The translations under genes were made by a program, and so were the position numbers. Source: Promethearchaeota archaeon (GTDB lineage Archaea; Asgardarchaeota; Lokiarchaeia; Sigyniarchaeales; SOKP01). Taken from it: a stretch of DNA of 64,000 bases. Numbering within the stretch: the first letter of the stretch is position 1; the number at the start of each line of letters is the position of its first letter. A model generated the notes under the pieces. That model worked only from the letters and a program-made list of their open reading frames with translations, searched no databases and was not told where the DNA came from. Below, in pieces: positions 1 through 64,000 of this stretch. Location: NCBI GenBank assembly GCA_019058365.1, contig JAHPZE010000011.1, positions 60,921-124,920 of the forward strand, given 5' to 3'.

Positions 1-2
1 CT

Positions 3-353
3 TTCAGATCAAAATGGTTAAAAGGGCTTCAAGATTCTAACATTATTATTTATATGATTGATATTGCTAATCAAAGAAGATTTGAGGAATCTAAAAAAGA
101 GTTTTGGAATGTCATAAATAATAATGAATTAAGAGCAATCCCATTACTATTAGTATGTAATAAAACTGATTTAGTCATAAATGCTAGGGAATCGTATAAA
201 AAAGAATTTCACAACTTAAAGAAACAACTTTCAGAATTTTTTAATTTAAATAAAATAAAAGATCGAAGGTGGAAATTCTTATTTACTTCAGTAAAAACCA
301 ATTATAATATCGATAATATAATTCCAGCGATTTTAACTTTGTTATCTCCCTAG
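3..353 (+). CDS. Small GTPase (Arf-like), 5'-truncated by window edge
   Basis: Frame is open from position 3 (FRSKWLKGLQDSNIIIYMID...). G4 LVCNKTD and G5-like FTSVK present; G1-G3 lie outside the window. Confidence 0.8.
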   Translation, partial: FRSKWLKGLQDSNIIIYMIDIANQRRFEESKKEFWNVINNNELRAIPLLLVCNKTDLVINARESYKKEFHNLKKQLSEFFNLNKIKDRRWKFLFTSVKTNYNIDNIIPAILTLLSP

Positions 354-516
354 ATTGCTAATTAAAAAGCATTATTTGAATAAAAAATTCTTAATTCTAA
401 TAATTTTAGTGTTTTGATGAAGTAAACATTAAATTTAAATATCTCGCCGTTTAAATTTCTATTATTGAAATAAAAACTTAATATTTCTCTTATTAACGGT
501 TAACTCGTGATAAAGC

Positions 517-1110
517 ATGTCTAAAAGACTTAAAAAAGAATTACAAATTATGATTGATGAGAAAGTAGGGCAATTATTTTTTGGTGATAAAAAGAAAGAT
601 TTACGTTTACTTATGTTAAGACCTATTGATTTAATTGAATTCTCCGAATTCGCTGGTGCAAATGCAGATGACATACTTATTTGGGTAGGGAAAACTCTTG
701 GAAGGGCATATATGGAAAAATTCTTCTACAATAAAGATTGGAGTTCAGAAAATCTAGCAATAAAAAAAGATGTTATTCTTGGAAACCTTGAAGCGTTAGA
801 ACTTATGGGTTATGGAGGAATAACAGGAGTGTTTAAAAAAGATTATGTGTTAATTAAAGTTTCAGATTCACTAGCAAAAGAAGAATCTGATAACATTATG
901 GCTAAAAATCTTTGTCTACTTTATCAAGGGATTTTTCTAGCATTGTTTGAGACTTTGTTAATTGATGTTAATGGCGAGGAGATCGAATGTGTTTTACTAG
1001 GACATGAAAAATGCGTGTTCAAATTTAATTTTATTGGAAAAGAATTAGATGAAAGCCTTATAGATGAGGAATCCGAAGAAACAGTTTCAGAATTTTTATC
1101 TACCCTTTAA
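517..1110 (+). CDS. V4R (4-vinyl reductase) domain protein
   Basis: C-terminal EIECVLLGHEKCVFKF with upstream LC..YQG fits the V4R Cys pattern. Confidence 0.75.
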   Translation: MSKRLKKELQIMIDEKVGQLFFGDKKKDLRLLMLRPIDLIEFSEFAGANADDILIWVGKTLGRAYMEKFFYNKDWSSENLAIKKDVILGNLEALELMGYGGITGVFKKDYVLIKVSDSLAKEESDNIMAKNLCLLYQGIFLALFETLLIDVNGEEIECVLLGHEKCVFKFNFIGKELDESLIDEESEETVSEFLSTL

Positions 1111-1286
1111 AGTATAATTCTCTCTATTTTTTAAATTATACAACATTGAGTGAAATTTCACACTTTTTTCAATTAATATAGATTAGATTTTGAGTTTTGG
1201 AATATAATAATTAAAATAAAATCTAATATAACTCTAATTATAATTAAATATTAAAAAATCAAACTATAAATAATGTGAATTGAAAT

Positions 1287-3635
1287 ATGGAAAAAAGAGG
1301 AGCTAGAGTCAAAATAGATGAATACAAAGGTCCTCTCGGTACAATCAAAGGATTTGAACTTACTACTGGGAAAGTATCATATGGAGATGAGACGGAATGG
1401 GAACCTATGGGACCAACCCCAATGCCACATATCCCTACATTACGTAATTGGTTTTTCAAACTAATGGAAAGATATCGACCTTTTTATATGCCAATCTGTG
1501 ATATGTGCTGTCTCTGCACCTTTGGCAAATGTAACCTTTCTAAAGGCAGAACTGGTGCATGTGGAATAAATATGGAGACACAACAAGCAAGAATAGTAGA
1601 AATAGCCTGTTGTATCGGAGCTAGTTGTCATTCAGCTCATGGTGATCATCTGCTTCATTGGCTAAAAGAAAAATATGGAAATGTCCCAATTGCTTATGGT
1701 AATAATATTGAAGTTGAGATGCCTTGTACACGTTTAATTGTTGGTATGAAACCGGAAACTTTGGAAGATCTAGAGACTGCAATGGAATGGGTGCATTATA
1801 CGATAACACATTTACTAGCTGCGGGACATACAGGTCAAGAATCAAGCCATTTAGATTATGAAGCTAAGGCTTTTTTAGCAGGACTAGCTGATGCTGTGGG
1901 AATGGAAATTTCTGATGCTGCACAAATTGCAGCCTATGGTTTTCCAATGGGAGAAGCTAATGTTCCACTTATTGAATTAGGAATGGGTACACTAGATACT
2001 AAAAACAAAGCAACGATTTTGATGATTGGACACAATGTAGCACCAGGTATCGAACTAGTTGATTATATGAGGGAAAAAGGTTATGACGATAAGTTAGATG
2101 TGGGAGCGATATGTTGTACGGCAATAGATTTAACAAGATATTATGATGGTGCGAAAATTGTTGGTTCACTAGCTAGACAGATGTTTTACATTCGTTCTGG
2201 ATTAGCTGATGTTGTTATGGTAGATGAACAATGCGTTAATTTACGTAGTTATGAACAAGCAAAGCTCGTAAATGCTCCGTTTATAGCGACTAATGAAAAA
2301 AATATGGGAGGTTTACCTAATAGAACAGATGACCCTCCAGAAGAAATTATTGATGATTTAGTCAGTGGAAAAGTTGATGGAGTACTAATATTAGATCCAA
2401 TAAAAGCAGGAAAAGTAGCTGTTGAGACGGCTATTAAGGTAAAACCAATTAGAAAAGCTAAAAGTGCAGTTCCTGATGAACAAGGATGTATTGATATGGC
2501 AATGAACTGCAATGGATGTGGTAACTGTCAAAGAAATTGTCCAAATGATTTACCATTAGTAGAAGGAGTAAAAAGGGTAAAAGATGGTGATTTTTCAGTA
2601 TTAACTGACATTTTTGATCAATGCTTAGATTGCGGACGATGTGAATCAGATTGTATGAAAAATGTCTCACCACTTACTCTCATAATGTACGCTGGACGTG
2701 AAAAGATTAGAAATGAAAAATTTAATATGAGAGCGGGTCGTGGGCCTATTCAAGATGTAGAAATAAGAAATGTTGGAGCACCTGTAGTCTTAGGAGAAAT
2801 TCCTGGAGTCATAGCAATTATTGGTTGTGCTAATTATGCTAAAGAAATACAAGAATTATATTTAATGGCTGAAGAGTTTTGTAAAAGAAATTACATTGTG
2901 GTTGTATCTGGTTGTGGTGCTATGGATATTGGTCTTGTAAAGGATGAAGATGGTAAAACACTTTACGACAAATATCCCGGTGATTTTGATAGAGGCGGGT
3001 TAATAAATGTTGGTTCATGTGTTTCAAATCCACATATTAATGGAGCAGCCATTAAAATTGCAAATATTTTTGCAAGACGCCCTTTACGAGGTAATTATGA
3101 GGAAATTGCAGATTATATCTTGAATCGTGTAGGTGCATGTGGTGTTGCTTGGGGTGCAATGTCTCAAAAAGCAGCTAGTATTGCCAGTAGCTGTAATGGT
3201 ATGGGGATACCAGCAATATGTGGTCCTCATTCAGCCGAATATAGACGTATGTATATTGGGAGATCTGATGATGAAAATTCATGGAAAGTATGGAATGCGA
3301 GAGATGGTACTTCAGATCATTTAGTTGGTCCAGGTCCAGAACATTTATTAACTACTGCTGAAAGTATTGAACAAGCTATTTGTCTAGCAGCAAAATTATG
3401 TTTAAGACCAGCTGATAACAGTAAAGGAAGGATGATCAAATTATCTCATTGGATTGACTTAGAACGGAAACTTAAAGGTGTTCAATTTCCTAATGACTTA
3501 GAGAAATTTATACGTGTTGAGGCAGACATTCCAATTAATATGAAAGATGAAATACAAGAATATCTTAAAGAAAGAGGTTGGGAACCTAAAGAAATCATTG
3601 ATCCAACCTTATTAAAAAGACTTTGTAGAACTTAA
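1287..3635 (+). CDS. cdhA: CO dehydrogenase/acetyl-CoA decarbonylase-synthase alpha subunit (archaeal type)
   Basis: CDMCCLCTFGKC, GHN, CCT and GSCVSN motifs; inserted 2x[4Fe-4S] domain (CNGCGNCQRNCP, CLDCGRCESDC); 782 aa. Confidence 0.95.
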   Translation: MEKRGARVKIDEYKGPLGTIKGFELTTGKVSYGDETEWEPMGPTPMPHIPTLRNWFFKLMERYRPFYMPICDMCCLCTFGKCNLSKGRTGACGINMETQQARIVEIACCIGASCHSAHGDHLLHWLKEKYGNVPIAYGNNIEVEMPCTRLIVGMKPETLEDLETAMEWVHYTITHLLAAGHTGQESSHLDYEAKAFLAGLADAVGMEISDAAQIAAYGFPMGEANVPLIELGMGTLDTKNKATILMIGHNVAPGIELVDYMREKGYDDKLDVGAICCTAIDLTRYYDGAKIVGSLARQMFYIRSGLADVVMVDEQCVNLRSYEQAKLVNAPFIATNEKNMGGLPNRTDDPPEEIIDDLVSGKVDGVLILDPIKAGKVAVETAIKVKPIRKAKSAVPDEQGCIDMAMNCNGCGNCQRNCPNDLPLVEGVKRVKDGDFSVLTDIFDQCLDCGRCESDCMKNVSPLTLIMYAGREKIRNEKFNMRAGRGPIQDVEIRNVGAPVVLGEIPGVIAIIGCANYAKEIQELYLMAEEFCKRNYIVVVSGCGAMDIGLVKDEDGKTLYDKYPGDFDRGGLINVGSCVSNPHINGAAIKIANIFARRPLRGNYEEIADYILNRVGACGVAWGAMSQKAASIASSCNGMGIPAICGPHSAEYRRMYIGRSDDENSWKVWNARDGTSDHLVGPGPEHLLTTAESIEQAICLAAKLCLRPADNSKGRMIKLSHWIDLERKLKGVQFPNDLEKFIRVEADIPINMKDEIQEYLKERGWEPKEIIDPTLLKRLCRT

Positions 3636-3639
3636 TATA

Positions 3640-3659
3640 ATTTTTCTTTTTCTTTTTTT
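3640..3659 (+). terminator. Archaeal oligo-T terminator candidate after cdhA
   Basis: T-rich tract immediately after the stop codon. Confidence 0.45.
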
Positions 3660-3971
3660 ACATATATTTATATTTGAGATGAAACCTTTATTATAGAGTA
3701 ATTTCAATTAAACTATTTTTTATAAGTATATTATTTGAATAATCATCAATAAGAATTTATTTTCTTTGGTCTGTTACCCATTTCATATGAGTTTTAGCTT
3801 CAATTTCAGTATCTACAATTTCTTGCATTTTATTTCAATTCTTACTAAGTATAAATGATTCAATAATAAGCTAAGGTTATTTTAATTTAGTCAAATAGAA
3901 AAACAAAAGGTTCATGTGTTAGAGAATATTTTCATTAGTATAATGGTTTAATAATAAAGATGTGAGATATT

Positions 3972-4190
3972 TTGGATAAACAAGATAAAGATATTTTAAA
4001 ATTATCAAAATTATGTAAACATTGGGCAGATCACAATGGTTCACATAAAGAAAATTTTATAAAATGGAGGAATATTGCTATAGAAAAAGGATTAGAATCC
4101 ATTGCGGGACAATTAGATAAAGCAGTTGAAATGTTAGATAAATGCAATGAATTTTTACTTGCTGCATATCAGGATTTAGAGGAGATGTAA
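3972..4190 (+). CDS. Small helical His-motif protein, possible metal-binding
   Basis: 72 aa with motif KHWADHNGSH (HWxxHNxxH). Confidence 0.65.
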   Translation: MDKQDKDILKLSKLCKHWADHNGSHKENFIKWRNIAIEKGLESIAGQLDKAVEMLDKCNEFLLAAYQDLEEM

Positions 4191-4260
4191 ACTAACATCA
4201 ATTAAAAAAGATTAAAAAATAAAACTAAGATCTTAAATTAGTATACACTTATAAAGGGAT

Positions 4261-5469
4261 TTATAGGAAAAGATTAATCAACGGAAGTAATTGCTCTTTA
4301 AAGTATTCGATTTTCCCTTCTAACAATTCTGGATTTTGAGAAAGCATCCATAAGTATACAGGAATCTGCAATTCAGAGTACTCAAATAATTTTTCACCTC
4401 GTATTGTAAATCCATTAAGTGGTAAATCTAGTCTTATAGATTTTTCTCTTATTAAACCTATTGAATTATAAAAATTTGAAAGTGTTTGTAGCAATAAAGC
4501 TGTGTTATTTACTAACATTTCATCTGTATCAGATCCAGTGTAACTACCGAAAATAAGGCCATCCATCGAAACTAAACTTGAAGCCTTTGCTTCGACTTGA
4601 TGAGTAAACTCTTCGAGGATGTTTTCTATTATTTCAGAGGTATCAGATACTTTCATTAATGCAGTACTGAACATTTGCATAATTGTTTCTCTCTGAAAAA
4701 TCGTTGTATCGCAGTAATCAATTGAAAATTCTTCAAATTCCTGAGCAATACTGTTGAATTTATTTTTTATACTTGTTACAGTTTGCTGCCATTGAAGGGT
4801 TTTACGAGCATCTTGATCACTTTTACTTAAAACTATTAAAACTGAGGGGATTTCATGTAACTCTTCTAATACTTTTAAAACTTCCCGAAAATAGTTAGCT
4901 GCTTCAGGAATTCTATCTGGGTCTTGACTATCAACAACATATAGCATAATATCAGCTTCAGTGAAAAAAAGTTCTGGCCTATTAAAGTACAATTTTTCTC
5001 GATACTGGACTTGACCGCCTAAATCCCATGAGATTATCGGATATCCAAAAAAATCAAGCTTTTCCCTCTTTACACCCCTTGTAGGTAAAAGAGATTTAAT
5101 AATTGAGAATTTATCTTGAACTATTGCTAGTATAGACGTTTTACCACCATTATCTAAACCGATCATCAATAATTTTTTATGTCTCCTCATTTGTTCTTTT
5201 ATGTTCTTTTGAATTAGCTGTGCAATTTTCACCCATTTTTGTAGCATATTTGGTAGTATTTCTTTTATCTCGGGGAGATTTGCAACAGATAAATTAGCTA
5301 AATCATCAATTGTTTTTATTCCTTCATCAAATAAGTGATCCGAACTAATTTTATCAACACCTATTAATGAATCGGGTTTAAATCTCAAAACCTCATCAAG
5401 TTCATTAATAAGAATATTACTTTTAAAGAAATCCTTAACTGCTAAACTCTTTCCACTATTTTCAGACAT
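4261..5469 (-). CDS. HhH + Arf/Rag-like small GTPase + C-terminal roadblock-like domain
   Basis: G1 GLDNGGKTS, G2 PTRG, G3 WDLGGQ, G4 SKSD. N-terminal LIGVDKISSDHLFDEGIKTIDDLA is HhH-like; C-terminal ASSLVSMDGLIFGSY is roadblock-like. Confidence 0.85.
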   Translation of the reverse strand: MSENSGKSLAVKDFFKSNILINELDEVLRFKPDSLIGVDKISSDHLFDEGIKTIDDLANLSVANLPEIKEILPNMLQKWVKIAQLIQKNIKEQMRRHKKLLMIGLDNGGKTSILAIVQDKFSIIKSLLPTRGVKREKLDFFGYPIISWDLGGQVQYREKLYFNRPELFFTEADIMLYVVDSQDPDRIPEAANYFREVLKVLEELHEIPSVLIVLSKSDQDARKTLQWQQTVTSIKNKFNSIAQEFEEFSIDYCDTTIFQRETIMQMFSTALMKVSDTSEIIENILEEFTHQVEAKASSLVSMDGLIFGSYTGSDTDEMLVNNTALLLQTLSNFYNSIGLIREKSIRLDLPLNGFTIRGEKLFEYSELQIPVYLWMLSQNPELLEGKIEYFKEQLLPLINLFL

Positions 5470-5691
5470 TATGTATCAGGTTTAATTGTTATTTTTCTAT
5501 TAACTAAAATCCTTATCTTTACTAGTACTAAAAGGTATTATTAAATATATATTAATATTCGTAAAAAAAAACTTTATCTAATTGAAGTAGTATTAATTAA
5601 TTAGTAATTAATAAAAGTATAAAAAATCGATTGAATCATATAGTTCAATTTCAGTACGTAATTACTATATGCTAAAAATTGTTAAAATAAA

Positions 5692-6897
5692 ATGTCAGAG
5701 AACAGAATCCCCGAAAATCTTGTCATTTGCATAGATACATCACGCTCGATGTTTAGAAAGGATTTCGTTCCTAATCGAATTACATGCTGTATTTCTGCAG
5801 TTAAAACATTAATTAAAGATAGATTTAATTTAGATAGTTTAAGTGCATTTTCTATAATAAAATATTCTAACAAAGCAAAAAAGATAATTGACTTCACAAC
5901 GTCAAATTTTGAAGAAAAACTCACCAAAGTTTTAGATTCTCTTAATTGTGGAGGTTACTCTGCTATGGGAGATGCTTTAGCTTTATCAATCAAAACACTT
6001 ATAGCAGAATTGCGTAAGATTGGAGCTAAAATACCTAGAATAATTCTGATTTCTGATGGGAATTATTTGAGAACTGAAGCTGATCCATTAAAGATGGCAC
6101 GTTTAGCTCAAGGTTTAAATATTAGAATTGATACTTTTGGCATTGGAAATACAAGGCAAGACAATGTACTAAAAAAAATTAGCGATATAGCAAGTGGTCG
6201 ATACTTTTATAATAATGATTATGAATCCTTAATTAGGTCCGCAAAAGAAATTGCTGATGATAATTATAAAACATATGGGTCGAGTAAAAAAATTCTTATT
6301 GAGAATCCCGCTTTTCTTAGGAAAATTGCAGCAGATTTACTAAGAGTTCAAGATTTAACAAAAGATCAAGAACAACGTGTAAAACAGATACGTGGAGAAG
6401 GTGAATTTAAAAAATGTTCTATTTGTTTTTCTGATCAAAATCCTTACACAAAAGGATCATTTTATGTTACTGGGAGATATTGTCCTAATTGTACTACTCC
6501 ATTTCATATACACTGTTTAGCAGCATGGGCAGATTCTCAAAAAAATCATCAAATAAAAAGTTCTGGCACAGCGCGGTGCCCACATTGTTTCTACCTTTTG
6601 AAGATACCTATAGAAGTTACTCAAATTCAAAAATTACGTATTCTTACAAAAGGTTTGAAAGAAGAACCTGTGAAAAAACCTGATCTTATTCCTGCTAAAT
6701 TTATTCAAGACTTGGGGTTGCTTGGAGATGAAGCTTTATTTAACGCGTGCCCAGTTTGTCATATGATTTTTGAGAAAGGGCAATCAGCAGTTCAATGTGG
6801 TAATCTTCAATGTAACGCTCTTTACCACGAGGAATGTTTTAAAGAGTTAAAGGATGGGCATTGTAGAAAGTGTGATATGAAATTACATCTTTATTAA
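5692..6897 (+). CDS. VWA domain (Ssl1/p44/Rpn10-like) + two C4HC3 RING-type zinc fingers
   Basis: DTSRSM (DxSxS) and ILISDG in the VWA. Finger 1: CSIC...CPNCTTPFHIHC...CPHC. Finger 2: CPVC...CGNLQCNALYHEEC...CRKC. Confidence 0.85.
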   Translation: MSENRIPENLVICIDTSRSMFRKDFVPNRITCCISAVKTLIKDRFNLDSLSAFSIIKYSNKAKKIIDFTTSNFEEKLTKVLDSLNCGGYSAMGDALALSIKTLIAELRKIGAKIPRIILISDGNYLRTEADPLKMARLAQGLNIRIDTFGIGNTRQDNVLKKISDIASGRYFYNNDYESLIRSAKEIADDNYKTYGSSKKILIENPAFLRKIAADLLRVQDLTKDQEQRVKQIRGEGEFKKCSICFSDQNPYTKGSFYVTGRYCPNCTTPFHIHCLAAWADSQKNHQIKSSGTARCPHCFYLLKIPIEVTQIQKLRILTKGLKEEPVKKPDLIPAKFIQDLGLLGDEALFNACPVCHMIFEKGQSAVQCGNLQCNALYHEECFKELKDGHCRKCDMKLHLY

Positions 6898-7023
6898 TTA
6901 GTACAATAATCCATTTTTAAAGATATATTAACTCATTCTCTAAAATTATCTAATTGAAATTAACACTTTATACTATTTTAGATAATTCTAATAAATTGAT
7001 GATTAGATTCTTCCTTTGATTTC

Positions 7024-7272
7024 TTATTTTTTTCCTGATCTCATCATAATATCTATTTCTGATATCAAATAACATAATACATCATAATTTGGACCAGAAA
7101 AAAATATTTCTGCTGCTTTTTCTCTTATTCTTTCTTCTTGATTATATTTAGAATCTCCTTGAACAAGCAATTGCCTTTCAGCAAGCATCCAACACAATTT
7201 ATCATAGGTATATCCTTTTTCTGCTAAAAAATATGCTGCAACATTAATATGGGAAACTTTTTCGTCACTCAT
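7024..7272 (-). CDS. Standalone two-repeat 'domain X' protein, homologous to the C-terminus of the gelsolin at 26369-27226
   Basis: INVAAYFLAEKGYTYDKLCWMLAE aligns with IREAAYYLSLDEYTYDQLCWILAE; the second repeat also aligns. Confidence 0.8.
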   Translation of the reverse strand: MSDEKVSHINVAAYFLAEKGYTYDKLCWMLAERQLLVQGDSKYNQEERIREKAAEIFFSGPNYDVLCYLISEIDIMMRSGKK

Positions 7273-7511
7273 TTTATCAAATATTTTATTTTAAAGAATC
7301 TTAATACTTCTTAATTAATTAATAATTTTCAGACATTTAATTCCTATTATTAAAATATACTTATGATTTAAGAAAGTTATAAGAATATTTAATTTTGATA
7401 TAATTATAAAAATAGATAAAATTTTGAAACATATAAGAGTCTTAAAAAATCAAGCAGATTAAATTATTTTTCATTCCTATTTCAAATATTACAATTAATA
7501 ACTGATTCAAG

Positions 7512-8396
7512 ATGGGTAATACTGATTATTATTCTTATGGGAATATAAAATTAGGAAAAGGAAATTTTGAGTTGCCCCCAGTGTTAATTGGTACTATTTT
7601 TTATCAGAATGAAACTATTATAGATAGGAAGAATCCTGAAGTTTTTAATTCATCTAAAGCTATGAAACGTATTGATACTCACATATCATTATCTGAAAAA
7701 TATAAAATTCCTAATTTAGTGGAAATATCCGCTACATCTCCTAAATCAATGAGGAATTATTTAGAATTTTTCTTAGATCATTATGATCCTCCATTTATAC
7801 TTGGTGGAAATTTCGAATCAAGAGTAGCTGGAATCGAATATCTTACAGAACATGGCATAAAACCAGATCAATATATATATAATACCATTTCAAATCTAAA
7901 AAACAAGAAAGAAATAGAAATTATTAAGAAATACAAAATAGAATCTGCCGTAATTTTAATACTCAGTTCAGAAAATATGACCTCAACCCAGAGATATGCA
8001 TATCTTACTGAAAGAAATCAACCGAATAATATGAATATAATTGAGGGATTAGATAAGATTGGTGTTAAGAGATTCTGGATTGATGGGGGTGTTGTAAATT
8101 TGGAAAGTTTAGCCCATATACTAGAGACACAACAATTAGTAAGTACATCCTTAAAACTTCCCGTAGGTACAGCTGCAAATCTCTTTCTTTTTCAATACTC
8201 TTCCCCACGCTTGAATATTAAATTCCACACTCGATACAGGAGGGCGAGTATTATGTTTATTGCAGCATGGGTTTCCAACTTCATTTTTTACGGAGCGATT
8301 GAAGATGCAAAAGAATCATTTGCATCGGCGTATCAATCAATAGAATTCAGAGACATAATAAAAAGAAGAAATATAAAACTCTTTCGACAATTTTAA
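7512..8396 (+). CDS. MtrH-family (tetrahydromethanopterin/folate methyltransferase) protein, divergent
   Basis: N-terminal GKGNFELPPVLIGTIFY, YNTIS, LPVGTAAN and FYGAIE resemble MtrH. Confidence 0.7.
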   Translation: MGNTDYYSYGNIKLGKGNFELPPVLIGTIFYQNETIIDRKNPEVFNSSKAMKRIDTHISLSEKYKIPNLVEISATSPKSMRNYLEFFLDHYDPPFILGGNFESRVAGIEYLTEHGIKPDQYIYNTISNLKNKKEIEIIKKYKIESAVILILSSENMTSTQRYAYLTERNQPNNMNIIEGLDKIGVKRFWIDGGVVNLESLAHILETQQLVSTSLKLPVGTAANLFLFQYSSPRLNIKFHTRYRRASIMFIAAWVSNFIFYGAIEDAKESFASAYQSIEFRDIIKRRNIKLFRQF

Positions 8397-8537
8397 TAAA
8401 GTAGCACTTTTAAATTTAATGAAAAAGAAGTGTAGAGTTACATTATTGATAGAAAGCTATTAATACTAAGGTTTTAATATCTTAATTAAGTCTATGTAAA
8501 TTGTATAGAAATTTTAATCGAATCAGTTATTTACTAA

Positions 8538-9701
8538 ATGCTTATTTGTGAGAAGAAAAATATGATCAATAATCGCTATAATGATGAAAAAGAGTTAGAA
8601 GCTGTAAGGCTAATAGACCAAGCAGAAACGCTGGCTGATCGTGGAAAAGGAGAAGAAGCAATCAATTTTTACGAAAAAGCAGCTTCAATTTACCTTGATC
8701 TTGGGAGTTATATTAAACTGGATGAATTATTTATACGAATAGCTCAAATTATCTCAAAATTTAAGAATAATATTCAAGCTGTTTATAGATTGAAATCAAT
8801 TATTAGAAAAACTGAAGAATTAAAACTATATGAAGTATCTGCTAAATTATTAATTCAATTAGGAAATATTTCTTTTAGAATGCATGACTGGGAGACTGCG
8901 GGAGAGTCTTGGCAAAGCGCTTCAGATTATTTATATAAAACTGATCCTGAAGAATATAGAAATTTATCTTCAGTGCTCCTTCTAAAAGCGGGACAATCTT
9001 TTGAACGATCTAGACTCAAAAAAGAAGAAGGTAAACGGTTAATTTTAAAAGCAGTAATGAAAATACATGAATTTGATGAACTTTATGAATTAGAAGAAAA
9101 AAGGGCGTTCAACCTATTGTCTAGAAAAGAATTTGAAGCTTCTGCTAAGAAATTCTTTGATATAGCCGCTAACTTTAAAATAGCTTTGGATGATTTGGAT
9201 AATTTAATAGACGAAGTAGAATCCAAAGATACATTACTTAATGCTAAAGCAAGATTTATACATTTTATTGCAGAGTATCAGACTGTATCAGCATTATGTT
9301 TAAGAGCATCTGAAAATCGCGTTCATAATGATCGAATTAAAGAATTAGGAAAACATTCGTTTGAACTTTTTAAAGAATCAATTTCTATGCTTAAGTCTTA
9401 TCTTCTTCCTATAAACTCAGATTTTGATCATGAAATTATTTTGAGAATTACTTTCGATACAATGTTAACTTCGATTATTCAAGGAATGTTAGGCATTCAT
9501 CAAATAAATCCAAATGAATTCTTGTTAAGAGATATTGAGAAAAATAAAGCATTAGTAAAAGAAATCAACGGATCACCTTATTATAAGATAACTGAAAGAA
9601 TTCAAAAATTAGGAATCAGAGATGCATTAGAAGATCTTTCTAAGGTACATTTAGGTCACTTTGAATTGATAAAAAATACTCTTATTGATTATTTCAAATA
9701 A
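8538..9701 (+). CDS. TPR/alpha-solenoid protein, SNAP-like
   Basis: Repeated EEAINFYEKAASIY / TAGESWQSASDY / ASAKKFFDIAANF helices. Start may be the ATG at 8562. Confidence 0.6.
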   Translation: MLICEKKNMINNRYNDEKELEAVRLIDQAETLADRGKGEEAINFYEKAASIYLDLGSYIKLDELFIRIAQIISKFKNNIQAVYRLKSIIRKTEELKLYEVSAKLLIQLGNISFRMHDWETAGESWQSASDYLYKTDPEEYRNLSSVLLLKAGQSFERSRLKKEEGKRLILKAVMKIHEFDELYELEEKRAFNLLSRKEFEASAKKFFDIAANFKIALDDLDNLIDEVESKDTLLNAKARFIHFIAEYQTVSALCLRASENRVHNDRIKELGKHSFELFKESISMLKSYLLPINSDFDHEIILRITFDTMLTSIIQGMLGIHQINPNEFLLRDIEKNKALVKEINGSPYYKITERIQKLGIRDALEDLSKVHLGHFELIKNTLIDYFK

Positions 9702-10049
9702 AGTCTTGAGTTATCAAAATGCATTTAGAACGACTGTTTTTATTCATCTATTAATTTCTTCCTCAGTGTTAACAAAAATACCAAAATTCCCTATTTATAT
9801 TTGTTTTATGTCATTATTTATTAGATTTTTCTATATTACATTTTAAAGCCGTCTTTGTATTTTCTACAGCTATGTAGATTTAGCAAAAGGTTTATAAAGA
9901 TCAATTACTATTTAATATTTAAGGTTTTGATTATTGAGAAATCTTTGAAGGTTTCTCTATGCTTTTTCTCTTCTGTTAATGCTAATCAGTTTTATATATG
10001 GATAGTGGAGATTAGGCATCTAACCAAAAAAAATATGGTGAAATAGAAG

Positions 10050-11633
10050 TTGAAGATTCTATATGTTAATCCTGCCCGATTAAGTTCTGGTCTTGATGCA
10101 ATAATTAAAGGTCCTCCTTTAAGTTTAATTTCAATTGCAGCAATGGTTCCACAACATGATGCGAAATTATTCGATTTTAAAGTCCACAAATATAATGAGA
10201 GAAAATTCAATTCATTATTGAATCAGAGTGACATAGTAGCTCTCACAAGCATGACACCCCAAATCTCTCATGCATTTGAAGTAGCTCAAATGGCTAAAGA
10301 GCAAGGTTGTACTACTATTATTGGTGGATATCAGCCAACTTTAGCTCCTGAATATGTAGCTAAACATCCTGCGATAGATTATGCTGTTCGCGGTGAGGGA
10401 GAACACACTTTTCGCGAACTTGTAGATTATATCGATGGAAATGTTAATAATGCAACACTGAGAAATATTGATGGAATTTCTTATAAAAATAAAGAAGGAC
10501 AAGTACTTCATAACAAAGATCGAAAATTAGAGCCTAATTTGGATAATTTTCCAATGCCTCGTAGAGATTTATTAGATGATAAAAATTATGTTTATCTAGG
10601 TGCAAGAGTCGCTCAACTTGAAACTTCACGAGGTTGTCCACATAATTGTAAATTCTGTTGTATCATAAAAATGTGGAGAAATTCAGATCGACCCGTAACT
10701 TATAGAACTAAATCTACTAAAAGAATAATGCAAGAAATCTATGATATTGATTTTAAAAATGATTTTATTTTTTTCTGTGAAGATAATTTTACTATTAAAA
10801 TAAAACGTACAAAAGAGATTCTTGAATCCATAATTCGTTCGGGAGTTCCTAATAAAATGTATTTCTCTTGCCAATCACGAGTTGATACGCTATACAGAAA
10901 TCCTTGGTTAATTGATTTAATGCATAAAGCAGGTATGAGACAAGTATTTCTCGGGATCGAATCAGTTCATCAACAAAGCCTTGATGCAATGAATAAGCAA
11001 AATACTACTCCTGATATGGTTAGAAAGGTTGTCTCATCGCTTCAAGATCATGGAATTTCAATTTTTGGTGGCGTGATCATTGGATTTCCAGGAGAAACTA
11101 AAACAATGGTAAGACAAAATATTCAATTTGCAAAATCACTTAATTTGAGTTGTATTCAATTCACACCAATTACAGCTTTTCCCGGAACTGACTTTTATAA
11201 TGAAATGTCAGAAAAAAATATGATTACGAGTACTGATTATAGGCATTATGATTTGTTTCATTCTATGATGCGTACAGAACAATTGACCAATAATGAAATG
11301 TATCAATTAGTTGGTGAAGCGTATTCTGCATATTATCTTAGTAAGGGTTGGCTTAAAATGCTTATAAAAAGATATGCTAATCCATTTGGTAAATTCAATT
11401 GGATGTGGCGAAATATACCGCGTTTTGCTAAAACAGTGATTAAGAGTGGAAGAGAAATGCTTCTTTCGATGGGAATTACTCAATCAATTATATCTGAAGA
11501 AATGGCAGAAATTATGGCGAGAGGAAAAGCAGGTAAACACTTATTTATAAGTAAACCGAACATTATTGGAAACGAAAAAGAAATTATTCCCCTTGTGAAA
11601 AAAGAAACTAAACCAGTAAAAATTACTATCTGA
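10050..11633 (+). CDS. Cobalamin-binding radical SAM protein
   Basis: N-terminal B12-binding domain (IIGGYQPT, VRGEGE); SRGCPHNCKFC; GIES. TTG start preceded by GGTGA. Confidence 0.9.
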   Translation: MKILYVNPARLSSGLDAIIKGPPLSLISIAAMVPQHDAKLFDFKVHKYNERKFNSLLNQSDIVALTSMTPQISHAFEVAQMAKEQGCTTIIGGYQPTLAPEYVAKHPAIDYAVRGEGEHTFRELVDYIDGNVNNATLRNIDGISYKNKEGQVLHNKDRKLEPNLDNFPMPRRDLLDDKNYVYLGARVAQLETSRGCPHNCKFCCIIKMWRNSDRPVTYRTKSTKRIMQEIYDIDFKNDFIFFCEDNFTIKIKRTKEILESIIRSGVPNKMYFSCQSRVDTLYRNPWLIDLMHKAGMRQVFLGIESVHQQSLDAMNKQNTTPDMVRKVVSSLQDHGISIFGGVIIGFPGETKTMVRQNIQFAKSLNLSCIQFTPITAFPGTDFYNEMSEKNMITSTDYRHYDLFHSMMRTEQLTNNEMYQLVGEAYSAYYLSKGWLKMLIKRYANPFGKFNWMWRNIPRFAKTVIKSGREMLLSMGITQSIISEEMAEIMARGKAGKHLFISKPNIIGNEKEIIPLVKKETKPVKITI

Positions 11634-11728
11634 ACTAACTTATTATTAAACTTTATTTCTTTCTTATAATTTTAAGTATAGATATAGATAGATCGCTACT
11701 TTAAGCCCTCTTTAAAAATTAAGAGTAA

Positions 11729-12052
11729 TTAAAACTCTATTACAAGTTTATTAAATTTCAACTTACTAATTTTACGAACCCCGTGGTCACCGGAAGCATA
11801 ATCGCATGTAATTAAACCTGCTTCTTCAAGTTTCTTAATTTGGGCAGAAATATTGGCTTCAGTCATAATTAAATTAGCCGCAATATTCGAAACATCCATT
11901 GGTTCTTCTTGAATATGATGGAGTATTTGACGCCTTGTTCGTGATGACAAGGCTTTTACAATCTTTTCAATTTGCTCATCTGATTTTATTGAAACTGATT
12001 CAGTTTTATTTTGCAAATTGACTTCTAAAATACCAGTCTGTGTAAGTTCCAT
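11729..12052 (-). CDS. ArsR-family winged-helix regulator
   Basis: KALSSRTRRQIL...ANISAQIKKLEEAGLI. Confidence 0.85.
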   Translation of the reverse strand: MELTQTGILEVNLQNKTESVSIKSDEQIEKIVKALSSRTRRQILHHIQEEPMDVSNIAANLIMTEANISAQIKKLEEAGLITCDYASGDHGVRKISKLKFNKLVIEF

Positions 12053-12851
12053 GACTTTTTATCCAACCCTTAATAAATTTCTAATAGTTATATACATAAA
12101 ATCAATATTTTAGACGATATTTATATTTACCTTGTGTATTTTTTGTATTCTAAAATTACAAAATACTATAATGATTACAATTGATATTAAAATTAAGTAT
12201 AACTCATTTTTATATTTGGGATTATTTATTTAATAAAGTATTCTTTTAACAAAATTAGATTCATTGATGGTTTTTAAATTTTAGGGCTTGTAACTATTAT
12301 TGGATTTTTAGTCAATGTAATATATCCTTTAATTGAATTGGCTCTCTTTAATAATCAAAGTATATTTAGAGAGTACATTATGAATATAATAAAAATCTTT
12401 CCAAAAATTAATAAAAATACCACAAAAATCCCATTAAGATAAAAATCTTGAATATTTTTTTTCTTACTATGTTTTTTATTGATTATTAAAATTTAATATT
12501 TATAATAAAGAGATAATATATAGCACACAAACTATTCTGGAAGAATTTTAATTCTAAATCTCTATACATAGTTCTATAAATCCTTAAAATCCTAATTAAT
12601 ATGTTTTATTAAACTAGACTTTAAATAAAGTTCATTATTTGGAAGAAGGGATTCCATTGATTAAAACAACATACAAGTTATAATATTCAAATAAATAGAT
12701 AATGAAATATTTTATAATTGTATATTTATTTTCCCATAATTTTTGACAAAAATTGTAAATCACTATCATTTATATTCATAAGTTACTTATATTACATATA
12801 CTATAAAATTAATACAAATATTACAAATAAAATTCTTTAGGGAGATAATAA

Positions 12852-13514
12852 TTGAGTAGAAATCCGATCCAAAAATCATTAAATCATGAAAAAAATGCTA
12901 CATCTAGGGGGAATAAGTTAAATAATTCAACAAGCGTCATAACTGTAAGAATTGATGAAGAATTGAACTATAATCTAGAAAAAATCCGCACAAAATTAGG
13001 GGTTTCTAAGGCTGATCTTATACGAAATTATTTAGAAATGTCAAAATATATAATAAAACAAAAAATTTCAATTCAATCATTAAATGATCGGGATTTAATA
13101 ATTATAAAAAGAAGTTATTTAAGAAAACTAATTGAAAATTGGGATGAAGAAGAACAAATAGATTTAGGTGAAAAATTAGCTCGATTTATAAATGATTGTG
13201 CAAGAATTAATGGAAAATCAGATGATATGGATTATAAAATAGAAATGTGTGATAATCTAGGTTTTTTCCGTAAATTTACAGATGATGAAAAATATCTATT
13301 AATAGATAAGAAATTTGGTCCTTTAAAATTTGTAGAAGCTTTCATATGGACAATTTTTAACAAAGGAGAATTTAATCCAGATTGGATTTTTTCAAAAATA
13401 GATGCCCAAAGTAAAATAAGGACGGCTTATGAAAAACAGGTACACCCTGTAGAGCGATCATCATCTCATTTTTCATATGAATTTGCTAAAATAGTCGAAG
13501 AAGAAATTGAATAA
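12852..13514 (+). CDS. Ribbon-helix-helix (CopG-like) domain protein
   Basis: VITVRIDEEL...LGVSKADLIRNYL. Confidence 0.75.
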   Translation: MSRNPIQKSLNHEKNATSRGNKLNNSTSVITVRIDEELNYNLEKIRTKLGVSKADLIRNYLEMSKYIIKQKISIQSLNDRDLIIIKRSYLRKLIENWDEEEQIDLGEKLARFINDCARINGKSDDMDYKIEMCDNLGFFRKFTDDEKYLLIDKKFGPLKFVEAFIWTIFNKGEFNPDWIFSKIDAQSKIRTAYEKQVHPVERSSSHFSYEFAKIVEEEIE

Positions 13515-13534
13515 AAATAAGAAGTAAAAAAAAA

Positions 13535-15265
13535 TTAACTTTTATCTATAATTTCTTTTAAACCTAAGATTGGAACAATTGTTTTATTGGGGCGGAATAA
13601 AATTTCATAATTTAATTCATATAACGCCCTTTCCATATAAAAATATGTAATTAAAATATAATTTGGGTTTAATTTTTTCAATATTTTTCCTATTAATTGT
13701 GATTCCCATATATTAAGAACATTGAGAATAATATCAAGAACTTTTTTTATGGGTCTAGCAGCTCTCCTGAAATAAAGATTATAAAGAATTTCTTCTGGTA
13801 CTTCATACTTCTCTTTTCGAATTATTTTGTGCTCAATGAACTTAAGTAAAGTATTAAATTTTATATAACTCAAAGCTCTCAAAAAGGAAGCCAAATCTTT
13901 TTCAATGGGGAATTTTCCTTTCTTTTCCTCATAGGATAATTGCGGATCACCTTCAAAATCAATAAAGTAAAAATTATAGTGATTATCAACTTTATTGAAT
14001 AGAATCTGTTCCATATGTAAGTCTTGGTGCACAGGTTGAATTTTTATTACTGTTTCTTTGAATTCTGAACGAAATCTTTCTATAATATCTTTAATATCTA
14101 TAAGGATGGAACTTATTTTTGGTAAATTGAAAAATGCGCTTTCTGGTTGCTCTGTCATGTGACTTAGTAATTCTGAAATCATCGAATTTAATCTATATGT
14201 ATAAGTTTTAAGATACTCTTCACTATTTACTGATTCTAAAACATATTCTTTCTGGGAGGGTAAAATTAAGGATTTATGTAAGTTTTTAATGTAGTTTCCT
14301 ATCTCAGTAGATACAATTATAGTTTCAACACAGTTTTTTTTAATCATTGTGGAGATATTTGATTTTTCGGTAAGTAAAGAAAAATTATCATTAATATCTT
14401 TAAATACTATTTTAATCATATTATTTAGTTCATTCCAATATATATCTCCTAAATTTCCTTCATTAGGAACACTTTCTAGTATTCCAACTGTTTCTTTATC
14501 TTGGATCTTTATTGTTCCATAAATTTTAGGAGCATTTGGAAACTTATTTTTTACTAAAACGTATAATATTGACGGTTCTAAACTTATAGAATAATCTTTA
14601 TATGATTTTAATACATACGAGATTGGTTTTTGATCTGGTGATCTTTTATTAGATATGGTTAATGAATATATTAGATTGGTAGTATTTCCCTTTCCTAATT
14701 GATCTAACGAGAGCTCATATCTATCGGGATATAATCCTGCTTCTATTAAATTTTGAACCTTCTTCATGTTAGTATCATCTTCGAATTGTTTGCTATAAAG
14801 TGTTAGTTCCAAATCCATTTTTGGAAACTTTTCAGAAATAGTTGCGTCAAATAACATTTTCTTCCAGAAAAAAAGACAAGACTCTGCTTCTAGTAAATTA
14901 AGTGTGATTATTTTTTGTTCATTTTCAACAGTCATAGCTAACTTTTTACTAAATGTGTTTTCAGTAAGGCGTAAAATATTGGACCGTGTTTTTTCATTAG
15001 GTTCTAGAATAGTTTCAATTTTTTCATAATAGATTAAAGGAATAAAATAAGTCTTAGAATAGACTGTAGTCTTTACGTCAATTATTGTTAGGAAAATCCT
15101 TTCCGCGATCGTTTCAAAATATTGTAGCAATACATCAAATTCTAAATTTGATAAAGCTGATTTATCTCCAAACCATCTTCTTGAGAGCAGCCATCCCTTA
15201 AACTCATTCGAATTACATATTCCTTGGATCACATTCTTATCAAAATATTTAAACATAAAAACCAA
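13535..15265 (-). CDS. Maltokinase-like (Mak/Pep2) phosphotransferase
   Basis: WLLSRRWFGDK N-cap, HQDLHMEQIL, IDFEGDP, DLASFLRALSY, ERALYELNYEILFRP. Start is likely the ATG at 15256. Confidence 0.8.
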   Translation of the reverse strand: MVFMFKYFDKNVIQGICNSNEFKGWLLSRRWFGDKSALSNLEFDVLLQYFETIAERIFLTIIDVKTTVYSKTYFIPLIYYEKIETILEPNEKTRSNILRLTENTFSKKLAMTVENEQKIITLNLLEAESCLFFWKKMLFDATISEKFPKMDLELTLYSKQFEDDTNMKKVQNLIEAGLYPDRYELSLDQLGKGNTTNLIYSLTISNKRSPDQKPISYVLKSYKDYSISLEPSILYVLVKNKFPNAPKIYGTIKIQDKETVGILESVPNEGNLGDIYWNELNNMIKIVFKDINDNFSLLTEKSNISTMIKKNCVETIIVSTEIGNYIKNLHKSLILPSQKEYVLESVNSEEYLKTYTYRLNSMISELLSHMTEQPESAFFNLPKISSILIDIKDIIERFRSEFKETVIKIQPVHQDLHMEQILFNKVDNHYNFYFIDFEGDPQLSYEEKKGKFPIEKDLASFLRALSYIKFNTLLKFIEHKIIRKEKYEVPEEILYNLYFRRAARPIKKVLDIILNVLNIWESQLIGKILKKLNPNYILITYFYMERALYELNYEILFRPNKTIVPILGLKEIIDKS

Positions 15266-15356
15266 GTATTTCAGTTTTTAATAATATATTTAGTTATCTT
15301 TTATAAGTAAAAATTTTTACATATATTTAAACACATTATTTAATGAATTCATAAAT

Positions 15357-17531
15357 ATGTCTGAAAGAAGTATTCATTTGCCTATTGTCTTTCACTTCCA
15401 TCAACCAGTCGATAACTTCAATTTTGTAATAGAAGATTGTTATCAGAAAGCATATGAACCTCTTATTGACAGTATATTCCAATTTGAAGATATAAAAATA
15501 ACTCTTCATTTTTCTGGTAACTTATTAGAATGGTTTCTAAATTACAAGCCTGAATTTATTGAAAAAATAAAAATTATGGCGAAAAGAGGTCAGATAGAAA
15601 TTATTGGAGGAGGTTATTATGAACCTATTTTTGCTATAATCCCTTATCGCGATAAAATAGCTCAAATAAAAAAATTATCTGATTTAATTAAAAAGGAATT
15701 TGGATTAGAAATTAATGGTGCTTGGTTATCAGAAAGAGTATGGGAACCAAATTATCCTTCATTTTTAAATGATGTTGGATTGAAATATGTTATCGTTGAT
15801 GATAATCATTTTCGCTCCACTGGAATAACAGAGGAAGAGACTCTATATTCATATATTACTGAAGATGATGGAAAAACATTGCGAATTTTTTCTATTAATG
15901 AAGAATTAAGATATTTAACTCCCTGGAAGCCAACATATTTATCTATTGATTATCTAAAAAAAATGATCGATGAGAATGGTGATAGGATAGCTCTTTTAAT
16001 ATCAGATGCAGAAAAGATGGGTGTATGGGGTACTACTCACGAAATATGTTATGTAGAGGGGCAGGGTCATAAAGATGGGGATAACGGGAAACCATTTATA
16101 CCAGCTTTCTTTGAGCAAATTAGAAGTAATTCTTGGATAAAGTCCATTACATTAACGGAATATATGCAAAAGTTTCCCGCGAAGAGTTTGATATATCTCC
16201 CAACTGCTAGCTATGACAAAATGGAGGAATGGGTGTTACCTACAGAAATTAGGAAGAATTTTAAAAAAATAAGAAAAGCTCTAATGGAGGATGAGGAAAA
16301 AAGAGAAATATATCAATTTCTAAAGGGTGGTTTTTGGAGATACTTCCTTGTAAAATACCCAGAATCTAATAATATGCACAAGAAAATGATTTATATAAGA
16401 AATAAACTAATTTCCACCGAAGAGAAACTACTAAAAGTTAAAAATGAACAACTTGTTTCTTTGATACTGAAAAAGATAAACAAAGCATGGGATGAGATTT
16501 ATAAAGCTCAATGTAATGATTGCTATTGGCACGGATTATTTGGAGGAGTCTATTTACAATTTTTACGGTTTTCAGTTTATACACATTTAATAAATACTGA
16601 GAAGATAATTGATGAGATTAGTACTTTAATCAATCCAAAATTGAAATCCTATATTTATATAACACCAACTGATTTTATTAAGGATAGTAGAACAGAGTAC
16701 TTAATTGAATCAGATCTTTTTAATATTTACATTAATCCTAATGATGCTGGAACAATTTTTGAGTTAGATTATAAACCCAAATCTTATAATCTATTAAATA
16801 CATTAACAAGATGGCCTGAAGCATATCATGATAGTAAGAAACTTGAATCAAAAGAAGTGCTGGTTGATCGATTTAGAAGAAGTCTACTACGCATTAGATT
16901 TTTGCATGATGATGTGACTCTTGAACAGCTCCAAGCCGATCAATATTATGACTTTGGAGATTTTGTTGATGAAAAATACAGAGTTACAAGTAATGAAAAA
17001 GAAGGTAAAATTGCCATAATAGAAATGGAAAGAATTGGAAGTATAAAAGATCCTGATACTGATGATAGAAACCCCGTGCGAATTACAAAAGATATACATG
17101 TAAAAAATAATGAAATTGAAGTTATCATAAGAATTAATTTCAATGAAATCCCCGGAAAAGAAAAAATGCTAAACAGTATTGTTAATAAGTTAAATGTAGC
17201 TGTTGATATTCCTTTTTTCTTTAATGGAGATACAACTAAATTCAAATGGGAAAGCAAGCAAGTGGATCTTGAAGATAATCTTAAAACAGAATTATTAGAA
17301 CCATTTCAATATATTGGCTCGCATTTTAAAGCTTATGATGAGACCTATGATCTAAATTTTGAATTTGAGATTTTAACTAAAAATGATTCAATTAAAATTA
17401 ATAAATTTCCAATAATTGCATATGCTTTCACAGATGAGGGCTATAAAGAGATTTATCAAGGAATCAATGTTACTCCCGTTCTTAAACTTAGCAAGAGTTT
17501 AGAATTTCAACTAAAATTACAAATTTTTTAA
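15357..17531 (+). CDS. GH57 alpha-amylase/4-alpha-glucanotransferase
   Basis: HFHQP, GGYYEP, WLSERVWEP (nucleophile), SDAEKMG (acid/base), AQCNDCYWHGLFGG. Confidence 0.92.
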   Translation: MSERSIHLPIVFHFHQPVDNFNFVIEDCYQKAYEPLIDSIFQFEDIKITLHFSGNLLEWFLNYKPEFIEKIKIMAKRGQIEIIGGGYYEPIFAIIPYRDKIAQIKKLSDLIKKEFGLEINGAWLSERVWEPNYPSFLNDVGLKYVIVDDNHFRSTGITEEETLYSYITEDDGKTLRIFSINEELRYLTPWKPTYLSIDYLKKMIDENGDRIALLISDAEKMGVWGTTHEICYVEGQGHKDGDNGKPFIPAFFEQIRSNSWIKSITLTEYMQKFPAKSLIYLPTASYDKMEEWVLPTEIRKNFKKIRKALMEDEEKREIYQFLKGGFWRYFLVKYPESNNMHKKMIYIRNKLISTEEKLLKVKNEQLVSLILKKINKAWDEIYKAQCNDCYWHGLFGGVYLQFLRFSVYTHLINTEKIIDEISTLINPKLKSYIYITPTDFIKDSRTEYLIESDLFNIYINPNDAGTIFELDYKPKSYNLLNTLTRWPEAYHDSKKLESKEVLVDRFRRSLLRIRFLHDDVTLEQLQADQYYDFGDFVDEKYRVTSNEKEGKIAIIEMERIGSIKDPDTDDRNPVRITKDIHVKNNEIEVIIRINFNEIPGKEKMLNSIVNKLNVAVDIPFFFNGDTTKFKWESKQVDLEDNLKTELLEPFQYIGSHFKAYDETYDLNFEFEILTKNDSIKINKFPIIAYAFTDEGYKEIYQGINVTPVLKLSKSLEFQLKLQIF

Positions 17532-17663
17532 TATTTAAACTTTTATTTCCTCTACAAATTTGTAGAGATACATGAGAATTTTGTCGATATTACCTATCTT
17601 TAAATATATTAATAGCCTAATATCACCTATAAAACTTAAAATTTAAGGTTGGTTTTGACATTT

Positions 17664-17807
17664 ATGGGAGTTACTGGAAATGGGAAGCGAAGTGGTTGGG
17701 TTTATAATAAAAAAACATTGAAAGCTAGTATTGACAATAATCACTTTGTTCGAAATACTCGAAAAAAGTTAATGGAAGAAAAACTTCGAAAAAAACTCCA
17801 GAAATAA
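17664..17807 (+). CDS. Small basic protein, 47 aa (not in ORF track)
   Basis: ATG...TAA, translated by hand: MGVTGNGKRSGWVYNKKTLKASIDNNHFVRNTRKKLMEEKLRKKLQK. Confidence 0.5.
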   Translation: MGVTGNGKRSGWVYNKKTLKASIDNNHFVRNTRKKLMEEKLRKKLQK

Positions 17808-17975
17808 CCTTATTCTATTAAGACTTAATTTTTATAAATCACACTTATTCTTTCTTAATATTTTTTAGAAGATCTGGCTAAAACCTTTCACATTCATAAA
17901 CATGACTTTCTTATACCCAGTTAATCTTTTTATAAATGAAATAAAATTAAAAAAATAATCAACACACACAAAATT

Positions 17976-18125
17976 TTGAACGTTACTTGTACTAAGGAAA
18001 GATGCTTTAGTTGGAATTGTTGTGATGAAAATCTACAAGCGTGTATTGAAAAATCAGAATATGTGAAAAGGATTAGAGATGAACTAAGAAGCAAGAAATT
18101 TAAAAAATTAAGGAAGATCAATTAA
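17976..18125 (+). CDS. Small Cys-rich protein, 49 aa (not in ORF track)
   Basis: TTG start; MNVTCTKERCFSWNCCDENLQACIEKSEYVKRIRDELRSKKFKKLRKIN. Confidence 0.45.
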   Translation: MNVTCTKERCFSWNCCDENLQACIEKSEYVKRIRDELRSKKFKKLRKIN

Positions 18126-18142
18126 TTTTGTAGAATCATCGT

Positions 18143-18823
18143 CTATTCTGAGGATTCAAATCCATATTTTCCAATAAGAGGGACAAAACGAACTCCTGTT
18201 ATTTTGGTTGTGTCGAAATGTGTTCCATGTTTTTTAATAATATATAAAGTTTGGCTATAACTTTTAGATCCAGCGGGGATACAGAGAATACCACCATCAA
18301 TTAACTGGTCTCGCAGGGGGAGAGGGATCTTAGTTGGCGAAGCTGCGGTTACTAATATTTTATCATAAGGTGCTTCTTTAGGGAATCCTAATGTTCCATC
18401 TCCATGAATTACAGTAACTCTTTGATCATATCCGGTTTCTTTAAGACTCCTTTTAGCATTTTCTACCAATCCTTCATGGCGCTCAATTGTATATATATGA
18501 CCAGGAGTTTTCGAATTTTCCGGTGCTACTAATTCAGCACATAAAGCTGCATGGTAGCCTGAACCCGTACCAATTTCTAATACTTTATCCCCTTCTTTCA
18601 GTTCAAGATATTCACACATCATAGCATTCATATGTGGGGCACTAATTGTCTGTCCTAATCCAATAGAGAGAGGAGAATCCATATATGCGCTTGATTGCGC
18701 CTCTTTTGGCACGAATTTATGTCTTGGAACAACTAACATTGCCTTAATTACGTTTGGTTTTGTTAATATCTCTCGACTTTTTAGACTTTCAACAAGATTT
18801 TTCCTTTTTTCTTCAAAATTCAT
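18143..18823 (-). CDS. pcm: Protein-L-isoaspartate O-methyltransferase
   Basis: VPRHKF, GQTISAPHM, VLEIGTGSGY, APYDKILVTAA, RFVPL. Confidence 0.95.
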   Translation of the reverse strand: MNFEEKRKNLVESLKSREILTKPNVIKAMLVVPRHKFVPKEAQSSAYMDSPLSIGLGQTISAPHMNAMMCEYLELKEGDKVLEIGTGSGYHAALCAELVAPENSKTPGHIYTIERHEGLVENAKRSLKETGYDQRVTVIHGDGTLGFPKEAPYDKILVTAASPTKIPLPLRDQLIDGGILCIPAGSKSYSQTLYIIKKHGTHFDTTKITGVRFVPLIGKYGFESSE

Positions 18824-18828
18824 AGCAT

Positions 18829-20070
18829 TTATTGCTTCAAATGTAATATAAAAATTTTATCGTTTATTTCGACCTCTTTATTAATACGGAGATTAATTCT
18901 TACTGGGTCACTATAACGTTTTCTAACTATACTTGTAATCTTTTCTCCTTTATATATCATTTTTTTTATTGTTTCATTGGTACAAGTATTAGATCCAGTA
19001 ATAATTATTTCATCACCAATTTTTAAAGGAAACTCTAAACTTTCTAATAGAACATTAGCAGATTTACTTTTTTTATCATAAGATAATATTTTTCCTAAGT
19101 AATGTTTTTTATAACGTGAAACATTTCCTCTTTTTTCTAATTCAATTTCCTCAATAGTTGGCCTTTGGAAATAAAACCCTGTATGAAATCCTCTGTTATA
19201 CACACTTGATACTTTTTCCAGCCAAATCTTTATCTTATCGTTAGTATAGGTTTTATTAAAATAACTATCTATCGCTTCTCTATAACACTCAACTACGGTT
19301 TTTACATATAAAGGATCTTTCATCCTTCCTTCTATCTTGAAGGCATCTATTTGAGCATTAATTAATTCGGGGATATATTCTATCATGCAAAGATCTTTAG
19401 CATTTAAAAACAACTGACCATCATAAATAAATTCATTATTCTCATCATCTAATACTTTCCATTCTCTTCTGCATGGTTGAAGACAGTTTCCTCGGTTTGC
19501 AGAATATTCTTCTGAATCACCAATAGTAGCAGAAAAATAACATCGACCTGAAATTGAAGTACACATTGAACCGTGAACGAAGCATTCAATTTTAGTTTTT
19601 GAAAGGAAATGTTTTATAAGCTTGATTTGCTTTAATGATAATTCCCTAGCCAAAATTATCCTTTCTGCTCCAAGTTCTTCATAAAATTTGGCAGCTTTAA
19701 TATTGGAAACGTTTGCTTGTGTTGATATATGAAATTTCATATTATTTCTTTTTGCGATTCTGATAGCAGCAAGATCATGAGCAATAATAGCATCAATATC
19801 AGCATCCTTTGCTTCTAAAATTAGTTTTTCTAAATCTTGTAATTCTCTATCATATATTAAAATATTTGTGGTTAAATATGCTTTTATTGGCGGATTTTGG
19901 CTATGACAGAATTCAATAACCTTCCTTAAATCTTTTCTTTCAAAATTTTTAGCCTTTTGTCTCATATTATATTGCTCTACACCAAAATATATAGCATCTG
20001 CTAAACCGTTTACTATTTTTAGGGAATTCCATTCTTGAATTGGAGCAACTAATTCTGGTCGATTCTCCAT
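18829..20070 (-). CDS. Peptidase U32 family Fe-S protein (TrhP/PrtC-like)
   Basis: PELVAP, HISTQAN, ARELS, ECFVHGSMCTSISGRC, NRGNCLQPCR, KIEGRMK. Confidence 0.9.
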   Translation of the reverse strand: MENRPELVAPIQEWNSLKIVNGLADAIYFGVEQYNMRQKAKNFERKDLRKVIEFCHSQNPPIKAYLTTNILIYDRELQDLEKLILEAKDADIDAIIAHDLAAIRIAKRNNMKFHISTQANVSNIKAAKFYEELGAERIILARELSLKQIKLIKHFLSKTKIECFVHGSMCTSISGRCYFSATIGDSEEYSANRGNCLQPCRREWKVLDDENNEFIYDGQLFLNAKDLCMIEYIPELINAQIDAFKIEGRMKDPLYVKTVVECYREAIDSYFNKTYTNDKIKIWLEKVSSVYNRGFHTGFYFQRPTIEEIELEKRGNVSRYKKHYLGKILSYDKKSKSANVLLESLEFPLKIGDEIIITGSNTCTNETIKKMIYKGEKITSIVRKRYSDPVRINLRINKEVEINDKIFILHLKQ

Positions 20071-20160
20071 ATTAAAAATTAAAGTTTTTCTTTAACATTC
20101 TATAATATACAAATATAAAATAAAGAATATGAAAATTGTCATTGCAAAAGAGGTTAAAAA

Positions 20161-20483
20161 ATGAAGTCATCAATGCCAAAGTGCAAAATAACTGTAATCA
20201 AAAGAGCATTGAATAAGGATTTAATTGAGGAATTTATCAGCGATAAATATGCAGATATCAAAGCATGTGATATTTTTAAAGATGGGCAAGAAGTAATAAT
20301 AGACCCAAATCTTGCTAAGGGTCCCATGGATTTTGTGATTGGGCTTAGGCACATATACGAAAAGATATAATTACTATTGCTGCGGGAGGTAATATCATTG
20401 GAATGAAAAAAAGATGTATTATTATTACTGGATGTGGCGATTGGTTTCGACCTGTAATTTTTAAAGTGGAAAGAATGGAATAA
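20161..20483 (+). pseudogene. TIGR04076-like protein, frameshifted and with an internal stop
   Basis: 5' part MPKCKITV...CDIFKDGQE. After about 20325 the -1 frame reads GFCDWA*AHIRKDI...GCGDWFRPVIFKVERME, with TAG at an expected Trp. Confidence 0.8.
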
Positions 20484-20496
20484 AATGAAATAATAA

Positions 20497-21081
20497 TCAT
20501 TTATCGTTTAATAGCCATTTTCTCAATTTAAGAGCAATAAAGTAAAAAATAATCGGAGCAGCTAACCAAATTAATTGAGGCAGTAATGTAATATTATGAC
20601 CATTAAAAATGAATAATCTAGGATTCCACCAATATTCAATATATTCCCAAGCATTACTAAAAGTGCTGGTTAGTTCAACAATCAATTCAGAAACTTGACT
20701 ATAAATAATCATTATAGCAAATTCACAAGATTTAAACCTCTCAAAAATAGGTTTCTTACACATAATTCGTATAAGTAAAACTCCTAAAAGGAACAACCCT
20801 CCATCCCATAGGCTATGAGTTATTATTATTAAAATTGTTGAAACCGGAGAAGGTAATGGAGGTGGGATTATAAATCTTGCTGGGGGAAGACTGCTAATTT
20901 CGTTTGCTATAGATAATGGAAGTTCCCAACACAGGCCTAATAAAAATCCAGTCCAAAATAAATACCAAAAATTTTTGCTTATCTTTTGAAATTTATATAA
21001 AAAATAAACGGTTAAGCAAATTAAGATACCAGCAATCCAAATAAACCAATAAAAAAGCGCCACTTTTAATATTTCTTTCAA
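20497..21081 (-). CDS. Integral membrane protein, unknown function
   Basis: About 5 hydrophobic segments; WELPL, HSLWDGG and WEY motifs. Confidence 0.7.
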   Translation of the reverse strand: MKEILKVALFYWFIWIAGILICLTVYFLYKFQKISKNFWYLFWTGFLLGLCWELPLSIANEISSLPPARFIIPPPLPSPVSTILIIITHSLWDGGLFLLGVLLIRIMCKKPIFERFKSCEFAIMIIYSQVSELIVELTSTFSNAWEYIEYWWNPRLFIFNGHNITLLPQLIWLAAPIIFYFIALKLRKWLLNDK

Positions 21082-21166
21082 TCTTAAATAGATTATATAA
21101 AAATTAAAAGCGTTAAATGAATTATTGAAAATAAATTAATAAAATATTTTAAAAAGGGATACAAAA

Positions 21167-21733
21167 ATGAAAGTTGTATTATTTAATGGAAGTCCAAGAA
21201 AAGAGGGCAATACATATCATTGCTTAAATGTAGTGATGGATGAATTGAAAGCTGCTGGAATTGAATGTGATTATAACTGGATTGGAATGGAAAAATTACA
21301 AGGTTGTACTGCTTGCATGAAATGTACAGAAAATGATGATCAGAGGTGTGTATTGAAAGGGGATAAAATGAATGAATATATAGAAAAAATGTTAAATTCT
21401 GATGGAATCATTATTGGTTCCCCTACATATTTTTCAGATTTATCAACAAGCACAAAAGCTTTAATAGAACGTGCCGGATATGCAACTGGAGGACATTTGA
21501 AGCATAAGGTAGGTGCAGCAGTAGTCGCTGTTAGGAGAGCTGGCGCAAATCACGTATTTTCTAGCATTAATTACTTCTTCCTCATTAAACAGATGTTTGT
21601 AGTAGGATCAAGTTATTGGAATGTCGGTTTTGGAAGGCAACCGGGAGAGGTGTTAGAGGACGAAGAGGGTATTAGAACATTTGAAAATTTAGGGAAAAAT
21701 TTTGCTTATTTACTTAAAAAACTTAAATCTTAA
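21167..21733 (+). CDS. Iron-sulfur flavoprotein (Isf)/flavodoxin-fold FMN reductase
   Basis: GSPRKEGNT, CTACMKC...C, GSPTYF. Confidence 0.9.
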   Translation: MKVVLFNGSPRKEGNTYHCLNVVMDELKAAGIECDYNWIGMEKLQGCTACMKCTENDDQRCVLKGDKMNEYIEKMLNSDGIIIGSPTYFSDLSTSTKALIERAGYATGGHLKHKVGAAVVAVRRAGANHVFSSINYFFLIKQMFVVGSSYWNVGFGRQPGEVLEDEEGIRTFENLGKNFAYLLKKLKS

Positions 21734-21762
21734 TCTTTTTTTGAAGATTTTTATCGTTATAA

Positions 21763-21969
21763 TATGGAAAATATAGCCTTAAATTTAATAATGCTGAAAG
21801 AATGCTTATTAGTAAAGCTCTGGCTTTTATGAAACGCAATAATATTAATTACTTTTACTTAAGTTTTTTATTGCCTGAAAAAGCTTATACACAAAAAGAT
21901 GTTGAAAATATTTTAAACCTGATAGAAAGAAATATCTTTCAATTAAAAGAAGTAGAAGCCTTAAAATAA
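21763..21969 (+). pseudogene. 3' remnant of a longin/winged-helix-type gene
   Basis: Open frame ...ERMLISKALAFMKRNNINYFYLSFLL...ILNLIERNIFQ resembles KKAIIDFAKELLASKTFFFIINL...VYNLIEKNIILP in 47963-49336; no 5' part. Confidence 0.5.
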
Positions 21970-21990
21970 AAAAAAAAGGAAGAAAATTAA

Positions 21991-22596
21991 TTATTCAGGT
22001 TTTTTTCCCTTTCTCCAATAAGCAAAGTATACAATTAGTAAGATTATTGCTGCTGGAATTCCGATATATATTAAGAGCCACATAATTGTTAAGAACCATG
22101 CATATATCCAATAAGAATAAGGTTCACTACCAAAAGGAGCGTTGTAATGTCCATCAAAAGCAAGATAAATACAATAAAATATTAACATAAAGAAACCAAA
22201 ACCACCACCGCCCCCATATTCTTTTTTTCTATGGGTTTTTTTCTTCTCTCTGTCTTTGAAAAACTGTTTTTTTTCGGGAGCTAAACTACGCCACCATAAA
22301 TAACCTCCTAAACCAAAAAACAATCCTGCTGGAACACCCACAAATAAAAGTTCCCATAAAATTAGAAGGATAATAAAACCTACGACCCAATTCATCCTCC
22401 ATTCGCCAATTAAAGCAGCACCTTGTCTTCCAAGTGGGGTTGTTTCAATAAACCAAAACAAAACAAGAAGAGCTCCGATGATAGCACAAATACCGGCAAT
22501 AATTACTACTACAAGTGGTATCCGATAATCTCTCCAAATTCCTTTCCAAAATTGCTTTTCACTTAATTCATCACTATTTTCCATAAAGATTACCAA
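21991..22596 (-). CDS. Membrane protein, unknown function
   Basis: Four hydrophobic segments in two similar halves joined by a basic/Gly-rich linker. Confidence 0.7.
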   Translation of the reverse strand: MVIFMENSDELSEKQFWKGIWRDYRIPLVVVIIAGICAIIGALLVLFWFIETTPLGRQGAALIGEWRMNWVVGFIILLILWELLFVGVPAGLFFGLGGYLWWRSLAPEKKQFFKDREKKKTHRKKEYGGGGGFGFFMLIFYCIYLAFDGHYNAPFGSEPYSYWIYAWFLTIMWLLIYIGIPAAIILLIVYFAYWRKGKKPE

Positions 22597-22737
22597 TTTT
22601 TTTTGTTAAAATTTTGTATAAGATATAAAGAGAAGTATTTAAAATTAACTAGCATTTATTATTGAATGGTTTTATAAACTTATTCAGAAGCACAAAAAAT
22701 ATAAGAAAAAAGAACTATTAAAATTATAAGGATATAA

Positions 22738-22757
22738 ATTATTAAGAACCTAACTAA
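22738..22757. promoter_or_regulatory. Degenerate operator copy upstream of marR
   Basis: ATTATTAAGAACCTAACTAA matches the palindrome at 23319 in 15 of 20 positions. Confidence 0.55.
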
Positions 22758-22760
22758 GAT

Positions 22761-23237
22761 TTGATAATAATGGATGATAAGAATTCTTCAAAATCTTTAG
22801 ATATTTATTGTCAACCAGAAGATATTGTTGAAGTTTTTGAACTTATTAACACATTAAATAAAAAATATGAAAAAATACAACGTGAAAATATACAACAATT
22901 GGAGCTTACACCTACACAACATCTAATACTAAGAGAATTATGGAGATCTGATGGTCAACAATTTAAAAATTTAGCGGAAACATGTAATTGTTCTAGATCC
23001 ACAATTACAGGTGTAGTAGACACAATGGAGAAGAACGATTTGGTATCTCGTGACTCACATCCTAACGATAGAAGAAGCTTGCTGGTTAGACTTACAAAAA
23101 AGGGAAAGGACTTAAGAACTAAAACACCTCGATTAGAATCAATGGTAAATGGATGTTGTCCTGGAATCAATGAGGAAGAAATAAAAAAATTAGGAGAATT
23201 ACTCCAAAAACTACTGAATTCACTAACTTCTTTATGA
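22761..23237 (+). CDS. MarR-family regulator with CxC and CC motifs
   Basis: LTPTQHLIL, TCNCSRSTITGVVDTME, DRRSLLVRLTKKG, NGCCPG. Start is likely the ATG at 22770. Confidence 0.92.
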   Translation: MIIMDDKNSSKSLDIYCQPEDIVEVFELINTLNKKYEKIQRENIQQLELTPTQHLILRELWRSDGQQFKNLAETCNCSRSTITGVVDTMEKNDLVSRDSHPNDRRSLLVRLTKKGKDLRTKTPRLESMVNGCCPGINEEEIKKLGELLQKLLNSLTSL

Positions 23238-23280
23238 AATTATTAAATCTTCATTCAATTTTGATTCTTTTTTTAATATT

Positions 23281-23348
23281 TTTGTTAGGATCTTAATTAT
23301 ACGAAACAAAACTTTTATATAGTTAGGATCCTAACTATCACCTAACTA
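23281..23348. promoter_or_regulatory. Operator array overlapping a TATA box
   Basis: Perfect palindrome ATAGTTAGGATCCTAACTAT at 23319-23338; 16/20 copy at 23281-23300; half-site CCTAACTA at 23341-23348; TTTATATA at 23314-23321. Confidence 0.75.
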
Positions 23349-23379
23349 ATTAAAAATGTTATTGAGGTTATAATTACAA

Positions 23380-23478
23380 ATGAGAGATAAAAATGAAAAA
23401 TGTTGTTCTGAAGGATGTTGTGGTGAAGAGACTAAAAGTGTAAAAGAAGAAATTCAGTCAAAAGAAAGATGTTGTTAA
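23380..23478 (+). CDS. 32-aa peptide with three vicinal Cys pairs (metallothionein/metallochaperone-like; not in ORF track)
   Basis: MRDKNEKCCSEGCCGEETKSVKEEIQSKERCC; GAGGT upstream; first ORF after the operator. Confidence 0.75.
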   Translation: MRDKNEKCCSEGCCGEETKSVKEEIQSKERCC

Positions 23479-23666
23479 AGCGACAATACGATGTTTAAAT
23501 CAAATCTAATTTAAAAATTATAGATCAAAATTTTTATTTTTTTAAGTTTTATTTCAAAAAAAAAATACAGATTGGATAAAACTGTTAGTGATTAGAATTT
23601 GTTGAAAAAATGCAATCCAAAAATCGTTTTATACTATTTGTAAAATAATCAATTAACAAAATTAAT

Positions 23667-24293
23667 ATGGAGTTTAAAAAAATGAATGTACTGGGTATAG
23701 CAGGGACTCCTAGAAAGCAAGGGAATAGTGAAATCCTCTTAAGATATGCTTTAAAACCATTTAAAAATAATGGATGGGATATTAAAATTTTTCTTTTAAG
23801 TGCATTAACAATAAAACCTTGTAATGCCTGCGACTCATGCAAGAAAACTGGTACCTGTATTATTAATGATGATATGCAAGGGATTTACGATGCATTTCAA
23901 AGGTGTAATGCGATTATAATCTCAAGTCCTGTTTATTACCTAAATGTTAATGCTCAATTACTGTCCTTACTTGATAGATACTATGCAGTAAATAGTACAA
24001 AACCTTTAGAAGGGAAAGTAGGTGGAGCTATTGCTGTTGGTAATGGAACAAATGGAGGTCAAACATTAGCTCTTAATGCTATTTACACATGGATGCTCTC
24101 ATGTGGAATAATATGTGTTCCTGGTGTATTAAATGGGGTAAAAGCTGTAGCAGATAAGCCAGGTGATATTTTAAGCCAAAAAAACCAGTTAAAGCAAGCA
24201 GAAATTCTTGGACTTAATATTCTAAAAGTAGCAAAAGAGTTAAAATCCATCACGAGTTTTAATAAATACCCTAAATATAATAAAAAGGTGTGA
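23667..24293 (+). CDS. Iron-sulfur flavoprotein (Isf)/flavodoxin-fold protein
   Basis: GTPRKQGNS, CNACDSC...C, SSPVYY; stop overlaps the next start (GTGA). Confidence 0.9.
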   Translation: MEFKKMNVLGIAGTPRKQGNSEILLRYALKPFKNNGWDIKIFLLSALTIKPCNACDSCKKTGTCIINDDMQGIYDAFQRCNAIIISSPVYYLNVNAQLLSLLDRYYAVNSTKPLEGKVGGAIAVGNGTNGGQTLALNAIYTWMLSCGIICVPGVLNGVKAVADKPGDILSQKNQLKQAEILGLNILKVAKELKSITSFNKYPKYNKKV

Positions 24294-25975
24294 TTAATAT
24301 CGCAGTAGTCTATATGCGAAAGTTGGAATTAGAACCAGAGTCATACGAATCAAATTTCACAGCTCTAACAAAAGGAGCAAATGAGGAAGTACAAGATTGG
24401 ATATTGGGACGAATTAAAGCACAAGAGAAAATTCTAGAAGTAGGCTGTGGAACAGGTATTTTCGCAGCAAAAATGGCTTTAAGAGGAAATGAGGTATTTG
24501 CAATTGATAAAAACCATAGAATGATAACTACTGCAATGAAAAATTACCCTTCTAAATCAGATCTTAAATTGTTATATCAGATAGGCACTATAGATGATCT
24601 ACCAGTTCAGGATAACTCAATAGATATTATTATTAATACATTTATGCTTTCAGAACTTAGGCCCTTTGAACAACAAATTTTTCTTAGAAATGCATGGAAA
24701 GCTTTAAAACCGAATGGTCGAATGATTATAGCAGCAGAATTTATACCTACAGGTTTCTGGAAGCTTTGGTTTAACATAAAACGTTGGTGGTATAAAAAGA
24801 AATTAAGAAGACTTAGAATAGAAAGTACATTTTTAGTGAAGTGGTTCTTTAATTATTTGGAGCCTATTGGTTTTGAAATTTCAACTATAAAAAAGTGGCG
24901 ACATGGATCAATTCAGGTAATTGAATTAAAAAAGAATGACAATTTAGATGAACCTGGGTATTATCGTCCTAAATTAAGAAAAGCTAAAGGCTTTGGTTCT
25001 CAAATGAGTATTTATCGCTGTCTATTTACTGGACAAACTGATCATATACCAATTGAACCAGGTATTTACCAATCTGGTAATCCCAATGAAAATTCTCCTA
25101 TTATTGTGACAGCTAATTATGTTTATACATATATTAAAGTGATGCGTGCTCTTAAAGGAATAGATTCTTGGGTATTATGTTTAGATTCGAGAGGAATAAA
25201 TGTTTGGTGTGCTGCACGAGGAAACAATTTTGGAAATAAGCAATTAATTGAAGCCGTTAAAACTACGGGAATAGCAAATATTACTAATAAAAAGACAATT
25301 ATTGTACCTCAACTCTCAGCAGGAGGAATCGCAACACCGCTGATAAAAGCTGAGGCCCCAGACTTTCCATTTAATGTTGTATATGGTCCTGTATGGGCTA
25401 AATTTTTACCTAAATACTTAGAAGAACGTCCCGCTCGAAAACCTGATAAAATGAAATTAGCAAAATTTACAATATCGCATCGTTTTCGAGCAGAAATTAC
25501 ACATACAACATTTTTACTTCGAAAGATTTTTCTATGGCCCAGTATCGCCATAATTTTATTATTTACAGGTCTAAGTTTTATTAATCCTGTATGGATAACA
25601 CAATTATTGATTGTGGGCGAAATTTGGCTTTGGATAATTATAGCAAATGCGCTTATTGCGATATTTTTTCCCATAACAAAATTTACGAGGAAATTTATCA
25701 ATAAAGGAATCATTTTTGGAGTTATTAATGTTTTATTGTTTGGTGGAATTTCTTGGCTTTTTCATTATTCTCTGTTATCCATTCTTCTGAGTAGTATTTT
25801 TTACTTTTGGTTAGCTTTCTTTTCGACAATGTCATTTAGTGGATATACTATGGCAACAAGTCCTAGAGAAATTCAAGATGAGTATCCTATTTTCAGTAAA
25901 ATTAATATGATTTTATTGATAATAGGTCTTGTTACCAAAATTATTGGGTTCATTTTTTTTAATATTTTAAAATAA
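24290..25975 (+). CDS. Class I SAM methyltransferase fused to an HgcA-like corrinoid protein with C-terminal membrane domain
   Basis: N-terminal ILEVGCGTG and LKPNG. Then IEPGIY..GNP..NSPIIVTANY, GINVWCAARG cap helix, PQLSAGG and YGPV; about 5 TM helices; FSGYTMATS. Confidence 0.88.
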   Translation: MINIAVVYMRKLELEPESYESNFTALTKGANEEVQDWILGRIKAQEKILEVGCGTGIFAAKMALRGNEVFAIDKNHRMITTAMKNYPSKSDLKLLYQIGTIDDLPVQDNSIDIIINTFMLSELRPFEQQIFLRNAWKALKPNGRMIIAAEFIPTGFWKLWFNIKRWWYKKKLRRLRIESTFLVKWFFNYLEPIGFEISTIKKWRHGSIQVIELKKNDNLDEPGYYRPKLRKAKGFGSQMSIYRCLFTGQTDHIPIEPGIYQSGNPNENSPIIVTANYVYTYIKVMRALKGIDSWVLCLDSRGINVWCAARGNNFGNKQLIEAVKTTGIANITNKKTIIVPQLSAGGIATPLIKAEAPDFPFNVVYGPVWAKFLPKYLEERPARKPDKMKLAKFTISHRFRAEITHTTFLLRKIFLWPSIAIILLFTGLSFINPVWITQLLIVGEIWLWIIIANALIAIFFPITKFTRKFINKGIIFGVINVLLFGGISWLFHYSLLSILLSSIFYFWLAFFSTMSFSGYTMATSPREIQDEYPIFSKINMILLIIGLVTKIIGFIFFNILK

Positions 25976-26023
25976 AATAGAATAAATAAAATAAACAAAA
26001 TAATATAATTAGAGATAAAAAAG

Positions 26024-26329
26024 GTGGTAAAAGTAACAGTAAAACCAACCTCAATTAAGATACCGACAGTTCTTCCAAAAATCTCGATAAATCCCGATTT
26101 GTGCACAGGTTGTGGCATATGCGGAGAAGTATGTCCGTTTGGAATACCAAAACCTAATAATGAAGGAAAATTTGAGATGTATGAACCAGAACGCTGTACA
26201 GAATGTTCAGCTTGTAAACGAAATTGCCCGACAATGGCTATCATATTACAAGAACGAAAAGGTTGCGGTTGTTTATGGAATGCACGTGCAGTAGCGAAAA
26301 ATCCACAAATTAATAGTTGTTGTGGATAA
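26024..26329 (+). CDS. HgcB-like 2[4Fe-4S] ferredoxin
   Basis: CTGCGICGEVCP, CTECSACKRNCP, GCGC and C-terminal SCCG; directly follows the hgcA-like gene. Confidence 0.85.
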   Translation: MVKVTVKPTSIKIPTVLPKISINPDLCTGCGICGEVCPFGIPKPNNEGKFEMYEPERCTECSACKRNCPTMAIILQERKGCGCLWNARAVAKNPQINSCCG

Positions 26330-26368
26330 GAGATTAAACTTTCCTTAATTTTAGTTTTTTTTAGATGT

Positions 26369-27226
26369 TTAATAATCAAACATCTTTCTCTTCTTCTCTT
26401 CAAGAAAGCTTCTTCTAGTCAAGATCTCCATTTCCGCATTTAGCCAACAAAGTTCATCATAAGTACAGCTTGAATTGAAGACTTCCTCTGCCTTTCTCTT
26501 AATATCTTCAATAGAGGGCATATCAAGGTTTATTTTCTGAATTTTTTCAGCTAAAATCCAACATAGTTGGTCGTAAGTATATTCATCTAAAGAAAGATAA
26601 TATGCTGCTTCCCTTATTTGTGTCTTAAAATCTGGCTCTTCTGGTTGTTCTTTTTTCTCTTCAACTTTTTTTTGTTCCTTGGGTTCCATTTCAACTTTCG
26701 CGGGAGGTTGTTCAAACTCAACGAATTTAACAGTTTCAGGAGATTCTTTTAGCTTTTTAGATAGCTCATAGCTTCTATGATCCTTAATTTGTTGAAGCCA
26801 CTCTAATATTGGTGTTTCAATTTTTCTTTCTCTCTCTTCCACAGGTACATTAAATTTAACAGGTTTTATCCTTTCAGAAGGTGTTTTTAATACAAATTCT
26901 GGTCTTCGTTCAACAGTTTTCCCTGGTATTAACCCTCTTTCAAGATCATGCATCATAGCTAAAAAGGAGCCATATTCTCTCTTTTGTTTCATGATCAAGA
27001 TTTTTACTGATCCACCACGTTCTTTATCTATCTTCCGAGCAATTTCAGCAATAATATCCTTTTTTTCTTGAGGTACTTCTAAACCTACCCAAATATAAAT
27101 AGTATTTTTTTCTTCGTCATCAACAAGATATCCATTATTTTCATTAAAAGATAATCTATCTATCTTAATTAATTCGCCCTCATTACTAATATTAAATAGT
27201 TTCATTACACTCTCTCTCATGAACAT
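26369..27226 (-). CDS. Single-domain gelsolin with C-terminal X domain (1DGelX-like actin regulator)
   Basis: Gelsolin-fold YLVDD...IYIWVG...Q.RE...F; acidic linker; two AYYLS..YD.LCW..AE repeats. Confidence 0.8.
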   Translation of the reverse strand: MFMRESVMKLFNISNEGELIKIDRLSFNENNGYLVDDEEKNTIYIWVGLEVPQEKKDIIAEIARKIDKERGGSVKILIMKQKREYGSFLAMMHDLERGLIPGKTVERRPEFVLKTPSERIKPVKFNVPVEERERKIETPILEWLQQIKDHRSYELSKKLKESPETVKFVEFEQPPAKVEMEPKEQKKVEEKKEQPEEPDFKTQIREAAYYLSLDEYTYDQLCWILAEKIQKINLDMPSIEDIKRKAEEVFNSSCTYDELCWLNAEMEILTRRSFLEEKKRKMFDY

Positions 27227-27382
27227 TCTAACAATATAAGAATAAATAAATTAAAAATTTAAAAATCTTTTTTCCCTCTTAAGTTTTTGAATTCCTTAAG
27301 TTTAATAATATAACGTCTATTATGTTCTTATAATTATTTACTTATTTTAAATAAAATAAAATTTTTAAAAACGAGTATAGAA

Positions 27383-27868
27383 ATGACAGATAAAAAAGAT
27401 TTCACGCCCCAAGAATATGAGGCTCTCATTGAAGAATTGATGATAGAAAATGAAGCTCTTAAAAAGAGGATTGCTGAAATAGAAAACAGAGATCTGTCTT
27501 TTAAAGTTCAAGAAGAATCAATTAAAGAAACCGAAACACCTATAATTGAAGCAGAGACAAATGAACCTGTGATATTAGTTGAAGATGTAATTAAACAAGA
27601 GGAAATTAAACATTTTGAACAAAAAAAAGAGATGGTTATTTCAGAATCAACTTTCTCTAAAGATGAAGTTCCTCTCGAAATGGGTAAAGGAAAGATTATC
27701 CAAGGAGTTTCAAGAAGAGAATGTCCTAAATGTGGGAATAAAAATAAAATGCTTATTCGAGAAACGATTGATAAAACGCATATAATATGTGATTACCCCC
27801 GTATATGCGGTAAAAAGTACCATTGTGGTGAATGTGGCGTGGAATGGCGTGTGCCACTAGAGATGTAA
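27383..27868 (+). CDS. Coiled-coil + acidic linker + C-terminal zinc ribbon protein
   Basis: RECPKCGN...KKYHCGECGVEWR. Confidence 0.75.
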   Translation: MTDKKDFTPQEYEALIEELMIENEALKKRIAEIENRDLSFKVQEESIKETETPIIEAETNEPVILVEDVIKQEEIKHFEQKKEMVISESTFSKDEVPLEMGKGKIIQGVSRRECPKCGNKNKMLIRETIDKTHIICDYPRICGKKYHCGECGVEWRVPLEM

Positions 27869-28018
27869 GAATAAAATTTAAGGATTATTAGAATTTTATA
27901 TTTCTTATTTTTACTTAGGGGATTATGAAAATCATCAAATTAAACATGTTCGATTTTATCTTTAAATTAAACTCTACTTTATTAATTTTATAAAATAAAA
28001 TATGAGTTTAATACAGCT

Positions 28019-28345
28019 ATGAATGATAAGAATATCAGAAAAGTAATATTAGATTTAGATTCTATGCTCGATTTTCAAGAAGGATCTGTTGTTAGCAGAG
28101 CAATTATTAATAAGGATGTTGGAACAGTAACTTTGTTTTCTTTCGATAAGGATGAGGGTTTAAGTGAACATACCGCACCATTTGATGCCCTTGTTTACAT
28201 TTTCAATGGAGAAGCGGAAATAACAATCTCAAATAAAAAATTTGTATTGAAAAAGGGCCAGATGATTATTATGCCCGCTAATGAACCACACGCATTGAAA
28301 GCTCTGGAAAAATTTAAGATGATGTTAGTAATGATTAAATCCTAA
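28019..28345 (+). CDS. Cupin domain protein
   Basis: LSEHTAPFDA...MPANEPHAL. Confidence 0.9.
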   Translation: MNDKNIRKVILDLDSMLDFQEGSVVSRAIINKDVGTVTLFSFDKDEGLSEHTAPFDALVYIFNGEAEITISNKKFVLKKGQMIIMPANEPHALKALEKFKMMLVMIKS

Positions 28346-28414
28346 ATACAAACAAAATTTGTAATATTTTATCTTATTTTTTTTTTTGGTAAATAAATAA
28401 TTGCTGCTTAAAAA

Positions 28415-29650
28415 TCAATCTGGAGTTTTCTTTATATTTGTATCTATATTTTTTGTATAAATATATAAAAGCGTTATGACTATTATAAAAATTATTGATA
28501 CTAATAGTATCGCAAAAAAGACTCCAGTAATACCAAAAACATTTGAGAATGGTGCAAGTGTTGTCGGAACTAAAGCAATCCCTGTAAAATACGCTGCTGT
28601 CAATGATCCTGCTAAAACACCACGTCTCTCAAACGATATTACTTGACTATAATAAGTTATTGAAGTGAAAAGTATTCCTCCTGATAAACTTGCAAGAATC
28701 CAACCTAATGATAAAAGTATAAAACTATTTTGAATGGTCACATCTCCAACGACTAATAAGATCGCTAAAGAACAAACCAATATTAATGAACCTGCAAATA
28801 ATGGAATTTTTGTATCTCTTCTTTTAATCAAAAACCCAGTTAAAATTCCAGTTATAGCCGCTCCAATACCCGCAATACCCAGAATTAAACCGATTAATGT
28901 TTCATTTACAACATGAACTTGCGTTAATGTCTTCGAAATCCAAATATTTAAAGCTATATAGGTATGTGATATTAAGAATGCAGATAATATCATCAATATC
29001 ACTGGAAATCGACGCCATTCTTTTGAAAGTTGAGATAATAAGATACGAATCCCTGATTCTTCTTTGATAATTTTTGGAAAATTTTTAGTAAAGATGAAAT
29101 ACACTAAGCAAAAAGAAGTAATTATTATAAATAACAAATAGATCGACTGCCAACCTATTAAAATCATTTGAGATGCAATTAATGGTCCTATACCAACTCC
29201 TAAATTCGCGCTTGCACTAAGATATCCCATTTTTTTAGGGATAAGTGGTGGAGGTGTAATATCCGTCATTAAAGCTATGAGGACAGGATTTATAAAGCCA
29301 AATCCTATTCCTCCAATTATATTAGCAATTACGTACATCTCCAGATTAAATGATATTGCAGCTAGTATCATTGCTATTAAAAATAAAATTAACCCAAAAA
29401 TTAATACTGGAGTTCTACCTTTAATATCTGAAATTGCACCGGAAAGAAGTTGTATTACTGCAAATGGAAACATAAAAGCAGGAATTGCAATTAATATATT
29501 ATCGGGTGTAACATTGAAATCAGCAGAAAGAACACCAAATAAGACATTGATAATGTTCCCAGTTAAAGGTCCTAACAGAAAAAGTAAAAATATTACAAAT
29601 TCAATTGATTTTGAAAATCTTGCAGTACGTACCTGTGAATTTTGATGCAT
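28415..29650 (-). CDS. MFS transporter
   Basis: About 12 TM helices; motif A GAISDIKGRT. Confidence 0.9.
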   Translation of the reverse strand: MHQNSQVRTARFSKSIEFVIFLLFLLGPLTGNIINVLFGVLSADFNVTPDNILIAIPAFMFPFAVIQLLSGAISDIKGRTPVLIFGLILFLIAMILAAISFNLEMYVIANIIGGIGFGFINPVLIALMTDITPPPLIPKKMGYLSASANLGVGIGPLIASQMILIGWQSIYLLFIIITSFCLVYFIFTKNFPKIIKEESGIRILLSQLSKEWRRFPVILMILSAFLISHTYIALNIWISKTLTQVHVVNETLIGLILGIAGIGAAITGILTGFLIKRRDTKIPLFAGSLILVCSLAILLVVGDVTIQNSFILLSLGWILASLSGGILFTSITYYSQVISFERRGVLAGSLTAAYFTGIALVPTTLAPFSNVFGITGVFFAILLVSIIFIIVITLLYIYTKNIDTNIKKTPD

Positions 29651-29965
29651 GTTTCTACTATTGATATTTTTTATTTAAAGTATTGGGTTTTATATTAAAA
29701 AAAGCTTATAAGATATTATTAGAAAATCAGAAAAGAGGTTTTAAATTTAGTTATTAAATAACTTAAGCATGTTAGTAATAAAACAACCTTTATTGGGAGC
29801 TTTAATTAAAAAAACTCGAAAAACGTTCATTGAATATGCTGATTACTTAGCTATTGACTTGGATTTTCAAAATTTTCTTAAAAAAGTAATTAATTAAAAA
29901 GGATTTTTACAGTAATAAATTAAACAAAAAGAAAATAAAATCTTAAAAAATAATTTACAGAAAAG

Positions 29966-31483
29966 ATGACTTCTATACAAATATTTGATGGGAGTGACAC
30001 AATAGGAGGAAATAAAATCTATATAGAGGAAAATGGTAAAGGTATTTTTCTCGATTTTGGATTAAATTTCAAGAAACACGGAAAATTTTTCCAAGAATTT
30101 CTCAATTGGAGACGGTCTAGGGGTATCTTTGATCTTTTGCAATTGAATTTACTCCCTAAACTTAATATTTACCGAAAAGATATAATTCCTTCAGATTATG
30201 ATATCTCATCATTTCCTAATTTGAATATAAATGCAATATTACTCAGTCATGCCCACTTAGACCATTTTGGCAATATTGGTTTACTTAGACCTGATTTTCC
30301 AATAGTTGCATCTCCAATCACCCTAACATTAATTAAAGGGATTATAGATTGCTCTACTGCAGCTCTAGGATCTGATGCTGCCTATTTTTCTCCTAGAATC
30401 GCTATGGAAGATAATAGAGTCTTTAAAGCGGATAATTATACAGATATTGGACGAAATTTGATATGTACAGATAGCTTTCCAGATTCACTACGTAAATATT
30501 TAACGTCAACCGTTAAACAAAGAAAAAAATTTGAGGTGGGGACAATATCTCATATAAATGATTTTCCCCTTGATATTGAAGTGAAAGCTTTTGAAGTCGA
30601 TCATTCCATCCTTGGAGCCACAGCCTACCTTCTTTCTGGAGAAAATACTATCGCCTATACTGGAGATTTTCGTTTACATGGGAAAAGAGGATGGAAAAGC
30701 AAAGAGTTTATTAAAAAAGCTAAGAATGCTTCTGTACTGATAATTGAAGGAACGAGAGCTACAAGTGAAGAAAGGATTGAATCAGAAGAACTCGTCTATG
30801 AAAATTGTCTAAAGATAGCTGAAAATGCATCGGGATTAATCATAGCTGATTTTTCAGCCCGAAATTTTGAAAGACTAGATATATTCAAGAAAATTGCTTC
30901 GAATATTGGAAGGAAACTAATTATTACATCCAAAGATGCATTTTTACTTAATGCTATTGAAAAGGCTGAGGGCGTGGATAGATTAAGGGATCTTTTAATT
31001 TATGGAGAATTAAAAATAACCCAACCCAACTGGGAAAAATATCTCAATGAAAAGAGAGATCTGGACTACGTAGATCCTACAAAAATATCAAAAAATCAAG
31101 AAAATTATTTACTATGTTTTTCTTTCTTTGACATGAAAAACTTGTTAGATATTAAACCTAACCAAGGAACCTATATATATTCTTCAAGTGAAGCATTTGA
31201 AGAGGAATCAGAATTTGATTTTGTTAGATTAAATAATTGGTTAAAATACCTAGGATTTGATATTCATGGATTTGAAGTGATTGAAGAAGGTAACAGATTA
31301 AAACCAAAATTTAGTGAGGGGTATCATGCTTCTGGACATGCTTCAAAATCCGATTTAATCAATACTGTCGAAAATATCGATCCTGATGTCATAGTTCCGG
31401 TTCACACCGAGAATCCAGCATGGTTTAGTGAAAATTTTGATAATGTGGTTATTTTAAAAGAAAATAAGAAGTATACAATATAA
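29966..31483 (+). CDS. Beta-CASP/RNase J-type metallo-beta-lactamase-fold nuclease
   Basis: IGGN, DFG, SHAHLDH, DHS, YTGDFR, IEGT, HASGH, PVHTE. Confidence 0.85.
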   Translation: MTSIQIFDGSDTIGGNKIYIEENGKGIFLDFGLNFKKHGKFFQEFLNWRRSRGIFDLLQLNLLPKLNIYRKDIIPSDYDISSFPNLNINAILLSHAHLDHFGNIGLLRPDFPIVASPITLTLIKGIIDCSTAALGSDAAYFSPRIAMEDNRVFKADNYTDIGRNLICTDSFPDSLRKYLTSTVKQRKKFEVGTISHINDFPLDIEVKAFEVDHSILGATAYLLSGENTIAYTGDFRLHGKRGWKSKEFIKKAKNASVLIIEGTRATSEERIESEELVYENCLKIAENASGLIIADFSARNFERLDIFKKIASNIGRKLIITSKDAFLLNAIEKAEGVDRLRDLLIYGELKITQPNWEKYLNEKRDLDYVDPTKISKNQENYLLCFSFFDMKNLLDIKPNQGTYIYSSSEAFEEESEFDFVRLNNWLKYLGFDIHGFEVIEEGNRLKPKFSEGYHASGHASKSDLINTVENIDPDVIVPVHTENPAWFSENFDNVVILKENKKYTI

Positions 31484-31744
31484 TTAGGATACTACTCATA
31501 AAAAAAGTAGGTTAAATTATTTGTTTTCCTTTCTCATTAAGTTTTTCTCTTCCAAGGCTGATATTTCAAAGTAATTTTACTTGAAACTAAAAATCTTGTT
31601 TTAAAATAGAATTAAAAAAAAGGGAATCTGTAAGATGCAAAATAAAAAAAGAAGTCTAAACACTCATTTATATGTATTTCATATCTTCCAAAATTCCGTA
31701 AATTTAAACCTTTTTCTCTTTTTTGTTATTAATATTCTACCTTA

Positions 31745-31999
31745 TTAATAAGAAGATTTTCGGCCATGAGAACTCGTTCGAGGTCCTTTTTCAATTATTG
31801 TGACATTGCTAGCTTGTGGGCCCTTTTGACCCTCTGTAGTTTCATATTCTACTATATCCCCTTCATAGATTATCTTAAATTCACCAGATCCTCCTTGTAT
31901 GGCAGAATAATGGACAAATATATCAGGAGATCCATCATCCGGGGTTATAAATCCATAGCCTTTTTTTTTGTTAAACCACTTTACAGTTCCTTTTCCCAT
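31745..31999 (-). CDS. Cold-shock domain protein
   Basis: GTVKWFN, RNP1 KGYGFI, RNP2 IFVHYS, KGPQA. Confidence 0.95.
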
Positions 32000-32162
32000 T
32001 GATACAACCTGAATAGAGTTGTGATATTTGGTTAAAATTGTACCAATTAAGTTTTTTAAGAATTCTGTTGATATAAGTTTAACCTAAAATTTTTAGAGAC
32101 TATGCTTTCTATCAAATTAAAAAGTCTCAAGATAGAGAAATAATGATTGATCTACAATATTT

Positions 32163-32713
32163 ATAATAAACTCAAATAATCAAAATACCATTGAAGAAGA
32201 ATTACCTCGACGAGGTTCCTCTCTTTATAATCTTAATCATCCTGACAGCAAAATAAGGCAAAATACTTTAAAAAAGTTTAAGAGGATAAATAAATACTTG
32301 GTAATCCCTCTATATAAGTTAAGATTGTTACCATTATTAGGTTTTGGAAGGATTTTTCTAATCTTAACTACAAAAGGAAGAATAACAGGAAAAAAAGAAA
32401 AACGCCATTAGAATATCATTGGTTTGATGGCGTGATCACAATTTTTTCTGGTAGAGGCGAAGATGCTGGTTGGTTAAAAAACATACGAACTAATCCAGAG
32501 TTTGTATGGGTAAGATATGGTTTTCATTCTTTCCAACCACTTGTCAAATTTGTAATAGATGATATAGACAAATTAGACATTATTAAGTGGTATGTTACTA
32601 ATCATAAAAGGTCAGCAAAATTTTTATTTGGCTGGAATCCAAAAACAGACGACCCAGAAGTTACAAATTTTTCTAAAATGTTAAATACAATAACAATAAT
32701 ACAACTTTTATAA
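32163..32713 (+). pseudogene. Deazaflavin (F420)-dependent nitroreductase-family gene split by a -1 frameshift
   Basis: 5' frame ...ILTTKGRITGKK joins (R)KTPLEYHW...AGWLKNIRTNP across the A7 run at 32390-32396. No ATG at the 5' end (ATA only). Confidence 0.75.
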
Positions 32714-32989
32714 TCTGATTATTTTAAAATTAATCCCATCTAAAATACGCATCAGTTTTTACAGAATATTGATTTAATGCGAAAGCGGGTTGAATTGAAG
32801 CAATAAAAGTTAAAAACCCTAAAAATAACGCTACATTTAACTTTATATTTTTCATTTATTCAAATATCCCCAGTAGATTGTTATGAATATGAATTGATAA
32901 TCCAATTATTTATATTTACTTATTTATAAGAAAGTATTTGAATAAAGCACAATTTTACGTTTTACATTGGCAAGGAAAGGGATAGTATT

Positions 32990-34270
32990 TTGCAAACACC
33001 GAATAAGGCTCTTCAAAACCAAAATCAAACTTCTGTAAACTATAGAGCATGGCCATTATTTTTACTTGGCTTTATAAGGTTATTTTATGTTTCTATTTTT
33101 GAAAGAGCCTTATATAATTATCTATATTATGATATGGGTATTAGAGCGAGTATGTTAGGTTTTATTTCATCAGCGGGCTCTATAACTTATATTTTTGCGC
33201 CAATTTTAGGACAATTGCTTACTAAAAAGCTTTTAGGAATAAGAAATGCTCTTATTTTAACTTCCATCTTGACACCTTTATTAACAGGTCTTCAAATCAT
33301 CTATCCCGAGATTTGGTCCTTAATAATCTGTCGGATTTTATTGGGATTGACATTAGGATTGTATTGGCCAAACTGTTTAAATCTTTTAAGCCGATGGGGA
33401 AAAGTAAGCAGTTCTAAAAAATCAAAAAAAAATTTTGGATTTTTTAATCTTTCTTGGAATGCGGGTTTTATTATTGGACTTATTGTAGGTTTTCTTTGGG
33501 CATTTTCTTGGAGTGATTTTTTTGCTATGATTATTTCCTGGTCTTTATCATTTCTACTAATCCCTGTAAGTTTTTTTATAAAAAAGAGGGAAACATCCTT
33601 TATCTCACAAGGAATTGTGATTTATCAATCAGAAGATCCCCTTTCTCACTTAGATATTAAGGAGGATTTAGTGGTTAATTCAAAAACACCTATGATTGTA
33701 TATCCTGTGCTTTTTTCATGGTTCAGTATAATGTTTTTGGCGATCTCAAAATCAATATTTATTTTTGGTTATCCTATTTTAGTAAAAGCCCTCTTATCTG
33801 AGGAATTTTCTTATCTCACCTATCTTGTGCAATGCGGGTTACAATTCATGCAACTTCTTGGATTAACTTGGATAAATTCAATGAAAATTTATAGTAGAAA
33901 AATAGCAACATTAATAAGTATTATTTTTGTTGGCATAATTGCATTCACAATTGTTCTTCTTGGAAATATTTGGTATATTTCAATAATAACTGTTATTGTA
34001 GGTCTATTCTTAGGGCTAATCCATGGGGTTGGTTTAAAGATCATGTTAGAATATGGAACCGCTGAAAACACATCAAAATATGCGACTATAAATGAGGTAA
34101 TAATTGGATTGGGTTTTGGATTAACTCCAATAATTACTGGATACATCATTGAAGTATCTTTATTCGGTATACATTGGTTTTTAACATTCCTCGGACTAGT
34201 TATTTTATTATTTCTAATATTTCTTTCTCGAAATATTAAACGAGGAGAAAATAATTTTGAGAGTTCATAG
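32990..34270 (+). CDS. MFS transporter
   Basis: About 12 hydrophobic segments; CRILLGLTLG motif. Confidence 0.85.
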   Translation: MQTPNKALQNQNQTSVNYRAWPLFLLGFIRLFYVSIFERALYNYLYYDMGIRASMLGFISSAGSITYIFAPILGQLLTKKLLGIRNALILTSILTPLLTGLQIIYPEIWSLIICRILLGLTLGLYWPNCLNLLSRWGKVSSSKKSKKNFGFFNLSWNAGFIIGLIVGFLWAFSWSDFFAMIISWSLSFLLIPVSFFIKKRETSFISQGIVIYQSEDPLSHLDIKEDLVVNSKTPMIVYPVLFSWFSIMFLAISKSIFIFGYPILVKALLSEEFSYLTYLVQCGLQFMQLLGLTWINSMKIYSRKIATLISIIFVGIIAFTIVLLGNIWYISIITVIVGLFLGLIHGVGLKIMLEYGTAENTSKYATINEVIIGLGFGLTPIITGYIIEVSLFGIHWFLTFLGLVILLFLIFLSRNIKRGENNFESS

Positions 34271-34423
34271 TTTTTCATCATTTTGATTATAAATGATATT
34301 ATCATATAGAAGGCTTCGAAATGAAATTTGGAACCGCAATATCAATGAAAGATTCAGTCAAGGTATTAGAAAAAAGCTTGTACATAAAAAAGTATTATTA
34401 AAAATTCTTTTTTAAAATAATTT

Positions 34424-36496
34424 TTATTTTTTAAAATAATTTTCTATGATTTTAACCCAAGGATGATTTTCAATATAATGCCTTTCGGTACGTATATATT
34501 CATCGCTTTGTATGTTTTTAATACATTCTTGAATCTGTGGCATTGAATTCAATTTCCTATTAATTATATATTGAGATACTTGGTTAATTAAATCAGTATT
34601 TAAACCATCTGATTGAAACTTTTCGGAAAATACTGATTCAATGATCAAGATATTTATTAAATCTTCTAAAAATTTAATATAATCTTTGTTATCATCTCTT
34701 AAAGCCTCATTTCCGTTCATTTGATTCATTATATATGCCAAAATATTGAAAGGCTCATAATCTTCGAAAAATCTAAGTGGTAATCGATTGATGTTATTGA
34801 TAGAGATTTCTATAGTCAAATGAGCACCCAAATTAAAAACAAAGTCATAGTAGAAATTCATTAGTTTCGAATTCATTAGTAGAAGTAGATATTTTATACT
34901 GAAATTATTCTCTGCATTATCTCTTGGAATAATCGCGATACACGTGCTTAAAGGATAATAATTCTTATTGTCATATGCTACAGTGAGATTTGAACTAATT
35001 GTTTGCATAATCAATTTTTCAGGCTTTTGAAATATAGATTCATCTCTCGCCCTATGAAGAGCTTTTATATCATAGAATACATATAATTCATCGGAGTCTA
35101 TGTAAAATCGCCCTATATTTTTCCCTCTCAAAGTTTTTTTATATGTAATATTTTTTTTATGATCTGCTAAGAATTTCTCATCATCTCCAGTAGCTATACA
35201 AGTTTTAGCTTCAAAATACTTGATTAAATCACAGTTTTTTGTCCCTTTTAAATAATTAATAATTTCAAGTTCATTATATTGGAGTTCTAAATTGAAATTA
35301 TAATTTTCTTGCTCCAAATATGTTTTTTGTGCAATTTGATTTAATATTAGCTCATCTTCTTCAAATCTGCATTTATTTTGATTATAGAATTTAGATTTTA
35401 TCAATATTATATGATCTTCTGAAGGTGGTTTTGTTGCCATGACTATAATAATTGTCTCAGCTGTTATAGATTGAAAAGCTCCAGCACCCACATCAATGAT
35501 TTCCTCAATTTTAGTGTATTCTAATAGGTATTTTCTTAATAAATCATAATTATTTGACCGAATAATATTTTTGTGAACGATACAACTTATTCTTGAAGAT
35601 GAATGACATAATTTTATAGATCGTTCGATAAAAATTCCAAAAACATTCATTAATCCTTTAGATGTTTTATATCTATTTTGATAAATTGCCTTCTCGAGAG
35701 GACTCAACTGCTTGTTAGAGATATATGGTGGATTTTCAATGATTATGTCAAAACCCCCTTTTTCCATAATTTCTGGAAATTCATAAAACCAATGAAATGG
35801 CTTTAATTTGAATACCATTGCTTTCTTTTGTTTTTCTGTTAATTCAATTTTCTTTAAATCCTTGTGAGTTTCAAATACAATTTTAATTTCCTCATAAAAA
35901 CAAGAATTTAAATCTGTACAAACGGGATTATTCATTTCCGATTGTCTTATAAAACCAACTATTGCGTTACCTACCTTAAAATGGGAATCAATATCTGGTA
36001 AAGCCTTAAAGTCTTTTGAATTAGTGACTAAATCTTTTAGTGTTGATAACAATCTCCTTTTCGTAACAACAATTGCTTCAATTTCAATATCAACACCAAA
36101 CAAATTGTTTGATATAATGTATTCTCTGATTTTATACTTAGACCAGTTTATTATTCCTAAGCTTTTCAAGTTTAGATAATAGCCTTCTAAAACCTGTAAT
36201 GCAGCAATTATAAAGTGCCCACTGCCTACAGCAGGATCTATGACTTTTAGAGAAATAATTATTTCAAAAATATATTCAAGTCGTTCTCTATCACTTCTAG
36301 TAATAGAAAGGTCTACAAACTTTTGCCTTGTTTTATTCTTTTTATAATCTTTTTCAAATAATTCATTCAATTTCGATAGTTCAGTTAAGAACTTATTATT
36401 TATTTTTTCAAGCAAAAATCTTTCGATTGTAGTTTTAGCGATATAATTTGCTATAATTTCAGGTGTATATACTGTTCCTTCCTTCTGGTTGTTCAT
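34424..36496 (-). CDS. Adenine-specific DNA methyltransferase (gamma class, Eco57I/TaqI-like), orphan
   Basis: YTP, DPAVGSGHF (motif I), ENPPY (motif IV), C-terminal LLLMNSKLMNFYY target-recognition region. Confidence 0.88.
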   Translation of the reverse strand: MNNQKEGTVYTPEIIANYIAKTTIERFLLEKINNKFLTELSKLNELFEKDYKKNKTRQKFVDLSITRSDRERLEYIFEIIISLKVIDPAVGSGHFIIAALQVLEGYYLNLKSLGIINWSKYKIREYIISNNLFGVDIEIEAIVVTKRRLLSTLKDLVTNSKDFKALPDIDSHFKVGNAIVGFIRQSEMNNPVCTDLNSCFYEEIKIVFETHKDLKKIELTEKQKKAMVFKLKPFHWFYEFPEIMEKGGFDIIIENPPYISNKQLSPLEKAIYQNRYKTSKGLMNVFGIFIERSIKLCHSSSRISCIVHKNIIRSNNYDLLRKYLLEYTKIEEIIDVGAGAFQSITAETIIIVMATKPPSEDHIILIKSKFYNQNKCRFEEDELILNQIAQKTYLEQENYNFNLELQYNELEIINYLKGTKNCDLIKYFEAKTCIATGDDEKFLADHKKNITYKKTLRGKNIGRFYIDSDELYVFYDIKALHRARDESIFQKPEKLIMQTISSNLTVAYDNKNYYPLSTCIAIIPRDNAENNFSIKYLLLLMNSKLMNFYYDFVFNLGAHLTIEISINNINRLPLRFFEDYEPFNILAYIMNQMNGNEALRDDNKDYIKFLEDLINILIIESVFSEKFQSDGLNTDLINQVSQYIINRKLNSMPQIQECIKNIQSDEYIRTERHYIENHPWVKIIENYFKK

Positions 36497-36618
36497 TTTC
36501 TTCTCGAATAAAAACTTACATAAATAGCAAATATAAATATTTTTTTTCTAATTTTAATAAATATATTAAGTTAAATATGGGTTTTACCTAAACACTTTAA
36601 ATTCTTAATTCTGTAAAA

Positions 36619-36837
36619 ATGGAAGGAATAGATAAATTAGATAAAAGAATTAGAAATATTTCCTTAATTATACTTTTTATAGCAATTACACTGCTAATTA
36701 TTTGGATTATAAATTATGTAAATTCACCAGAAAATGCTTCTCCACTTTTAATGTCTATTGGAATAGCATTACTCCTTGCGGGAATCCTATTATGTACTAA
36801 GATACAATATGTTATTTGGATGAAAAAACGGTTTTAA
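36619..36837 (+). CDS. Small two-TM membrane protein
   Basis: Two hydrophobic stretches in 72 aa. Confidence 0.6.
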   Translation: MEGIDKLDKRIRNISLIILFIAITLLIIWIINYVNSPENASPLLMSIGIALLLAGILLCTKIQYVIWMKKRF

Positions 36838-36874
36838 AGAAGTTTTAATGGTTTGAAAAAGATATCTACTATGC

Positions 36875-37516
36875 TTATGAATTTAAAATCGTTATTATTA
36901 GTGGTAGGATTAAAAAAATTAAAATTACAAACCAAAACCAAATCGGTCCAAACATTCTGGTGTTCTTTTTATATTCTAAATACTCCACCTTAAAACGAAC
37001 TCCAACATCATATACTTCTTCCAATTTTGCCTGAATAAAATTAGCTAGTAGAATTAAAGGAAATACTAGTAATCCGTCTATGTTTATTGCTCTTAAACCT
37101 AATCCTAGAGAAATTATAATAATTCCAAAATAAATTGGATGTCTACAAAAAGAATAAACGCCTTTAGTTAATAAACTTCCAGCAGTATCTTGTGCTCCAA
37201 CAGCTTTACGCTTATATATAGTTAGTAATAGTATTAAAACACCAAAAATCATTAATATTAAACCTAAAATATCGAACCAACTAAGATTTAAAGCATTATT
37301 AAGAAGTGGAGGTCTTGTTATTACAGTCTTATCAGAAGGGAGAATCATAGGTATATAACAAAATGCATTAAATAATATAACTGAAATCAGATTTATAGTT
37401 GTGTTTTCTAAAATCGCTGAATACCTCTCTCGATTTGTAAGAAAATAAGCAAATATTGGTATAATAATAAATAAACATCCAACCAAAATCAACCTAACTA
37501 ACCATAAAATCGACAT
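36875..37516 (-). CDS. ICMT/PEMT-family membrane methyltransferase
   Basis: LLTKGVYSFCRHPIY, EE...EYLEYKK. Confidence 0.85.
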   Translation of the reverse strand: MSILWLVRLILVGCLFIIIPIFAYFLTNRERYSAILENTTINLISVILFNAFCYIPMILPSDKTVITRPPLLNNALNLSWFDILGLILMIFGVLILLLTIYKRKAVGAQDTAGSLLTKGVYSFCRHPIYFGIIIISLGLGLRAINIDGLLVFPLILLANFIQAKLEEVYDVGVRFKVEYLEYKKNTRMFGPIWFWFVILIFLILPLIITILNS

Positions 37517-37548
37517 ATTATCAACTTTAATATATTTATATTATTAAT

Positions 37549-38166
37549 CTAATCTTTTTTTCTTGAAATTCTAAAAGGTAAATATCTCCCCACTTTATTC
37601 AAGTAGTTTTTAAAATCTTCACCAAATGCTTGAAGCAAAAATCTCTCTTCATCAATAGCTTTTGAATTAAATGTTAGAATATTAAAAATACATATTAATA
37701 ATGCAATCACCGTTGGAATAATTAGAAAAGAGCCAATCACGAGCAAAAATATACCAAAAACTATAGGATTTCTCATTATTCTATAAATTCCCGAAGTGAT
37801 AAGCTCAGTATCATCTGTAGGGAGTTCAATCCTAAAGTTTATACCAAGTGCTATAATTCCAAAGATTTCAAATAGAAATCCTAATGAAATCATAATCATA
37901 CCAATTATAATTGAAATGTCATATGATAAGAAATTCATTAGCCATAGATTCTCTATTATACGATTGAGAAATATATATAAAATTATAAGACCTAACCACA
38001 AAAAGATAGAAACTGAACTTAACCTTGTTAATAATAATGACCCCTCATGAGTACCATGAGGATTTTTTCCACTTTTTTTAACCAAAATGATAGGCCAAAA
38101 AAATCCAGCTAAAAATAAAATTATACAAATAATAAAAAAAGATTTTATAAATATTGTTTCTATTAT
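37549..38166 (-). CDS. ICMT/PEMT-family membrane methyltransferase (probable ATA start)
   Basis: LITSGIYRIMRNP, EERFL...Y...V.RY. Frame is open 27 codons upstream of the track start, adding a TM helix; GGTGA lies 6 nt before ATA. Confidence 0.8.
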   Translation of the reverse strand: MIETIFIKSFFIICIILFLAGFFWPIILVKKSGKNPHGTHEGSLLLTRLSSVSIFLWLGLIILYIFLNRIIENLWLMNFLSYDISIIIGMIMISLGFLFEIFGIIALGINFRIELPTDDTELITSGIYRIMRNPIVFGIFLLVIGSFLIIPTVIALLICIFNILTFNSKAIDEERFLLQAFGEDFKNYLNKVGRYLPFRISRKKD

Positions 38167-38210
38167 TTTAATTCACCAATTTTAATCAAATTGTTTGTAT
38201 TGTGTATATT

Positions 38211-38771
38211 CTAAAAAAATATAAAATATCGTGGAACTTTTTTTTTGTATTCTAAATATGAATCGCCATATTGTTCATAAAGTCGTTTTTCTTCTCCTAA
38301 AATTCGAAAGTGCCCTGATATTATCGATAAACTAAGAATAATTAATGCAATCCAAGACCCAATTGCTAAACTATTTCCTAGTGATGTTAAATACATCATT
38401 AATAATTGTGGATTGCGAGATATTTTATATAATCCAATAGTTATTGGTTTATTCAGCGGTGATTTTTTAAAATTATTTAGTGCTACAAGAAATCCTATAG
38501 TTCCAATAATTATTAGAACAATTCCAATAATAAACTCTATAGAACCAATATTCAATGGAGTAAAAAGAAATAATATAAGAACAATTAAACCAAATATTTT
38601 CGCGACTTTTGTAAATATTTTCTGCAATTTGTTCCATCCTTTTTCATCATAAAGCCGTGAAATTACATCTTTTGAACAAGTTAATAAAAAGATTCCAAAT
38701 GAAATAAAGAATATTACTTGAAAAATCCATCCATTAAGCCATCCTATTGATAAGGCAGGGAATAATTCCAT
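38211..38771 (-). CDS. ICMT/PEMT-family membrane methyltransferase
   Basis: GLYKISRNPQ, EEKRL..YG..YLEYKKKVPRY. Confidence 0.85.
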   Translation of the reverse strand: MELFPALSIGWLNGWIFQVIFFISFGIFLLTCSKDVISRLYDEKGWNKLQKIFTKVAKIFGLIVLILFLFTPLNIGSIEFIIGIVLIIIGTIGFLVALNNFKKSPLNKPITIGLYKISRNPQLLMMYLTSLGNSLAIGSWIALIILSLSIISGHFRILGEEKRLYEQYGDSYLEYKKKVPRYFIFF

Positions 38772-39048
38772 TCTAGTTTACTTCAATATTCTTATTAAAT
38801 TTATTAGTCTTCATTATATTTAAACTTTTTAGTCATCCCTAATTTGCTTAGAATTATTTATCATCAAATGAGTGTTAAAGGAGAATCTAGTTATTTACTA
38901 AACCAAAATATTTGAATTAATAACTTTTCTATTCTTAATTCCATATTTTCTTTCATTTTAATTCTAAATGATTTAAATTAAAGATAAAGGATTCGAATAT
39001 TATATGAAATAATAGAAAAAATTGATATTAATATTAATTTTTATACTT

Positions 39049-39729
39049 TTAAAAGAGATAATTATCTCCAACGCAGATATGCTTAAATTGCCTTGGAAAC
39101 GTCTCTTTTATAAAATTGTAATACTTTGAACAGTGACAAGCTCCTATAAATTCAATATCTTCTAAATAGGATAATTTTTTAAAACCATGAAAACCCCCAA
39201 TGATAGCTCTAATTCTTGAAATATTTTGGGCTTTCATGATAAATTTTTCCAAACCTGGATGTGCGCAACCAACCAATACAATTAACTCATTATCATTAGT
39301 TTTGAGAAAAACTGATTGCTCTGAGTTAAAGCTTCCTTTAAACTGACCTGATATAAAGAGATTTTTTTCAATTTCTATCATTTCTGAGACGCCATAAATT
39401 TGTTTATTCGGAAATACTCTCAAAAACGATTTTAATTCATCAATTGGAACATAAATATTTATAAGAGGATTAATTTCAAGTATTTTTACTAAACCTCCGG
39501 CATGATCATGGTGATTGTGGGAAATAATAACGTTCTTTATGGCTGAGATATCAACATTGAATTCCCTGATATTATGGATTAAAATATTACCATTTCCACC
39601 TGTATCAAATAAGGAAAAATGTTCTGTAAAATAATTATATATTAAGGAAGAAAACCCAAAACCCGTTAAGAATCCTATTTTAGGGCATTTATCGTCATAA
39701 ACAATTTTAATTTCAAAGGATTGCTTCAA
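39049..39729 (-). CDS. MBL-fold metallohydrolase (COG1237/MJ0301-like)
   Basis: GFS, FDTG, SHNHHDHAGG, GCAHPG, GGFH, CHC. Confidence 0.85.
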   Translation of the reverse strand: MKQSFEIKIVYDDKCPKIGFLTGFGFSSLIYNYFTEHFSLFDTGGNGNILIHNIREFNVDISAIKNVIISHNHHDHAGGLVKILEINPLINIYVPIDELKSFLRVFPNKQIYGVSEMIEIEKNLFISGQFKGSFNSEQSVFLKTNDNELIVLVGCAHPGLEKFIMKAQNISRIRAIIGGFHGFKKLSYLEDIEFIGACHCSKYYNFIKETFPRQFKHICVGDNYLF

Positions 39730-39959
39730 TTTTATTCATTTTGAATATTTATTAACAATAATTATATTTCCAAAAATAAGTTTTCACTTTATTTTATCTA
39801 GTTAGCTTTACTATAATGGAACGTGATTATATATCAGCGAATTATTTCCTGTTGGATTAATCTAGCTTTCTAAATTTTTTTCTAAACTTTCTCTATACAA
39901 GATAAAATTATAAAATTTAATACATACTAAATTAATTAAGTCCATTTATGGAATAAAGG

Positions 39960-40490
39960 ATGGGTTCAAAAATTCCTTTTTATAAGATATGTATAGTTGG
40001 TGATTTTGGAGTAGGTAAAACAACCTTGCTTCACCAATATTTAGAAAGGAGATTTAACCCAAATGTAAGTTCTACAATAGGCTCTAATTTTTTTGCAAAA
40101 ATTATTAAAATTCCTAATGTAAAGACTCCTTTTACCTTACAGATATGGGATTTAGCAGGGCAAGAACATTTTAAATGGGTTAGACATGAATTTTATAAAG
40201 GTGCGAAAGGAATAGTCTATGTTTTTGATTTAACTAGAAAACAAACATTTGATAGTATAATTGCTTGGAAAAAGGAAATAGAAAAAGCTATCAAAAGCTT
40301 TTCAAGTATACTTGTTGGAAATAAGTTCGATTTAATAACTCGTAATGAAAGAATAATTGGAGAAGAAGCTCAAACTCTTAAAAAACAATTGAAAGCTTGT
40401 GCATATCATGAAACTAGCGCTAAAATTGGTACTGGAGTGGAAGAATTTTTTTCTAAATTAGTAGCACATATTTATAAATCCTCTAAATAA
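39960..40490 (+). CDS. Rab-like small GTPase
   Basis: GDFGVGKT, STIGSNF, LQIWDLAGQE, FYKGA, VFDLT, NKFD, ETSAK; no C-terminal Cys motif. Confidence 0.92.
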   Translation: MGSKIPFYKICIVGDFGVGKTTLLHQYLERRFNPNVSSTIGSNFFAKIIKIPNVKTPFTLQIWDLAGQEHFKWVRHEFYKGAKGIVYVFDLTRKQTFDSIIAWKKEIEKAIKSFSSILVGNKFDLITRNERIIGEEAQTLKKQLKACAYHETSAKIGTGVEEFFSKLVAHIYKSSK

Positions 40491-40525
40491 TAAAACGATG
40501 TTATAGAAATTAATTCCTCCAATAT

Positions 40526-41272
40526 TTATTTCTTCATCTCAATAAATGTCCAAGCTAGAAACGGTTCAATCTCTATATTATTAAAAGGAGATTGAGAAAC
40601 CATTTGATTAATTTCTTTAGGAGTATATCCCGCTTGTAGAGAGCCTAATGGCTCATTAATTCTCTTTAAAGCCTTAGGAACAACTATTTTAGTTGCAAAC
40701 TTTAATAACCCATAAAAGAATTTCCTTGCATCTCTACGAAAATCAAATATTAATAAAGTGCCATCATCTTTTAAAACACGAAAAAATTCATTAAAGGCTC
40801 GTATAGGGTCCTGCCAATGATGAAGAGAAAGAGTACTGAGTAAAAAATCTATTGAATTGTCTGGAAATGGCAAATCTTCAACATTTCCAATTTTAAATTC
40901 TATCTTTTTATTTAAATCATTTTGAAAAGCTCTCTCTTTAGCCAAATTTAATATTTCGTTAGATATATCAACACCTATTAAATCAAGATTTAGTAAATTT
41001 TTTGCTATCTCAACAATTAAATTACCAGATCCACATCCCAAATCAACCAACTTTCCAGTTGACTTGTACAACTTTAATTGAGATAATATTTTTCTTCTTA
41101 AGAGTTTGAATGGTAGAAAATTAGTCATTTTTTCGAATGCTGCTGCAACTTCAGGATTATCAAGACCTTCAATACTAGGTTTCCTTAAATTCTTTTTTCG
41201 AGGTAAGCCAAAAATGAGAATTAATGCTATTATTATACCGAGAATTATTAGGAGAATTTGTAAGAAATTCAA
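40526..41272 (-). CDS. Class I SAM-dependent methyltransferase with N-terminal TM anchor
   Basis: VDLGCGSG, LPFPDNSID, SLHHW, RVLK. Confidence 0.9.
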   Translation of the reverse strand: MNFLQILLIILGIIIALILIFGLPRKKNLRKPSIEGLDNPEVAAAFEKMTNFLPFKLLRRKILSQLKLYKSTGKLVDLGCGSGNLIVEIAKNLLNLDLIGVDISNEILNLAKERAFQNDLNKKIEFKIGNVEDLPFPDNSIDFLLSTLSLHHWQDPIRAFNEFFRVLKDDGTLLIFDFRRDARKFFYGLLKFATKIVVPKALKRINEPLGSLQAGYTPKEINQMVSQSPFNNIEIEPFLAWTFIEMKK

Positions 41273-41287
41273 ATTTATACCCTTGTT

Positions 41288-41644
41288 TTATAATGTTCCC
41301 ATAAACCACTCAAATACGGGAGGGATATTTTCAATTATTCTATATTTTATATCTTTATGTAATACAACAATGAAAATCTCATCAAGTTGCCTTACCCACT
41401 GATAGTATTCATTATCTGAGATTTCTTTTAAGTTATTTTTATCTTCAAGATCTATATGGAACAATAAATAATTTGTCATATCAACATCTTCTAACTCCCA
41501 TGAGTATTCAATCTCCTCTCGAAGAACAGAAATAAATTCTTCCAGAGAAGGTTCCATTGAAATCCAACCATTGAGCCAAGTCTCCTCATCTTTATATAAA
41601 ATAAAAAAATTAGCGGTTACCTCTGGAAGATCATTATTTTTCAT
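41288..41644 (-). CDS. Hypothetical acidic protein
   Basis: 118-aa ORF in a co-oriented gene run; no recognised motif. Confidence 0.6.
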   Translation of the reverse strand: MKNNDLPEVTANFFILYKDEETWLNGWISMEPSLEEFISVLREEIEYSWELEDVDMTNYLLFHIDLEDKNNLKEISDNEYYQWVRQLDEIFIVVLHKDIKYRIIENIPPVFEWFMGTL

Positions 41645-41721
41645 GATTTTTTCAAATTTAGGTATATTGATTGTTAATCAATTATTTTTTTCATATTTTT
41701 TTTTATTCATACTATTTGAAT

Positions 41722-42561
41722 TTAAAAGAAGATAAAAGATTCTAAGTTTAAGAGTCCAAATCCACTTTGTATTAATTCACCTAATCGAGAAATGAATCGA
41801 GTAGCAGGAGCTCCATCAACAATATCATGATTAAATAAAACACTTAGTGCCAGAAATTCTCGAATTTCAATCTTATCATTAATAACTGCAGGCTTTTTTG
41901 TAATACTTCCCACACCAAAAGCTAAAGGATGAATAGTTGTTGGAATGGGCCAACCTCGAAGTTTACCAAACATACCTACAGAGCTGACTATAATTGTTCC
42001 CATCATTTGCTTAATCAGGACGGGATCTCTAAACTTTCTCTTTATTATATATTTTCTGATAAATCTAGGTAAAGATACATATTTTTTAACATCTTCTTTC
42101 ATATTATGATTTCCTAAAACTGTTGCTTCATCTACTTCTTCTGATTGAGCTTTTCTTATTTCATCATTTATCTGGATTACAGTCTTTTTATTTGTTCTTC
42201 TAACAACAAGTGGTATTGGGGTCTTTACTCCTTCAATAGATTTTTCAACGGGTATTGAAATATCAACATCCTCGAATTTGACGATTTTATTCTTTCCCAT
42301 CATCATAGAATGGACGTCCTTAAATTCACTCGCTGCTTGTCCTATACATTTAAGAAGCCAAGCAGCAAAAGAGATTTTTTTTTGTGTATTCTTCTCATGA
42401 TCTCGAATTTTATTTCTACCCTCTGTCACATCAAATTCTATTAATCCTTTAACATAATGATTATTATCTCCTAATGTAAGGAAATCTAAAGTAGGTATCC
42501 TTACTTTTGGAAAATCGATAACATCATAATGTCCTATATTATCGTCGTTTACTTCCTTCAT
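41722..42561 (-). CDS. 2-oxoacid dehydrogenase E2-like acyltransferase, catalytic domain only
   Basis: NHDIVDGAPATRF; no lipoyl domain. Confidence 0.85.
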   Translation of the reverse strand: MKEVNDDNIGHYDVIDFPKVRIPTLDFLTLGDNNHYVKGLIEFDVTEGRNKIRDHEKNTQKKISFAAWLLKCIGQAASEFKDVHSMMMGKNKIVKFEDVDISIPVEKSIEGVKTPIPLVVRRTNKKTVIQINDEIRKAQSEEVDEATVLGNHNMKEDVKKYVSLPRFIRKYIIKRKFRDPVLIKQMMGTIIVSSVGMFGKLRGWPIPTTIHPLAFGVGSITKKPAVINDKIEIREFLALSVLFNHDIVDGAPATRFISRLGELIQSGFGLLNLESFIFF

Positions 42562-42622
42562 TTTTTTTTTAATAGGTTTTTGATTTATGATAATTCAGAT
42601 CTTACGATTTATAAACTTATTC

Positions 42623-44044
42623 TTATAATTCAAGTGGTTTATATTCTATTAATTCTCCTTTACCACGTTCCATATAAAAAAATTCTGACTCCTTTGGTTT
42701 AAAATTGTTCTTTAATAGCTTTAATGCATTTAAACCTTTCTCAAATTCATCACAGATAAAAATATCGATGCTAATATATCCATGCTCTGGCCATGTGTGA
42801 AGAGCAGTATGACTTGTTTCTAAAATAGCAATGATACTATATCCAAAAGGGGCATAATTATGATTATAAATATCTAGAATTGTCAAATCAGAAGAAATCA
42901 AAGAATCCATAAATATTTGACGAATTTTTTCATTGTCTAAGATTTGATCAGGGGAATCAAATCGCATTTCTCCTACGAAATGAAAACCGATGGGAAGAAA
43001 TGGAGTGGCAATTTTAGTTTTAACTTCAGAAGTATATATCGGACGTGAACTAAAGCTAAGATTGTACCTACTTTGTGGATTTATTACTGAATTTAAGTAA
43101 AAAAGATGACTAAATTTACCTATTATGCTAGCACCTTCATAACGATTGAAATCAGGTACCAATTGTTTAATTATAAATCCATGATCTAAAATAGATAATT
43201 GTAGTTTCTGCATTTCCACTGGAGGTTTGTTTCCAAAGCTAAGAAGGCATTTTTTACCTATTATTGGATAAATTTTACCATTAACATCAATAGTAGACTT
43301 TAAAACTTGACTTGCTCTTTTTAAAAATAATCTTAACCCTTGTATTGTATAAGGGGGATCCATAACAACTACATCGTATTTGTTAGTGATCTCTTTAGGA
43401 CATGGTTCTCTTAAATCATGATGGATAACTTTAAAATTTTGTAAAGAGTAGTCCTCTGCTTTTTCTGAGATATATTCTAAAACTCTTTTATCAATATCTA
43501 ATACTATTATTTCTTTCGCTAATTGGGTCAATCCTACAGCTAGAGAAATACTGTCGTCATCCCCTAAAAAAATAATCCTTCTCCCTTCAATATCTCCATT
43601 TTTAAGTAAAAAAAAGGTTCTTTTTATTATTGTAGAAAAGTCAGCATGCGATTGATCAAGAGCAAATTCTGGAGATGGTCTATTCTGTATGATTTTTTGC
43701 ATGTCATTTAAATATGAAAATTCTTCGGGTATATTTATAATAGTATTATTAAAACTTCCAGGTAAAGGATCATAATCAAATTTTAAATCTAATCTTGCTT
43801 TTACCCATTGTCTTCCTTTTTCACCAAGAAAATTCCTTTTTTCTAGAATTCCAGATTTAACTAACTCACTTCTGACAGCAGCTAGGGTTGGAATTGCAAT
43901 GTCTGTTTTTTGAGCCAATTTTTTATTTTTAAGAGAAGGAAAACGATACATTGTTAATAAAATTGAGCGAACCCCTTCGATACCCTCAGCTAACTGTGCT
44001 CTCTCAGCAACGAGTGCAAATATTTCCTCTGCTTTAGTATCCAT
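42623..44044 (-). CDS. Branched-chain polyamine synthase (BpsA-like) fused to a C-terminal S-adenosylmethionine decarboxylase
   Basis: RP.P...LDQ, FLGDDDSIS, DID.R, HDLR and DPPYT (BpsA); PFGYS..ILETSHTALHTWPEHGYISIDIFIC (AdoMetDC). Confidence 0.85.
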   Translation of the reverse strand: MDTKAEEIFALVAERAQLAEGIEGVRSILLTMYRFPSLKNKKLAQKTDIAIPTLAAVRSELVKSGILEKRNFLGEKGRQWVKARLDLKFDYDPLPGSFNNTIINIPEEFSYLNDMQKIIQNRPSPEFALDQSHADFSTIIKRTFFLLKNGDIEGRRIIFLGDDDSISLAVGLTQLAKEIIVLDIDKRVLEYISEKAEDYSLQNFKVIHHDLREPCPKEITNKYDVVVMDPPYTIQGLRLFLKRASQVLKSTIDVNGKIYPIIGKKCLLSFGNKPPVEMQKLQLSILDHGFIIKQLVPDFNRYEGASIIGKFSHLFYLNSVINPQSRYNLSFSSRPIYTSEVKTKIATPFLPIGFHFVGEMRFDSPDQILDNEKIRQIFMDSLISSDLTILDIYNHNYAPFGYSIIAILETSHTALHTWPEHGYISIDIFICDEFEKGLNALKLLKNNFKPKESEFFYMERGKGELIEYKPLEL

Positions 44045-44144
44045 GAGCTTGCCTCTTGAATTACCATAAGAAACGATTTTCTTAATATGGCTAAAGAATT
44101 TAATACAAAATCGTTAATAACATTTTTCATTAGAACTTAACACG

Positions 44145-45032
44145 CTATTTTTTTTTAAGCAAAATGAAGATTAATGCTAATGTTAGTGGACTTCCAGTTA
44201 TCAATATATGGACACCTAAAATAACTTGAGATGCCATAAAACCTAAAAAAACATAACTATATGTAATATAAATTAAAATAATTGGTGGGATCAGGTCGAT
44301 CCAATTAACCCGTTTTAGATTTTGACGCTTTAAAACGATTATCATTGAAGCAACACCCACAGTTAGAATTTCAAAAATAATAACAATTATTACAGGTAAA
44401 TTATAGACACCCGGTATTAGGGTTATAAGACCCATTAAAGTCATTAAAGTCAACCCTAATGGAACAACCAGAAAAATAGTATAGATTTTTCGCTTTAATG
44501 AATCGTGATTATCAATTTCACTGATGTTTAATATTTGGAATCTTTTCTTTTCCTTTATCCAGGATAAATTGTACGATATTTGATAAGCAATTGGTATAAT
44601 AAACCAACCAATAAAATTAAAAGTCGGTATACCAAAGAAAGAGCCACCTGTGTAAGTCCAAGTCCATAATCCCATCTCAACAGCAATAGGATCCATACCC
44701 CAATCTAAACTAAGAGCAATCAAAGAAGAGGTTAAAATACGCATCCAAACAGTTAACTTTAAACGCTCACTAATAATTATTGCACTATAAATGATACCAA
44801 CCCATGCTAATGGAATCGATAAAGGGACAATCCCAAATATCATAATAGGTTCTGTTGCATAATAATGATTTCCTGTTGTAATCCCTATAGCCTCTAATAA
44901 AATACCATACAAGAACAATGTTGCCAGCATTAACAATCTCTGTATACGGTTAGTTGATCCATCTAGTAATGCATGAACTACTGCTAATCCACACAAAATA
45001 AAACCTGTTATAATAGGAAGAATTTCTAACAT
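44145..45032 (-). CDS. CruF/DUF422-like carotenoid biosynthesis membrane protein
   Basis: E.IG..TG..YY, VPL.IP.AW, D..MDP.AV..GLWTW, FFGIP..NF.GW. Confidence 0.75.
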   Translation of the reverse strand: MLEILPIITGFILCGLAVVHALLDGSTNRIQRLLMLATLFLYGILLEAIGITTGNHYYATEPIMIFGIVPLSIPLAWVGIIYSAIIISERLKLTVWMRILTSSLIALSLDWGMDPIAVEMGLWTWTYTGGSFFGIPTFNFIGWFIIPIAYQISYNLSWIKEKKRFQILNISEIDNHDSLKRKIYTIFLVVPLGLTLMTLMGLITLIPGVYNLPVIIVIIFEILTVGVASMIIVLKRQNLKRVNWIDLIPPIILIYITYSYVFLGFMASQVILGVHILITGSPLTLALIFILLKKK

Positions 45033-45251
45033 GAAAATTTCACTCTATTCTAATATTAAAAAAAAAAACAAACAAACCATTAAGTCTTAATTTATAGGCT
45101 TTTTTGTTTAAATCTAACACTTTCACATTGGTTAATAATAATTAATATTATAAATCTATTACATTGTATATACTACTCCTTTTTTATGTTAATTCATCAA
45201 TATATTCAATTTTTCAAATCACAAACACTTAAATATGATAAATGATACTTT

Positions 45252-45297
45252 TTTTACAGTAAAAGTTTTTACGGTAACAACAATTTTTACTAAAAAA
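45252..45297. promoter_or_regulatory. Triple TTTTAC-N-GTAAAA operator-like repeats
   Basis: TTTTACAGTAAAA at 45252-45264, TTTTACGGTAACA at 45267-45279 and TTTTACTAAAAAA at 45285-45297, directly before the regulator start. Confidence 0.55.
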
Positions 45298-45299
45298 AA

Positions 45300-45746
45300 G
45301 TGAAATTTATGGCTAAAAAAAAAGTAGAGAAAGAAGTAAAAAAAAAGCCAATCTTCGAAAAGGTTGGACTTGTATTTAGAAGCCCTGTAAGAGCAGAAAT
45401 TTTAAGAGAACTTTCAGAGAGTCCTCAAAGACCTATAGAAATTGCAGAAAATCTTGACCTTGAGAAACAAAATATTAATTATCACTTAAATGCTCTAAAG
45501 CGAGGTGGGATGATTCAAACTCGAAGAGAAGAATTTACTGAAGAAGAAGTCCCAAAAGGAAAAGGTACGAGGATTAATGGAATAAGTAAAAGTGGAAAAC
45601 TAAAAGTGGCTCAGGGGGTGGAGCTTACCGAAAATGGTAAAGATATCGTAAATCAGTTTATAAGTCCACTTTATGAAGAGGGCGTTTCTGAAAAAAATGA
45701 ACGTATAAAAGAAAAGAATAAAAATAATAAAAAGGAGGATGAATAA
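45300..45746 (+). CDS. ArsR-like winged-helix regulator
   Basis: SPVRAEILREL...RPIEIAE...QNINYHLNALK...ELTENG. Confidence 0.85.
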   Translation: MKFMAKKKVEKEVKKKPIFEKVGLVFRSPVRAEILRELSESPQRPIEIAENLDLEKQNINYHLNALKRGGMIQTRREEFTEEEVPKGKGTRINGISKSGKLKVAQGVELTENGKDIVNQFISPLYEEGVSEKNERIKEKNKNNKKEDE

Positions 45747-45748
45747 GT

Positions 45749-46783
45749 TTGAAAAATGAAAATATCCAAATTGTAAAATCTATATTTGAAAATCCTTTAA
45801 GTTTTCTTAAATTAGACACTCCTCAAGTTTACAAAAACATGACTGTTATCCCTATCATTGTTCAAGATGACAAATTTATTGATTTTATTAGTATTAAAGA
45901 AGCTGAAGAATTAGAATTAATAGAAATTGTTGAAACTGATACTGTTGGCCAATTAGAAGTTATAAATAATAGTGATAAACAAATATTAATTCCCTTTGGA
46001 ATGACAGTTCATGGTGGAAAACAGGATAGAACAGTCTGGGAACCAATTTTGATACCAGTAGGAGGAAAACAAAGTATTGTAAGTGAGAATCCTGGAACTG
46101 TTAAACAGAAATATATAATTCCTGCAAAATGTGTAGAACAATCAAGATGGAGTTATACTAAAGGTCGTGGGTTTAAATCTTCAAATACACGCCTTCACCC
46201 TAATGTTGCCTTTGAAGCAATCTCAGCAGCGGGTCAAGGTGCTGTATGGGACGAGATCCAATCACATAGAGCTGAAATGAATTATGCGCTTTCTGTTGCT
46301 CCTACTCAAAGCTATCTCGAAATGACAAAGGAATCTGAAAAGCAAACTGGAGATATAGTTAATCATTTTAAGAATGTTGAAAATCAGTGTGGAATTGCTG
46401 TTTTTATTAATGGAGACTTTATTGGTATTGAATTTTATGCGAACTCAGAAGTATGGAAGACTATGAGTGACGATATTCTAAAAGCTTTCTCCATCGAAGC
46501 ACTAAGGTTTAAAGATAAGTCTCAACGTAACGTAATTGAATACCATGATGAGCTTCTTAAGATTTTAAATAGAATGGACTTTAATTACTCTTTTAGAGAA
46601 GGCGTAGCACTTGGAAATGTAGTAGAATTTAATTCCAATGATAACAAATGGCGAGGAATTACATTAGTCCATGAAAAAACAATGGCTCAGTTTTATTTGG
46701 TTTCAAAACGAGGGGGATTTCAAGGTAGCACTCGTTCAAATATACAATTTCAGACAGTTATTAATCAAAGGTATCAAATCTAA
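45749..46783 (+). CDS. ARPP-1/DUF6569-like protein
   Basis: V..LEV.N, GGKQDR, CVEQSRW, QGAVW, QCG.AVFING. Confidence 0.75.
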   Translation: MKNENIQIVKSIFENPLSFLKLDTPQVYKNMTVIPIIVQDDKFIDFISIKEAEELELIEIVETDTVGQLEVINNSDKQILIPFGMTVHGGKQDRTVWEPILIPVGGKQSIVSENPGTVKQKYIIPAKCVEQSRWSYTKGRGFKSSNTRLHPNVAFEAISAAGQGAVWDEIQSHRAEMNYALSVAPTQSYLEMTKESEKQTGDIVNHFKNVENQCGIAVFINGDFIGIEFYANSEVWKTMSDDILKAFSIEALRFKDKSQRNVIEYHDELLKILNRMDFNYSFREGVALGNVVEFNSNDNKWRGITLVHEKTMAQFYLVSKRGGFQGSTRSNIQFQTVINQRYQI

Positions 46784-46915
46784 AATAAAAATCTAATTTT
46801 CAAATTTTTTTTTATAATAAAAGCTTTTTTTGTATTGCTATTGCCAAATTTCTTTATTACATAAAAATTACAAGGCTGATATACTAAAAAAAAAAGAGTT
46901 AATTAATTTAATTTT

Positions 46916-47185
46916 TTATAATCCTGCCGCGAAGATAGTACCAACGGAAAAGAACCAAACTGTTATTATTGCTCCAAAAAATGACCCTAGATAGATTTTC
47001 CCTGTTTTACGATAAAAGAAGATCATAAAGAAGTACACTAAGGCAGATAAAGGAATTACTGACATAAATTGAAGTGGTATTATTGGATTGATCCACCCAC
47101 TATTATATGGATAATTACTGATAGTTACTCCGATATATTGAATCAGGAAATCGATTAGTAGTTGGGCATGATGCTGATGAGCCAA
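46916..47185 (-). pseudogene. Probable C-terminal remnant of a membrane protein
   Basis: Ends in FFYRKTGKIYLGSFF...W TM hairpin; poor 5' end. Confidence 0.45.
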
Positions 47186-47252
47186 TAGTTTTATTAATTA
47201 ATTATCAATTAACATTAATAACATCATTTTAAAATCATAAGAAAAAAAATAA

Positions 47253-47738
47253 GTGTTAATTATGAACATGCTAATAGCTTTTTATTCAAGAACAGGTAAT
47301 ACCAAGAAAATTGCTGAATTAATTTCAAACAGTTTAAATTGTGAATATGAAGAAATTATTGATGTTAAGAAAAGAACAGGATTTATCATAGGATTTTTTA
47401 GGTGTGGATACGCTGCAACAAGAGAAAAACTAACTACAATCAAAGAAGGACAAAAAAATCCAGAATTATATGATTTAGTTATATTAGGAACACCTATATG
47501 GAACAAAAGGATGACACCTGCAATTAGAACATACATCTCTGATAACAAAGGTAAATTCAAAAAGGTTGCATTTTTCTGTACCGAAGGTGGAAAAGGAGGT
47601 TCCGAAACCTTTGAAAACATGGCTAACTTATGCGATAATGAGCCATTATCCACATTAGAAATTACAAAGAAAGAAATTAAGAAAAGTGACCATATTGATA
47701 AAATCAATTCTTTTATCCGAGAAATAAAAAACGATTAA
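47253..47738 (+). CDS. Flavodoxin
   Basis: YSRTGNT, GTPIW, FCTEGG. Confidence 0.9.
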   Translation: MLIMNMLIAFYSRTGNTKKIAELISNSLNCEYEEIIDVKKRTGFIIGFFRCGYAATREKLTTIKEGQKNPELYDLVILGTPIWNKRMTPAIRTYISDNKGKFKKVAFFCTEGGKGGSETFENMANLCDNEPLSTLEITKKEIKKSDHIDKINSFIREIKND

Positions 47739-47962
47739 AAATTCACATTTTACATAATCGAGAATTATCCATTCACTCATCTAAAATTATAAATTTTGAA
47801 TTTTCGTTATAGTATCACAGAATCGATGAGCTTCTAAAATTATAAAAACAATGAAACTATTATATGATTGCGGGGGGATATAAGTAAAAACAAATTAAGA
47901 ACAAAATTTTTTAATTATTGTTATCAATTTAAAAGAAAGTAAAAAAGAGATATTGGAAATAA

Positions 47963-49336
47963 ATGGTATATTTTCAAATTAGTCCGGTTGGATTTGATTG
48001 TGGATTAGAGAAACAAAATTGCAGTAGATATCCAGATTTCTGTAAAGAATGTGTAAAAGATAAACTTGAGAAATTGGGTTTAAATCTTACTCATAATATT
48101 AAATTCACGATAATTGATTCTGAAGATAAACGTATTCAGATGTTTCAAGATTTAATATGGCAGAAATTTCTGGATGTCTTAAACATAAAACACATTTTAA
48201 TAATGGCTAAGGAATCTGGATTAGCTCTAGTTGATTATCCGATTTCAGGAGCAGGGATAAATACTGAATTACTTACGGGGTTTATCCAAGCTAATATAAC
48301 ATTTTCAGAATCGAGTACTACCTTAGATGGGAATGGGACATACGGAAAGAACTATCAAATTTATGAATTTCAATATGAAACATTTAATATTTTACTTCAA
48401 AATGGCCAATTTATTAGAATCTGTTTGGTTTTAGATCATAATGCTTCTGATAGTCTGAAAGCTCTTGTAAATGAGTTCTTAAATGATTATGAGAGTGTTT
48501 ATCTTGATAAAATTGGAGAACATATAAGAAAAGGAAAGATGCATTTCGAAGATACTATTGATTTTATAATGGATACTTTTAATGTAAAATTGGTATTCCC
48601 AATGGTCTTAACCCACACATTATTACCAGATGAATTAGACTTAATTAAAAAGAATCCTATTAAAAAGGCTATAATTGACTTTGCAAAAGAATTACTTGCT
48701 TCAAAAACATTCTTTTTTATTATTAATTTAATTGATGAAGTCCAAAAAGTTGTTCATATTGACGCAAATAAAATTCTTTACGAAGTCTATAATCTTATAG
48801 AAAAAAATATCATCCTCCCTACTACTATTGAAACTGCTGAAGATACAATTAGTAATTTTCAAGAGACACGAGCAGTGAGAATCGATCGTAATGAATTAAT
48901 TTCCTCAATAATCGCTAACGAAGACGAAATAAGTGAATTAAAAGAGAAAGCTAAGTATATGAGTGAAGAGGAAGTTAGATCTTCTATAAATTCTTATCTT
49001 AGAAAAGCCGAAACTGCTGAAAAAGGTTTAGCTTATAAAGAAGCACAAAATGAATATGAGATGGCACTTTATTTGGCATCTGGTTTTGATTTTAAGGACG
49101 AAATCGGAAGAATCTCATTCATGGTTTTAGAACTCGATAAAAAGATTAAAGATTTAGAACTAGAATACGCTTTAAAAGTAGGTGAAAAAGCTGAGAAAAG
49201 GAAAGATTACATCAAAGCCATTAATTATTATAAACAAGGATTGCAAATTTTAAAAAACGTCCAAGACTTAAATGGACATGAATCTCAAATTAAAAAGTTA
49301 GAAAGGAGGATTTCAAACCTCCAAAAACATTTATAA
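47963..49336 (+). CDS. Cys-rich N-terminus + longin-like domain + winged helix + TPR/MIT-like C-terminus
   Basis: ILIMAKESGLAL...NTELLTGFIQANITF (Asgard longin-like); AEKRKDYIKAINYYKQGL. Confidence 0.65.
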   Translation: MVYFQISPVGFDCGLEKQNCSRYPDFCKECVKDKLEKLGLNLTHNIKFTIIDSEDKRIQMFQDLIWQKFLDVLNIKHILIMAKESGLALVDYPISGAGINTELLTGFIQANITFSESSTTLDGNGTYGKNYQIYEFQYETFNILLQNGQFIRICLVLDHNASDSLKALVNEFLNDYESVYLDKIGEHIRKGKMHFEDTIDFIMDTFNVKLVFPMVLTHTLLPDELDLIKKNPIKKAIIDFAKELLASKTFFFIINLIDEVQKVVHIDANKILYEVYNLIEKNIILPTTIETAEDTISNFQETRAVRIDRNELISSIIANEDEISELKEKAKYMSEEEVRSSINSYLRKAETAEKGLAYKEAQNEYEMALYLASGFDFKDEIGRISFMVLELDKKIKDLELEYALKVGEKAEKRKDYIKAINYYKQGLQILKNVQDLNGHESQIKKLERRISNLQKHL

Positions 49337-49912
49337 GTTAAATGCTTCATTAAATGCATTTAAATTCATTTCTAAAGCTTCCCCTGAGAAATTTTTTTTT
49401 ATTGATCCCTCAATAATAGATTGATTTAATGGTAGAAATTTAAGGATGTAGCCTAATATCACAATATTCATGGCTTTTTGACTTTTTGTATGTTTAAAGG
49501 CAATTTCCATAGCCGGAATAAAGTAAATATTGTCTGAATTTTCATATAGAATATTTAACAGATAATCTAAAGAAGGGTATTCAACATTAATATTATGTTT
49601 TTCATAAGTTGATATAATGAATTTGGTGCTTTTATCAGGTTTAGCATAATTTAACACATCTATTATACTACTCTCTTCTAAAGCAATTATCATATCTGCT
49701 GTTCCTATCAATGGTATTGGAGCATTCAGTTTATTTCCAAAACGAAGGAAACATTTCACTTTGCCTCCTCTTTGACTAAGACCATGTGTTTCAGACGTTA
49801 TTACTTTATATCCTTGAGTTACCAAAGCTTGCCCTAAAATCTGTAATAAACGAATTAGACCCTGTCCACCCAAGCCTGTAATTACAATAGTATAAACCTC
49901 GACAGTCATCAA
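49331..49912 (-). CDS. iorB: Indolepyruvate:ferredoxin oxidoreductase beta subunit
   Basis: GLGGQG, SETHGLSQRGG, N...LG, N..AF..; overlaps the iorA stop. Confidence 0.9.
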   Translation of the reverse strand: MMTVEVYTIVITGLGGQGLIRLLQILGQALVTQGYKVITSETHGLSQRGGKVKCFLRFGNKLNAPIPLIGTADMIIALEESSIIDVLNYAKPDKSTKFIISTYEKHNINVEYPSLDYLLNILYENSDNIYFIPAMEIAFKHTKSQKAMNIVILGYILKFLPLNQSIIEGSIKKNFSGEALEMNLNAFNEAFNL

Positions 49913-51855
49913 TCTTCCTCCTTATTAATAGCATTATTTGGGCAAATTTCTTCACATATGCCACAACCTAAGCATGAATTTGAATCAATAAAGGCAGAAT
50001 TGTCTCTTTCATCAATGGCGGGACATAAAAATTGACTATAACATATGCCACAGTTATTACAGAGTTCAGGATCAACGTATCTTATTATTATTGGTTGTCT
50101 TTTCACAGTTTTTTGAATACATTCGTCCTTTATAAGAATGACATGTAAGGATTTATTTTCTAATACATCACATCCTTTTTCATAAATGAGATTTCTTAAT
50201 TGTGAAGTATATTCCTCATCTTTATTTTCATTATGCTTAATTACAGTAACATTGACTCCAGTACCCCGCAAAAATTCTTCTAAATCAATAGCTTTCTTGA
50301 GATTTCCCTCTTTATAATAGCGAGTGTCACTTCCCGGATGAGGTTGTTGCCCTGTCATGCCAATCCATCCATTATCTAATATTAAAACCAAAATTGGGGT
50401 TTTATTATAGATTCCATTTAAGAGTGCAGGAATCCCAGAATGAAAAAAAGTGCCATCACCGATAATTGCGATATTCAGACTTTCACTTGTCTGGGCAACT
50501 CCTTGAGCTAAAGCTATACTCGATCCCATACAATACTTAACATTGGCAAAAGAGAAAGGAGGGAATGCCAAAAGAGTGTAGCATCCAATATCTTGGTAAA
50601 AATAGACATTTCTTTCTGAATTTAATTTAATTTTTTTAACTGCTTTTTGTAATGCATATCCTGTTGTTCTATGGGGGCATCCGGCACACAGTATGGGTTT
50701 TCTTTCCATTATGTTATATTTTCTCTTAATAATTTGGTTTAAATCTACTTTTGGTTTTAAATTAGTTATTTTTATCAATGCTAAAGAAACTAAAGTAGGA
50801 TTTAATTCTCCCACAAAAGGCAATAATGAATTCTCTTTAGAATAAGAAAATGGATCCTTCCCATGAATCCTTACTTTAAGACGATTCATTTGAGCTATAG
50901 CAAGAACTTGAGTTTCGAGAAAGGCATCGTTTTCTTCTACAACAAATATTTGGTCACATCTCTTAAGAAAATTTGTTATTTTTTTCACTGGAAGTGGATT
51001 TATCATACCAATTTTAAGAAGTGGTGTATTTAATTCAAGAAAGTCTAGTGCTTCGAGTACATAACTGTATGATACACCACTAGTTATGATTCCTAACTTA
51101 AACTCATTTATAGCGTCCTCATTTTCAACTCTGTTTAAGGTACTATTTTCCGATATTTCTAATGCGTGCTTCATTCTATTATATATGTGATTTTCCTTCA
51201 TATCTAAAAAATAAATTCTGAGTGCTACATTAACTTCTTTTGATAAATCAAAATCTTCTTCAATTTTCGATTGCTTTAGTTCTCCAATAATTACATTACT
51301 CCTAGCGTGAGAAACCATTGTAACTGTCCTTAATATTACGGGAAGTTTTAATTTTCTCGATATCTTAAATGCTTCTTTAGTAAATTCCAGACATTCTTGA
51401 GGATTACTGGGTTCTAATGCGGGTATTTTGAAAAGTTTTAAATAATTACGAGAATCCATCTCTACTGCACTCGAATGCTGTTGAGGATCATCAGCAACCA
51501 AAATAACCAATGCTGAATTTTTATTTTTAGGACGGGTTGTAGCGAGAGCAAATAAAGGATCAGAAGCAACATTTAGCCCTACATTTTTCATGCCAACCAT
51601 TGCTGTAGCACCTCTAGCATAAGCAGCCCCAGCAACTTCTATAGCTACTTTTTCATTAATACTGCTTTCCACCCATTTCATTCTTACTTCCTTGTAAATA
51701 TCCATAAAACTTTCTCCAACTTCAGAGCTGGGTGTGCCAGGATAGTAAGTATAGATATCAATACCGCTTTCTATAGCACCACGGACAATTGCTTCATTAC
51801 CTAAAAAGAACTTTATATCTCCTGGTTTTCCTTCAATAATTTTATCATAACTCAT
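49909..51855 (-). CDS. iorA: Indolepyruvate:ferredoxin oxidoreductase alpha subunit
   Basis: GNEAIVRGA, YPGTPSSE, NEKVA, LCAGCPHR, DIGCY, GDGTFFHSG, C-terminal ferredoxin. Confidence 0.93.
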   Translation of the reverse strand: MSYDKIIEGKPGDIKFFLGNEAIVRGAIESGIDIYTYYPGTPSSEVGESFMDIYKEVRMKWVESSINEKVAIEVAGAAYARGATAMVGMKNVGLNVASDPLFALATTRPKNKNSALVILVADDPQQHSSAVEMDSRNYLKLFKIPALEPSNPQECLEFTKEAFKISRKLKLPVILRTVTMVSHARSNVIIGELKQSKIEEDFDLSKEVNVALRIYFLDMKENHIYNRMKHALEISENSTLNRVENEDAINEFKLGIITSGVSYSYVLEALDFLELNTPLLKIGMINPLPVKKITNFLKRCDQIFVVEENDAFLETQVLAIAQMNRLKVRIHGKDPFSYSKENSLLPFVGELNPTLVSLALIKITNLKPKVDLNQIIKRKYNIMERKPILCAGCPHRTTGYALQKAVKKIKLNSERNVYFYQDIGCYTLLAFPPFSFANVKYCMGSSIALAQGVAQTSESLNIAIIGDGTFFHSGIPALLNGIYNKTPILVLILDNGWIGMTGQQPHPGSDTRYYKEGNLKKAIDLEEFLRGTGVNVTVIKHNENKDEEYTSQLRNLIYEKGCDVLENKSLHVILIKDECIQKTVKRQPIIIRYVDPELCNNCGICYSQFLCPAIDERDNSAFIDSNSCLGCGICEEICPNNAINKEED

Positions 51856-52072
51856 TGTCTTAAAAAATTAAAATCTTAATTTATTTCTATATATTTAATA
51901 AATAATTTATTTCAGATTCTTTTATCATTAATTCATTATTAAGATACTTTCTCCTTAAAGTAAGTATTATTTGTTATTTCAACATAAACGTTTAAAATAA
52001 GAGTTTCTTAATTCCTCTATATTATCCAAAAAACTTTAAATTAAAAATCAGAAAGTTAAAGAGTAGATCATA

Positions 52073-52591
52073 ATGGGAAAAGGTGGAACTGTTTTAGGAA
52101 TAATAGGAATACTCTTAGGTGCTGGAGGACTTGGATTTGCATTTATAATTTGGAATACTCAAAATACCCTCAAATCCCAACTCATTGGAATAGCACCACA
52201 AGATGTTTGGTACTTATACAATGATGATACATTCGATGTTGATTTGCCTTTAACCTATATGCCAATTCCAAATATATCTTTAAGCATTGATTTAACAACT
52301 CAAACTTCGATTTACCTTTTATTTACATGTACAGCCTTAATAACAGGAAATCTGGGCAGATCGGATGTAATGATTTATTATTATATTGATGAAACTATTA
52401 TAAGTTATCCAATTGCTCGAGTTGGAGGTAATGCAGGAAACCATTCATCATATATTCATTCAGTTTCGCTACAACATTATATTGAAGGATGGTCTGTTGG
52501 ATCTCATAATATATCCATGTTTGCACGTTCTACTGTTAATACGAATTCTCTTCAATATTGTAGGTTAATGGTACAAAGTTTTCTAGATTAA
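52073..52591 (+). CDS. Membrane-anchored beta-rich surface protein
   Basis: N-terminal GxxxG TM (LGIIGILLGAGGLG) followed by a beta-strand-rich domain. Confidence 0.65.
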   Translation: MGKGGTVLGIIGILLGAGGLGFAFIIWNTQNTLKSQLIGIAPQDVWYLYNDDTFDVDLPLTYMPIPNISLSIDLTTQTSIYLLFTCTALITGNLGRSDVMIYYYIDETIISYPIARVGGNAGNHSSYIHSVSLQHYIEGWSVGSHNISMFARSTVNTNSLQYCRLMVQSFLD

Positions 52592-52666
52592 ATATAAAAA
52601 TAAATATAAAATAATAACTCCCTTTTTTTTTGATTTCATTATTACTTAAATGGAGATAAACTACAA

Positions 52667-53647
52667 CTAATAACAATATTCAGGTGCTAAAGAGTAAGGA
52701 TATATCTGTTGTAAATATTTCCTCAATTCATAACATAGATGACATTCATTAACAAAATTTTGCTTTTGCTTAAATCCTTGTTCTTTAGCAAGTTTTAATA
52801 GTCCTAGAGGCCCTTCCTTTGAAACAAGTGATAAAATGGGATGTCTATCGACATCATAGTTTTGTATTATTTTAGTTAGAGATTGGATATTTGTGTTTCC
52901 TATACAGATTCCAGGACAAAGTGTAATATTACCTTCACAATCTATTTCAATAGTTTCTGGATTTTTAAGATCTCCATCAATCCAAAATGGCATAGGACAA
53001 TTTCCTGAAGGTAACTCCGCCTTTAAATTTAGATATTCTGTCAAATCAGCACCTCTTCCTTCTACGCCCATTGGATATCTATGAAATTCTAATTCTTCTA
53101 TATCCTCTAATAATTCTAAATTCTTTTTTGTTATTTGATTAAAATAATTGTATGTGGTAACATCATCAACAAAATAACTGTCTACAATTATATTCTCAAG
53201 TCCTAGAGCCACTGCTGCCTTAAGCGCATTTCTAACATATTCGATAGGGATAAATTCTTGATGAAAAAAGTCAGAACTGAATGTTATCGCTTTTAATCCC
53301 TTATTTTTTAATTTTTCTAATTTCGCCTTTGCAATTACTTCATTTTTTGCCCAAAAACTATTAGTAATAACACCTCTACGAGGAATACCTAGCTTTTTAG
53401 TTTCTTTTATTATATACTTCAAATAATTAAAATATAGAAATGGTTCACCCCCATGAACCCAAACAGATTGTAATGGGTGCATCTTTATCAATTCTTTTAA
53501 ATATCTTGAAATTTCTTTTGGTTTAATGTAACCAACTCGATTTGGTCCTGCTTTATAGCTACAATGCTGACATTGTGCGGGACATTTAAATGTAAGAAGA
53601 AAATCGACATTCTTAACTTGCACTACAGAATCACCCCAAGTAAACAA
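52667..53647 (-). CDS. Radical SAM protein with SPASM/twitch-like C-terminus
   Basis: CPAQCQHC, GGEPF, C...G....C..., CHLC. Confidence 0.88.
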   Translation of the reverse strand: MFTWGDSVVQVKNVDFLLTFKCPAQCQHCSYKAGPNRVGYIKPKEISRYLKELIKMHPLQSVWVHGGEPFLYFNYLKYIIKETKKLGIPRRGVITNSFWAKNEVIAKAKLEKLKNKGLKAITFSSDFFHQEFIPIEYVRNALKAAVALGLENIIVDSYFVDDVTTYNYFNQITKKNLELLEDIEELEFHRYPMGVEGRGADLTEYLNLKAELPSGNCPMPFWIDGDLKNPETIEIDCEGNITLCPGICIGNTNIQSLTKIIQNYDVDRHPILSLVSKEGPLGLLKLAKEQGFKQKQNFVNECHLCYELRKYLQQIYPYSLAPEYCY

Positions 53648-53763
53648 TTATTTATTAATATATTAAATTTCTGAGTTTTATCTTATTGCAAAAACTGTAT
53701 TTATTTCTTCTTTTTTATGATAATAATAAAATAATTAAATAATCTAACATCGAATTTATCCAT

Positions 53764-54918
53764 ATGAATAGTTTTGAAAGAATTTGGGCTGCGTTAAATC
53801 TTGAAGAACCAGATAGAATTCCAACTCATACAATAAATATTGATGGAAACGTTGCTGATAAGATATTAGGAAAACCAGAAAAAACCGCATTTGACGTTTT
53901 TGATGAGATGGAACAGAAATATCCCGATGAATGGGTTGAAAAGATTAATCAAATCCTCGACGATATTGAAATTAGTGTCTTTGCAAAAACTGTTCGAGCT
54001 GGTTATGAATTAGGATTTGATGGTGTTGGTATTCAATATATTCCATTTATCCTCGAAAGTCAAACTGAGATGACAGATATATTTGGGAAGAGACATAAAG
54101 TAAGAAATATTGATGGAAATCCATACCCAGATTATTATGGTGGATATATTAAGAATAGAGAAGATTGGGAAGCATACCCAAAACCAGATCTTAAAGAAGA
54201 ATATAGAAGAGCTAAAAAATTTTATAAAGGCGTCTTAAGAAAGATTCGCGACATTAAAGATGATATTTGTATTTTTGCTCAAAACGCCCTAACATCTGTC
54301 TTTCCCCCAGTCTGGCAAGGAATGGGAATGACCAATTTCGTTAGAGCATTGAAAAATGATCCTAAATTAATTGAGGAACGTTTTAGATACACCACCGATT
54401 TCGTTTTAACTGTATTTAAAGCATACTCAGATTGTGATGCCAAAATATTTTTAGAGGGTGGAGATATTGCACATAGTGGAGGGCCAATGATAAATCCAAA
54501 ATACTTTAATAAATATTTATTACCATGTTATCAAGAAGTAGCAGAAGCAATTCATGATTGGGGTGGAAAATATATCTTACATACGGACGGAGATATTACC
54601 AGTCTTTTAGATTTTATAGTTGAATCTGGTTTTGATGGACTCCAATGCTTGGAACCTCCATTAGTAGATCCTTATTTAGTCAAAAAGAAAATTGGAGATA
54701 AATTGTGTTTATCTGGAAATATTGATACTAGACATATTTTGGTAAAAGCCCAAAAAAATGAAGTTATTCAAGCTGTGAAAGAGGCAATCAAAGCGATGGG
54801 TTCTGGAGGCGGATTTATGTTATCTCCTGCCAATTTTCACCCTGAGATGTCTGTTGAACGCTTAAAATGGATGATTGAAGCTACTTTAGAATATGGGAAA
54901 TATCCTCTACAAATTTAA
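53764..54918 (+). CDS. Uroporphyrinogen decarboxylase/MtaA-family protein
   Basis: EPDRIP, DIA...GPMI.P, HTDG, LSGNID, GGGFML. Confidence 0.85.
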   Translation: MNSFERIWAALNLEEPDRIPTHTINIDGNVADKILGKPEKTAFDVFDEMEQKYPDEWVEKINQILDDIEISVFAKTVRAGYELGFDGVGIQYIPFILESQTEMTDIFGKRHKVRNIDGNPYPDYYGGYIKNREDWEAYPKPDLKEEYRRAKKFYKGVLRKIRDIKDDICIFAQNALTSVFPPVWQGMGMTNFVRALKNDPKLIEERFRYTTDFVLTVFKAYSDCDAKIFLEGGDIAHSGGPMINPKYFNKYLLPCYQEVAEAIHDWGGKYILHTDGDITSLLDFIVESGFDGLQCLEPPLVDPYLVKKKIGDKLCLSGNIDTRHILVKAQKNEVIQAVKEAIKAMGSGGGFMLSPANFHPEMSVERLKWMIEATLEYGKYPLQI

Positions 54919-54997
54919 AAATTTGGAGTTAGTATAGTTATTATCTTAAAATTAACTTAATATATTAAATAAATAAATAATCTTTTGTGAAAATAAA

Positions 54998-56335
54998 ATG
55001 GCCAGACCTAAAGTAATTTTACCAGAAAATGGAATTCCTGAAACTGATCTATTGAAAGATATGGAAAATATACGTAAAGATGATATAAACTGGAGAACTG
55101 GCAAAGTATGGAGTTTGGTATATCATGCTACAGATGAGCATACTGAAATGCTCAAAAAAGCTTATACTATGTTTTTCTCTAAGAATGCATTAAGTCCAAT
55201 AGCCTTTCCAAGTTTAAAGAAGTTCGAAACAGAAGTAATTTCCATGACTGTTGATTTATTTAACGGTGATAAACGGTGTTGCGGCTCTTTGACTTCAGGA
55301 GGTACTGAAAGCATTCTAATGGCTATAAAAACATATAGAGATTGGGCAGAAGAGAAGTTTCCTGACATAAAAGCGCCAGAAATGGTCTTACCTAGCTCTG
55401 CACACCCTGCGTTTGACAAAGGGGCGGATTATTTTAAAGTAAAATCAGTGCGAGTACCAGTAGATAGCGAGACTCATCGAGCAGATGTAAAAGCTATGAA
55501 AAATGCAATTACAGAGAATACTATTTTCTTAGTTGGTTCTGCATGTGATTATCCTAGAGGGGTAGTAGATCCTATCTCTGAATTGGGAGTTGTTGCTCAA
55601 GATCGTGGGATCGCATTACATGTTGATGCATGTCTTGGAGGATTTATGCTACCCTTCGTGAAGAAACTTGGTTATGAAGTCCCTGAGTTTGATTTCTCTG
55701 TACCTGGTGTGTCATCTATCAGTGCAGATGTTCATAAATATGGCTATGGAGCGAAAGGAGCATCTACAATCCTTTATAGAAAAGAACGAGTTTGGAAACA
55801 TCAATTTTCAGTATATACAGATTGGTCAGGAGGTATATATATTTCCCCATCTATGAGAGGAACACGTCCTGGAGGGGCAATTGCAGCAGCATGGGCGTCT
55901 TTGAAGCATTTAGGGATGAATGGGTATTTAAATTTAGCAAAAGTCGTTATGGATGCTTCAAAAAAGCTAATTGAAGGGATCAACCAAATACCTGAGTTAT
56001 ATATTATTGGAAAACCAGTAATGAGCGTTTTTTCTTTCACATCTGATAAGATCGATGTTTATTATTTAGGAGACCTTTTGGATAAGAAGGGGTGGCATTT
56101 AGACCGAATTCAATTTCCAAATGCTCTACACATGATGGTTAATCCTCACCATGCTGAAATAGTTGATACCTTCTTGAAAGATCTCAGAGAAACTGTAACT
56201 GAAGTTATTGATCATCCTGGAGAATCTTCTGATGGAGATGCTGCTATATATGGTATGGTAGCTAGCTTACCCGATCGGGATAAAGCTAGAGATTATATCG
56301 TTAATTTCTTGAAAACTCAATATAAAATTAAATAA
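54998..56335 (+). CDS. Sphingosine-1-phosphate lyase-like PLP enzyme (group II decarboxylase fold)
   Basis: TSGGTESILMA, AHPAFDK, HVDACLGGF, SADVHKYGYGAKG, W.GG.Y.SP...GTRPGG, AIYGM. Confidence 0.85.
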   Translation: MARPKVILPENGIPETDLLKDMENIRKDDINWRTGKVWSLVYHATDEHTEMLKKAYTMFFSKNALSPIAFPSLKKFETEVISMTVDLFNGDKRCCGSLTSGGTESILMAIKTYRDWAEEKFPDIKAPEMVLPSSAHPAFDKGADYFKVKSVRVPVDSETHRADVKAMKNAITENTIFLVGSACDYPRGVVDPISELGVVAQDRGIALHVDACLGGFMLPFVKKLGYEVPEFDFSVPGVSSISADVHKYGYGAKGASTILYRKERVWKHQFSVYTDWSGGIYISPSMRGTRPGGAIAAAWASLKHLGMNGYLNLAKVVMDASKKLIEGINQIPELYIIGKPVMSVFSFTSDKIDVYYLGDLLDKKGWHLDRIQFPNALHMMVNPHHAEIVDTFLKDLRETVTEVIDHPGESSDGDAAIYGMVASLPDRDKARDYIVNFLKTQYKIK

Positions 56336-56356
56336 ATACAAATTTTTTTTCAATAA

Positions 56357-56692
56357 TTATTTTTGAATTGCTTTCTTTTTAATATTCTTTTCTTTAGTAA
56401 TTGCTTTTAATTCCTCGTTCACGAGTTTTGCCTTTTCTTTATTTACTTTCTTTAGATCTTTCATTAGAGGTTGTGCTGCGATAATCAATTCATTTTTCCT
56501 TTTTTTTAACTCTTTTATCTTGGATTTCAAATCCTCAATTGACTTTTCCACCGCATTAAATTCATTGCGTATAGGTCCTAATTTTAATTCGATTTCATCG
56601 ATTTTAGAAGCATACTCCTTATCGGTTCTAACTCTAATATAATTTTCTTTTTTTTTCGCTGCTTCTTCTATTTTCTCAATTTCATTCTCCAT
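56357..56692 (-). CDS. Coiled-coil protein
   Basis: K/E-rich heptad pattern throughout. Confidence 0.65.
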   Translation of the reverse strand: MENEIEKIEEAAKKKENYIRVRTDKEYASKIDEIELKLGPIRNEFNAVEKSIEDLKSKIKELKKRKNELIIAAQPLMKDLKKVNKEKAKLVNEELKAITKEKNIKKKAIQK

Positions 56693-56921
56693 ATTAATAT
56701 TCTCCTCTAATTCTTCTTATGATATTTCTATAATCTTAATTTAATATTTTTGCTTTACCCTGTATAGTAGTTCTTATTTTTTACTGTTACATTTACGTAT
56801 AAAAAACAAATAAAAATATTTATTTAAATTGTTTTCTGTTTTATTGGATTAACGTTTAATCTCTAACTTTTTTAATATACAGCTATAGAAAATTATCCTA
56901 ATAAACAAAATCTTATTGAAT

Positions 56922-57466
56922 TCAGACTTTTTTTGAAGGTAAAGGTATTAGAAAGGATACCTTACTCTTATATTCTATGTATAATTTACCAAATCTCTTT
57001 TCTAAATTTTTTTCTTCCCAGCTTTTAACCAAAATAATTAATAGGATTATTATTATCAGTGTGAATCCTAACAATAGAAAAATGGAATTAAATAAAAAAC
57101 CTAATCCTACCCACATTAGAATATACCCAAAAATCATGGGATTTCTTGTGTATTTATAGGGACCTCTGATAACTAATACCATGGTGTGCGTTCCTTTTAA
57201 GGGAACAGGACTTCCTTTTCCTCTATTAAATAATTCAAAATTTGACCAAATTGCCAAAATAAGCCATTAAATAAAATAATTACAGCTATTACAATATTAA
57301 TTGGAAATAGAATGATACTAGGGAAATTAAATAATAAATCAAAATATAAGGAAACCAAAATGCCAATAATTGGTAAAATTATAACAACAGAAATTCCACT
57401 TATTATTAATGCTAAAATACGTTTACTACTTCTGCTCTGTTTTTCCTTGATCTCTTCTTCACTCAT
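56922..57466 (-). pseudogene. ICMT/PEMT-family methyltransferase split by a one-base frameshift
   Basis: ORFs 57197-57466 and 56922-57257 join at GGC TTA TTT (T)TG GCA; GSPVP, GPYKYTRNPM and EE..L..RFG. Confidence 0.8.
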
Positions 57467-57499
57467 TTAATAAAAAATTAAAAAAAAAAAATTATAAAT

Positions 57500-57967
57500 T
57501 TATGGTTTTAGATTTTTTTCGTTTGGAACAGAATTTTTTGATTCAAAATATTTAGGTAAAAATCTTGGTCCTAGTAATATTATTATTCCACTCCCTATTG
57601 CTCCTCCTAAAGCTCCAAGTAAAATTCCGAGTAATAGTATTAAAATAAAAATAACCCAACCATATCCTAAATCACCAAAGATTAATCCCGCGAATTGATC
57701 TAAACTTGTATAGGCACCGTTTACAGCCATTTCATAAACCATATAAAGAATCCATACTATTGAAACTCCAAGAGTGGCGCTATATATTCCCCGCCTCATT
57801 GTTTTGTTAAAAAGTCCTCCTATTATACCAGGAATTATAATCAACTGCCAAATTGGAACATAAGTTAGAATAAATGTAATAATTGCAGTAAGTACAAACG
57901 AAATTAGAAAGTTTCTTGTTTCAGGTTCGACTTTAACTCTAATCTTTTTAAATTTCATTCTATTCAC
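57500..57967 (-). CDS. Gly-rich membrane protein coupled to the acylase gene
   Basis: About 4 TM helices with GxxxG; start overlaps the acylase stop. Confidence 0.7.
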   Translation of the reverse strand: MNRMKFKKIRVKVEPETRNFLISFVLTAIITFILTYVPIWQLIIIPGIIGGLFNKTMRRGIYSATLGVSIVWILYMVYEMAVNGAYTSLDQFAGLIFGDLGYGWVIFILILLLGILLGALGGAIGSGIIILLGPRFLPKYFESKNSVPNEKNLKP

Positions 57968-60716
57968 CTCTAGATCTCCCTTTTAATTCTTTAAACTTAG
58001 AACGAATTAAATCCCTTTTATACCACCCAACTACAATGACCACAACACCAATTGAGCATCCGATGATTATACCTGTTGTTAGAGCAATAATATAGCCGGG
58101 GTCTTGTTTCGCAATAAAACTAATCTGAGATTCAATATGACTTTTTGGAAAATCAGCTTTATTATCGTAGAAATATTGTCGATGATATTTACCCTGTAAA
58201 AACAATTCTTCTAATTGATCAGAATAATGTTTGGAATTTGATACCCCTCTTTGCCCTGATGGTATAACACTCCAAGAATTTTGTAAATCACTGAAATCAA
58301 CGATCATTCGCTCAGAAGCACCACCCCGAGCATAACCTACACCATTCCTTATACTTACTCCTGCAGGATTAACTGTATATCCTTCCCCATCTCCTTCAAA
58401 TGGACCAATATCTAGACTTTCGAATACAAGGTGAGGAAAATCAAGTTGATGAATCTCCCCCCACCTCCATGTAGATACTTCATTTGTTCCATAAAAATCG
58501 AGAAGCCAAGTGATTGTTGAATTTAAAGCTTTAACCATTATATAGTTCCTATCTTCAATCTTACTAGTATTTATATCGTCAAACCAAGATGAATTTGGTG
58601 CATCTCTTGTTAATTTTTCTAAAACATTCAAGGGGGGTTGTATTGGGGCTTGAGCAAATTCATCATTAAAAGTGAAATCACTATAATAATCTCGCCATTT
58701 ACGATATATAGTTGGTGCAGCCAAATCTTTATCCATATCATAGTTCCAATTCTTCAATTGCGTTAAGACATCTGACATTATCGGAGACTTCTGAGAAGGA
58801 GGTAACTCTTCTGTTGCATTAATGAGATAAGGGATTATAGCTCTAGCTGCGGATGATTTAACGTCAAGTTGTATTTCCTTCATTTTTTCAACACCAACTG
58901 TTCCATCTGCAGAATTATTGAGTAATTCATTAATTCTTCTTGCTCGATAACCTGTAGCATAACTATTTTGAAGTGCATATGTTTTATAATCAGGGCCAGT
59001 AACTATTTGATTTGCTGAAGCTAAATAATGTTGGGAAGAATTCACTGTAACAGGTAATTCATTAAATGGAACATATCCTATCCAATCACCTTCACCTTTA
59101 GATCCGTTATACGGTAGGGTTCCATTACCAAAATTCCATGGTTCAATTAAACTATCATCTCTTATAGGTACTAATCCAGTAGGCCTTATTGCAATAGTCC
59201 CATGCACATCCGCATACACATGATTTTGAGCGGGACAATGAAAGTTCTCTGAAGCTTTATCAAACTCTGCGCGATTTTTGGCATGAGCATACCCATATAA
59301 AGCATACATTTCACCAGTAATATTGTTTCCTGTCCATTTTGGTGCTAATACAATATTTGGAGCATCTATAGAATCAGGGATTGCACTTCCTAAAAAGTCA
59401 CTAAGAACAGGACCATGAACTGTTTGTTTAACAGTAAATTGTTGAGATCCTTCGTCTTTTACGTTTATGGTATAGGTTTTTTTATTATACTCTGTCAATA
59501 CACCATTATAAATATAATGATCATCATCTACCTCATCATAATAATACCAATCCATTACATCATAACCAGTGTTTGTAAAGCCCCATGCTACGTAATCATT
59601 ATGACCTACTATAGGAACATTCACACCAGCGAGCATAAATCCATAAAAATTCAAACCAGTACTTTCGTCAACCAATTGTGCTTCATACCATATTCCAGGC
59701 ATATTCCAAGCTAAATGCATATCATTACATAAAATTGGCTTTCCCGTACTACTCTTTATTCCATCAACAACCCAATTATTTGAGCCTATAGCATTTTGTT
59801 CTTGAAGTTCCATTAATGATTTTTCTGAGGGGATATTCTCGATATTACTCAAAAAGTTATTAACCTCTTCCAAAACTTCTGAAGAAATTTCTAAGGGACC
59901 TCCATTAAATGTTAGTTCCGAACTATCGTTATATTTTCCATAATTAGGGCATATTGGAATTTGTCCATAAGTTGACATCGACATGATATCGATATAGTCA
60001 GCAGCACCAAGAACTTCTAAGGTTTGTAATCTGTATAAATCATCATATTGCCATGTTAGCATTTTACTCATATATTTTGTATAGCAAAAAGTATCTAAAG
60101 GTGTCCACATTTCTGGCTTGAATCCTAATATAGCATATTCAATAGGTAAATCATTCTGATGAGTATTGATATAATAATTAACACCATCAGCATAGGAATA
60201 AACTGAATCTAAATAATCTATTTCTCCTAACTCTTGTTTTCTAATAGCATCTTGAAGTGTTTGATTAGCCCAATATTCCATACCCATTGCTAGATTAAAC
60301 TTATCTTCTTCTAAAGCTATGTCCCCTACTACTTCAGAAAGTTTTCCTCTCACTTGTCGTCGTGCTAAATCCATTTGAAAAAGTCTATCTTGAGCATGAA
60401 TATATCCAATTGCAAAACTCAAATCATTTTCATTGGAAGCATATACGTGTGGTACACCCCACTCATCACGATAAGCAGTAACAGAACTATTTAATCCAGG
60501 TATATACAATTTTTCATATTGAGGTACCTCTGCTGGAACATTCCATAATCCTGAACCTGGAAAAAGTATATTTCCAAGTGGAGCTATAATACTGATCAAC
60601 GGAATTGAAAAGATTGTTAAAACTATTATAGTTATAACTATCACAGTTGTTAGTTTCACAATACTCTTTTTGTCTGAACTATGCATTTTACTATCTCTTT
60701 TTTTTTTTTTAAACAA
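57960..60716 (-). CDS. Penicillin acylase family (S45) Ntn-hydrolase with N- and C-terminal TM anchors
   Basis: RDEWGVPH, HAQDRLFQMD, GSNNW (nucleophile Ser), NDMHL, SANQ, GQRG...HYSDQ. Start is likely the ATG at 60686. Confidence 0.92.
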   Translation of the reverse strand: MFKKKKRDSKMHSSDKKSIVKLTTVIVITIIVLTIFSIPLISIIAPLGNILFPGSGLWNVPAEVPQYEKLYIPGLNSSVTAYRDEWGVPHVYASNENDLSFAIGYIHAQDRLFQMDLARRQVRGKLSEVVGDIALEEDKFNLAMGMEYWANQTLQDAIRKQELGEIDYLDSVYSYADGVNYYINTHQNDLPIEYAILGFKPEMWTPLDTFCYTKYMSKMLTWQYDDLYRLQTLEVLGAADYIDIMSMSTYGQIPICPNYGKYNDSSELTFNGGPLEISSEVLEEVNNFLSNIENIPSEKSLMELQEQNAIGSNNWVVDGIKSSTGKPILCNDMHLAWNMPGIWYEAQLVDESTGLNFYGFMLAGVNVPIVGHNDYVAWGFTNTGYDVMDWYYYDEVDDDHYIYNGVLTEYNKKTYTINVKDEGSQQFTVKQTVHGPVLSDFLGSAIPDSIDAPNIVLAPKWTGNNITGEMYALYGYAHAKNRAEFDKASENFHCPAQNHVYADVHGTIAIRPTGLVPIRDDSLIEPWNFGNGTLPYNGSKGEGDWIGYVPFNELPVTVNSSQHYLASANQIVTGPDYKTYALQNSYATGYRARRINELLNNSADGTVGVEKMKEIQLDVKSSAARAIIPYLINATEELPPSQKSPIMSDVLTQLKNWNYDMDKDLAAPTIYRKWRDYYSDFTFNDEFAQAPIQPPLNVLEKLTRDAPNSSWFDDINTSKIEDRNYIMVKALNSTITWLLDFYGTNEVSTWRWGEIHQLDFPHLVFESLDIGPFEGDGEGYTVNPAGVSIRNGVGYARGGASERMIVDFSDLQNSWSVIPSGQRGVSNSKHYSDQLEELFLQGKYHRQYFYDNKADFPKSHIESQISFIAKQDPGYIIALTTGIIIGCSIGVVVIVVGWYKRDLIRSKFKELKGRSRGE

Positions 60717-60849
60717 ATTTCTTGTATTAAAAAATTCTATTCAACTACTATAAATAAGTTTATTTCTCAATTTATGATAAATGAATAATCCAAAGATATA
60801 AGAGAGAAGTTATTATAAGTAAAATATAGAATAAACTAAGATTTATAAT

Positions 60850-61356
60850 ATGCCAGATATTGATGAAAAATCAAAACTAACATTTGAAATTTCTTATCAA
60901 GATTATTTTAAAACAAGATTTGGTGGAATTACTGAAATGGTTAGAGCCTTAACTCCAATCATGGATGAAATGAAAGCTTTAGATAGAATTAAAGAACTCT
61001 ATAAAAAAAAAAGTAAGAATTTGGTAGTAAGGCTATTAAAGAATAAGAAACCCATTACAAATTTTGAAGAATTTAAGGAAATGTATAAAGAACAAATGAG
61101 TACTGAATTCATGCAACATTGTCTCGATTTTATTATTACTGAAGATACATCTAATAAATTGACATTCAAATTTACTACATGTCTTTGGGCTAAGACTTTC
61201 TTAGAAATAAATGAACCTGGTCTTGGTTATGCTATGTGCTGTTATCCTGATTATACTATGGCGAAAGCCTTCCATCCTAAGCTTAAATTAGTACGTAATA
61301 AAACCTTAATGCAAGGCAATGAATGTTGCGAGTCTACTTATCAGTGGGAAGAATAA
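60850..61356 (+). CDS. L-2-amino-thiazoline-4-carboxylic acid hydrolase-like family protein
   Basis: TTCLWA, MCCYPD, RNKTLMQG..CC. Confidence 0.8.
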   Translation: MPDIDEKSKLTFEISYQDYFKTRFGGITEMVRALTPIMDEMKALDRIKELYKKKSKNLVVRLLKNKKPITNFEEFKEMYKEQMSTEFMQHCLDFIITEDTSNKLTFKFTTCLWAKTFLEINEPGLGYAMCCYPDYTMAKAFHPKLKLVRNKTLMQGNECCESTYQWEE

Positions 61357-61418
61357 TTTTTTTTAAATTACAATGGAAATAAGACATAAAGATTAAATTA
61401 AAAGAAAAAAAATATAAG

Positions 61419-63503
61419 TTAAAAGTGGAGTTCTGTCCATACTGCTGGATGATCTGATTCTAGATTATTTATATAACGTGTTTCCGAAACTGTAAAAGTA
61501 GGAGATACAAAAATGTGATCTATCCGATCTGCTAAATCAAAACTGGTACCATCGACTCCTCGTAATGATGCATTTACCCAAGTGTCTTGTAACTCTGACA
61601 CTATAGTATTGTAATAAACTGTGTTATTTCTAAAATTGAAATCGCCCATAGAAATTACATTACTTTTACCACTCATTTGATCCATTAAAGTTTGTATATG
61701 TACTGATTTTGCTTCATCATTTCCATCGGGGTGATTTATATAAACATTTAATATTGTAGCTCCTATTTTGATTTGAACTTCAGTTGTACCTATTTCATCT
61801 ACATTACTATACGAAAAAATTGTCTTTGCATTCATAATTGGAAATCGAGACAGAACTGCTGTACCAAAAGTTCCTGTTACTGTTCTTGGACCATAAAAAC
61901 AATAATAATTTAACTGATTAGCAAAGTAACGCACAATATCTAGATTGTTATAGGAAATTCTTGCTGTGTCACTTTCTTCTAAACCGATAATATCTGGATT
62001 AACTGCTTTAATAATAGCTAATTGATTATCAAAATTTTTATCCCCTGCTACATTTGCTCCTTGTTGTATATTATATGACATTACTATAATAGAAGTTATT
62101 CCACTTGTATCTTGTATCTTAGGGCGTAATTCCCATACTAAAGCTGAAACACTAGTTCCAATTAACATTAATGCCAAGAATGAAGCTACTATTCTTTTAT
62201 CTCGTATATTGATAAGGATAGACTTGAATTCTAATAATCTTTCTTTAAAGATTGCATTTCCCATAATTGGGATTGCTATACCAACTAATAAGAAAGGAAG
62301 CCAGAATAAATTACGAAATATTGTACTTACTGGATCTACATAGCCCCAAACATTTGTAAAGATAAGTATAAATGACATCAACATGAAAAATAGACCTCCT
62401 GTAGCGAAACCTGCCCCTAACTTCGATGGACTTGGTTTTTGTCTGATAAGCTCTCGAGATAAAAGTGTAAAATCGATAAACACTATAGGGATTAATGCTA
62501 TCATAATCACTAAGGGAATGTAATAATACCAACCGATTGGATGATTTATGATTACTGGATTTGAAGTGGAACTGACTGGAAATGGAAATGTATGAACTGC
62601 AATAGTTAAGACAAGTGAAAGTATAAACAAACCATTCCAGATCCAGAGTATGCGTGAATTCAGTTTACTAAGAAGGTTTGGTTTAAATGTCAGTATAAAT
62701 ATGGTTATCGCTATCATCACAGCTATTGCAATTATAATTGCTATATAATCTCCCTCAGTCCATCTTGAAATAACAGTTGGACTACTGAAAGCAAAGTAAT
62801 TGAGAGTTAACACACTAAAAAGGCCAAGTGAGAGTAATTTTACGCCTTTAAAACGTTGCCCTTTCTTAGATCCTTCTTCTCTTTGAGACCCAAGGGATCC
62901 CTCATTTAGGGTATTCATAGAACCGCCAATTTGTTTTTCCTTTATTTGATTAATTATTGAAAGAATAGCGATTATAGCAAGAACCCAGCCAATTATTTGA
63001 AATATTCCATATGTTGAAATATCTACTGAAGAATAAAGTGCTCTGAAGGTAATTGAAAGTAAAATAGCTGAAGCAAGCCCAGCACCAAATTTTAAACTTA
63101 CCTTTTCTTCTTTGTCCATATTATGATTTTTTATGCATTCTGAGTAATATGAGGGTAGAAATAACATAAAACATCCGACTCCTAGTCCTGAAATCATGAT
63201 ATTGTTCGCAGAATCTAAAAATGGAGAAATCAAACGAGTAATTATAGTCACTACAGCTAAAGCTTCATAAAAGTAGTTAGGAATCTTACGTCTAAATACT
63301 AACATGATAAGAGGTGTTAATAAAAACAATAATCCTAACACTTTTTCATCCATTTCTAAATTTAGAAGGTCTAACATATATATAGATTCAATTAAATTAC
63401 CAACTAACTGGAAAAAGAATAAAAACATCACCGTTAATAGCGCGAGCTCAGAATTAAATTTTTTATAAAAATTTTTAATGGAATTCATGATTAGTGAATT
63501 CAT
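61419..63503 (-). CDS. Multi-TM protein with C-terminal EEP domain (CWH43/PGAP2IP-like)
   Basis: About 12 TM helices, then SYNIQQG, DIIGLEESD, YGP...TFGTAVLSRFPI, GDFN, IDHI, SDH. Confidence 0.85.
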   Translation of the reverse strand: MNSLIMNSIKNFYKKFNSELALLTVMFLFFFQLVGNLIESIYMLDLLNLEMDEKVLGLLFLLTPLIMLVFRRKIPNYFYEALAVVTIITRLISPFLDSANNIMISGLGVGCFMLFLPSYYSECIKNHNMDKEEKVSLKFGAGLASAILLSITFRALYSSVDISTYGIFQIIGWVLAIIAILSIINQIKEKQIGGSMNTLNEGSLGSQREEGSKKGQRFKGVKLLSLGLFSVLTLNYFAFSSPTVISRWTEGDYIAIIIAIAVMIAITIFILTFKPNLLSKLNSRILWIWNGLFILSLVLTIAVHTFPFPVSSTSNPVIINHPIGWYYYIPLVIMIALIPIVFIDFTLLSRELIRQKPSPSKLGAGFATGGLFFMLMSFILIFTNVWGYVDPVSTIFRNLFWLPFLLVGIAIPIMGNAIFKERLLEFKSILINIRDKRIVASFLALMLIGTSVSALVWELRPKIQDTSGITSIIVMSYNIQQGANVAGDKNFDNQLAIIKAVNPDIIGLEESDTARISYNNLDIVRYFANQLNYYCFYGPRTVTGTFGTAVLSRFPIMNAKTIFSYSNVDEIGTTEVQIKIGATILNVYINHPDGNDEAKSVHIQTLMDQMSGKSNVISMGDFNFRNNTVYYNTIVSELQDTWVNASLRGVDGTSFDLADRIDHIFVSPTFTVSETRYINNLESDHPAVWTELHF

Positions 63504-63647
63504 TTTTAAACTATATAAATATTCTCACATTGATGTTGATATTCCTAATATGAGAGTTGAATCATAGTTTTCTTGTGTGTATATCAGAAAAAGAAAAAAA
63601 ATAATTATAATTTTAATTTAATTATAAAAAATCATAATATCCAATCC

Positions 63648-63998
63648 CTATTCTTCTTCAGAATCATTTTCACTCTTCTTTTCCGTAATTTCTTCGACTT
63701 CTTCTGGTTTTTCTTCAGGAAGAGATTCATATAATGGCTTAATTTCAGATCCTGGTTCTTCTTTAGGTTTGTATAAGGGTTCTGGTTCATATACAGGCTC
63801 AGGTTCTGGTTCGTATATAGGTTCCGGTTCCGGTTCGTATACTGATTCAGGTTCTGGTTCATATACAGGTTCGGGTTCTGGTTCATATACAGACTCCGGC
63901 TCATATACTGATTCGGGTTCTGGTTCATATACAGGTTCAGGCTCCGGTTCCGGTTCATATTCTGGTTCGGGTTCTGGTTCATATATAGGTTCAGACTC
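63648..63998 (-). CDS. C-terminus of an acidic Glu-Pro repeat protein, 5'-truncated by window edge
   Basis: Frame reads [32 protein letters not shown]...[22 protein letters not shown] with no stop up to the window end. Confidence 0.75.
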
Positions 63999-64000
63999 CG
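63775..64000 (-). repeat. Coding tandem repeat, about 18-30 nt units encoding (V/I)YEPEPE(P/S)
   Basis: Repeated ggttctggttcatatac-type units on the + strand with synonymous third-position variation. Confidence 0.9.

Follow-up and report, generated by a model that had tools for sequence, protein, structure and literature searches.

The window, the whole 64,000-nucleotide (nt) stretch of DNA analyzed, contains five co-oriented open reading frames (ORFs) on the plus strand, from 22770 to 26329. The ORF calls and the Pfam and NCBIfam profile searches were concordant and bore out the five gene identities proposed in the initial annotation. The vicinal Cys motifs that it had noted are present in MarR (Cys129/130), in the small peptide (CC pairs), and in the ferredoxin tail (Cys99/100). 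The features are as follows.

22733..22754, plus strand: TATA-like box (22733-22739), then a degenerate copy of the operator (22741-22754), upstream of marR, an arrangement common to most MarR loci
22770-23237, plus strand: MarR repressor; ATG start, with a TTG upstream at 22761; PF01047, E 3e-17
23284..23335, no strand assigned: putative promoter/operator region, with an upstream site (23284-23297), a BRE-like element (23302-23311), a TATA-like box (23313-23321), and a perfect palindrome (23322-23335)
23380-23478, plus strand: acidic CC...CC peptide, 32 aa; two CC pairs and a terminal CC; putatively metalloid binding
23667-24293, plus strand: Isf-type iron-sulfur flavoprotein; PF03358, E 3e-26; CX2CX2CX5C; optional accessory gene
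24290-25975, plus strand: methyltransferase (MTase)::HgcA-like fusion gene
24290..24949, plus strand: N-terminal CpaM-like class I SAM methyltransferase domain; motif I at 24437-24457, basic Trp-rich helix at 24755-24799
24950..25975, plus strand: HgcA-like corrinoid-binding domain and five transmembrane (TM) helices; cap helix at 25199-25222, with Cys307
26024-26329, plus strand: HgcB-like 2[4Fe-4S] ferredoxin; GCGC and terminal CC; 53.5 bits against NF040864, below its cutoff of 99

A divergent gene for a 201-aa membrane protein (21991-22596) has only unnamed archaeal relatives. It is also found without the fusion and ferredoxin genes, in L082, and was excluded from the system.

The locus had been read as a candidate self-contained five-gene system. 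A conserved five-gene pathway was rejected on comparison of 68 sampled loci, which are related by kinship and were chosen rather than drawn at random: the full set was present in 7. The locus is instead two modules, which also occur separately. The front module consists of MarR, its operator, the CC peptide, and, optionally, Isf; the core consists of the CpaM-like SAM methyltransferase::HgcA-like fusion and the HgcB-like ferredoxin. In most relatives the regulator is ArsR, Isf was found in 10 of the 68 loci, and the CC peptide is limited to one subclade. Homologues of the peptide (25 to 38 aa) occur at about 20 loci with the core and at 10 loci without it; the peptide, which matched no family in the Pfam and NCBIfam profile searches, belongs to the MarR module. 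Translational coupling of Isf to the fusion had been proposed for 24290-24293. The GTGA overlap is there, and it is shared by L011 and L012, but the gap is 62 to 218 nt in the five other measured Isf loci, so that conserved coupling (3 of 8) was rejected. The peptide and Isf genes are separated by a T-rich gap of 188 nt, so joint transcription of all five genes is only a possibility.

The flavoprotein has the FMN_red fold and the compact CX2CX2CX4-7C motif by which Isf proteins are generally defined. Such proteins take electrons from ferredoxin and reduce O2 or H2O2, and a protective role thus fits better than the supply of electrons for Co(I) that had been suggested. As a dedicated Co(I) reductant Isf was unsupported, and the idea was dropped.

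The 14-bp palindrome, GTTAGGATCCTAAC, is perfect at 23322-23335, directly behind a conserved TATA-like box, and this perfect copy is unique in the 4.74-Mb genome. Weaker copies lie at 23284-23297 (2 mismatches) and 22741-22754 (3 mismatches). The repetition noted in the initial annotation was thus real, but the number of copies at 3 mismatches in the window did not significantly exceed chance (6 versus 2.7 ± 1.7 expected). Among relatives, the palindrome was found at 17 of 18 MarR loci and at none of 50 others. It is because of this cross-genome covariation, not the window statistics, that its prediction as the MarR operator is supported. The degenerate copy ahead of marR makes autoregulation likely. 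A relaxed scan of the genome for a TATA box plus operator gave six further weak sites, and we do not claim a wider regulon.

Five Cys residues of MarR (14, 72, 74, 129, and 130) are invariant in 19 of 19 sequences. MarR and ArsR were never found together among the 68 loci. A sister MarR subfamily adjoins an arsM gene that exceeds the NF008823 cutoff in 21 of 22 genomes, and an operator variant altered on both sides, GTTCGGATCCGAAA, precedes arsM in L027, L093, L095, and L097. In L027, the genes for MarR, ArsM, DUF166, the fusion, and the ferredoxin stand in one row. MarR_ars of Achromobacter As-55 (10.1101/2021.08.12.456183) is likewise a MarR with conserved Cys residues and linkage to arsenic genes. 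However, its Cys36/Cys37/Cys157 triad is absent here, and its target is arsV, whereas the MarR described here is archaeal and has arsM or the corrinoid module as predicted targets. Given the ars neighborhoods described below and the sister MarRs beside arsM, arsenic is the likely signal.

The best NCBIfam match of the N-terminal domain was NF043040 (CpaM), with 140 bits (E 8e-41) over 214 of 216 positions, below the cutoff of 180; a distant fusion relative, P0135, exceeds that cutoff with 211 bits. As expected of CpaM, the domain is a class I MTase tied, here by fusion, to an HgcA-like corrinoid protein. The MTase was attached in all sampled Asgard groups, with motif I intact. We rejected ArsM as an identity for this domain: it scored 49 bits against NF008823 (cutoff, 263), the catalytic and As-binding Cys motifs of ArsM are absent, and its only conserved Cys lies in motif I. 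The two have in common a SAM-dependent class I fold, regulators of the ArsR/MarR families, and Acr3, ArsC, and DUF166 as neighbors, but ArsM methylates enzyme-bound As directly, whereas here the methyl group would pass via cobalt.

In the HgcA-like part, the cap helix reads NVWCAARG, and Cys307 (equivalent to Cys93) is invariant in 50 of 50 sequences. The loose HgcA motif, N(V/I)WC(A/S), is present; the strict motif, N(V/I)WCA(A/G)GK, is not, with RG replacing GK in 120 of 120 top homologues. Five C-terminal hydrophobic segments, with which the predicted structure is concordant, correspond to the approximately five TM helices of HgcA. The fusion scored 169 to 171 bits against NF040863 (HgcA; cutoff, 275) and 174 to 175 bits against NF043039 (HgcAB-like fusion; cutoff, 285), and its ferredoxin, unlike that of the latter family, is a separate gene. 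The AF2 model had a pLDDT of 90 and a pTM of 0.86, and the top Foldseek match of the HgcA-like part was a computed HgcA model, 9a0b_A.

The ferredoxin gene begins 48 nt downstream of the fusion gene. Its product has the HgcB features given in PMC7305189, namely, two CxxCxxCxxxCP motifs (Cys27/30/33/37 and Cys58/61/64/68), a Cys about 13 residues past the last cluster Cys (Cys81, equivalent to Cys73), terminal Cys residues (Cys99/Cys100), and adjacency to hgcA; Cys83 is extra. The pair retains every Cys that HgcAB needs for catalysis (PMC7305189), and GCGC and the terminal Cys are invariant in the ferredoxins of nearly all relatives. In the predicted complex, the ferredoxin docks against the cap helix and the TM helices with a score of 0.74 (best control, 0.00), passing a mark reached by 58 of 80 solved pairs and 2 of 110 mismatched pairs. 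The runs were concordant in at least 93% of contacts, with a partner pLDDT of at least 75. As the PDB contains a computed model of HgcAB, this pass may reflect likeness only. The SAM-MTase/corrinoid/ferredoxin module named in the initial annotation stands, and its link to a soft metalloid is probable.

The pair resembles HgcA/HgcB of P. mercurii ND132 (NF040863/NF040864) in its corrinoid domain with a cap-helix Cys, five TM helices, adjacent 2[4Fe-4S] ferredoxin with Cys73-type and terminal Cys residues, SAM as the (here predicted) donor, and frequent ArsR/ars linkage. It might be a functional mercury methylase, with MeHg as its main product and ars genes nearby through shared thiol-metal regulation. 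The retained catalytic features, the structural match to HgcA, and passage through the loose motif filter of PMC10083202 would fit, yet we consider this improbable. The fused Rossmann MTase, the cap helix ending in ARG-N rather than AGK, the extra ferredoxin Cys, and the scores below both HgcA and HgcB cutoffs set the pair apart. In the tree, a 100/100 branch separates the 22 sequences with the canonical motif from the fusion. The fusion lies on the other side with the fused HgcAB-like proteins, and the P. furiosus representative of that group does not methylate Hg (PMC10083202). Trace Hg would also poorly explain near-core retention across a whole family. No merA/merB-type gene was recognized among the recurrent neighbors classified.

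Support for a single clade of all Asgard MT fusions is weak (74/84). Published Asgard hgcA-like genes from Loki- and Thorarchaeota also cluster with fused HgcAB rather than with canonical HgcA (PMC10083202). The accessible literature on these genes makes no mention of an N-terminal MTase, placement in ars operons, or a MarR operator, and, as initially supposed, the full architecture was not found described there. The Asgard hgcA-like genes of Zhang et al. 2023 (ISME J) probably include members of this family. The studied genome also has a bona fide CpaM plus HgcAB-like copy at C48, above both NCBIfam cutoffs, which the studied pair does not reach. Both are built of the same three modules (MTase, corrinoid/TM, and ferredoxin), but the joint is shifted: the order is MT|AB in the paralog, MT-A|B at the studied locus, and MT-A-B in P0235. 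The Cys-rich HgcB-type tail of our ferredoxin is absent from the paralog, whose neighbors are a ZIP transporter and a nitroreductase rather than ars or MarR genes.

The core is present in about 98 of 134 genomes of this Lokiarchaeia family and in other Asgard groups, and it is near universal in family f1. Within 4.5 kb of the core, ArsR was found at 29 of the 68 loci, Acr3 at 19, ArsC at 5, and ArsM at 2. In families f1 and f3, acr3 immediately precedes the fusion (gaps of -11 to 55 nt), and in four f31 loci arsR lies 2 to 5 nt ahead of it; loci in f16, f2, f4, f5, and some of f31 had none of the classified ars neighbors. The studied genome has an ArsR-acr3-c10-c12 cluster on another contig (C34:288185-292393) that lacks the pair exactly where relatives have it. 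ArsM occurs in 48 of the 134 genomes, in many of them together with the fusion, which rules out the fusion as a simple ArsM replacement; the studied genome has no ArsM above the cutoff. The original list of substrates (Hg, As, or Sb) can therefore be narrowed, since the neighborhoods and the MarR family indicate arsenic, and together these observations suggest B12-based handling of arsenic rather than mercury.

Our leading interpretation, which we rate slightly short of evenly probable, is an arsenic-regulon corrinoid module for B12-mediated As/Sb methylation that left the ArsR-acr3 cluster in this lineage and now stands downstream of a second thiol-sensing switch. The genes, conserved residues, synteny, operator/regulator covariation, and predicted fusion-ferredoxin complex are established directly; the steps that follow are drawn from HgcAB chemistry. 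As(III), MAs(III), or Sb(III) would bind the Cys clusters of MarR and free the operator behind the TATA box. [quoted passage not shown] The next acceptor of the methyl group would be a trivalent metalloid bound at Cys81/83/99/100 of the ferredoxin, and the methylated product would be exported by Acr3-type efflux or escape in volatile form. The CC peptide could buffer or deliver metalloid, Isf could protect O2-labile cofactors, and any Hg methylation would be a side reaction. SAM is known to methylate Co(I)-HgcAB (PMC11588087), and methylcobalamin plus thiols methylates As(III) (reviewed in PMC6950371).

The reaction is not settled by ars linkage, since canonical hgcAB, too, is often found beside ars genes (PMC7438021). 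An arsenic-regulon member that does not methylate As would share this context: its Co(I) could serve reduction, demethylation, or thio-arsenic or halomethane chemistry, with the SAM domain only reactivating oxidized corrinoid, as in MetH. Since SAM methylates purified HgcAB even when no Rossmann partner is present, the fused domain may serve another purpose. In ND132, hgcAB is As induced, no mono- or dimethylarsenic was detected, a presumed thioarsenical was formed, and the knockout was sensitive to As(V), with As(III) sensitivity not raised (10.1101/2022.10.17.512643). HgcAB has also been reported to dechlorinate CCl4 (10.64898/2026.04.26.720869), and in a third of this Lokiarchaeia family methylation is already covered by ArsM. 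We nevertheless regard this alternative as unlikely: the MTase is obligately attached across the Asgard groups sampled, with motif I intact, and reverse methyl transfer is not easy for class I enzymes.

A membrane-associated biosynthetic methylase whose substrate resembles a lipid or quinone and might be a precursor of an arsenolipid, with the metalloid regulators as stress switches only, is less probable still. In a Foldseek search with the predicted structure, the MTase domain most resembled PmtA/Coq5/UbiE-type enzymes (TM by target up to 0.75), its basic, Trp-rich helix is suited to membrane binding, the core is near universal in f1, and distant loci lack ars neighbors. However, the invariant GCGC and terminal Cys of the ferredoxin fit a thiol-bound metalloid, and two unrelated Cys-rich regulators converge on the core genes.

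What HgcAB natively does has long been an open question, with arsenic among the leading suspects. In the present case, a whole Asgard clade has retained an HgcAB-like pair that carries a SAM-binding domain of its own, either inside ars operons or under a MarR with sister proteins encoded beside arsM. The novel elements are the regulator swap from ArsR to MarR, the operator, and the MarR-arsM link. In a bolder version of As/Sb methylation, possible but rather doubtful, the pair would be a cobalamin-dependent methylase dedicated to As/Sb, providing a second enzymatic route to methylarsenic that does not depend on ArsM and is controlled by an undescribed archaeal As-sensing MarR subfamily. The pair would then retain the ancestral function of the HgcAB superfamily, with Hg methylation as a by-product. 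Asgard "hgcA" matches in sediment surveys, which are counted as potential mercury methylators, may not be such. The locus offers a compact, testable enzyme and a defined predicted operator, and because the cultured "Ca. L. ossiferum" (G138) carries the ArsR-acr3-fusion-ferredoxin version, the system is open to experiment.

The window covers C26:60921-124920 in a genome of 4.74 Mb whose nearest kin are Promethearchaeota (Lokiarchaeia) metagenome-assembled genomes. The five open reading frames occupy the positions given by the initial annotation. In order, with the candidate operator, they are as follows.

MarR-type regulator
23322-23335, palindrome of 14 bp, candidate MarR operator
CC peptide, 32 aa
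Isf-type flavoprotein, third of the five ORFs
CpaM-like SAM methyltransferase fused to an HgcA-like corrinoid/membrane protein (the fusion), 561 aa
HgcB-like ferredoxin, 101 aa

These genes had been proposed as a candidate self-contained system, but comparison with relatives resolved them into two modules: a core (fusion plus ferredoxin) and a front module (MarR, operator, and peptide, with or without Isf). The comparison covered 68 loci that were selected rather than random, each having 2.5 kb or more of sequence upstream; because the loci are kin, the counts are not independent events. MarR was present in 18 loci and Isf in 10, and the complete set in only 7 (two of which lack the ferredoxin solely through a contig end and one of which has an additional gene), which does not support a conserved five-gene pathway. 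The front module occurred without the core in ten loci (L082 to L091), and in two of these genomes the core was found elsewhere under ArsR (L064 and L075). Among the same 68 loci, ArsR was found in 29, Acr3 in 19, DUF166 in 9, ArsC in 5, and ArsM in 2; MarR and ArsR were together in none. In L001 and L012 the peptide, Isf, and core lie under ArsR, and the palindrome is absent. Isf is optional and accompanies either regulator. Proteins of this type have a role in O2/H2O2 scavenging, which is the more likely function here than the previously suggested supply of electrons for Co(I).

In families f1 and f3, acr3 lies directly against the fusion, as does arsR in several f31 genomes. On contig C34 of the window's genome, a cluster holds ArsR, acr3, and the small proteins c10 and c12; c10 comes directly after acr3, so that the place where the core pair usually lies is empty. 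Relocation, in either direction, is the simplest reading of this separation. The two small proteins, seen at C34:288185-292393 and at L024:9025-9673, had no Pfam or NCBIfam match; c10 has a CxC motif and is possibly thioredoxin-like, and c12 often ends in Gly-Cys and is sometimes duplicated.

The fusion was found in ∼98 of the 134 genomes of the window's family (103 matches less five weak ones, probably the paralog described below), and families f16 and f31 have full-length forms with 29 to 36% identity. By clustering, a ferredoxin follows the fusion in 62/68 loci; a few more were recovered by tblastn or were lost at contig ends, and nearly every locus has one. The cap-helix Cys is invariant, with the motif NVWCAARG in 120/120 top homologues. 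The ferredoxin keeps the equivalent of Cys73, has an extra Cys (GCGC), and terminates in Cys pairs; HgcB requires residues of these types (PMC7305189). A linker Cys between the methyltransferase and corrinoid domains (25013-25027), conserved in 48/50, is a possible extra metalloid ligand.

None of the core proteins' top NCBIfam matches reached its cut-off (bits/cut-off: HgcAB_like, 175/285; HgcA, 169/275; CpaM, 137/180; HgcB, 53.5/99). In the trees, canonical-motif HgcA formed one side of a 100/100 branch, and the Asgard fusions fell outside it, beside the HgcAB-like group, as reported for Asgard sequences (PMC10083202). The proposed HgcA-like identity was supported; placement within canonical HgcA was not. 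The AF2 model of the fusion was confident overall (pLDDT, 90; pTM, 0.86), and a structure search ranked a computed HgcA model first, followed by small-molecule and lipid methyltransferases. We consider lipid-type methylation improbable. The locus resembles HgcAB in its putative working mode but failed the HgcA membership tests; Hg methylation seems equally improbable.

The same genome carries a split paralog, CpaM plus HgcAB-like, that exceeds both cut-offs (C48; L040:624-3691, minus strand). It has the cap helix NVWCGACG, lacks the Cys tail, and is flanked by a ZIP/ZupT-like transporter and an F420-dependent nitroreductase-family gene. P0235 (L102:1104-2879) is a natural triple fusion of methyltransferase, HgcA-like protein, and ferredoxin, and exceeds the NF043039 and NF043040 cut-offs. 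Together with the fusion and its free ferredoxin, these sequences show three ways of joining the same three parts, which argues that the parts form a single functional unit. A further fusion, P0256 (L103:5001-6830; cap helix NVWCAASE, plus ferredoxin), lies on a separate branch adjoining canonical HgcA and possibly arose independently. The predicted complex places the ferredoxin on the fusion's cap helix and transmembrane region (score, 0.74; best control, 0.00), above a mark passed by 58/80 solved pairs and 2/110 mismatched pairs; runs agreed by ≥93%, with partner pLDDT of ≥75. The model supports binding, although the pass may mirror likeness to the HgcAB model.

As first proposed, the palindrome behaves as a candidate MarR operator: with ≤2 mismatches it was present in 17/18 MarR loci versus 0/50 others. 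A conserved BRE/TATA-like element directly precedes it, another site lies upstream, and the TATA box of marR is followed by a degenerate copy; this arrangement suits a repressor. The 18th locus, L027, has a variant altered on both sides, GTTCGGATCCGAAA, directly before arsM, and the same variant is found ahead of arsM in L093, L095, and L097. Sister-group MarRs (46 to 59% identity) adjoin over-cut-off ArsM in 21/22 genomes. Given these linkages and its five invariant Cys, the window's MarR most likely senses trivalent metalloids, as an analogue of, yet distinct from, MarR_ars, the arsenic-linked MarR of Achromobacter As-55. In L095, L097, and L100, MarR and arsM are separated by the gene of another methyltransferase (non-ArsM, ∼267 aa), which is under this MarR too. 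L098 encodes a 48-aa CC...CC peptide just downstream of arsM that resembles the Cys-rich ArsM N terminus; the CC peptide of the window may have arisen in a similar way.

The locus probably belongs to an arsenic-stress regulon. By analogy with HgcAB (Co(I) formed by ferredoxin, then SAM to methyl-Co(III)-thiolate [PMC11588087]), the ferredoxin would reduce the corrinoid to Co(I), SAM presented by the fused domain would yield methyl-Co(III)-thiolate, and the methyl would pass to As(III) or Sb(III) held by thiols on the Cys-rich ferredoxin. With thiols present, methylcobalamin can methylate As(III) (PMC6950371). As/Sb methylation nonetheless falls somewhat short of an even chance. In Pseudodesulfovibrio mercurii ND132, arsenic induces hgcAB, yet mono- and dimethylarsenic were undetected (10.1101/2022.10.17.512643); purified HgcAB needs no methyltransferase; ArsM and the fusion coexist in many genomes; and distant Asgard core loci had no classified ars neighbors. 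Other Co(I) chemistry, with SAM serving for reactivation, is unlikely, though less so than Hg or lipid-type methylation. The core can be tested experimentally, since "Ca. L. ossiferum" carries it.

HgcAB, hgcA-like genes of Asgard archaea, and NCBIfam's pairing of CpaM with HgcAB-like proteins are known, as are linkage of HgcAB to ars genes (PMC7438021; 10.1101/2022.10.17.512643) and a few bacterial hgcA genes with MarR upstream (PMC10349881). Three features are new relative to the literature compared, Zhang 2023 aside: the fusion with a free ferredoxin as a near-core ars gene of Asgard archaea, the MarR subfamily linked to arsM together with its operator, and the exchange of regulators.

Among the surrounding genes, a second Isf-type flavoprotein of a different subgroup lies 1 kb upstream (21167-21733), a position kept in some relatives. 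A 55-aa ORF (21802-21969) matches the last part of a 770-aa gene (∼80% identity) that relatives carry at this position and is probably its remnant. A divergent 201-aa membrane protein of an archaeal family (21991-22596, minus strand) marks the site of the MarR module and core. Convergent to the ferredoxin is a gelsolin-repeat protein (26369-27226, minus strand; weak PF00626). Its gene is of the eukaryotic-signature kind typical of Asgard archaea and is syntenic within the genus.

Follow-up and report, generated by a model that had tools for sequence, protein, structure and literature searches.

The perfect 20-bp palindrome that lies over the 3' end of a TATA box, downstream of a marR gene in this Asgard archaeon of the Promethearchaeota, is very probably the operator of that adjacent MarR, acting as a repressor site. 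Its best explanation, in our view a likely one, is as the high-affinity operator of the MarR encoded just upstream. We pair the site with this regulator because the palindrome is conserved in 27 related loci, because operators and recognition helices co-vary across the wider MarR subfamily, and because perfect copies stand upstream of marR itself in some genomes. Positions below, and in Table 1, are those of the window, i.e., the whole stretch of 64,000 nucleotides that was analyzed.

Both direct reading and a pattern search give ATAGTTAGGATCCTAACTAT at 23319-23338 as a palindrome with 0 mismatches, whose first three bases are the last three of the TATA box TTTATATA (23314-23321); this bears out the sequence-only reading from which the analysis started, as does the 16/20 copy that it had placed 38 bp upstream of the proximal site (TTTGTTAGGATCTTAATTAT, 23281-23300). 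At up to 3 mismatches, ATAGTTAGGATCCTAACTAT matches the window at 23319-23338 and nowhere else, whereas at up to 4 mismatches there are 2 matches against 0.10 in simulated sequence, and at up to 5 mismatches there are 5 against 0.75. Thus, the 15/20 copy that had also been reported (ATTATTAAGAACCTAACTAA, 22738-22757, 13 bp ahead of the marR ATG at 22770) is present but not significant taken singly, though it forms part of a conserved element considered below. The other matches at this level look like chance, one of them (31480) falling at the end of a 505-aa ORF. The half-site CCTAACTA occurs 6 times in the window as against 1.85 expected, with four of these occurrences in this locus. In the whole genome (4.74 Mb, 30% GC) there are 22 perfect palindromes of at least 20 bp, mostly of pure A/T, and the one at 23319-23338 is among the five with 6 G/C. 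Rarity alone cannot dismiss a chance palindrome; conservation in orthologous promoters does dismiss it, and the significance of the site comes from its clustering with further copies, its position and, above all, this conservation.

Table 1. Features of the marR locus, in window coordinates. Assignments of function are predictions.
Feature	Position	Strand	Description
Candidate marR autoregulatory element	22727-22757	+	Half-site TAAGGAT (22727-22733), TATA-like ATATAAAT (22732-22739) and imperfect operator core TTAAGAACCTAA (22742-22753); includes the 15/20 copy
marR	22770-23237	+	155-aa MarR-family winged-helix regulator; C14, C72-x-C74, C129-C130
T7 run after marR	23268-23274	+	Probable archaeal terminator of the marR transcript; function inferred
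Distal operator copy (16/20)	23281-23300	+	Core TTAGGATCTTAA at 23285-23296; about -63 to -44 relative to the predicted start
Core promoter	23302-23321	+	BRE-like CGAAAC(G/A)AAAC, then TATA box TTTATATA (23314-23321); assigned by consensus only; columns invariant or nearly so
Proximal operator, perfect 20-bp palindrome	23319-23338	.	Arms GTTAG / CTAAC; about -25 to -6 relative to the predicted start
Extra right-arm half-site CCTAACTA	23341-23348	+	11 bp past the proximal right arm, around the predicted transcription start
CC...CC peptide gene, direct target	23380-23478	+	Acidic, 32 aa, one CC pair near each end; GAGGT at 23364-23368
Conserved T-rich element after the peptide gene	23510-23546	+	TTTAAAAATTATAGATC, then T5-A-T7; conserved in most relatives
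FMN-reductase-fold flavoprotein	23667-24293	+	CxxCxxCx5C motif; PF03358, 92.4 bits; start probably 23682 by homology
CpaM-like SAM methyltransferase / HgcA-like corrinoid fusion	24290-25975	+	561 aa; NVWCAARG; transmembrane helices
HgcB-like 2x[4Fe-4S] ferredoxin	26024-26329	+	Ends in CCG; NF040864, 53.5 against a cut-off of 99; Fer4 domains

The orthologues of this MarR with 64-97% identity, which we call clade A, come from about 28 genomes, mostly of a single genus, such that counts over these closely kindred loci overstate their independence. Within clade A the spacer behind marR is unalignable with one exception, an 80-bp block that aligns gap-free over 28 sequences, including 27 related Promethearchaeota loci, and that runs in the order distal site, CGAAACGAAAC, TTTAWATA and proximal site. 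Hence, the motif, which the sequence-only reading had suggested looking for in orthologous promoters, is indeed there and conserved in those 27 loci. Of the 28 sequences, 21 match the proximal arms GTTAG and CTAAC exactly, 25 deviate at no more than one position and all at no more than two of 10, and the four bases between the arms take nine different forms; conserved arms around a free center are the pattern expected for a dimeric winged-helix protein. The distal site keeps a fixed spacing throughout the 28 sequences, with a mean information of 1.38 bits per column as opposed to 0.28 in the 5' flank. The downstream half-site of the sequence-only reading does exist at 23341-23348 but is weakly conserved, being mostly AACTA among the 28 sequences with a mean information of 0.77 bits. 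In every clade-A locus the proximal operator core begins 9 bp after the start of TTTAWATA, and the preceding CGAAACGAAAC matches the archaeal BRE consensus. Since archaeal transcription starts about 25 bp after the TATA box, the start is predicted near 23344.

The palindromes might instead act as nucleic-acid structure, be it an RNA hairpin that terminates or attenuates read-through from marR or a cruciform. The stretch 23284-23335 does fold in prediction into an 18-bp stem joining the distal and proximal sites (-28 kcal/mol, z = -5.0); however, a palindromic motif that is present twice will necessarily pair with its own copy. Further, covariation across the 28 sequences does not surpass that of shuffled ones (46/500 and 143/500), half of the sequences do not keep the central pairs, the arms are conserved by sequence without compensatory change, and the fixed register of the site to the TATA box likewise speaks against a role as RNA structure. 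Hence, strong as the predicted stem is, we rejected this reading, with neither covariation nor a match to any Rfam family in its favor, and regard it as scarcely credible.

The operator is not confined to clade A. More distant members of the MarR subfamily (clade B, 42-59% identity) carry TTCGGnnCCGAA operators in a register fixed at 24 bp before TTTAWATA and, in most archaeal loci, operators of the form TT(A/C)GGnnCC(T/G)AA adjoin the subfamily. The first residue of the recognition helix, R76 in the window's protein, is Arg wherever the operator reads TTAGG and Pro, Gln, Lys or Ser where it reads TTCGG. In the tree, clade A is a single clade (support 95/96) nested among the ArsM-linked members, and the Arg/TTAGG state reappears in two distant loci (L119 and L128); the co-variation of helix and operator, which draws on some two to three independent lineages, is thus to be taken as suggestive. 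Binding of MarR to these sites is itself deduced from sequence, and one could assign them to a different, unlinked transcription factor with the neighboring MarR as a bystander. We consider this most improbable: the operator type follows MarR through about 50 archaeal loci with differing cargo genes, changes in step with the recognition-helix residue, recurs upstream of marR itself and is unique in the genome. The latter point comes from a scan of all 4.74 Mb with an 18-mer at up to 3 mismatches and an arms-only pattern at up to 2, by which the regulon was to be delimited as the sequence-only reading had envisaged, and which found no further credible operator site. The only near match (C47) was discarded as a regulon site, as it lies inside a coding region of more than 1000 aa, and a reversed control pattern gave more matches than the real one. 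With the operator unique in the genome, the regulon would therefore be local.

Upstream of marR, full perfect operator copies are seen in three loci (L072, L076 and L079). In the window the corresponding element is degenerate, its core at 22742-22753 following ATATAAAT in the same register in which the operator follows the TATA box. An element of the form T(T/A)AGGAT-N8-ATT(A/C)(A/G)GnnCC(T)(A/T)A is nevertheless common to the archaeal clades A and B and to the Chloroflexota homologues, with a right arm CCTAA that is at least 90% conserved and a weak left arm. In the Chloroflexota homologues (L100, L112 and L115), TTAGGAT-N8-ATTAGGnnCC immediately follows the -10 box in clear TTGACA-N17-TATAAT sigma-70 promoters. 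We accordingly deem negative autoregulation of marR probable, and the locus would then be a clear case of one regulator/operator pair working on both archaeal TATA/BRE and bacterial sigma-70 promoters. The earlier proposal that MarR represses both itself and an hgc-like operon is strengthened in its first half by this conserved element, found even in bacteria; its second half is plausible, but the gene directly behind the operator encodes the CC...CC peptide.

The same positional data bear on whether the regulator might be an activator or a dual regulator that recruits TBP/TFB from the distal site, in the manner of the archaeal BldR or Ptr2. In archaea, an operator upstream of the TATA box can also serve activation, and BldR is a known archaeal MarR activator. 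The distal site does lie upstream of the BRE, and the best palindrome of clade B is likewise 24 bp upstream of the TATA box. In clade A, however, the strongest and best conserved site covers the region from the 3' end of the TATA box to the start, and that of the bacterial homologues adjoins the -10 box or overlaps with it, both of which are repressor positions; hence, we judge activation to be decidedly improbable and retain repression as the preferred reading.

The regulator itself is a bona fide MarR by the domain test (PF01047, 62.8 bits against a cut-off of 24.6), with MarR-type families as the only HTH matches in Pfam and NCBIfam, where no ArsR/SmtB HTH (HTH_5) domain was detected, and its relatives in the PDB are all of the MarR/OhrR/SlyA kind. 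In an AF2 model with MarR-typical secondary structure, including helices at 65-71 and 76-88, C72 and C74 fall in the HTH turn before the recognition helix and C129 and C130 at the end of helix 5, with C14 in a low-confidence N-terminal tail. All of 13 diverse members have C74, C129 and C130, and at least 90% have C72, a constancy that spans Asgard archaea, Chloroflexota, Nitrospirota and Bacteroidota.

From the CxC in the HTH and the CC pair, the sequence-only reading had derived derepression by a metal(loid) or by redox chemistry. For the latter, the nearest model is a 2-Cys OhrR-type thiol-redox sensor that would bind these very sites and be released from DNA by, for example, an intersubunit disulfide between an N-terminal Cys and C130, with no metal(loid) involved. 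OhrR is the nearest relative of the protein both among solved structures (2pex, E 1.3e-11) and in NCBIfam (NF052638, 50.6 bits), its resolving C127 aligns with C130, and an N-terminal Cys is common in clade A. Yet the NF052638 score falls far short of its cut-off of 200, and the N-terminal cysteines are missing from most bacterial and many clade-B members, which keep the C(x)C and CC motifs. Further, no ohr/OsmC-type gene is found among the annotated neighbors, and the partner conserved across phyla, ArsM, argues against OhrR-like sensing. Thus, we think a redox sensor unlikely; the near-complete conservation of the cysteines and the ArsM linkage favor the metal(loid) half of the earlier proposal, and the neighborhood argues against its redox half.

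This linkage is pervasive: an ArsM-like gene is adjacent in 37 of the 44 loci outside clade A, directly downstream in 35 and divergent upstream in 2, and the four such genes that were checked against NCBIfam all exceed the ArsM cut-off. Because the MarR subfamily is so overwhelmingly linked to ArsM, we favor the metal(loid) reading and regard a metalloid or soft metal as the rather more probable kind of effector; for As(III) itself we see about an even chance. As the present genome holds no ArsM above the cut-off, the arsenic link here is one of regulator homology only. A locus from a further member of the Promethearchaeota, L121, shows the order MarR-ArsM-DUF166-CpaM/HgcA-like, its DUF166 (DfsP-like) gene at L121:4433-5137 lying between ArsM and the CpaM-HgcA-like fusion. 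In L124, from a MAG labeled 'bacterium isolate D_1_bin.48', a MarR 44% identical to the window's is followed on the same strand (L124:2974-5825) by ArsM (306 bits), HgcA (430 bits) and HgcB (101.7 bits), with a GTTCGGnnGTTAAC site right after the -10 box of a sigma-70 promoter; by its sequence, this locus links arsM and genuine hgcAB under this type of MarR. As a separate observation, a DVU_1556-like methyltransferase (267 aa) is encoded between MarR and ArsM at L054:6956-7759 and in L089, L091, L093 and L102.

The sequence-only reading had also remarked that described hgcAB regulation typically involves ArsR rather than MarR, and the literature agrees. The only characterized hgcAB regulator, that of Pseudodesulfovibrio mercurii ND132, is ArsR-like and arsenic-responsive, and MarR genes beside hgcA are noted only in passing, in a one-sentence mention of Dethiobacter and Geobacter daltonii. 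The literature searched contained no description of an arsenic-responsive MarR.

Turning to the genes behind the operator, the first is that of the CC...CC peptide. Such a gene is found in 26 of the 28 close loci; its product, with a CC toward either terminus, ranges from 25 to 45 aa in length (27-32 in most cases) and has no family match in Pfam or NCBIfam. What follows it is variable: the CpaM-HgcA-like fusion, mostly with the HgcB-like gene, in 17 of the 28 loci; only the flavoprotein, an optional gene among the relatives, in five; and a partial locus with an HgcB-like gene in one (L086). The remaining five have no such cargo genes within 3 kb, and hgc-like genes are absent altogether from 10 of the 28 close relatives.

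The fusion protein matches CdhD plus methyltransferase domains in Pfam, and it keeps the cap-helix Cys (NVWCAARG), but its NCBIfam scores are all under their cut-offs: 136.9 for CpaM (180), 175.1 for HgcAB_like (285), which is the best-fitting label, and 169.3 for HgcA (275). With HgcB similarly at 53.5 against 99, true HgcAB was ruled out for the downstream genes on the NCBIfam cut-offs, and the fusion and ferredoxin are, on these scores, HgcAB-like paralogues and not certified HgcAB. In published trees, Asgard sequences group with fused HgcAB proteins, a clade with a Pyrococcus member that lacks mercury methylation.

Co-transcription of the hgc-like genes with the peptide gene depends on whether the T-rich element at 23510-23546 terminates or attenuates the transcript or else acts as an internal promoter. 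It opens a block of about 100 bp (23510-23620) that is kept in many relatives and comprises a TATA-like stretch, T5-A-T7 and then ...GATTGGAT..TGTTAGTGA.TAGAA; taken as a whole, the block might end transcription, start it internally or form the 5' leader of the flavoprotein and hgc-like genes. We place the odds that the hgc-like genes share the transcript of the peptide gene at roughly even.

Several other features of the neighborhood deserve mention. The CxxCxxCx5C motif of the operon's flavoprotein resembles that of iron-sulfur flavoproteins, and the protein could be an electron donor for the corrinoid protein. It also has a paralogue of the same FMN-reductase fold at 21167-21733, such that the two genes, whose products are 25% identical, flank the locus (the other at 23667-24293). 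Divergent from marR, on the minus strand at 21991-22596, is a gene for a 201-aa membrane protein that has a Gly-rich loop and matches no family; the gene occupies this place in about 15 related loci, and the module may include it as well. The HgcB-like gene is immediately followed, again on the minus strand (26369-27226), by a gene for a 285-aa protein with weak gelsolin and DUF7904 matches, an Asgard-type cytoskeleton gene whose position is conserved in relatives.

Briefly, we advance the following plausible mechanism. A MarR dimer would contact the arms GTTAG and CTAAC, leaving the 4-bp center free, and once bound would deny TBP/TFB or RNA polymerase access to the CC...CC peptide promoter, as suggested by a site that begins within the 3' end of the TATA box and stops shortly ahead of the predicted start. 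The weaker distal copy upstream of the BRE and the half-site at the start point probably add cooperative binding. The degenerate copy that separates marR from its TATA-like box would provide weaker negative autoregulation, and the T7 run at 23268-23274 probably ends the marR transcript, in keeping with the oligo-T runs that terminate archaeal transcription. Most likely, a thiophilic metalloid, with As(III) as our best guess, would then bind C72/C74 together with C129/C130 and thereby release the repressor. The flavoprotein, the CpaM-HgcA-like fusion and the HgcB-like ferredoxin would possibly be expressed by read-through from the peptide promoter.

In evolutionary terms, we offer as a tentative scenario, and one we consider doubtful as a whole, that these proteins form an undescribed MarR-fold clade of arsenic/metalloid sensors, which was transferred along with its operator between Chloroflexota and Asgard archaea, and that one Promethearchaeota lineage was rewired from arsM to a module of CC peptide and CpaM-HgcA-like/HgcB-like proteins. 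If true, arsenic or a related metalloid would be what the HgcAB-like corrinoid enzymes natively act on, the peptide would serve as its carrier or buffer, and mercury methylation by true HgcAB would be a side activity of an arsenic-linked system. In any event, the operator appears to connect a second, unrelated regulator family, with a MarR fold and conserved cysteines, with ArsM, with HgcA-like genes and, in a single bacterium, with true hgcAB. The locus offers a testable handle on what HgcAB and their many HgcAB-like relatives do natively: with a short, defined and conserved operator and a small protein, simple binding assays should suffice to find the effector, which would in turn point to the likely substrate of the enzymes under this regulator.

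Against the backdrop of known systems, the layout has counterparts among archaeal repressors, of which MDR1, LrpA and Phr block the recruitment of TBP/TFB or polymerase. With these and TrmB the locus shares an operator between or over the TATA box and the start, a geometry that here comes from consensus motifs only; all four belong to protein families other than MarR. Among As(III)-sensing ArsR proteins, that of R773 has its CVC in the DNA-binding helix, and AfArsR and CgArsR use vicinal Cys pairs. The present regulator is probably alike to the ArsR/SmtB repressors and the ND132 regulator in that cysteines are clustered within or beside the DNA-binding element, the cargo is arsM or hgcAB(-like) and derepression by arsenic is expected; however, its fold is that of MarR, and it can thus work like an ArsR but is not a member of that family. 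The 2-Cys OhrR of Xanthomonas campestris (2pex/2pfb), the nearest solved relative in sequence, has the same fold and the C127 that aligns with C130, but its peroxidatic Cys is unaligned, as the alignment starts after it, and the low family score, the lack of an ohr gene and the arsenic-related neighborhood further set the two apart. Finally, as in E. coli MarR/marO and in ST1710 and BldR2 of Sulfolobus/Sulfurisphaera, the locus pairs a winged-helix MarR, presumably dimeric, with multiple pseudo-palindromic operators 16-20 bp long; these would lie over the core promoter and include a probable autoregulatory site of the regulator's own, and release by a small ligand or thiol chemistry is to be expected here too. 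The locus differs from those systems in the conserved C(x)C in the HTH turn and the CC after helix 5; in a cargo of ArsM, or of the CC peptide and HgcA-like proteins, as against efflux or aromatic catabolism; and in an operator family that appears to serve archaeal TATA/BRE and bacterial sigma-70 promoters alike.

Follow-up and report, generated by a model that had tools for sequence, protein, structure and literature searches.

A conserved Cys-Cys micro-protein encoded behind a cysteine-rich MarR-type regulator in Lokiarchaeia, a candidate inducible arsenic sink

Organization of the locus

The window analyzed in this study, a stretch of 64,000 nucleotides from a member of the Promethearchaeota, contains a small open reading frame (ORF) with an ATG start and a TAA stop codon, whose product of 32 amino acids carries Cys-Cys (CC) pairs at residues 8-9, 13-14, and 31-32. 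Thereby, sequence and translation confirm an earlier note on this DNA, which had described an ORF of this length with three CC pairs at 23380-23478. The ORF lies behind the gene of a Cys-rich MarR-type regulator and is followed by genes for a flavoprotein, a methyltransferase-HgcA-like fusion (MTase-HgcA-like), and an HgcB-like ferredoxin (Table 1). The Shine-Dalgarno-like GAGGT named before is present, and the perfect palindrome ends 41 nt before the ATG, in agreement with the distance of about 40 nt between operator and ORF that had been given. The 14-bp operator core occurs in perfect form just once in the genome, within this palindrome, and a wider MarR regulon in this genome was rejected on that ground. 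Promoter and operator are conserved in the MarR-type peptide loci.

Table 1. Features of the peptide locus (positions refer to the window).
Feature	Position	Strand	Remarks
Imperfect operator copy before marR	22741..22754		Probable autoregulation
Cys-rich MarR, putative repressor	22770..23237	+	Near-invariant CxC 72/74 and CC 129/130; Cys-bearing N-terminal tail
Upstream imperfect operator copy	23284..23297		Conserved in MarR-type loci
Promoter-like element, archaeal	23302..23321	+	BRE-like GAAAC, then TATA box (23313-23321); kept across MarR-type loci
Perfect 20-bp palindrome, putative operator	23319..23338		14-bp core 23322-23335; overlaps end of TATA box
Shine-Dalgarno-like GAGGT	23364..23368	+	11 nt before ATG
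Cys-Cys peptide gene, 32 aa, conserved	23380..23478	+	Core CC-x16-CC plus duplicated CC unit
Oligo-T tract	23531..23543	+	About 50 nt past peptide stop; may act in termination or attenuation (weakly supported)
Iron-sulfur flavoprotein-like FMN reductase	23667..24293	+	CxxCxxCx5C motif; homologues begin five codons later
CpaM-like SAM methyltransferase fused to HgcA-like corrinoid and membrane domain	24290..25975	+	Cap motif NVWCAARG
HgcB-like 2[4Fe-4S] ferredoxin ending CCG	26024..26329	+	Below HgcB cut-off

By position, the peptide gene leads the operon as had been proposed, but its transcript may be partly uncoupled from the genes that follow by the oligo-T tract together with the gap of 188 nt to the next gene. 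T-tracts, mostly 45-65 nt downstream, were found in 24 of the 32 peptide loci, against a background of 43% of ordinary genes that are followed by one. As a weak suggestion, the tract may raise the peptide message above read-through.

The downstream pair resembles HgcA/HgcB in its N(V/I)WCA cap helix with Cys, membrane domain, neighboring ferredoxin with CC tail, link to the arsenic regulon, and SAM as methyl donor. It differs by the fused SAM methyltransferase, by the altered cap motif, located at residue 304, and by NCBIfam scores below the cut-offs (HgcA, 169 versus 275 bits; HgcB, 53.5 versus 99 bits); the fused enzyme also stays below the CpaM cut-off. Two further genes were noticed in the window. 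A second iron-sulfur flavoprotein-like FMN reductase is encoded 1.6 kb upstream of marR (21167-21733), and a gelsolin-like protein, an Asgard eukaryotic-signature protein unrelated to the peptide, is encoded downstream of the ferredoxin (26369-27226, minus strand), also in close relatives.

Conservation and properties of the peptide gene

The description of the peptide as unannotated holds for the ORF track used for the earlier note, but the exact peptide exists as a called, unnamed protein in NCBI and Logan sources. The ORF lies beyond chance expectation, since at least two CC pairs occur in only 22 of 30,416 small ATG ORFs of the genome. The conservation check suggested before was carried out, and the ORF was found to be kept in 31 genomes and one contig. 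All 32 intact copies start with ATG and are free of in-frame stop codons, whereas the other five frames at these loci are interrupted in 8-32 of 32 copies; as the copies were selected as ORFs and are kin, these figures describe the family and are no independent trials. The four core Cys are invariant among the 32 copies, with TGT and TGC both used and silently exchanged. Codon-position identity is lowest at the most variable third position (0.59 versus 0.71 and 0.79), and a pooled dN/dS of 0.42 over 22 ungapped cores is a sign of selection at the protein level. Also, an SD-like motif precedes 26 of 32 homologues compared to 8% of background small ORFs. Based on the frame-specific absence of stop codons, the silent Cys-codon changes, the third-position variation, the dN/dS ratio, and the SD enrichment, the peptide is a real, conserved gene, with counts that overstate the support owing to kinship among the loci.

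The homologues have a length of 25-36 aa (n = 32) and share a core layout consisting of Met, about six charged residues, a CC pair, a linker of Glu, Asp, Lys, and Ser, and a CC pair at or beside the C-terminus. The linker comprises 16 residues in 22 of 32 copies, and the spacing from the first to the last CC pair ranges from 14 to 25. Most copies are acidic, with a pI of 4.1-4.5 in three tested and 5.3 in the window copy. Cys accounts for 16% of residues on average and 19% in the window copy, and aromatic residues are almost absent, with one Tyr in 32 sequences. Four Cys are present in 21 copies, five in seven, and six in four; extra Cys were gained in 11 of 32 copies, including two independent duplications of the CC unit. 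The three CC pairs described before are thus a property of the window copy, while the family core has two, and the third pair originates from tandem duplication of a five-residue CC unit, which is common to four close genomes and decayed in one. A separate nine-residue duplication led to three CC pairs in the peptide of locus L078. Losses of core Cys are confined to a second copy that has decayed (L048) and to a 97%-complete genome in which the second CC pair is deleted (L025). Only the number of Cys and the character of the linker are kept in the family; this pattern would fit a flexible thiol carrier, in which the Cys count matters and the surface shape does not. Small, acidic, and with a vicinal dithiol at either end, the peptide is probably unfolded.

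Some loci are rearranged. The peptide region is duplicated around the flavoprotein gene in L048 (1489-1572) and L069; after duplication, the second peptide copy decayed in G068, and the peptide was shifted behind the flavoprotein gene in G065. In L161, the place of the peptide is taken by a diverged version with CxCxC at its end; it has no profile score and was assigned by position only.

For analysis of the distribution, a profile was built from 20 peptides. It found the peptide in 29 of 54 genomes of its own genus and in three of 42 genomes of one sister genus, and no peptide in the other 28 genera searched. Among 1.84 billion representative proteins, the profile found seven, all of the same type, and a search of the ESM Atlas returned only unnamed clusters, under 0.9. 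Upstream of the fused MTase-HgcA-like genes of relatives, a matching small ORF was present in many loci. The family has a narrow distribution, covering two Lokiarchaeia-type genera and one further contig, which limits its general importance. In the part of the literature searched, neither a tested member nor a description of a CC-x16-CC peptide family was found, and the peptide apparently represents an undescribed family of micro-proteins.

Association with the regulator and with downstream genes

The peptide follows the Cys-rich MarR more tightly than the HgcAB-like pair. In 28 of the 28 best MarR matches, the peptide is encoded just downstream, with one inserted gene in G008 and the diverged version in L161 counted; the close MarR homologues are mostly labelled Promethearchaeota or Lokiarchaeia. 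The MTase-HgcA-like gene shares the gene run with the peptide in 22 of 32 loci and is absent nearby in ten, and the flavoprotein gene adjoins the peptide in 15 of 32. Of 161 genomes in the class, 111 encode the fused enzyme and about 32 the peptide; in about 80 genomes with the enzyme, the profile found no peptide. In L072 and L161, MarR and peptide are followed by a convergent gene, leaving the peptide alone in its transcription unit, and in L066, L075, and L077, the gene after the peptide is unrelated and far away. In L079, the peptide is located directly before the HgcB-like gene. As the downstream genes vary and the association with MarR is constant, the peptide appears to be the constant output of a MarR switch and no obligate part of an HgcAB-like complex. 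The role as chaperone of this complex, which the earlier note had considered, is weakened in its obligate form by the ten enzyme-free loci, by the two loci with the peptide alone, and by the 111 genomes with the enzyme versus about 32 with the peptide.

In the hgcAB literature examined, no such peptide is mentioned. There, transcription of hgcAB responds to arsenic via an ArsR-like regulator, with the native function unknown (bioRxiv 10.1101/2022.10.17.512643), the methyl donor of HgcAB is SAM, and the terminal Cys of HgcB are needed (PMC11588087). Complementation of short HgcB tails by the peptide was considered and rejected, as both combinations occur. Apparent peptide matches inside frames of 400 aa proved to be opposite-strand chance matches in the flavoprotein gene. 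A second system of the window genome was noticed in L092 (G000:C48:34956-36736), where a stand-alone CpaM-like methyltransferase gene is followed by a gene for an HgcAB-like fusion protein whose cap motif contains two Cys; in L094, the counterparts of these two genes are fused to encode one protein of 647 aa.

The MarR subfamily and the arsenic context

Following the 28 best matches, 22 of the next 24 MarR genes are located within 1.5 kb of an arsM gene above the NCBIfam cut-off. Among more distant MarRs, those of L104 and L110 precede arsM and share the operator, and the one in L108, a contig of 62% G+C, heads arsM-arsD-arsA. In a midpoint-rooted tree, from which four peptide or arsM rows were left out because they were not recovered by extraction, the MarRs that head the peptide cluster together (support 93/99), next to three arsM-heading lineages. 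This suggests that arsM may be the older target. The subfamily (L104, L108, L110, L115-L144) has CxC and CC motifs and a shared palindrome and heads arsM in archaea; the comparison thereby defines a Cys-MarR subfamily with an operator that is linked to arsM in archaea and some bacteria. In L108 (4924-5091), an ORF of 55 aa with two CC pairs lies between MarR and an arsM without the usual Cys arm; it may be an ArsM N-terminus that has split off, comparable to the peptide as a CC arm encoded on its own.

For MarR_ars, a response to As(III) and Sb(III) through three Cys has been described (bioRxiv 10.1101/2021.08.12.456183), and the window MarR likewise has conserved Cys including a CC pair and is linked to arsenic genes. 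Compared by position without alignment to AdMarR_ars, Cys36, Cys37, and Cys157 of MarR_ars have no equivalents in the window MarR, which instead has Cys72/74, Cys129/130, and variable N-terminal Cys. The target of MarR_ars is arsV, whereas the subfamily described here is found with arsM or the peptide.

Four loci (L009, L012, L069, and L099), as well as L025 with its truncated peptide, have the peptide beside a divergent ArsR/SmtB-type gene, mostly with a different promoter. The ArsRs at peptide loci are 45-66% identical to ArsRs adjoining acr3. Regulators at the peptide loci are thus either Cys-MarR with the conserved operator or, in four loci, ArsR/SmtB, both with presumed inducers. Eight other genomes of two families have the MTase-HgcA-like/HgcB-like pair inside acr3 operons, mostly accompanied by a divergent ArsR; in G080 and G105, the pair immediately follows arsM. 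The eight cases (L080-L085, L089, and L023) include the single-contig genomes G050 and G055. In the window genome, acr3 with its ArsR is present, and no arsM, ArsD, or MerA was found above cut-off. The neighborhoods examined contained no metal-efflux or mer genes, whereas arsM, acr3, arsD, and arsA recur in them; no arsA was found beside any peptide locus examined. Arsenic was assigned from the MarR sister clade at arsM, from the acr3-type ArsR at four loci, and from the enzyme pair in acr3 operons. Judged by gene content, the context points to arsenic and not to mercury.

Replacement of ArsM by the fused enzyme, considered since the window genome lacks arsM, was rejected, as the two genes coexist in many genomes, in some of them within one operon. 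Control of hgcC-arsM operons by MarR in trans was also rejected; no operator was found upstream of those examined, and a different repeat is present there. HgcC (NF040962) proteins with Cys-rich N-terminal arms were noticed in L119 (1160-1459), L124 (1146-1460), L175-L188, and L086 (7701-7964). In most of the 14 HgcC-bearing genomes of the genus, the gene is part of arsM operons behind a repeated purine-rich motif, and in G039, it directly precedes the MTase-HgcA-like gene; HgcC may be an arsenic-linked regulator. Also, a protein of 106 aa with a CxCxW-type motif and no NCBIfam match is encoded after the HgcB-like gene in acr3 operons (L081:4873-5193; L023:3260-3580).

Proposed function and alternative explanations

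Regulator kinship and gene context lead us to propose, at about even odds (probability roughly 0.5), that the peptide is an inducible, stand-alone thiol sink for As(III) or methylarsenite. The Cys-rich MarR, bound to the palindrome beside the TATA box in a layout that is conserved, would block transcription. As in MarR_ars, and in accordance with the context of the sister MarRs, trivalent arsenic (arsenite or methylarsenite, possibly also Sb(III)) would bind to the Cys of MarR and free the operator. The short peptide could then be made fast and cheaply and soak up the metalloid, protecting the cell by sequestration. From arsenic-thiol chemistry, the peptide would be expected to bind one As(III) through three of its four thiols or a methyl-As(III) at each CC pair, and six-Cys variants such as the window copy up to two As(III). 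Read-through would allow expression of lineage-specific downstream genes; at the window locus, these encode the flavoprotein and the MTase-HgcA-like/HgcB-like pair and belong to ars operons in other Lokiarchaeia. The peptide would act as a stand-alone buffer and no fixed subunit. The earlier suggestion of a small peptide binding thiophilic metals or metalloids is thereby supported by conservation and context, with arsenic as a more plausible ligand than mercury. Against an arsenic sink, the MarR clade could have switched its inducer after the change of target, its Cys layout is unlike that of MarR_ars, and four Cys per 27 residues mean a low capacity; the narrow distribution of the family and the loss of the second CC pair in L025 also speak against it.

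If arsenic is bound, the peptide, at about 3 kDa, would represent a minimal As(III) sink that is genetically encoded, a role for which known ars operons rely on efflux, methylation, and ArsD, a folded chaperone. The peptide is cheap to synthesize and can be tested without culture of the host. Two unrelated types of repressor tie the HgcAB-like enzyme to the arsenic regulon, which bears on the native role of HgcAB. An extended version, in which a dedicated As-binding micro-protein, induced via an undescribed, As-sensing MarR subfamily, buffers As(III) and methyl-As(III) and also feeds a cobalamin-dependent, self-methylating HgcAB-like complex, is distinctly unlikely; if true, arsenic and not mercury would be the native substrate of this HgcAB branch.

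The peptide might instead be an optional shuttle that delivers bound As(III) or Hg(II) to the corrinoid site or to the CC-bearing tail of the HgcB-like ferredoxin, much as ArsD supplies ArsA, but this is unlikely on the present data. The gene run shared with MTase-HgcA-like in 22 of 32 loci, the position directly before the HgcB-like gene in L079, the proposed participation of HgcB Cys94/Cys95 in Hg transfer (PMC11588087), and the window genome, in which no ArsD was found, agree with it, but the ten loci without the enzyme nearby and the roughly 80 enzyme genomes with no peptide found do not, and the linker, which tolerates lengths of 14-25 residues, lacks a conserved docking surface of hydrophobic or aromatic residues. 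We rate equally low a general mini-metallothionein for soft metals (Hg, Cd, Cu, or Zn) whose MarR would sense metals. The peptide is small, Cys-rich, and almost free of aromatic residues, its control by MarR or ArsR/SmtB recalls that of smtA by SmtB (PMC12193353), and four Cys could accommodate a single Zn or Cd in tetrahedral or two Hg or Cu in linear coordination. However, the neighborhoods have the recurrent ars genes instead of metal-efflux or mer genes, no MerA reached the cut-off in the genome, no metallothionein profile matched, and the Cys are too few for a cluster in the monomer.

The peptide could also be a sacrificial dithiol of a thiol-redox buffer, controlled by an oxidation-sensing MarR and recycled by the flavoprotein, which we consider quite improbable. 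Iron-sulfur flavoproteins reduce O2 or H2O2 in anaerobes, and such a gene adjoins the peptide in nearly half of the loci (15/32). The nearest folds and profiles of the MarR include AbfR and OhrR, but with 18-30% identity and many near-equal matches these are generic for MarR proteins. The sister MarRs head arsM, the ArsR replacing MarR is of the acr3-linked type, and a vicinal CC forms a strained disulfide, unlike CxxC redox motifs. Highly improbable is a cis-acting leader, in which tandem Cys codons or ribosome stalling set the read-through at the T-tract and the peptide itself has no role. It would explain why the peptide is always first behind the promoter, except in L069 and the decayed second copy, and why a T-tract recurs downstream, but the peptide persists in loci whose next gene is convergent (L072, L161) or unrelated and distant (L066, L075, L077), T-tracts are common after ordinary genes, and the charge pattern and terminal CC are conserved beyond the needs of codon sensing. 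A chance ORF within conserved promoter-proximal DNA would be in line with the short, low-complexity sequence and narrow distribution, yet it is extremely improbable, given the frame-specific absence of stop codons, the silent Cys-codon changes, length variation in frame, the SD enrichment, and the survival of the peptide through a swap of promoter and regulator.

Comparison with known Cys-rich proteins

The window peptide had no sequence match in Pfam, NCBIfam, or PDB, and none of the 20 peptide members matched Pfam at E-values up to 1, metallothionein families included. It shares with the bacterial metallothioneins SmtA/BmtA, PmtA, and MymT that it is small, gene-encoded, Cys-rich, and almost free of aromatic residues, with a presumed repressor of metal(loid) type and a proposed function in sequestration. 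In contrast to them, it has about half the size, four conserved Cys in two terminal CC pairs, a strongly acidic linker, an archaeal host, and a context of arsenic rather than Zn, Cd, or Cu. For a polynuclear metal-thiolate cluster such as M3Cys9 (PMC11134313), the Cys of the monomer do not suffice, though those of an oligomer might. The term mini-metallothionein used before therefore describes a possible way of working and no family membership, given the missing Pfam match and the four conserved Cys.

Binding of trivalent metalloids by vicinal Cys pairs is known from ArsD and from one ArsR, and ArsD has two such pairs (Cys12-13 and Cys112-113; PMC2440759), as has the peptide, also in ars context. 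It differs from ArsD by the lack of the folded domain with the N-terminal Cys triad (no match to PF06953), by a quarter of the length, and by the absence of ArsA beside it; co-occurrence with an acceptor, either ArsA or by analogy the HgcAB-like pair, was not observed as a rule. Without a profile match and with too few Cys, the peptide is filed neither under metallothionein nor under ArsD. The same layout is found in the flexible arms with two or three CC pairs at the N-termini of ArsM and HgcC (NF040962) and the C-termini of HgcB, encoded in the ars-type operons of these archaea, whereas the peptide is a free gene. Origin of the peptide from Cys arms of ArsM, HgcC, MarR, or HgcB is not claimed, as profile scores did not exceed those of CC-preserving shuffles. 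Also, an intergenic ORF of 58 aa with ten Cys (CxxC, CC, CCC, and CC) and an AGGAG ribosome-binding motif was detected elsewhere in the window genome (G000:C53:31130-31306, minus strand) and is a candidate for a metallothionein-like or zinc-binding small protein.

Follow-up and report, generated by a model that had tools for sequence, protein, structure and literature searches.

An Asgard archaeal fusion of a CpaM-like methyltransferase with an HgcA paralogue, probably a toxic-metal(loid) methylating enzyme and not a proven mercury methylator

We analysed a stretch of 64,000 nucleotides of a Promethearchaeota archaeon (GCA_019058365.1, contig JAHPZE010000011.1, positions 60,921 to 124,920 of the forward strand; the window), in which a class I SAM methyltransferase is fused in frame to a membrane-anchored corrinoid protein of the HgcA superfamily. 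As its relatives mostly lie next to arsenic-resistance genes, the product is probably an enzyme methylating toxic metal(loid)s, and it is not a proven mercury methylator. The anatomy of the fusion lineage, its conservation, the linkage of its modules, its position in the tree and its ars-operon context are the established part of the case. The function that we favour, with a probability of about one half, is methylation of a thiophilic metal(loid) by a cobamide-dependent enzyme of three parts, anchored in the membrane, in which the cobamide would be loaded from SAM in cis. The gene context favours trivalent arsenic or a methylarsenical as the acceptor, an assignment that we offer tentatively; arsenic would be more likely than mercury, and Hg or Sb are possible.

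A genuine and conserved fusion

The sequence-only reading had proposed an in-frame fusion of a SAM methyltransferase with an HgcA-like corrinoid and transmembrane protein, and the open frame and the homologues bear it out. The 561 codons run in one frame with no internal stop, and the modules follow each other in the order class I SAM methyltransferase, corrinoid domain with the cap helix NVWCAARG, membrane domain (Table 1). The best 120 homologues, coming from NCBI, JGI, ENA and Logan, are 62-100% identical across 90-100% of the length; most of the named ones belong to Promethearchaeota, and labels of Thor-, Hod-, Hermod- and Heimdallarchaeota occur too. Because these homologues are near full length, the cap motif is identical in 120 of 120, and one contig spans the gene at a depth of about 83 with zero differences (the sequencing run may be of the source sample), the fusion is genuine and not a misassembly; neither a stop nor a misjoin was found between the domains.

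Concerning the limits of the gene, the frame proposed earlier stands, while its start at GTG 24290 probably does not. Across 27 loci, 19 have ATG or TTG and 8 have ATC or ATA at exactly the site of position 24299, so that ATC 24299 is likely the true start. The ATC/ATA codons at this conserved start occur in the window (24299-24301) and in relatives (L032, L033, L035-L038, L048), with a GGTG(A)-like site ahead, and in L032 and L048 upstream in-frame stops exclude any earlier start. This suggests that translation can begin at AUC or AUA in this group of archaea.

Table 1. Features of the fusion locus (positions in the window)
Feature	Position	Strand	Remark
Cys-rich MarR regulator	22761..23237	+	
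Perfect 14-bp palindrome, candidate MarR operator	23322..23335	.	near copies at 23284-23297 and 22741-22754
32-aa peptide with three CC pairs	23380..23478	+	conserved in closest relatives; candidate metal(loid) binder
Iron-sulfur flavoprotein-like (FMN_red) gene abutting the fusion	23667..24293	+	only in some relatives
CpaM-like methyltransferase fused to HgcA paralogue	24290..25975	+	561 aa from GTG; probable true start ATC 24299
Class I SAM methyltransferase domain, CpaM-like (residues 6-214)	24305..24931	+	NF043040 137 bits, cut-off 180
Corrinoid-binding Rossmann domain (PF03599), HgcA superfamily	25004..25444	+	
Cap helix NVWCAARG, residues 304-311	25199..25222	+	Cys307 aligned to Co-ligating Cys93 of HgcA (PMC7305189)
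HgcA-type transmembrane bundle	25472..25972	+	
HgcB-like 2[4Fe-4S] ferredoxin, GCGC and C-terminal CC	26024..26329	+	NF040864 53.5 bits, cut-off 99

In the methyltransferase domain, Pfam recognises Methyltransf_11 at residues 49-147 (E 7e-17), and the glycine-rich SAM motif EVGCGTG occupies residues 50-56 (nt 24437-24457). A resemblance to corrinoid-protein-associated methyltransferases, proposed earlier, is supported by the best NCBIfam match of the domain, CpaM (NF043040, 'corrinoid protein-associated methyltransferase'), a family of hypothetical function. The full model is matched at 137-139 bits, below its cut-off; other fusions clear the cut-off with 222-246 bits, and the best-scoring non-CpaM methyltransferase of this genome reaches 66 bits. 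As in CpaM, a class I SAM fold is linked to an HgcA-like corrinoid protein.

The corrinoid domain gives a Pfam CdhD match (PF03599) at residues 239-344. The sequence-only reading held that the cobalt-ligating cysteine had been retained, and indeed Cys307 (codon TGT at 25208), aligned with Cys93, is invariant and lies in a cap motif modelled as helical. The glycines and acidic residues of the SAM site are invariant in 117 sequences, and within the fusion lineage the SAM motif, the cap cysteine and the Fe-S ligands are all invariant. An AlphaFold2 model of the fusion based on the 117 sequences (pLDDT 91, pTM 0.87) agrees with hydropathy in giving hydrophobic C-terminal helices; Foldseek ranked the HgcAB model 9a0b first among its matches and class I methyltransferases next.

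The ferredoxin partner

Directly 3' of the fusion, in nearly all loci, lies a ferredoxin gene whose product has the two ferredoxin motifs. The sequence-only reading had overlooked this HgcB-like partner, as it had the setting in arsenic operons. Its GCGC, present in 24 of 24 lineage ferredoxins, sits at the position of HgcB Cys73 and adds a further cysteine, and a terminal CC is present in 21 of 24. The activity of HgcB depends on Cys73 and the terminal CC, which have been proposed to carry the metal (PMC7305189). The window ferredoxin thus has a Cys73 equivalent and C-terminal cysteines and adjoins an hgcA-like gene; however, it carries CTECSA and GCGC where canonical HgcB has C(M/I)ECGA and GVGC, and its score is below the HgcB cut-off. 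Fused HgcAB-like proteins do not have the cysteine tail, so by this feature, read from the sequences, the window lineage is nearer to true HgcAB than the fused type is.

CpaM as a third part of non-canonical HgcA systems

The methyltransferase (M), the HgcA-like protein (A) and the ferredoxin (B) were found in four arrangements: M+AB, MA+B as at the window locus, MAB and M+A+B. The window's own genome carries the three modules in two of these layouts. Besides MA+B it has, on contig C48 (L001 6956-8736, - strand), a stand-alone cpaM directly upstream of an HgcAB-like fusion gene with the cap motif NVWCGACG; they score 255 bits (CpaM) and 376 bits (HgcAB-like), both above cut-offs, and the locus has zero ars neighbours. 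Triple fusions were found in a search of 1.84 billion representatives. Fusions of the MA+B type, with differing cap motifs, are present in the bacterial groups Chloroflexota, Poribacteria, Zixibacteria and Abyssubacteria. In other Asgard families (L131-L138, L144) the cpaM, hgcA-like and ferredoxin genes are fully split, and the 72-aa ferredoxins have no cysteine tail.

In 301 Asgard genomes an HgcA-like gene was present in 139 and a CpaM-like gene in 139, 136 genomes being common to both lists (compared by eye), and all of the best 20 CpaM matches adjoin an HgcA-like match or are in frame with one. CpaM is present at nearly all non-canonical HgcA loci examined. Since it lies directly upstream in 4 of 5 diverse HgcAB-like representatives and shares those 136 genomes, against 0 of 37 canonical hgcA loci (some with short flanks), CpaM is a regular third part of non-canonical HgcA systems and gives no reason to suppose that canonical HgcA lacks a partner. 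The Rosetta-stone logic of the sequence-only reading is therefore strengthened, the same modules being split or fused in four ways, but does not extend to canonical HgcA, whose purified HgcAB complex reportedly takes the methyl group from SAM unaided (PMC11588087).

The CpaM plus HgcAB-like type (NF043040, NF043039) has the same three modules as the window locus; the latter differs in that the methyltransferase is joined to A while B is free, in its ars link and in its separate clade. A complex prediction of the stand-alone CpaM of the window's genome with the HgcAB-like corrinoid domain and SAM gave 0.24 and 0.26, against a mark of 0.32, and we count it neither for nor against an interaction. 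Some bacterial CpaM-HgcA fusions are close to canonical: the one at L057 (5986-7575) carries NVWCSAGK, one of the six strict hgcA motifs, scores 228 bits on HgcA and has arsR upstream, and ferredoxins at L059, L060 and L065 have CMECGA and GVGC, so that strict hgcAB screens could accept such loci.

Gene neighbourhood and the link to arsenic

Genes for arsR, acr3, arsC or arsM were found within 4 kb in 26 of 40 distinct loci of the window lineage (a pump or enzyme in 14 of 40), compared with 3 of 42 loci of other paralogues and 14 of 37 canonical hgcA loci; neighbours were labelled by home-made HMMs seeded from the window lineage, distant controls may be undercounted, and the counts are descriptive and not a statistical test because the loci are related and not independent. 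A common order in relatives begins with arsR and acr3 and goes on with the fusion, the ferredoxin, a gene for a small CxC protein, a MoaD-like gene and sometimes arsC. Often acr3 is directly upstream of the fusion, ending 26 bp before it in L039, and in Thorarchaeota arsR abuts the fusion.

At the window locus no ars gene adjoins the fusion, which together with its ferredoxin stands behind the Cys-rich MarR, the CC peptide and the flavoprotein. The ars operon of the same genome, on contig C34, reads arsR, acr3, about 100 bp, CxC protein, MoaD-like gene, and what is absent from it is just the fusion and the ferredoxin, the two genes that relatives have in that slot. The simplest reading is that the pair moved out of an ars operon, insertion into it in the relatives being the alternative. 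The CxC (CAC-motif) and MoaD-like genes (contig C34 289936-290592; L039 8050-8826) are conserved in Promethearchaeota ars operons and have zero Pfam or NCBIfam matches, their names being working labels; an ArsD-like role is possible for the CAC-motif protein.

A homologue of the MarR regulator (50% identity) heads a marR-arsM-DUF166-fusion-ferredoxin run in L156. Copies of the palindrome are found at matching positions in four MarR-type relatives and in none of two ArsR-type loci checked, and only 2 sites within 1 mismatch occur in the whole genome; a sigma-70 promoter scan stayed at chance level. The flavoprotein-like product is a possible electron input.

Like ArsM (NF008823), the fusion has a SAM-dependent class I fold and an ars-operon setting. 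However, ArsM methylates arsenic directly via its own cysteines, while the CpaM domain does not have this arsenic-binding pattern and is tied to a cobamide protein; the two have only the Rossmann core in common (26% over 114 columns), and the ArsM model gives 46.6 bits against a cut-off of 263. Of the 301 Asgard genomes 177 have ArsM, and at L050 and L156 it even shares the operon of the fusion, so a plain replacement of ArsM by the fusion is rejected.

A putative methylation cycle and its acceptor

HgcAB is known to yield methyl-Co(III) with cysteine ligation from SAM (PMC11588087), and the chemistry of the cycle proposed here is borrowed from that system (PMC11588087, PMC7305189). By homology with HgcB, the ferredoxin would reduce the cobamide to Co(I). 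As the linkage with CpaM suggests, the fused domain would then bind SAM and pass the methyl group in cis to Co(I); in the methyl-Co(III) so formed, Cys307 would be the lower ligand. The methyl group would finally pass to a metal(loid) held on the thiols of the ferredoxin GCGC and terminal CC, and the product would be exported. This metal(loid) reading is supported by modules that travel together, by the invariant residues, by the HgcB-type cysteines and by the ars context.

Several points count against arsenic in particular, the wide occurrence of ArsM in Asgard genomes among them. Strain ND132, with canonical HgcAB, produced zero mono- or dimethylarsenicals (10.1101/2022.10.17.512643), ArsR-family proteins sense many ligands, and the window locus has no adjoining ars gene. 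Canonical hgcAB is likewise found near ars genes (PMC7438021), so context alone cannot name the substrate. It is conceivable, with a probability well below that of a metal(loid) acceptor, that the methyl group goes to an organic or membrane acceptor such as a thiol, a lipid or a quinone, the ars linkage being regulatory or incidental: the protein is anchored in the membrane, its methyltransferase domain resembles UbiE/PmtA-like folds, and the other CpaM-linked lineages have few ars neighbours and many ferredoxins without the cysteine tail. On the other hand the thiol-rich ferredoxin, the CC peptide, the Cys-rich regulators and the adjacency to acr3 all point to a soft metal(loid).

The role of SAM can be read in another way. 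In methionine synthase an oxidised cobamide is activated in a SAM-dependent step, and the SAM domain of the fusion might merely reactivate its cobamide in this manner, while the methyl group used in catalysis comes from a different donor, or the enzyme acts as a demethylase, for instance of methylarsenicals. Inactivation to Co(II) and reductive rescue are general for cobamide methyltransferases, although SAM is the catalytic methyl donor of HgcAB itself (PMC11588087). Where arsM is in the same operon, a different step would fit; yet zero other methyl-donor or acceptor proteins recur beside the locus, and we rate this possibility slightly below that of an organic acceptor.

Relationship to HgcA and mercury methylation

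We computed a maximum-likelihood tree of the corrinoid domain (159 columns, 97 rows, rooted on CdhE), leaving out the long-branch P0394 and near-duplicates; the rows did not include ND132, P. furiosus or M. methylutens, the strains that have been assayed. The HgcA superfamily, the window protein included, is split from CdhE at 100/100, which agrees with the earlier grouping with HgcA and not with CFeSP. Canonical HgcA forms a single clade (99/97); a second clade (98/97) holds the fused HgcAB-like and triple-fusion proteins together with the Chloroflexota fusions. The window protein is outside both, in a third clade of Promethearchaeota and Thorarchaeota (95/89), and is thus a separate Asgard lineage, neither CFeSP nor canonical HgcA nor fused HgcAB-like; the idea of a canonical HgcA with an altered motif is not supported. 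AU tests allowed a single clade of all CpaM-linked lineages (p 0.46) as well as a union of the window lineage with canonical HgcA (p 0.55).

The sequence-only reading described the cap motif as GK replaced by RG. The motif does differ from GK, but the direction may be wrong, Gly being common in CpaM-linked paralogues. Among representatives, 83 of the 91 proteins that stand alone have Lys at Cys+4; of the 48 that are fused to a methyltransferase or a ferredoxin, 0 have it, Gly being the prevailing residue there. Lys at this position is thus the canonical speciality, and RG is one of several non-canonical states. A more speculative scenario, to which we give less weight than to arsenic as acceptor, would make the lineage a cobamide-dependent arsenic/metalloid methyltransferase without ArsM chemistry, the CpaM-HgcA-HgcB trio ancestral, and mercury-methylating HgcAB a product of SAM-domain loss and gain of Lys at Cys+4. 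The order that it demands is neither shown nor rejected by the AU values above; if true, the scenario would provide the native function that has long been sought for HgcA-family proteins.

Scoring against profiles, which the sequence-only reading had proposed, places the protein nearer to HgcA than to AcsC/CdhE, both scores being under cut-offs. The HgcA model (NF040863) gives 169 bits for the whole protein and 171.5 for the A part alone (cut-off 275; canonical control 436), AcsC/CdhE (NF003195) 70 bits against 306, the cap Cys and membrane domain being present, and the HgcAB-like model (NF043039) 175 bits against 285, its fused type being at odds with a ferredoxin encoded by a separate gene.

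It could be asked whether the locus encodes a true mercury methylase, that is an HgcAB variant with its own SAM-loading domain. In common with canonical HgcA and HgcB (NF040863, NF040864; Pseudodesulfovibrio mercurii ND132) it has a corrinoid domain with a cysteine at the Cys93 position of a helical cap, a C-terminal membrane bundle, an adjacent ferredoxin with all key cysteines and frequent ars neighbours in its lineage; the Foldseek match to 9a0b and the permitted sister position to canonical HgcA point the same way, and some cap-helix substitutions are tolerated (PMC10087281). Unlike canonical HgcA, however, it has an added SAM methyltransferase domain and RG in place of GK, scores far under the cut-off, carries neither the strict HgcA motifs nor the strict HgcB motif and belongs to a separate clade. 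Moreover, the non-canonical homologues tested, in P. furiosus and M. methylutens (both of the fused HgcAB type), produced zero methylmercury (PMC5893877). A mercury methylase is therefore improbable, marginally more so than a reactivating SAM domain. Much less probable still is a Co(I) reductive dehalogenation of halomethanes, which a preprint reports for HgcAB (10.64898/2026.04.26.720869) but which would leave unexplained why a SAM methyltransferase is retained with the protein.

An origin from CFeSP (AcsC/CdhE) or by chimeric assembly can be dismissed, in spite of the CdhD match and a weak similarity to CFeSP chains, by the 100/100 split, the genome's own CdhE on contig C34, more than 100 full-length fusions from many sources and the contig support. 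The CFeSP large subunit shares the PF03599 corrinoid fold with its cap helix; it differs in having Thr at the position of the cap Cys and no membrane domain, in being a distant outgroup, and in taking its methyl group from tetrahydrofolate or tetrahydromethanopterin. A search of a plasmid collection with the fusion returned a single weak CdhE-like match.

Consequences for hgcA screens

Strict hgcA screens use six cap-helix motifs ending in GK (PMC10087281), and these matched 0 of the 120 fusion homologues, as the sequence-only reading had expected, while a relaxed motif (PMC12484752) matched 120 of 120. A 2025 sediment study with the relaxed motif counts Asgardarchaeota as putative methylators (PMC12484752). 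Environmental mercury surveys are affected, since strict filters drop the fusion family and the relaxed motif accepts it; such Asgard methylator counts may be inflated, or a large group of sediment organisms may so far have escaped notice.

Zhang et al. (2023, ISME J) reportedly found hgcA in about 100 Asgard genomes and proposed these as potential Hg methylators; the family of the window is probably among them and hence already seen. Lin et al. (2023) placed Thorarchaeota and Lokiarchaeota homologues in a fused-HgcAB subtree after dropping the first 327 poorly aligned positions, and in the keyword passages of that paper a methyltransferase fusion is unmentioned (PMC10083202). We found no paper naming CpaM or an N-terminal methyltransferase on HgcA, within an incomplete coverage of the literature. 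CpaM and Asgard hgcA-like genes are thus already catalogued, while in the papers searched the fusion itself appears undescribed, as do the rearrangement in four ways, the status as a separate lineage and the ars setting.

With its own methyl-loading domain and an operon pointing to arsenic, the lineage makes the native role of the HgcA family testable, and as a natural fusion it suits a clean domain-deletion test of the SAM-to-cobalt route. The linkage also suggests that, in the negative tests on fused HgcAB strains, a third part and perhaps the substrate were unrecognised at the time.

The canonical HgcA cut-off was passed by only one of the 139 HgcA-like-positive genomes (301 Asgard genomes sampled). 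This sole canonical hgcA (L003, G025:C110) has Anaerolineae as its closest named non-Asgard relatives, at about 73-76% identity, hinting at acquisition by transfer.

Two further genes of the window should be mentioned. The product of 26369-27226 (- strand), syntenic in close relatives, weakly matches a gelsolin repeat in its N-terminal part (E 0.005) and is a candidate for a typical Asgard eukaryote-signature protein. The 690-aa ORF at 34424-36496 (- strand), with an NPPY motif in its translation, looks like the N6-adenine methyltransferase of a type II restriction-modification system.
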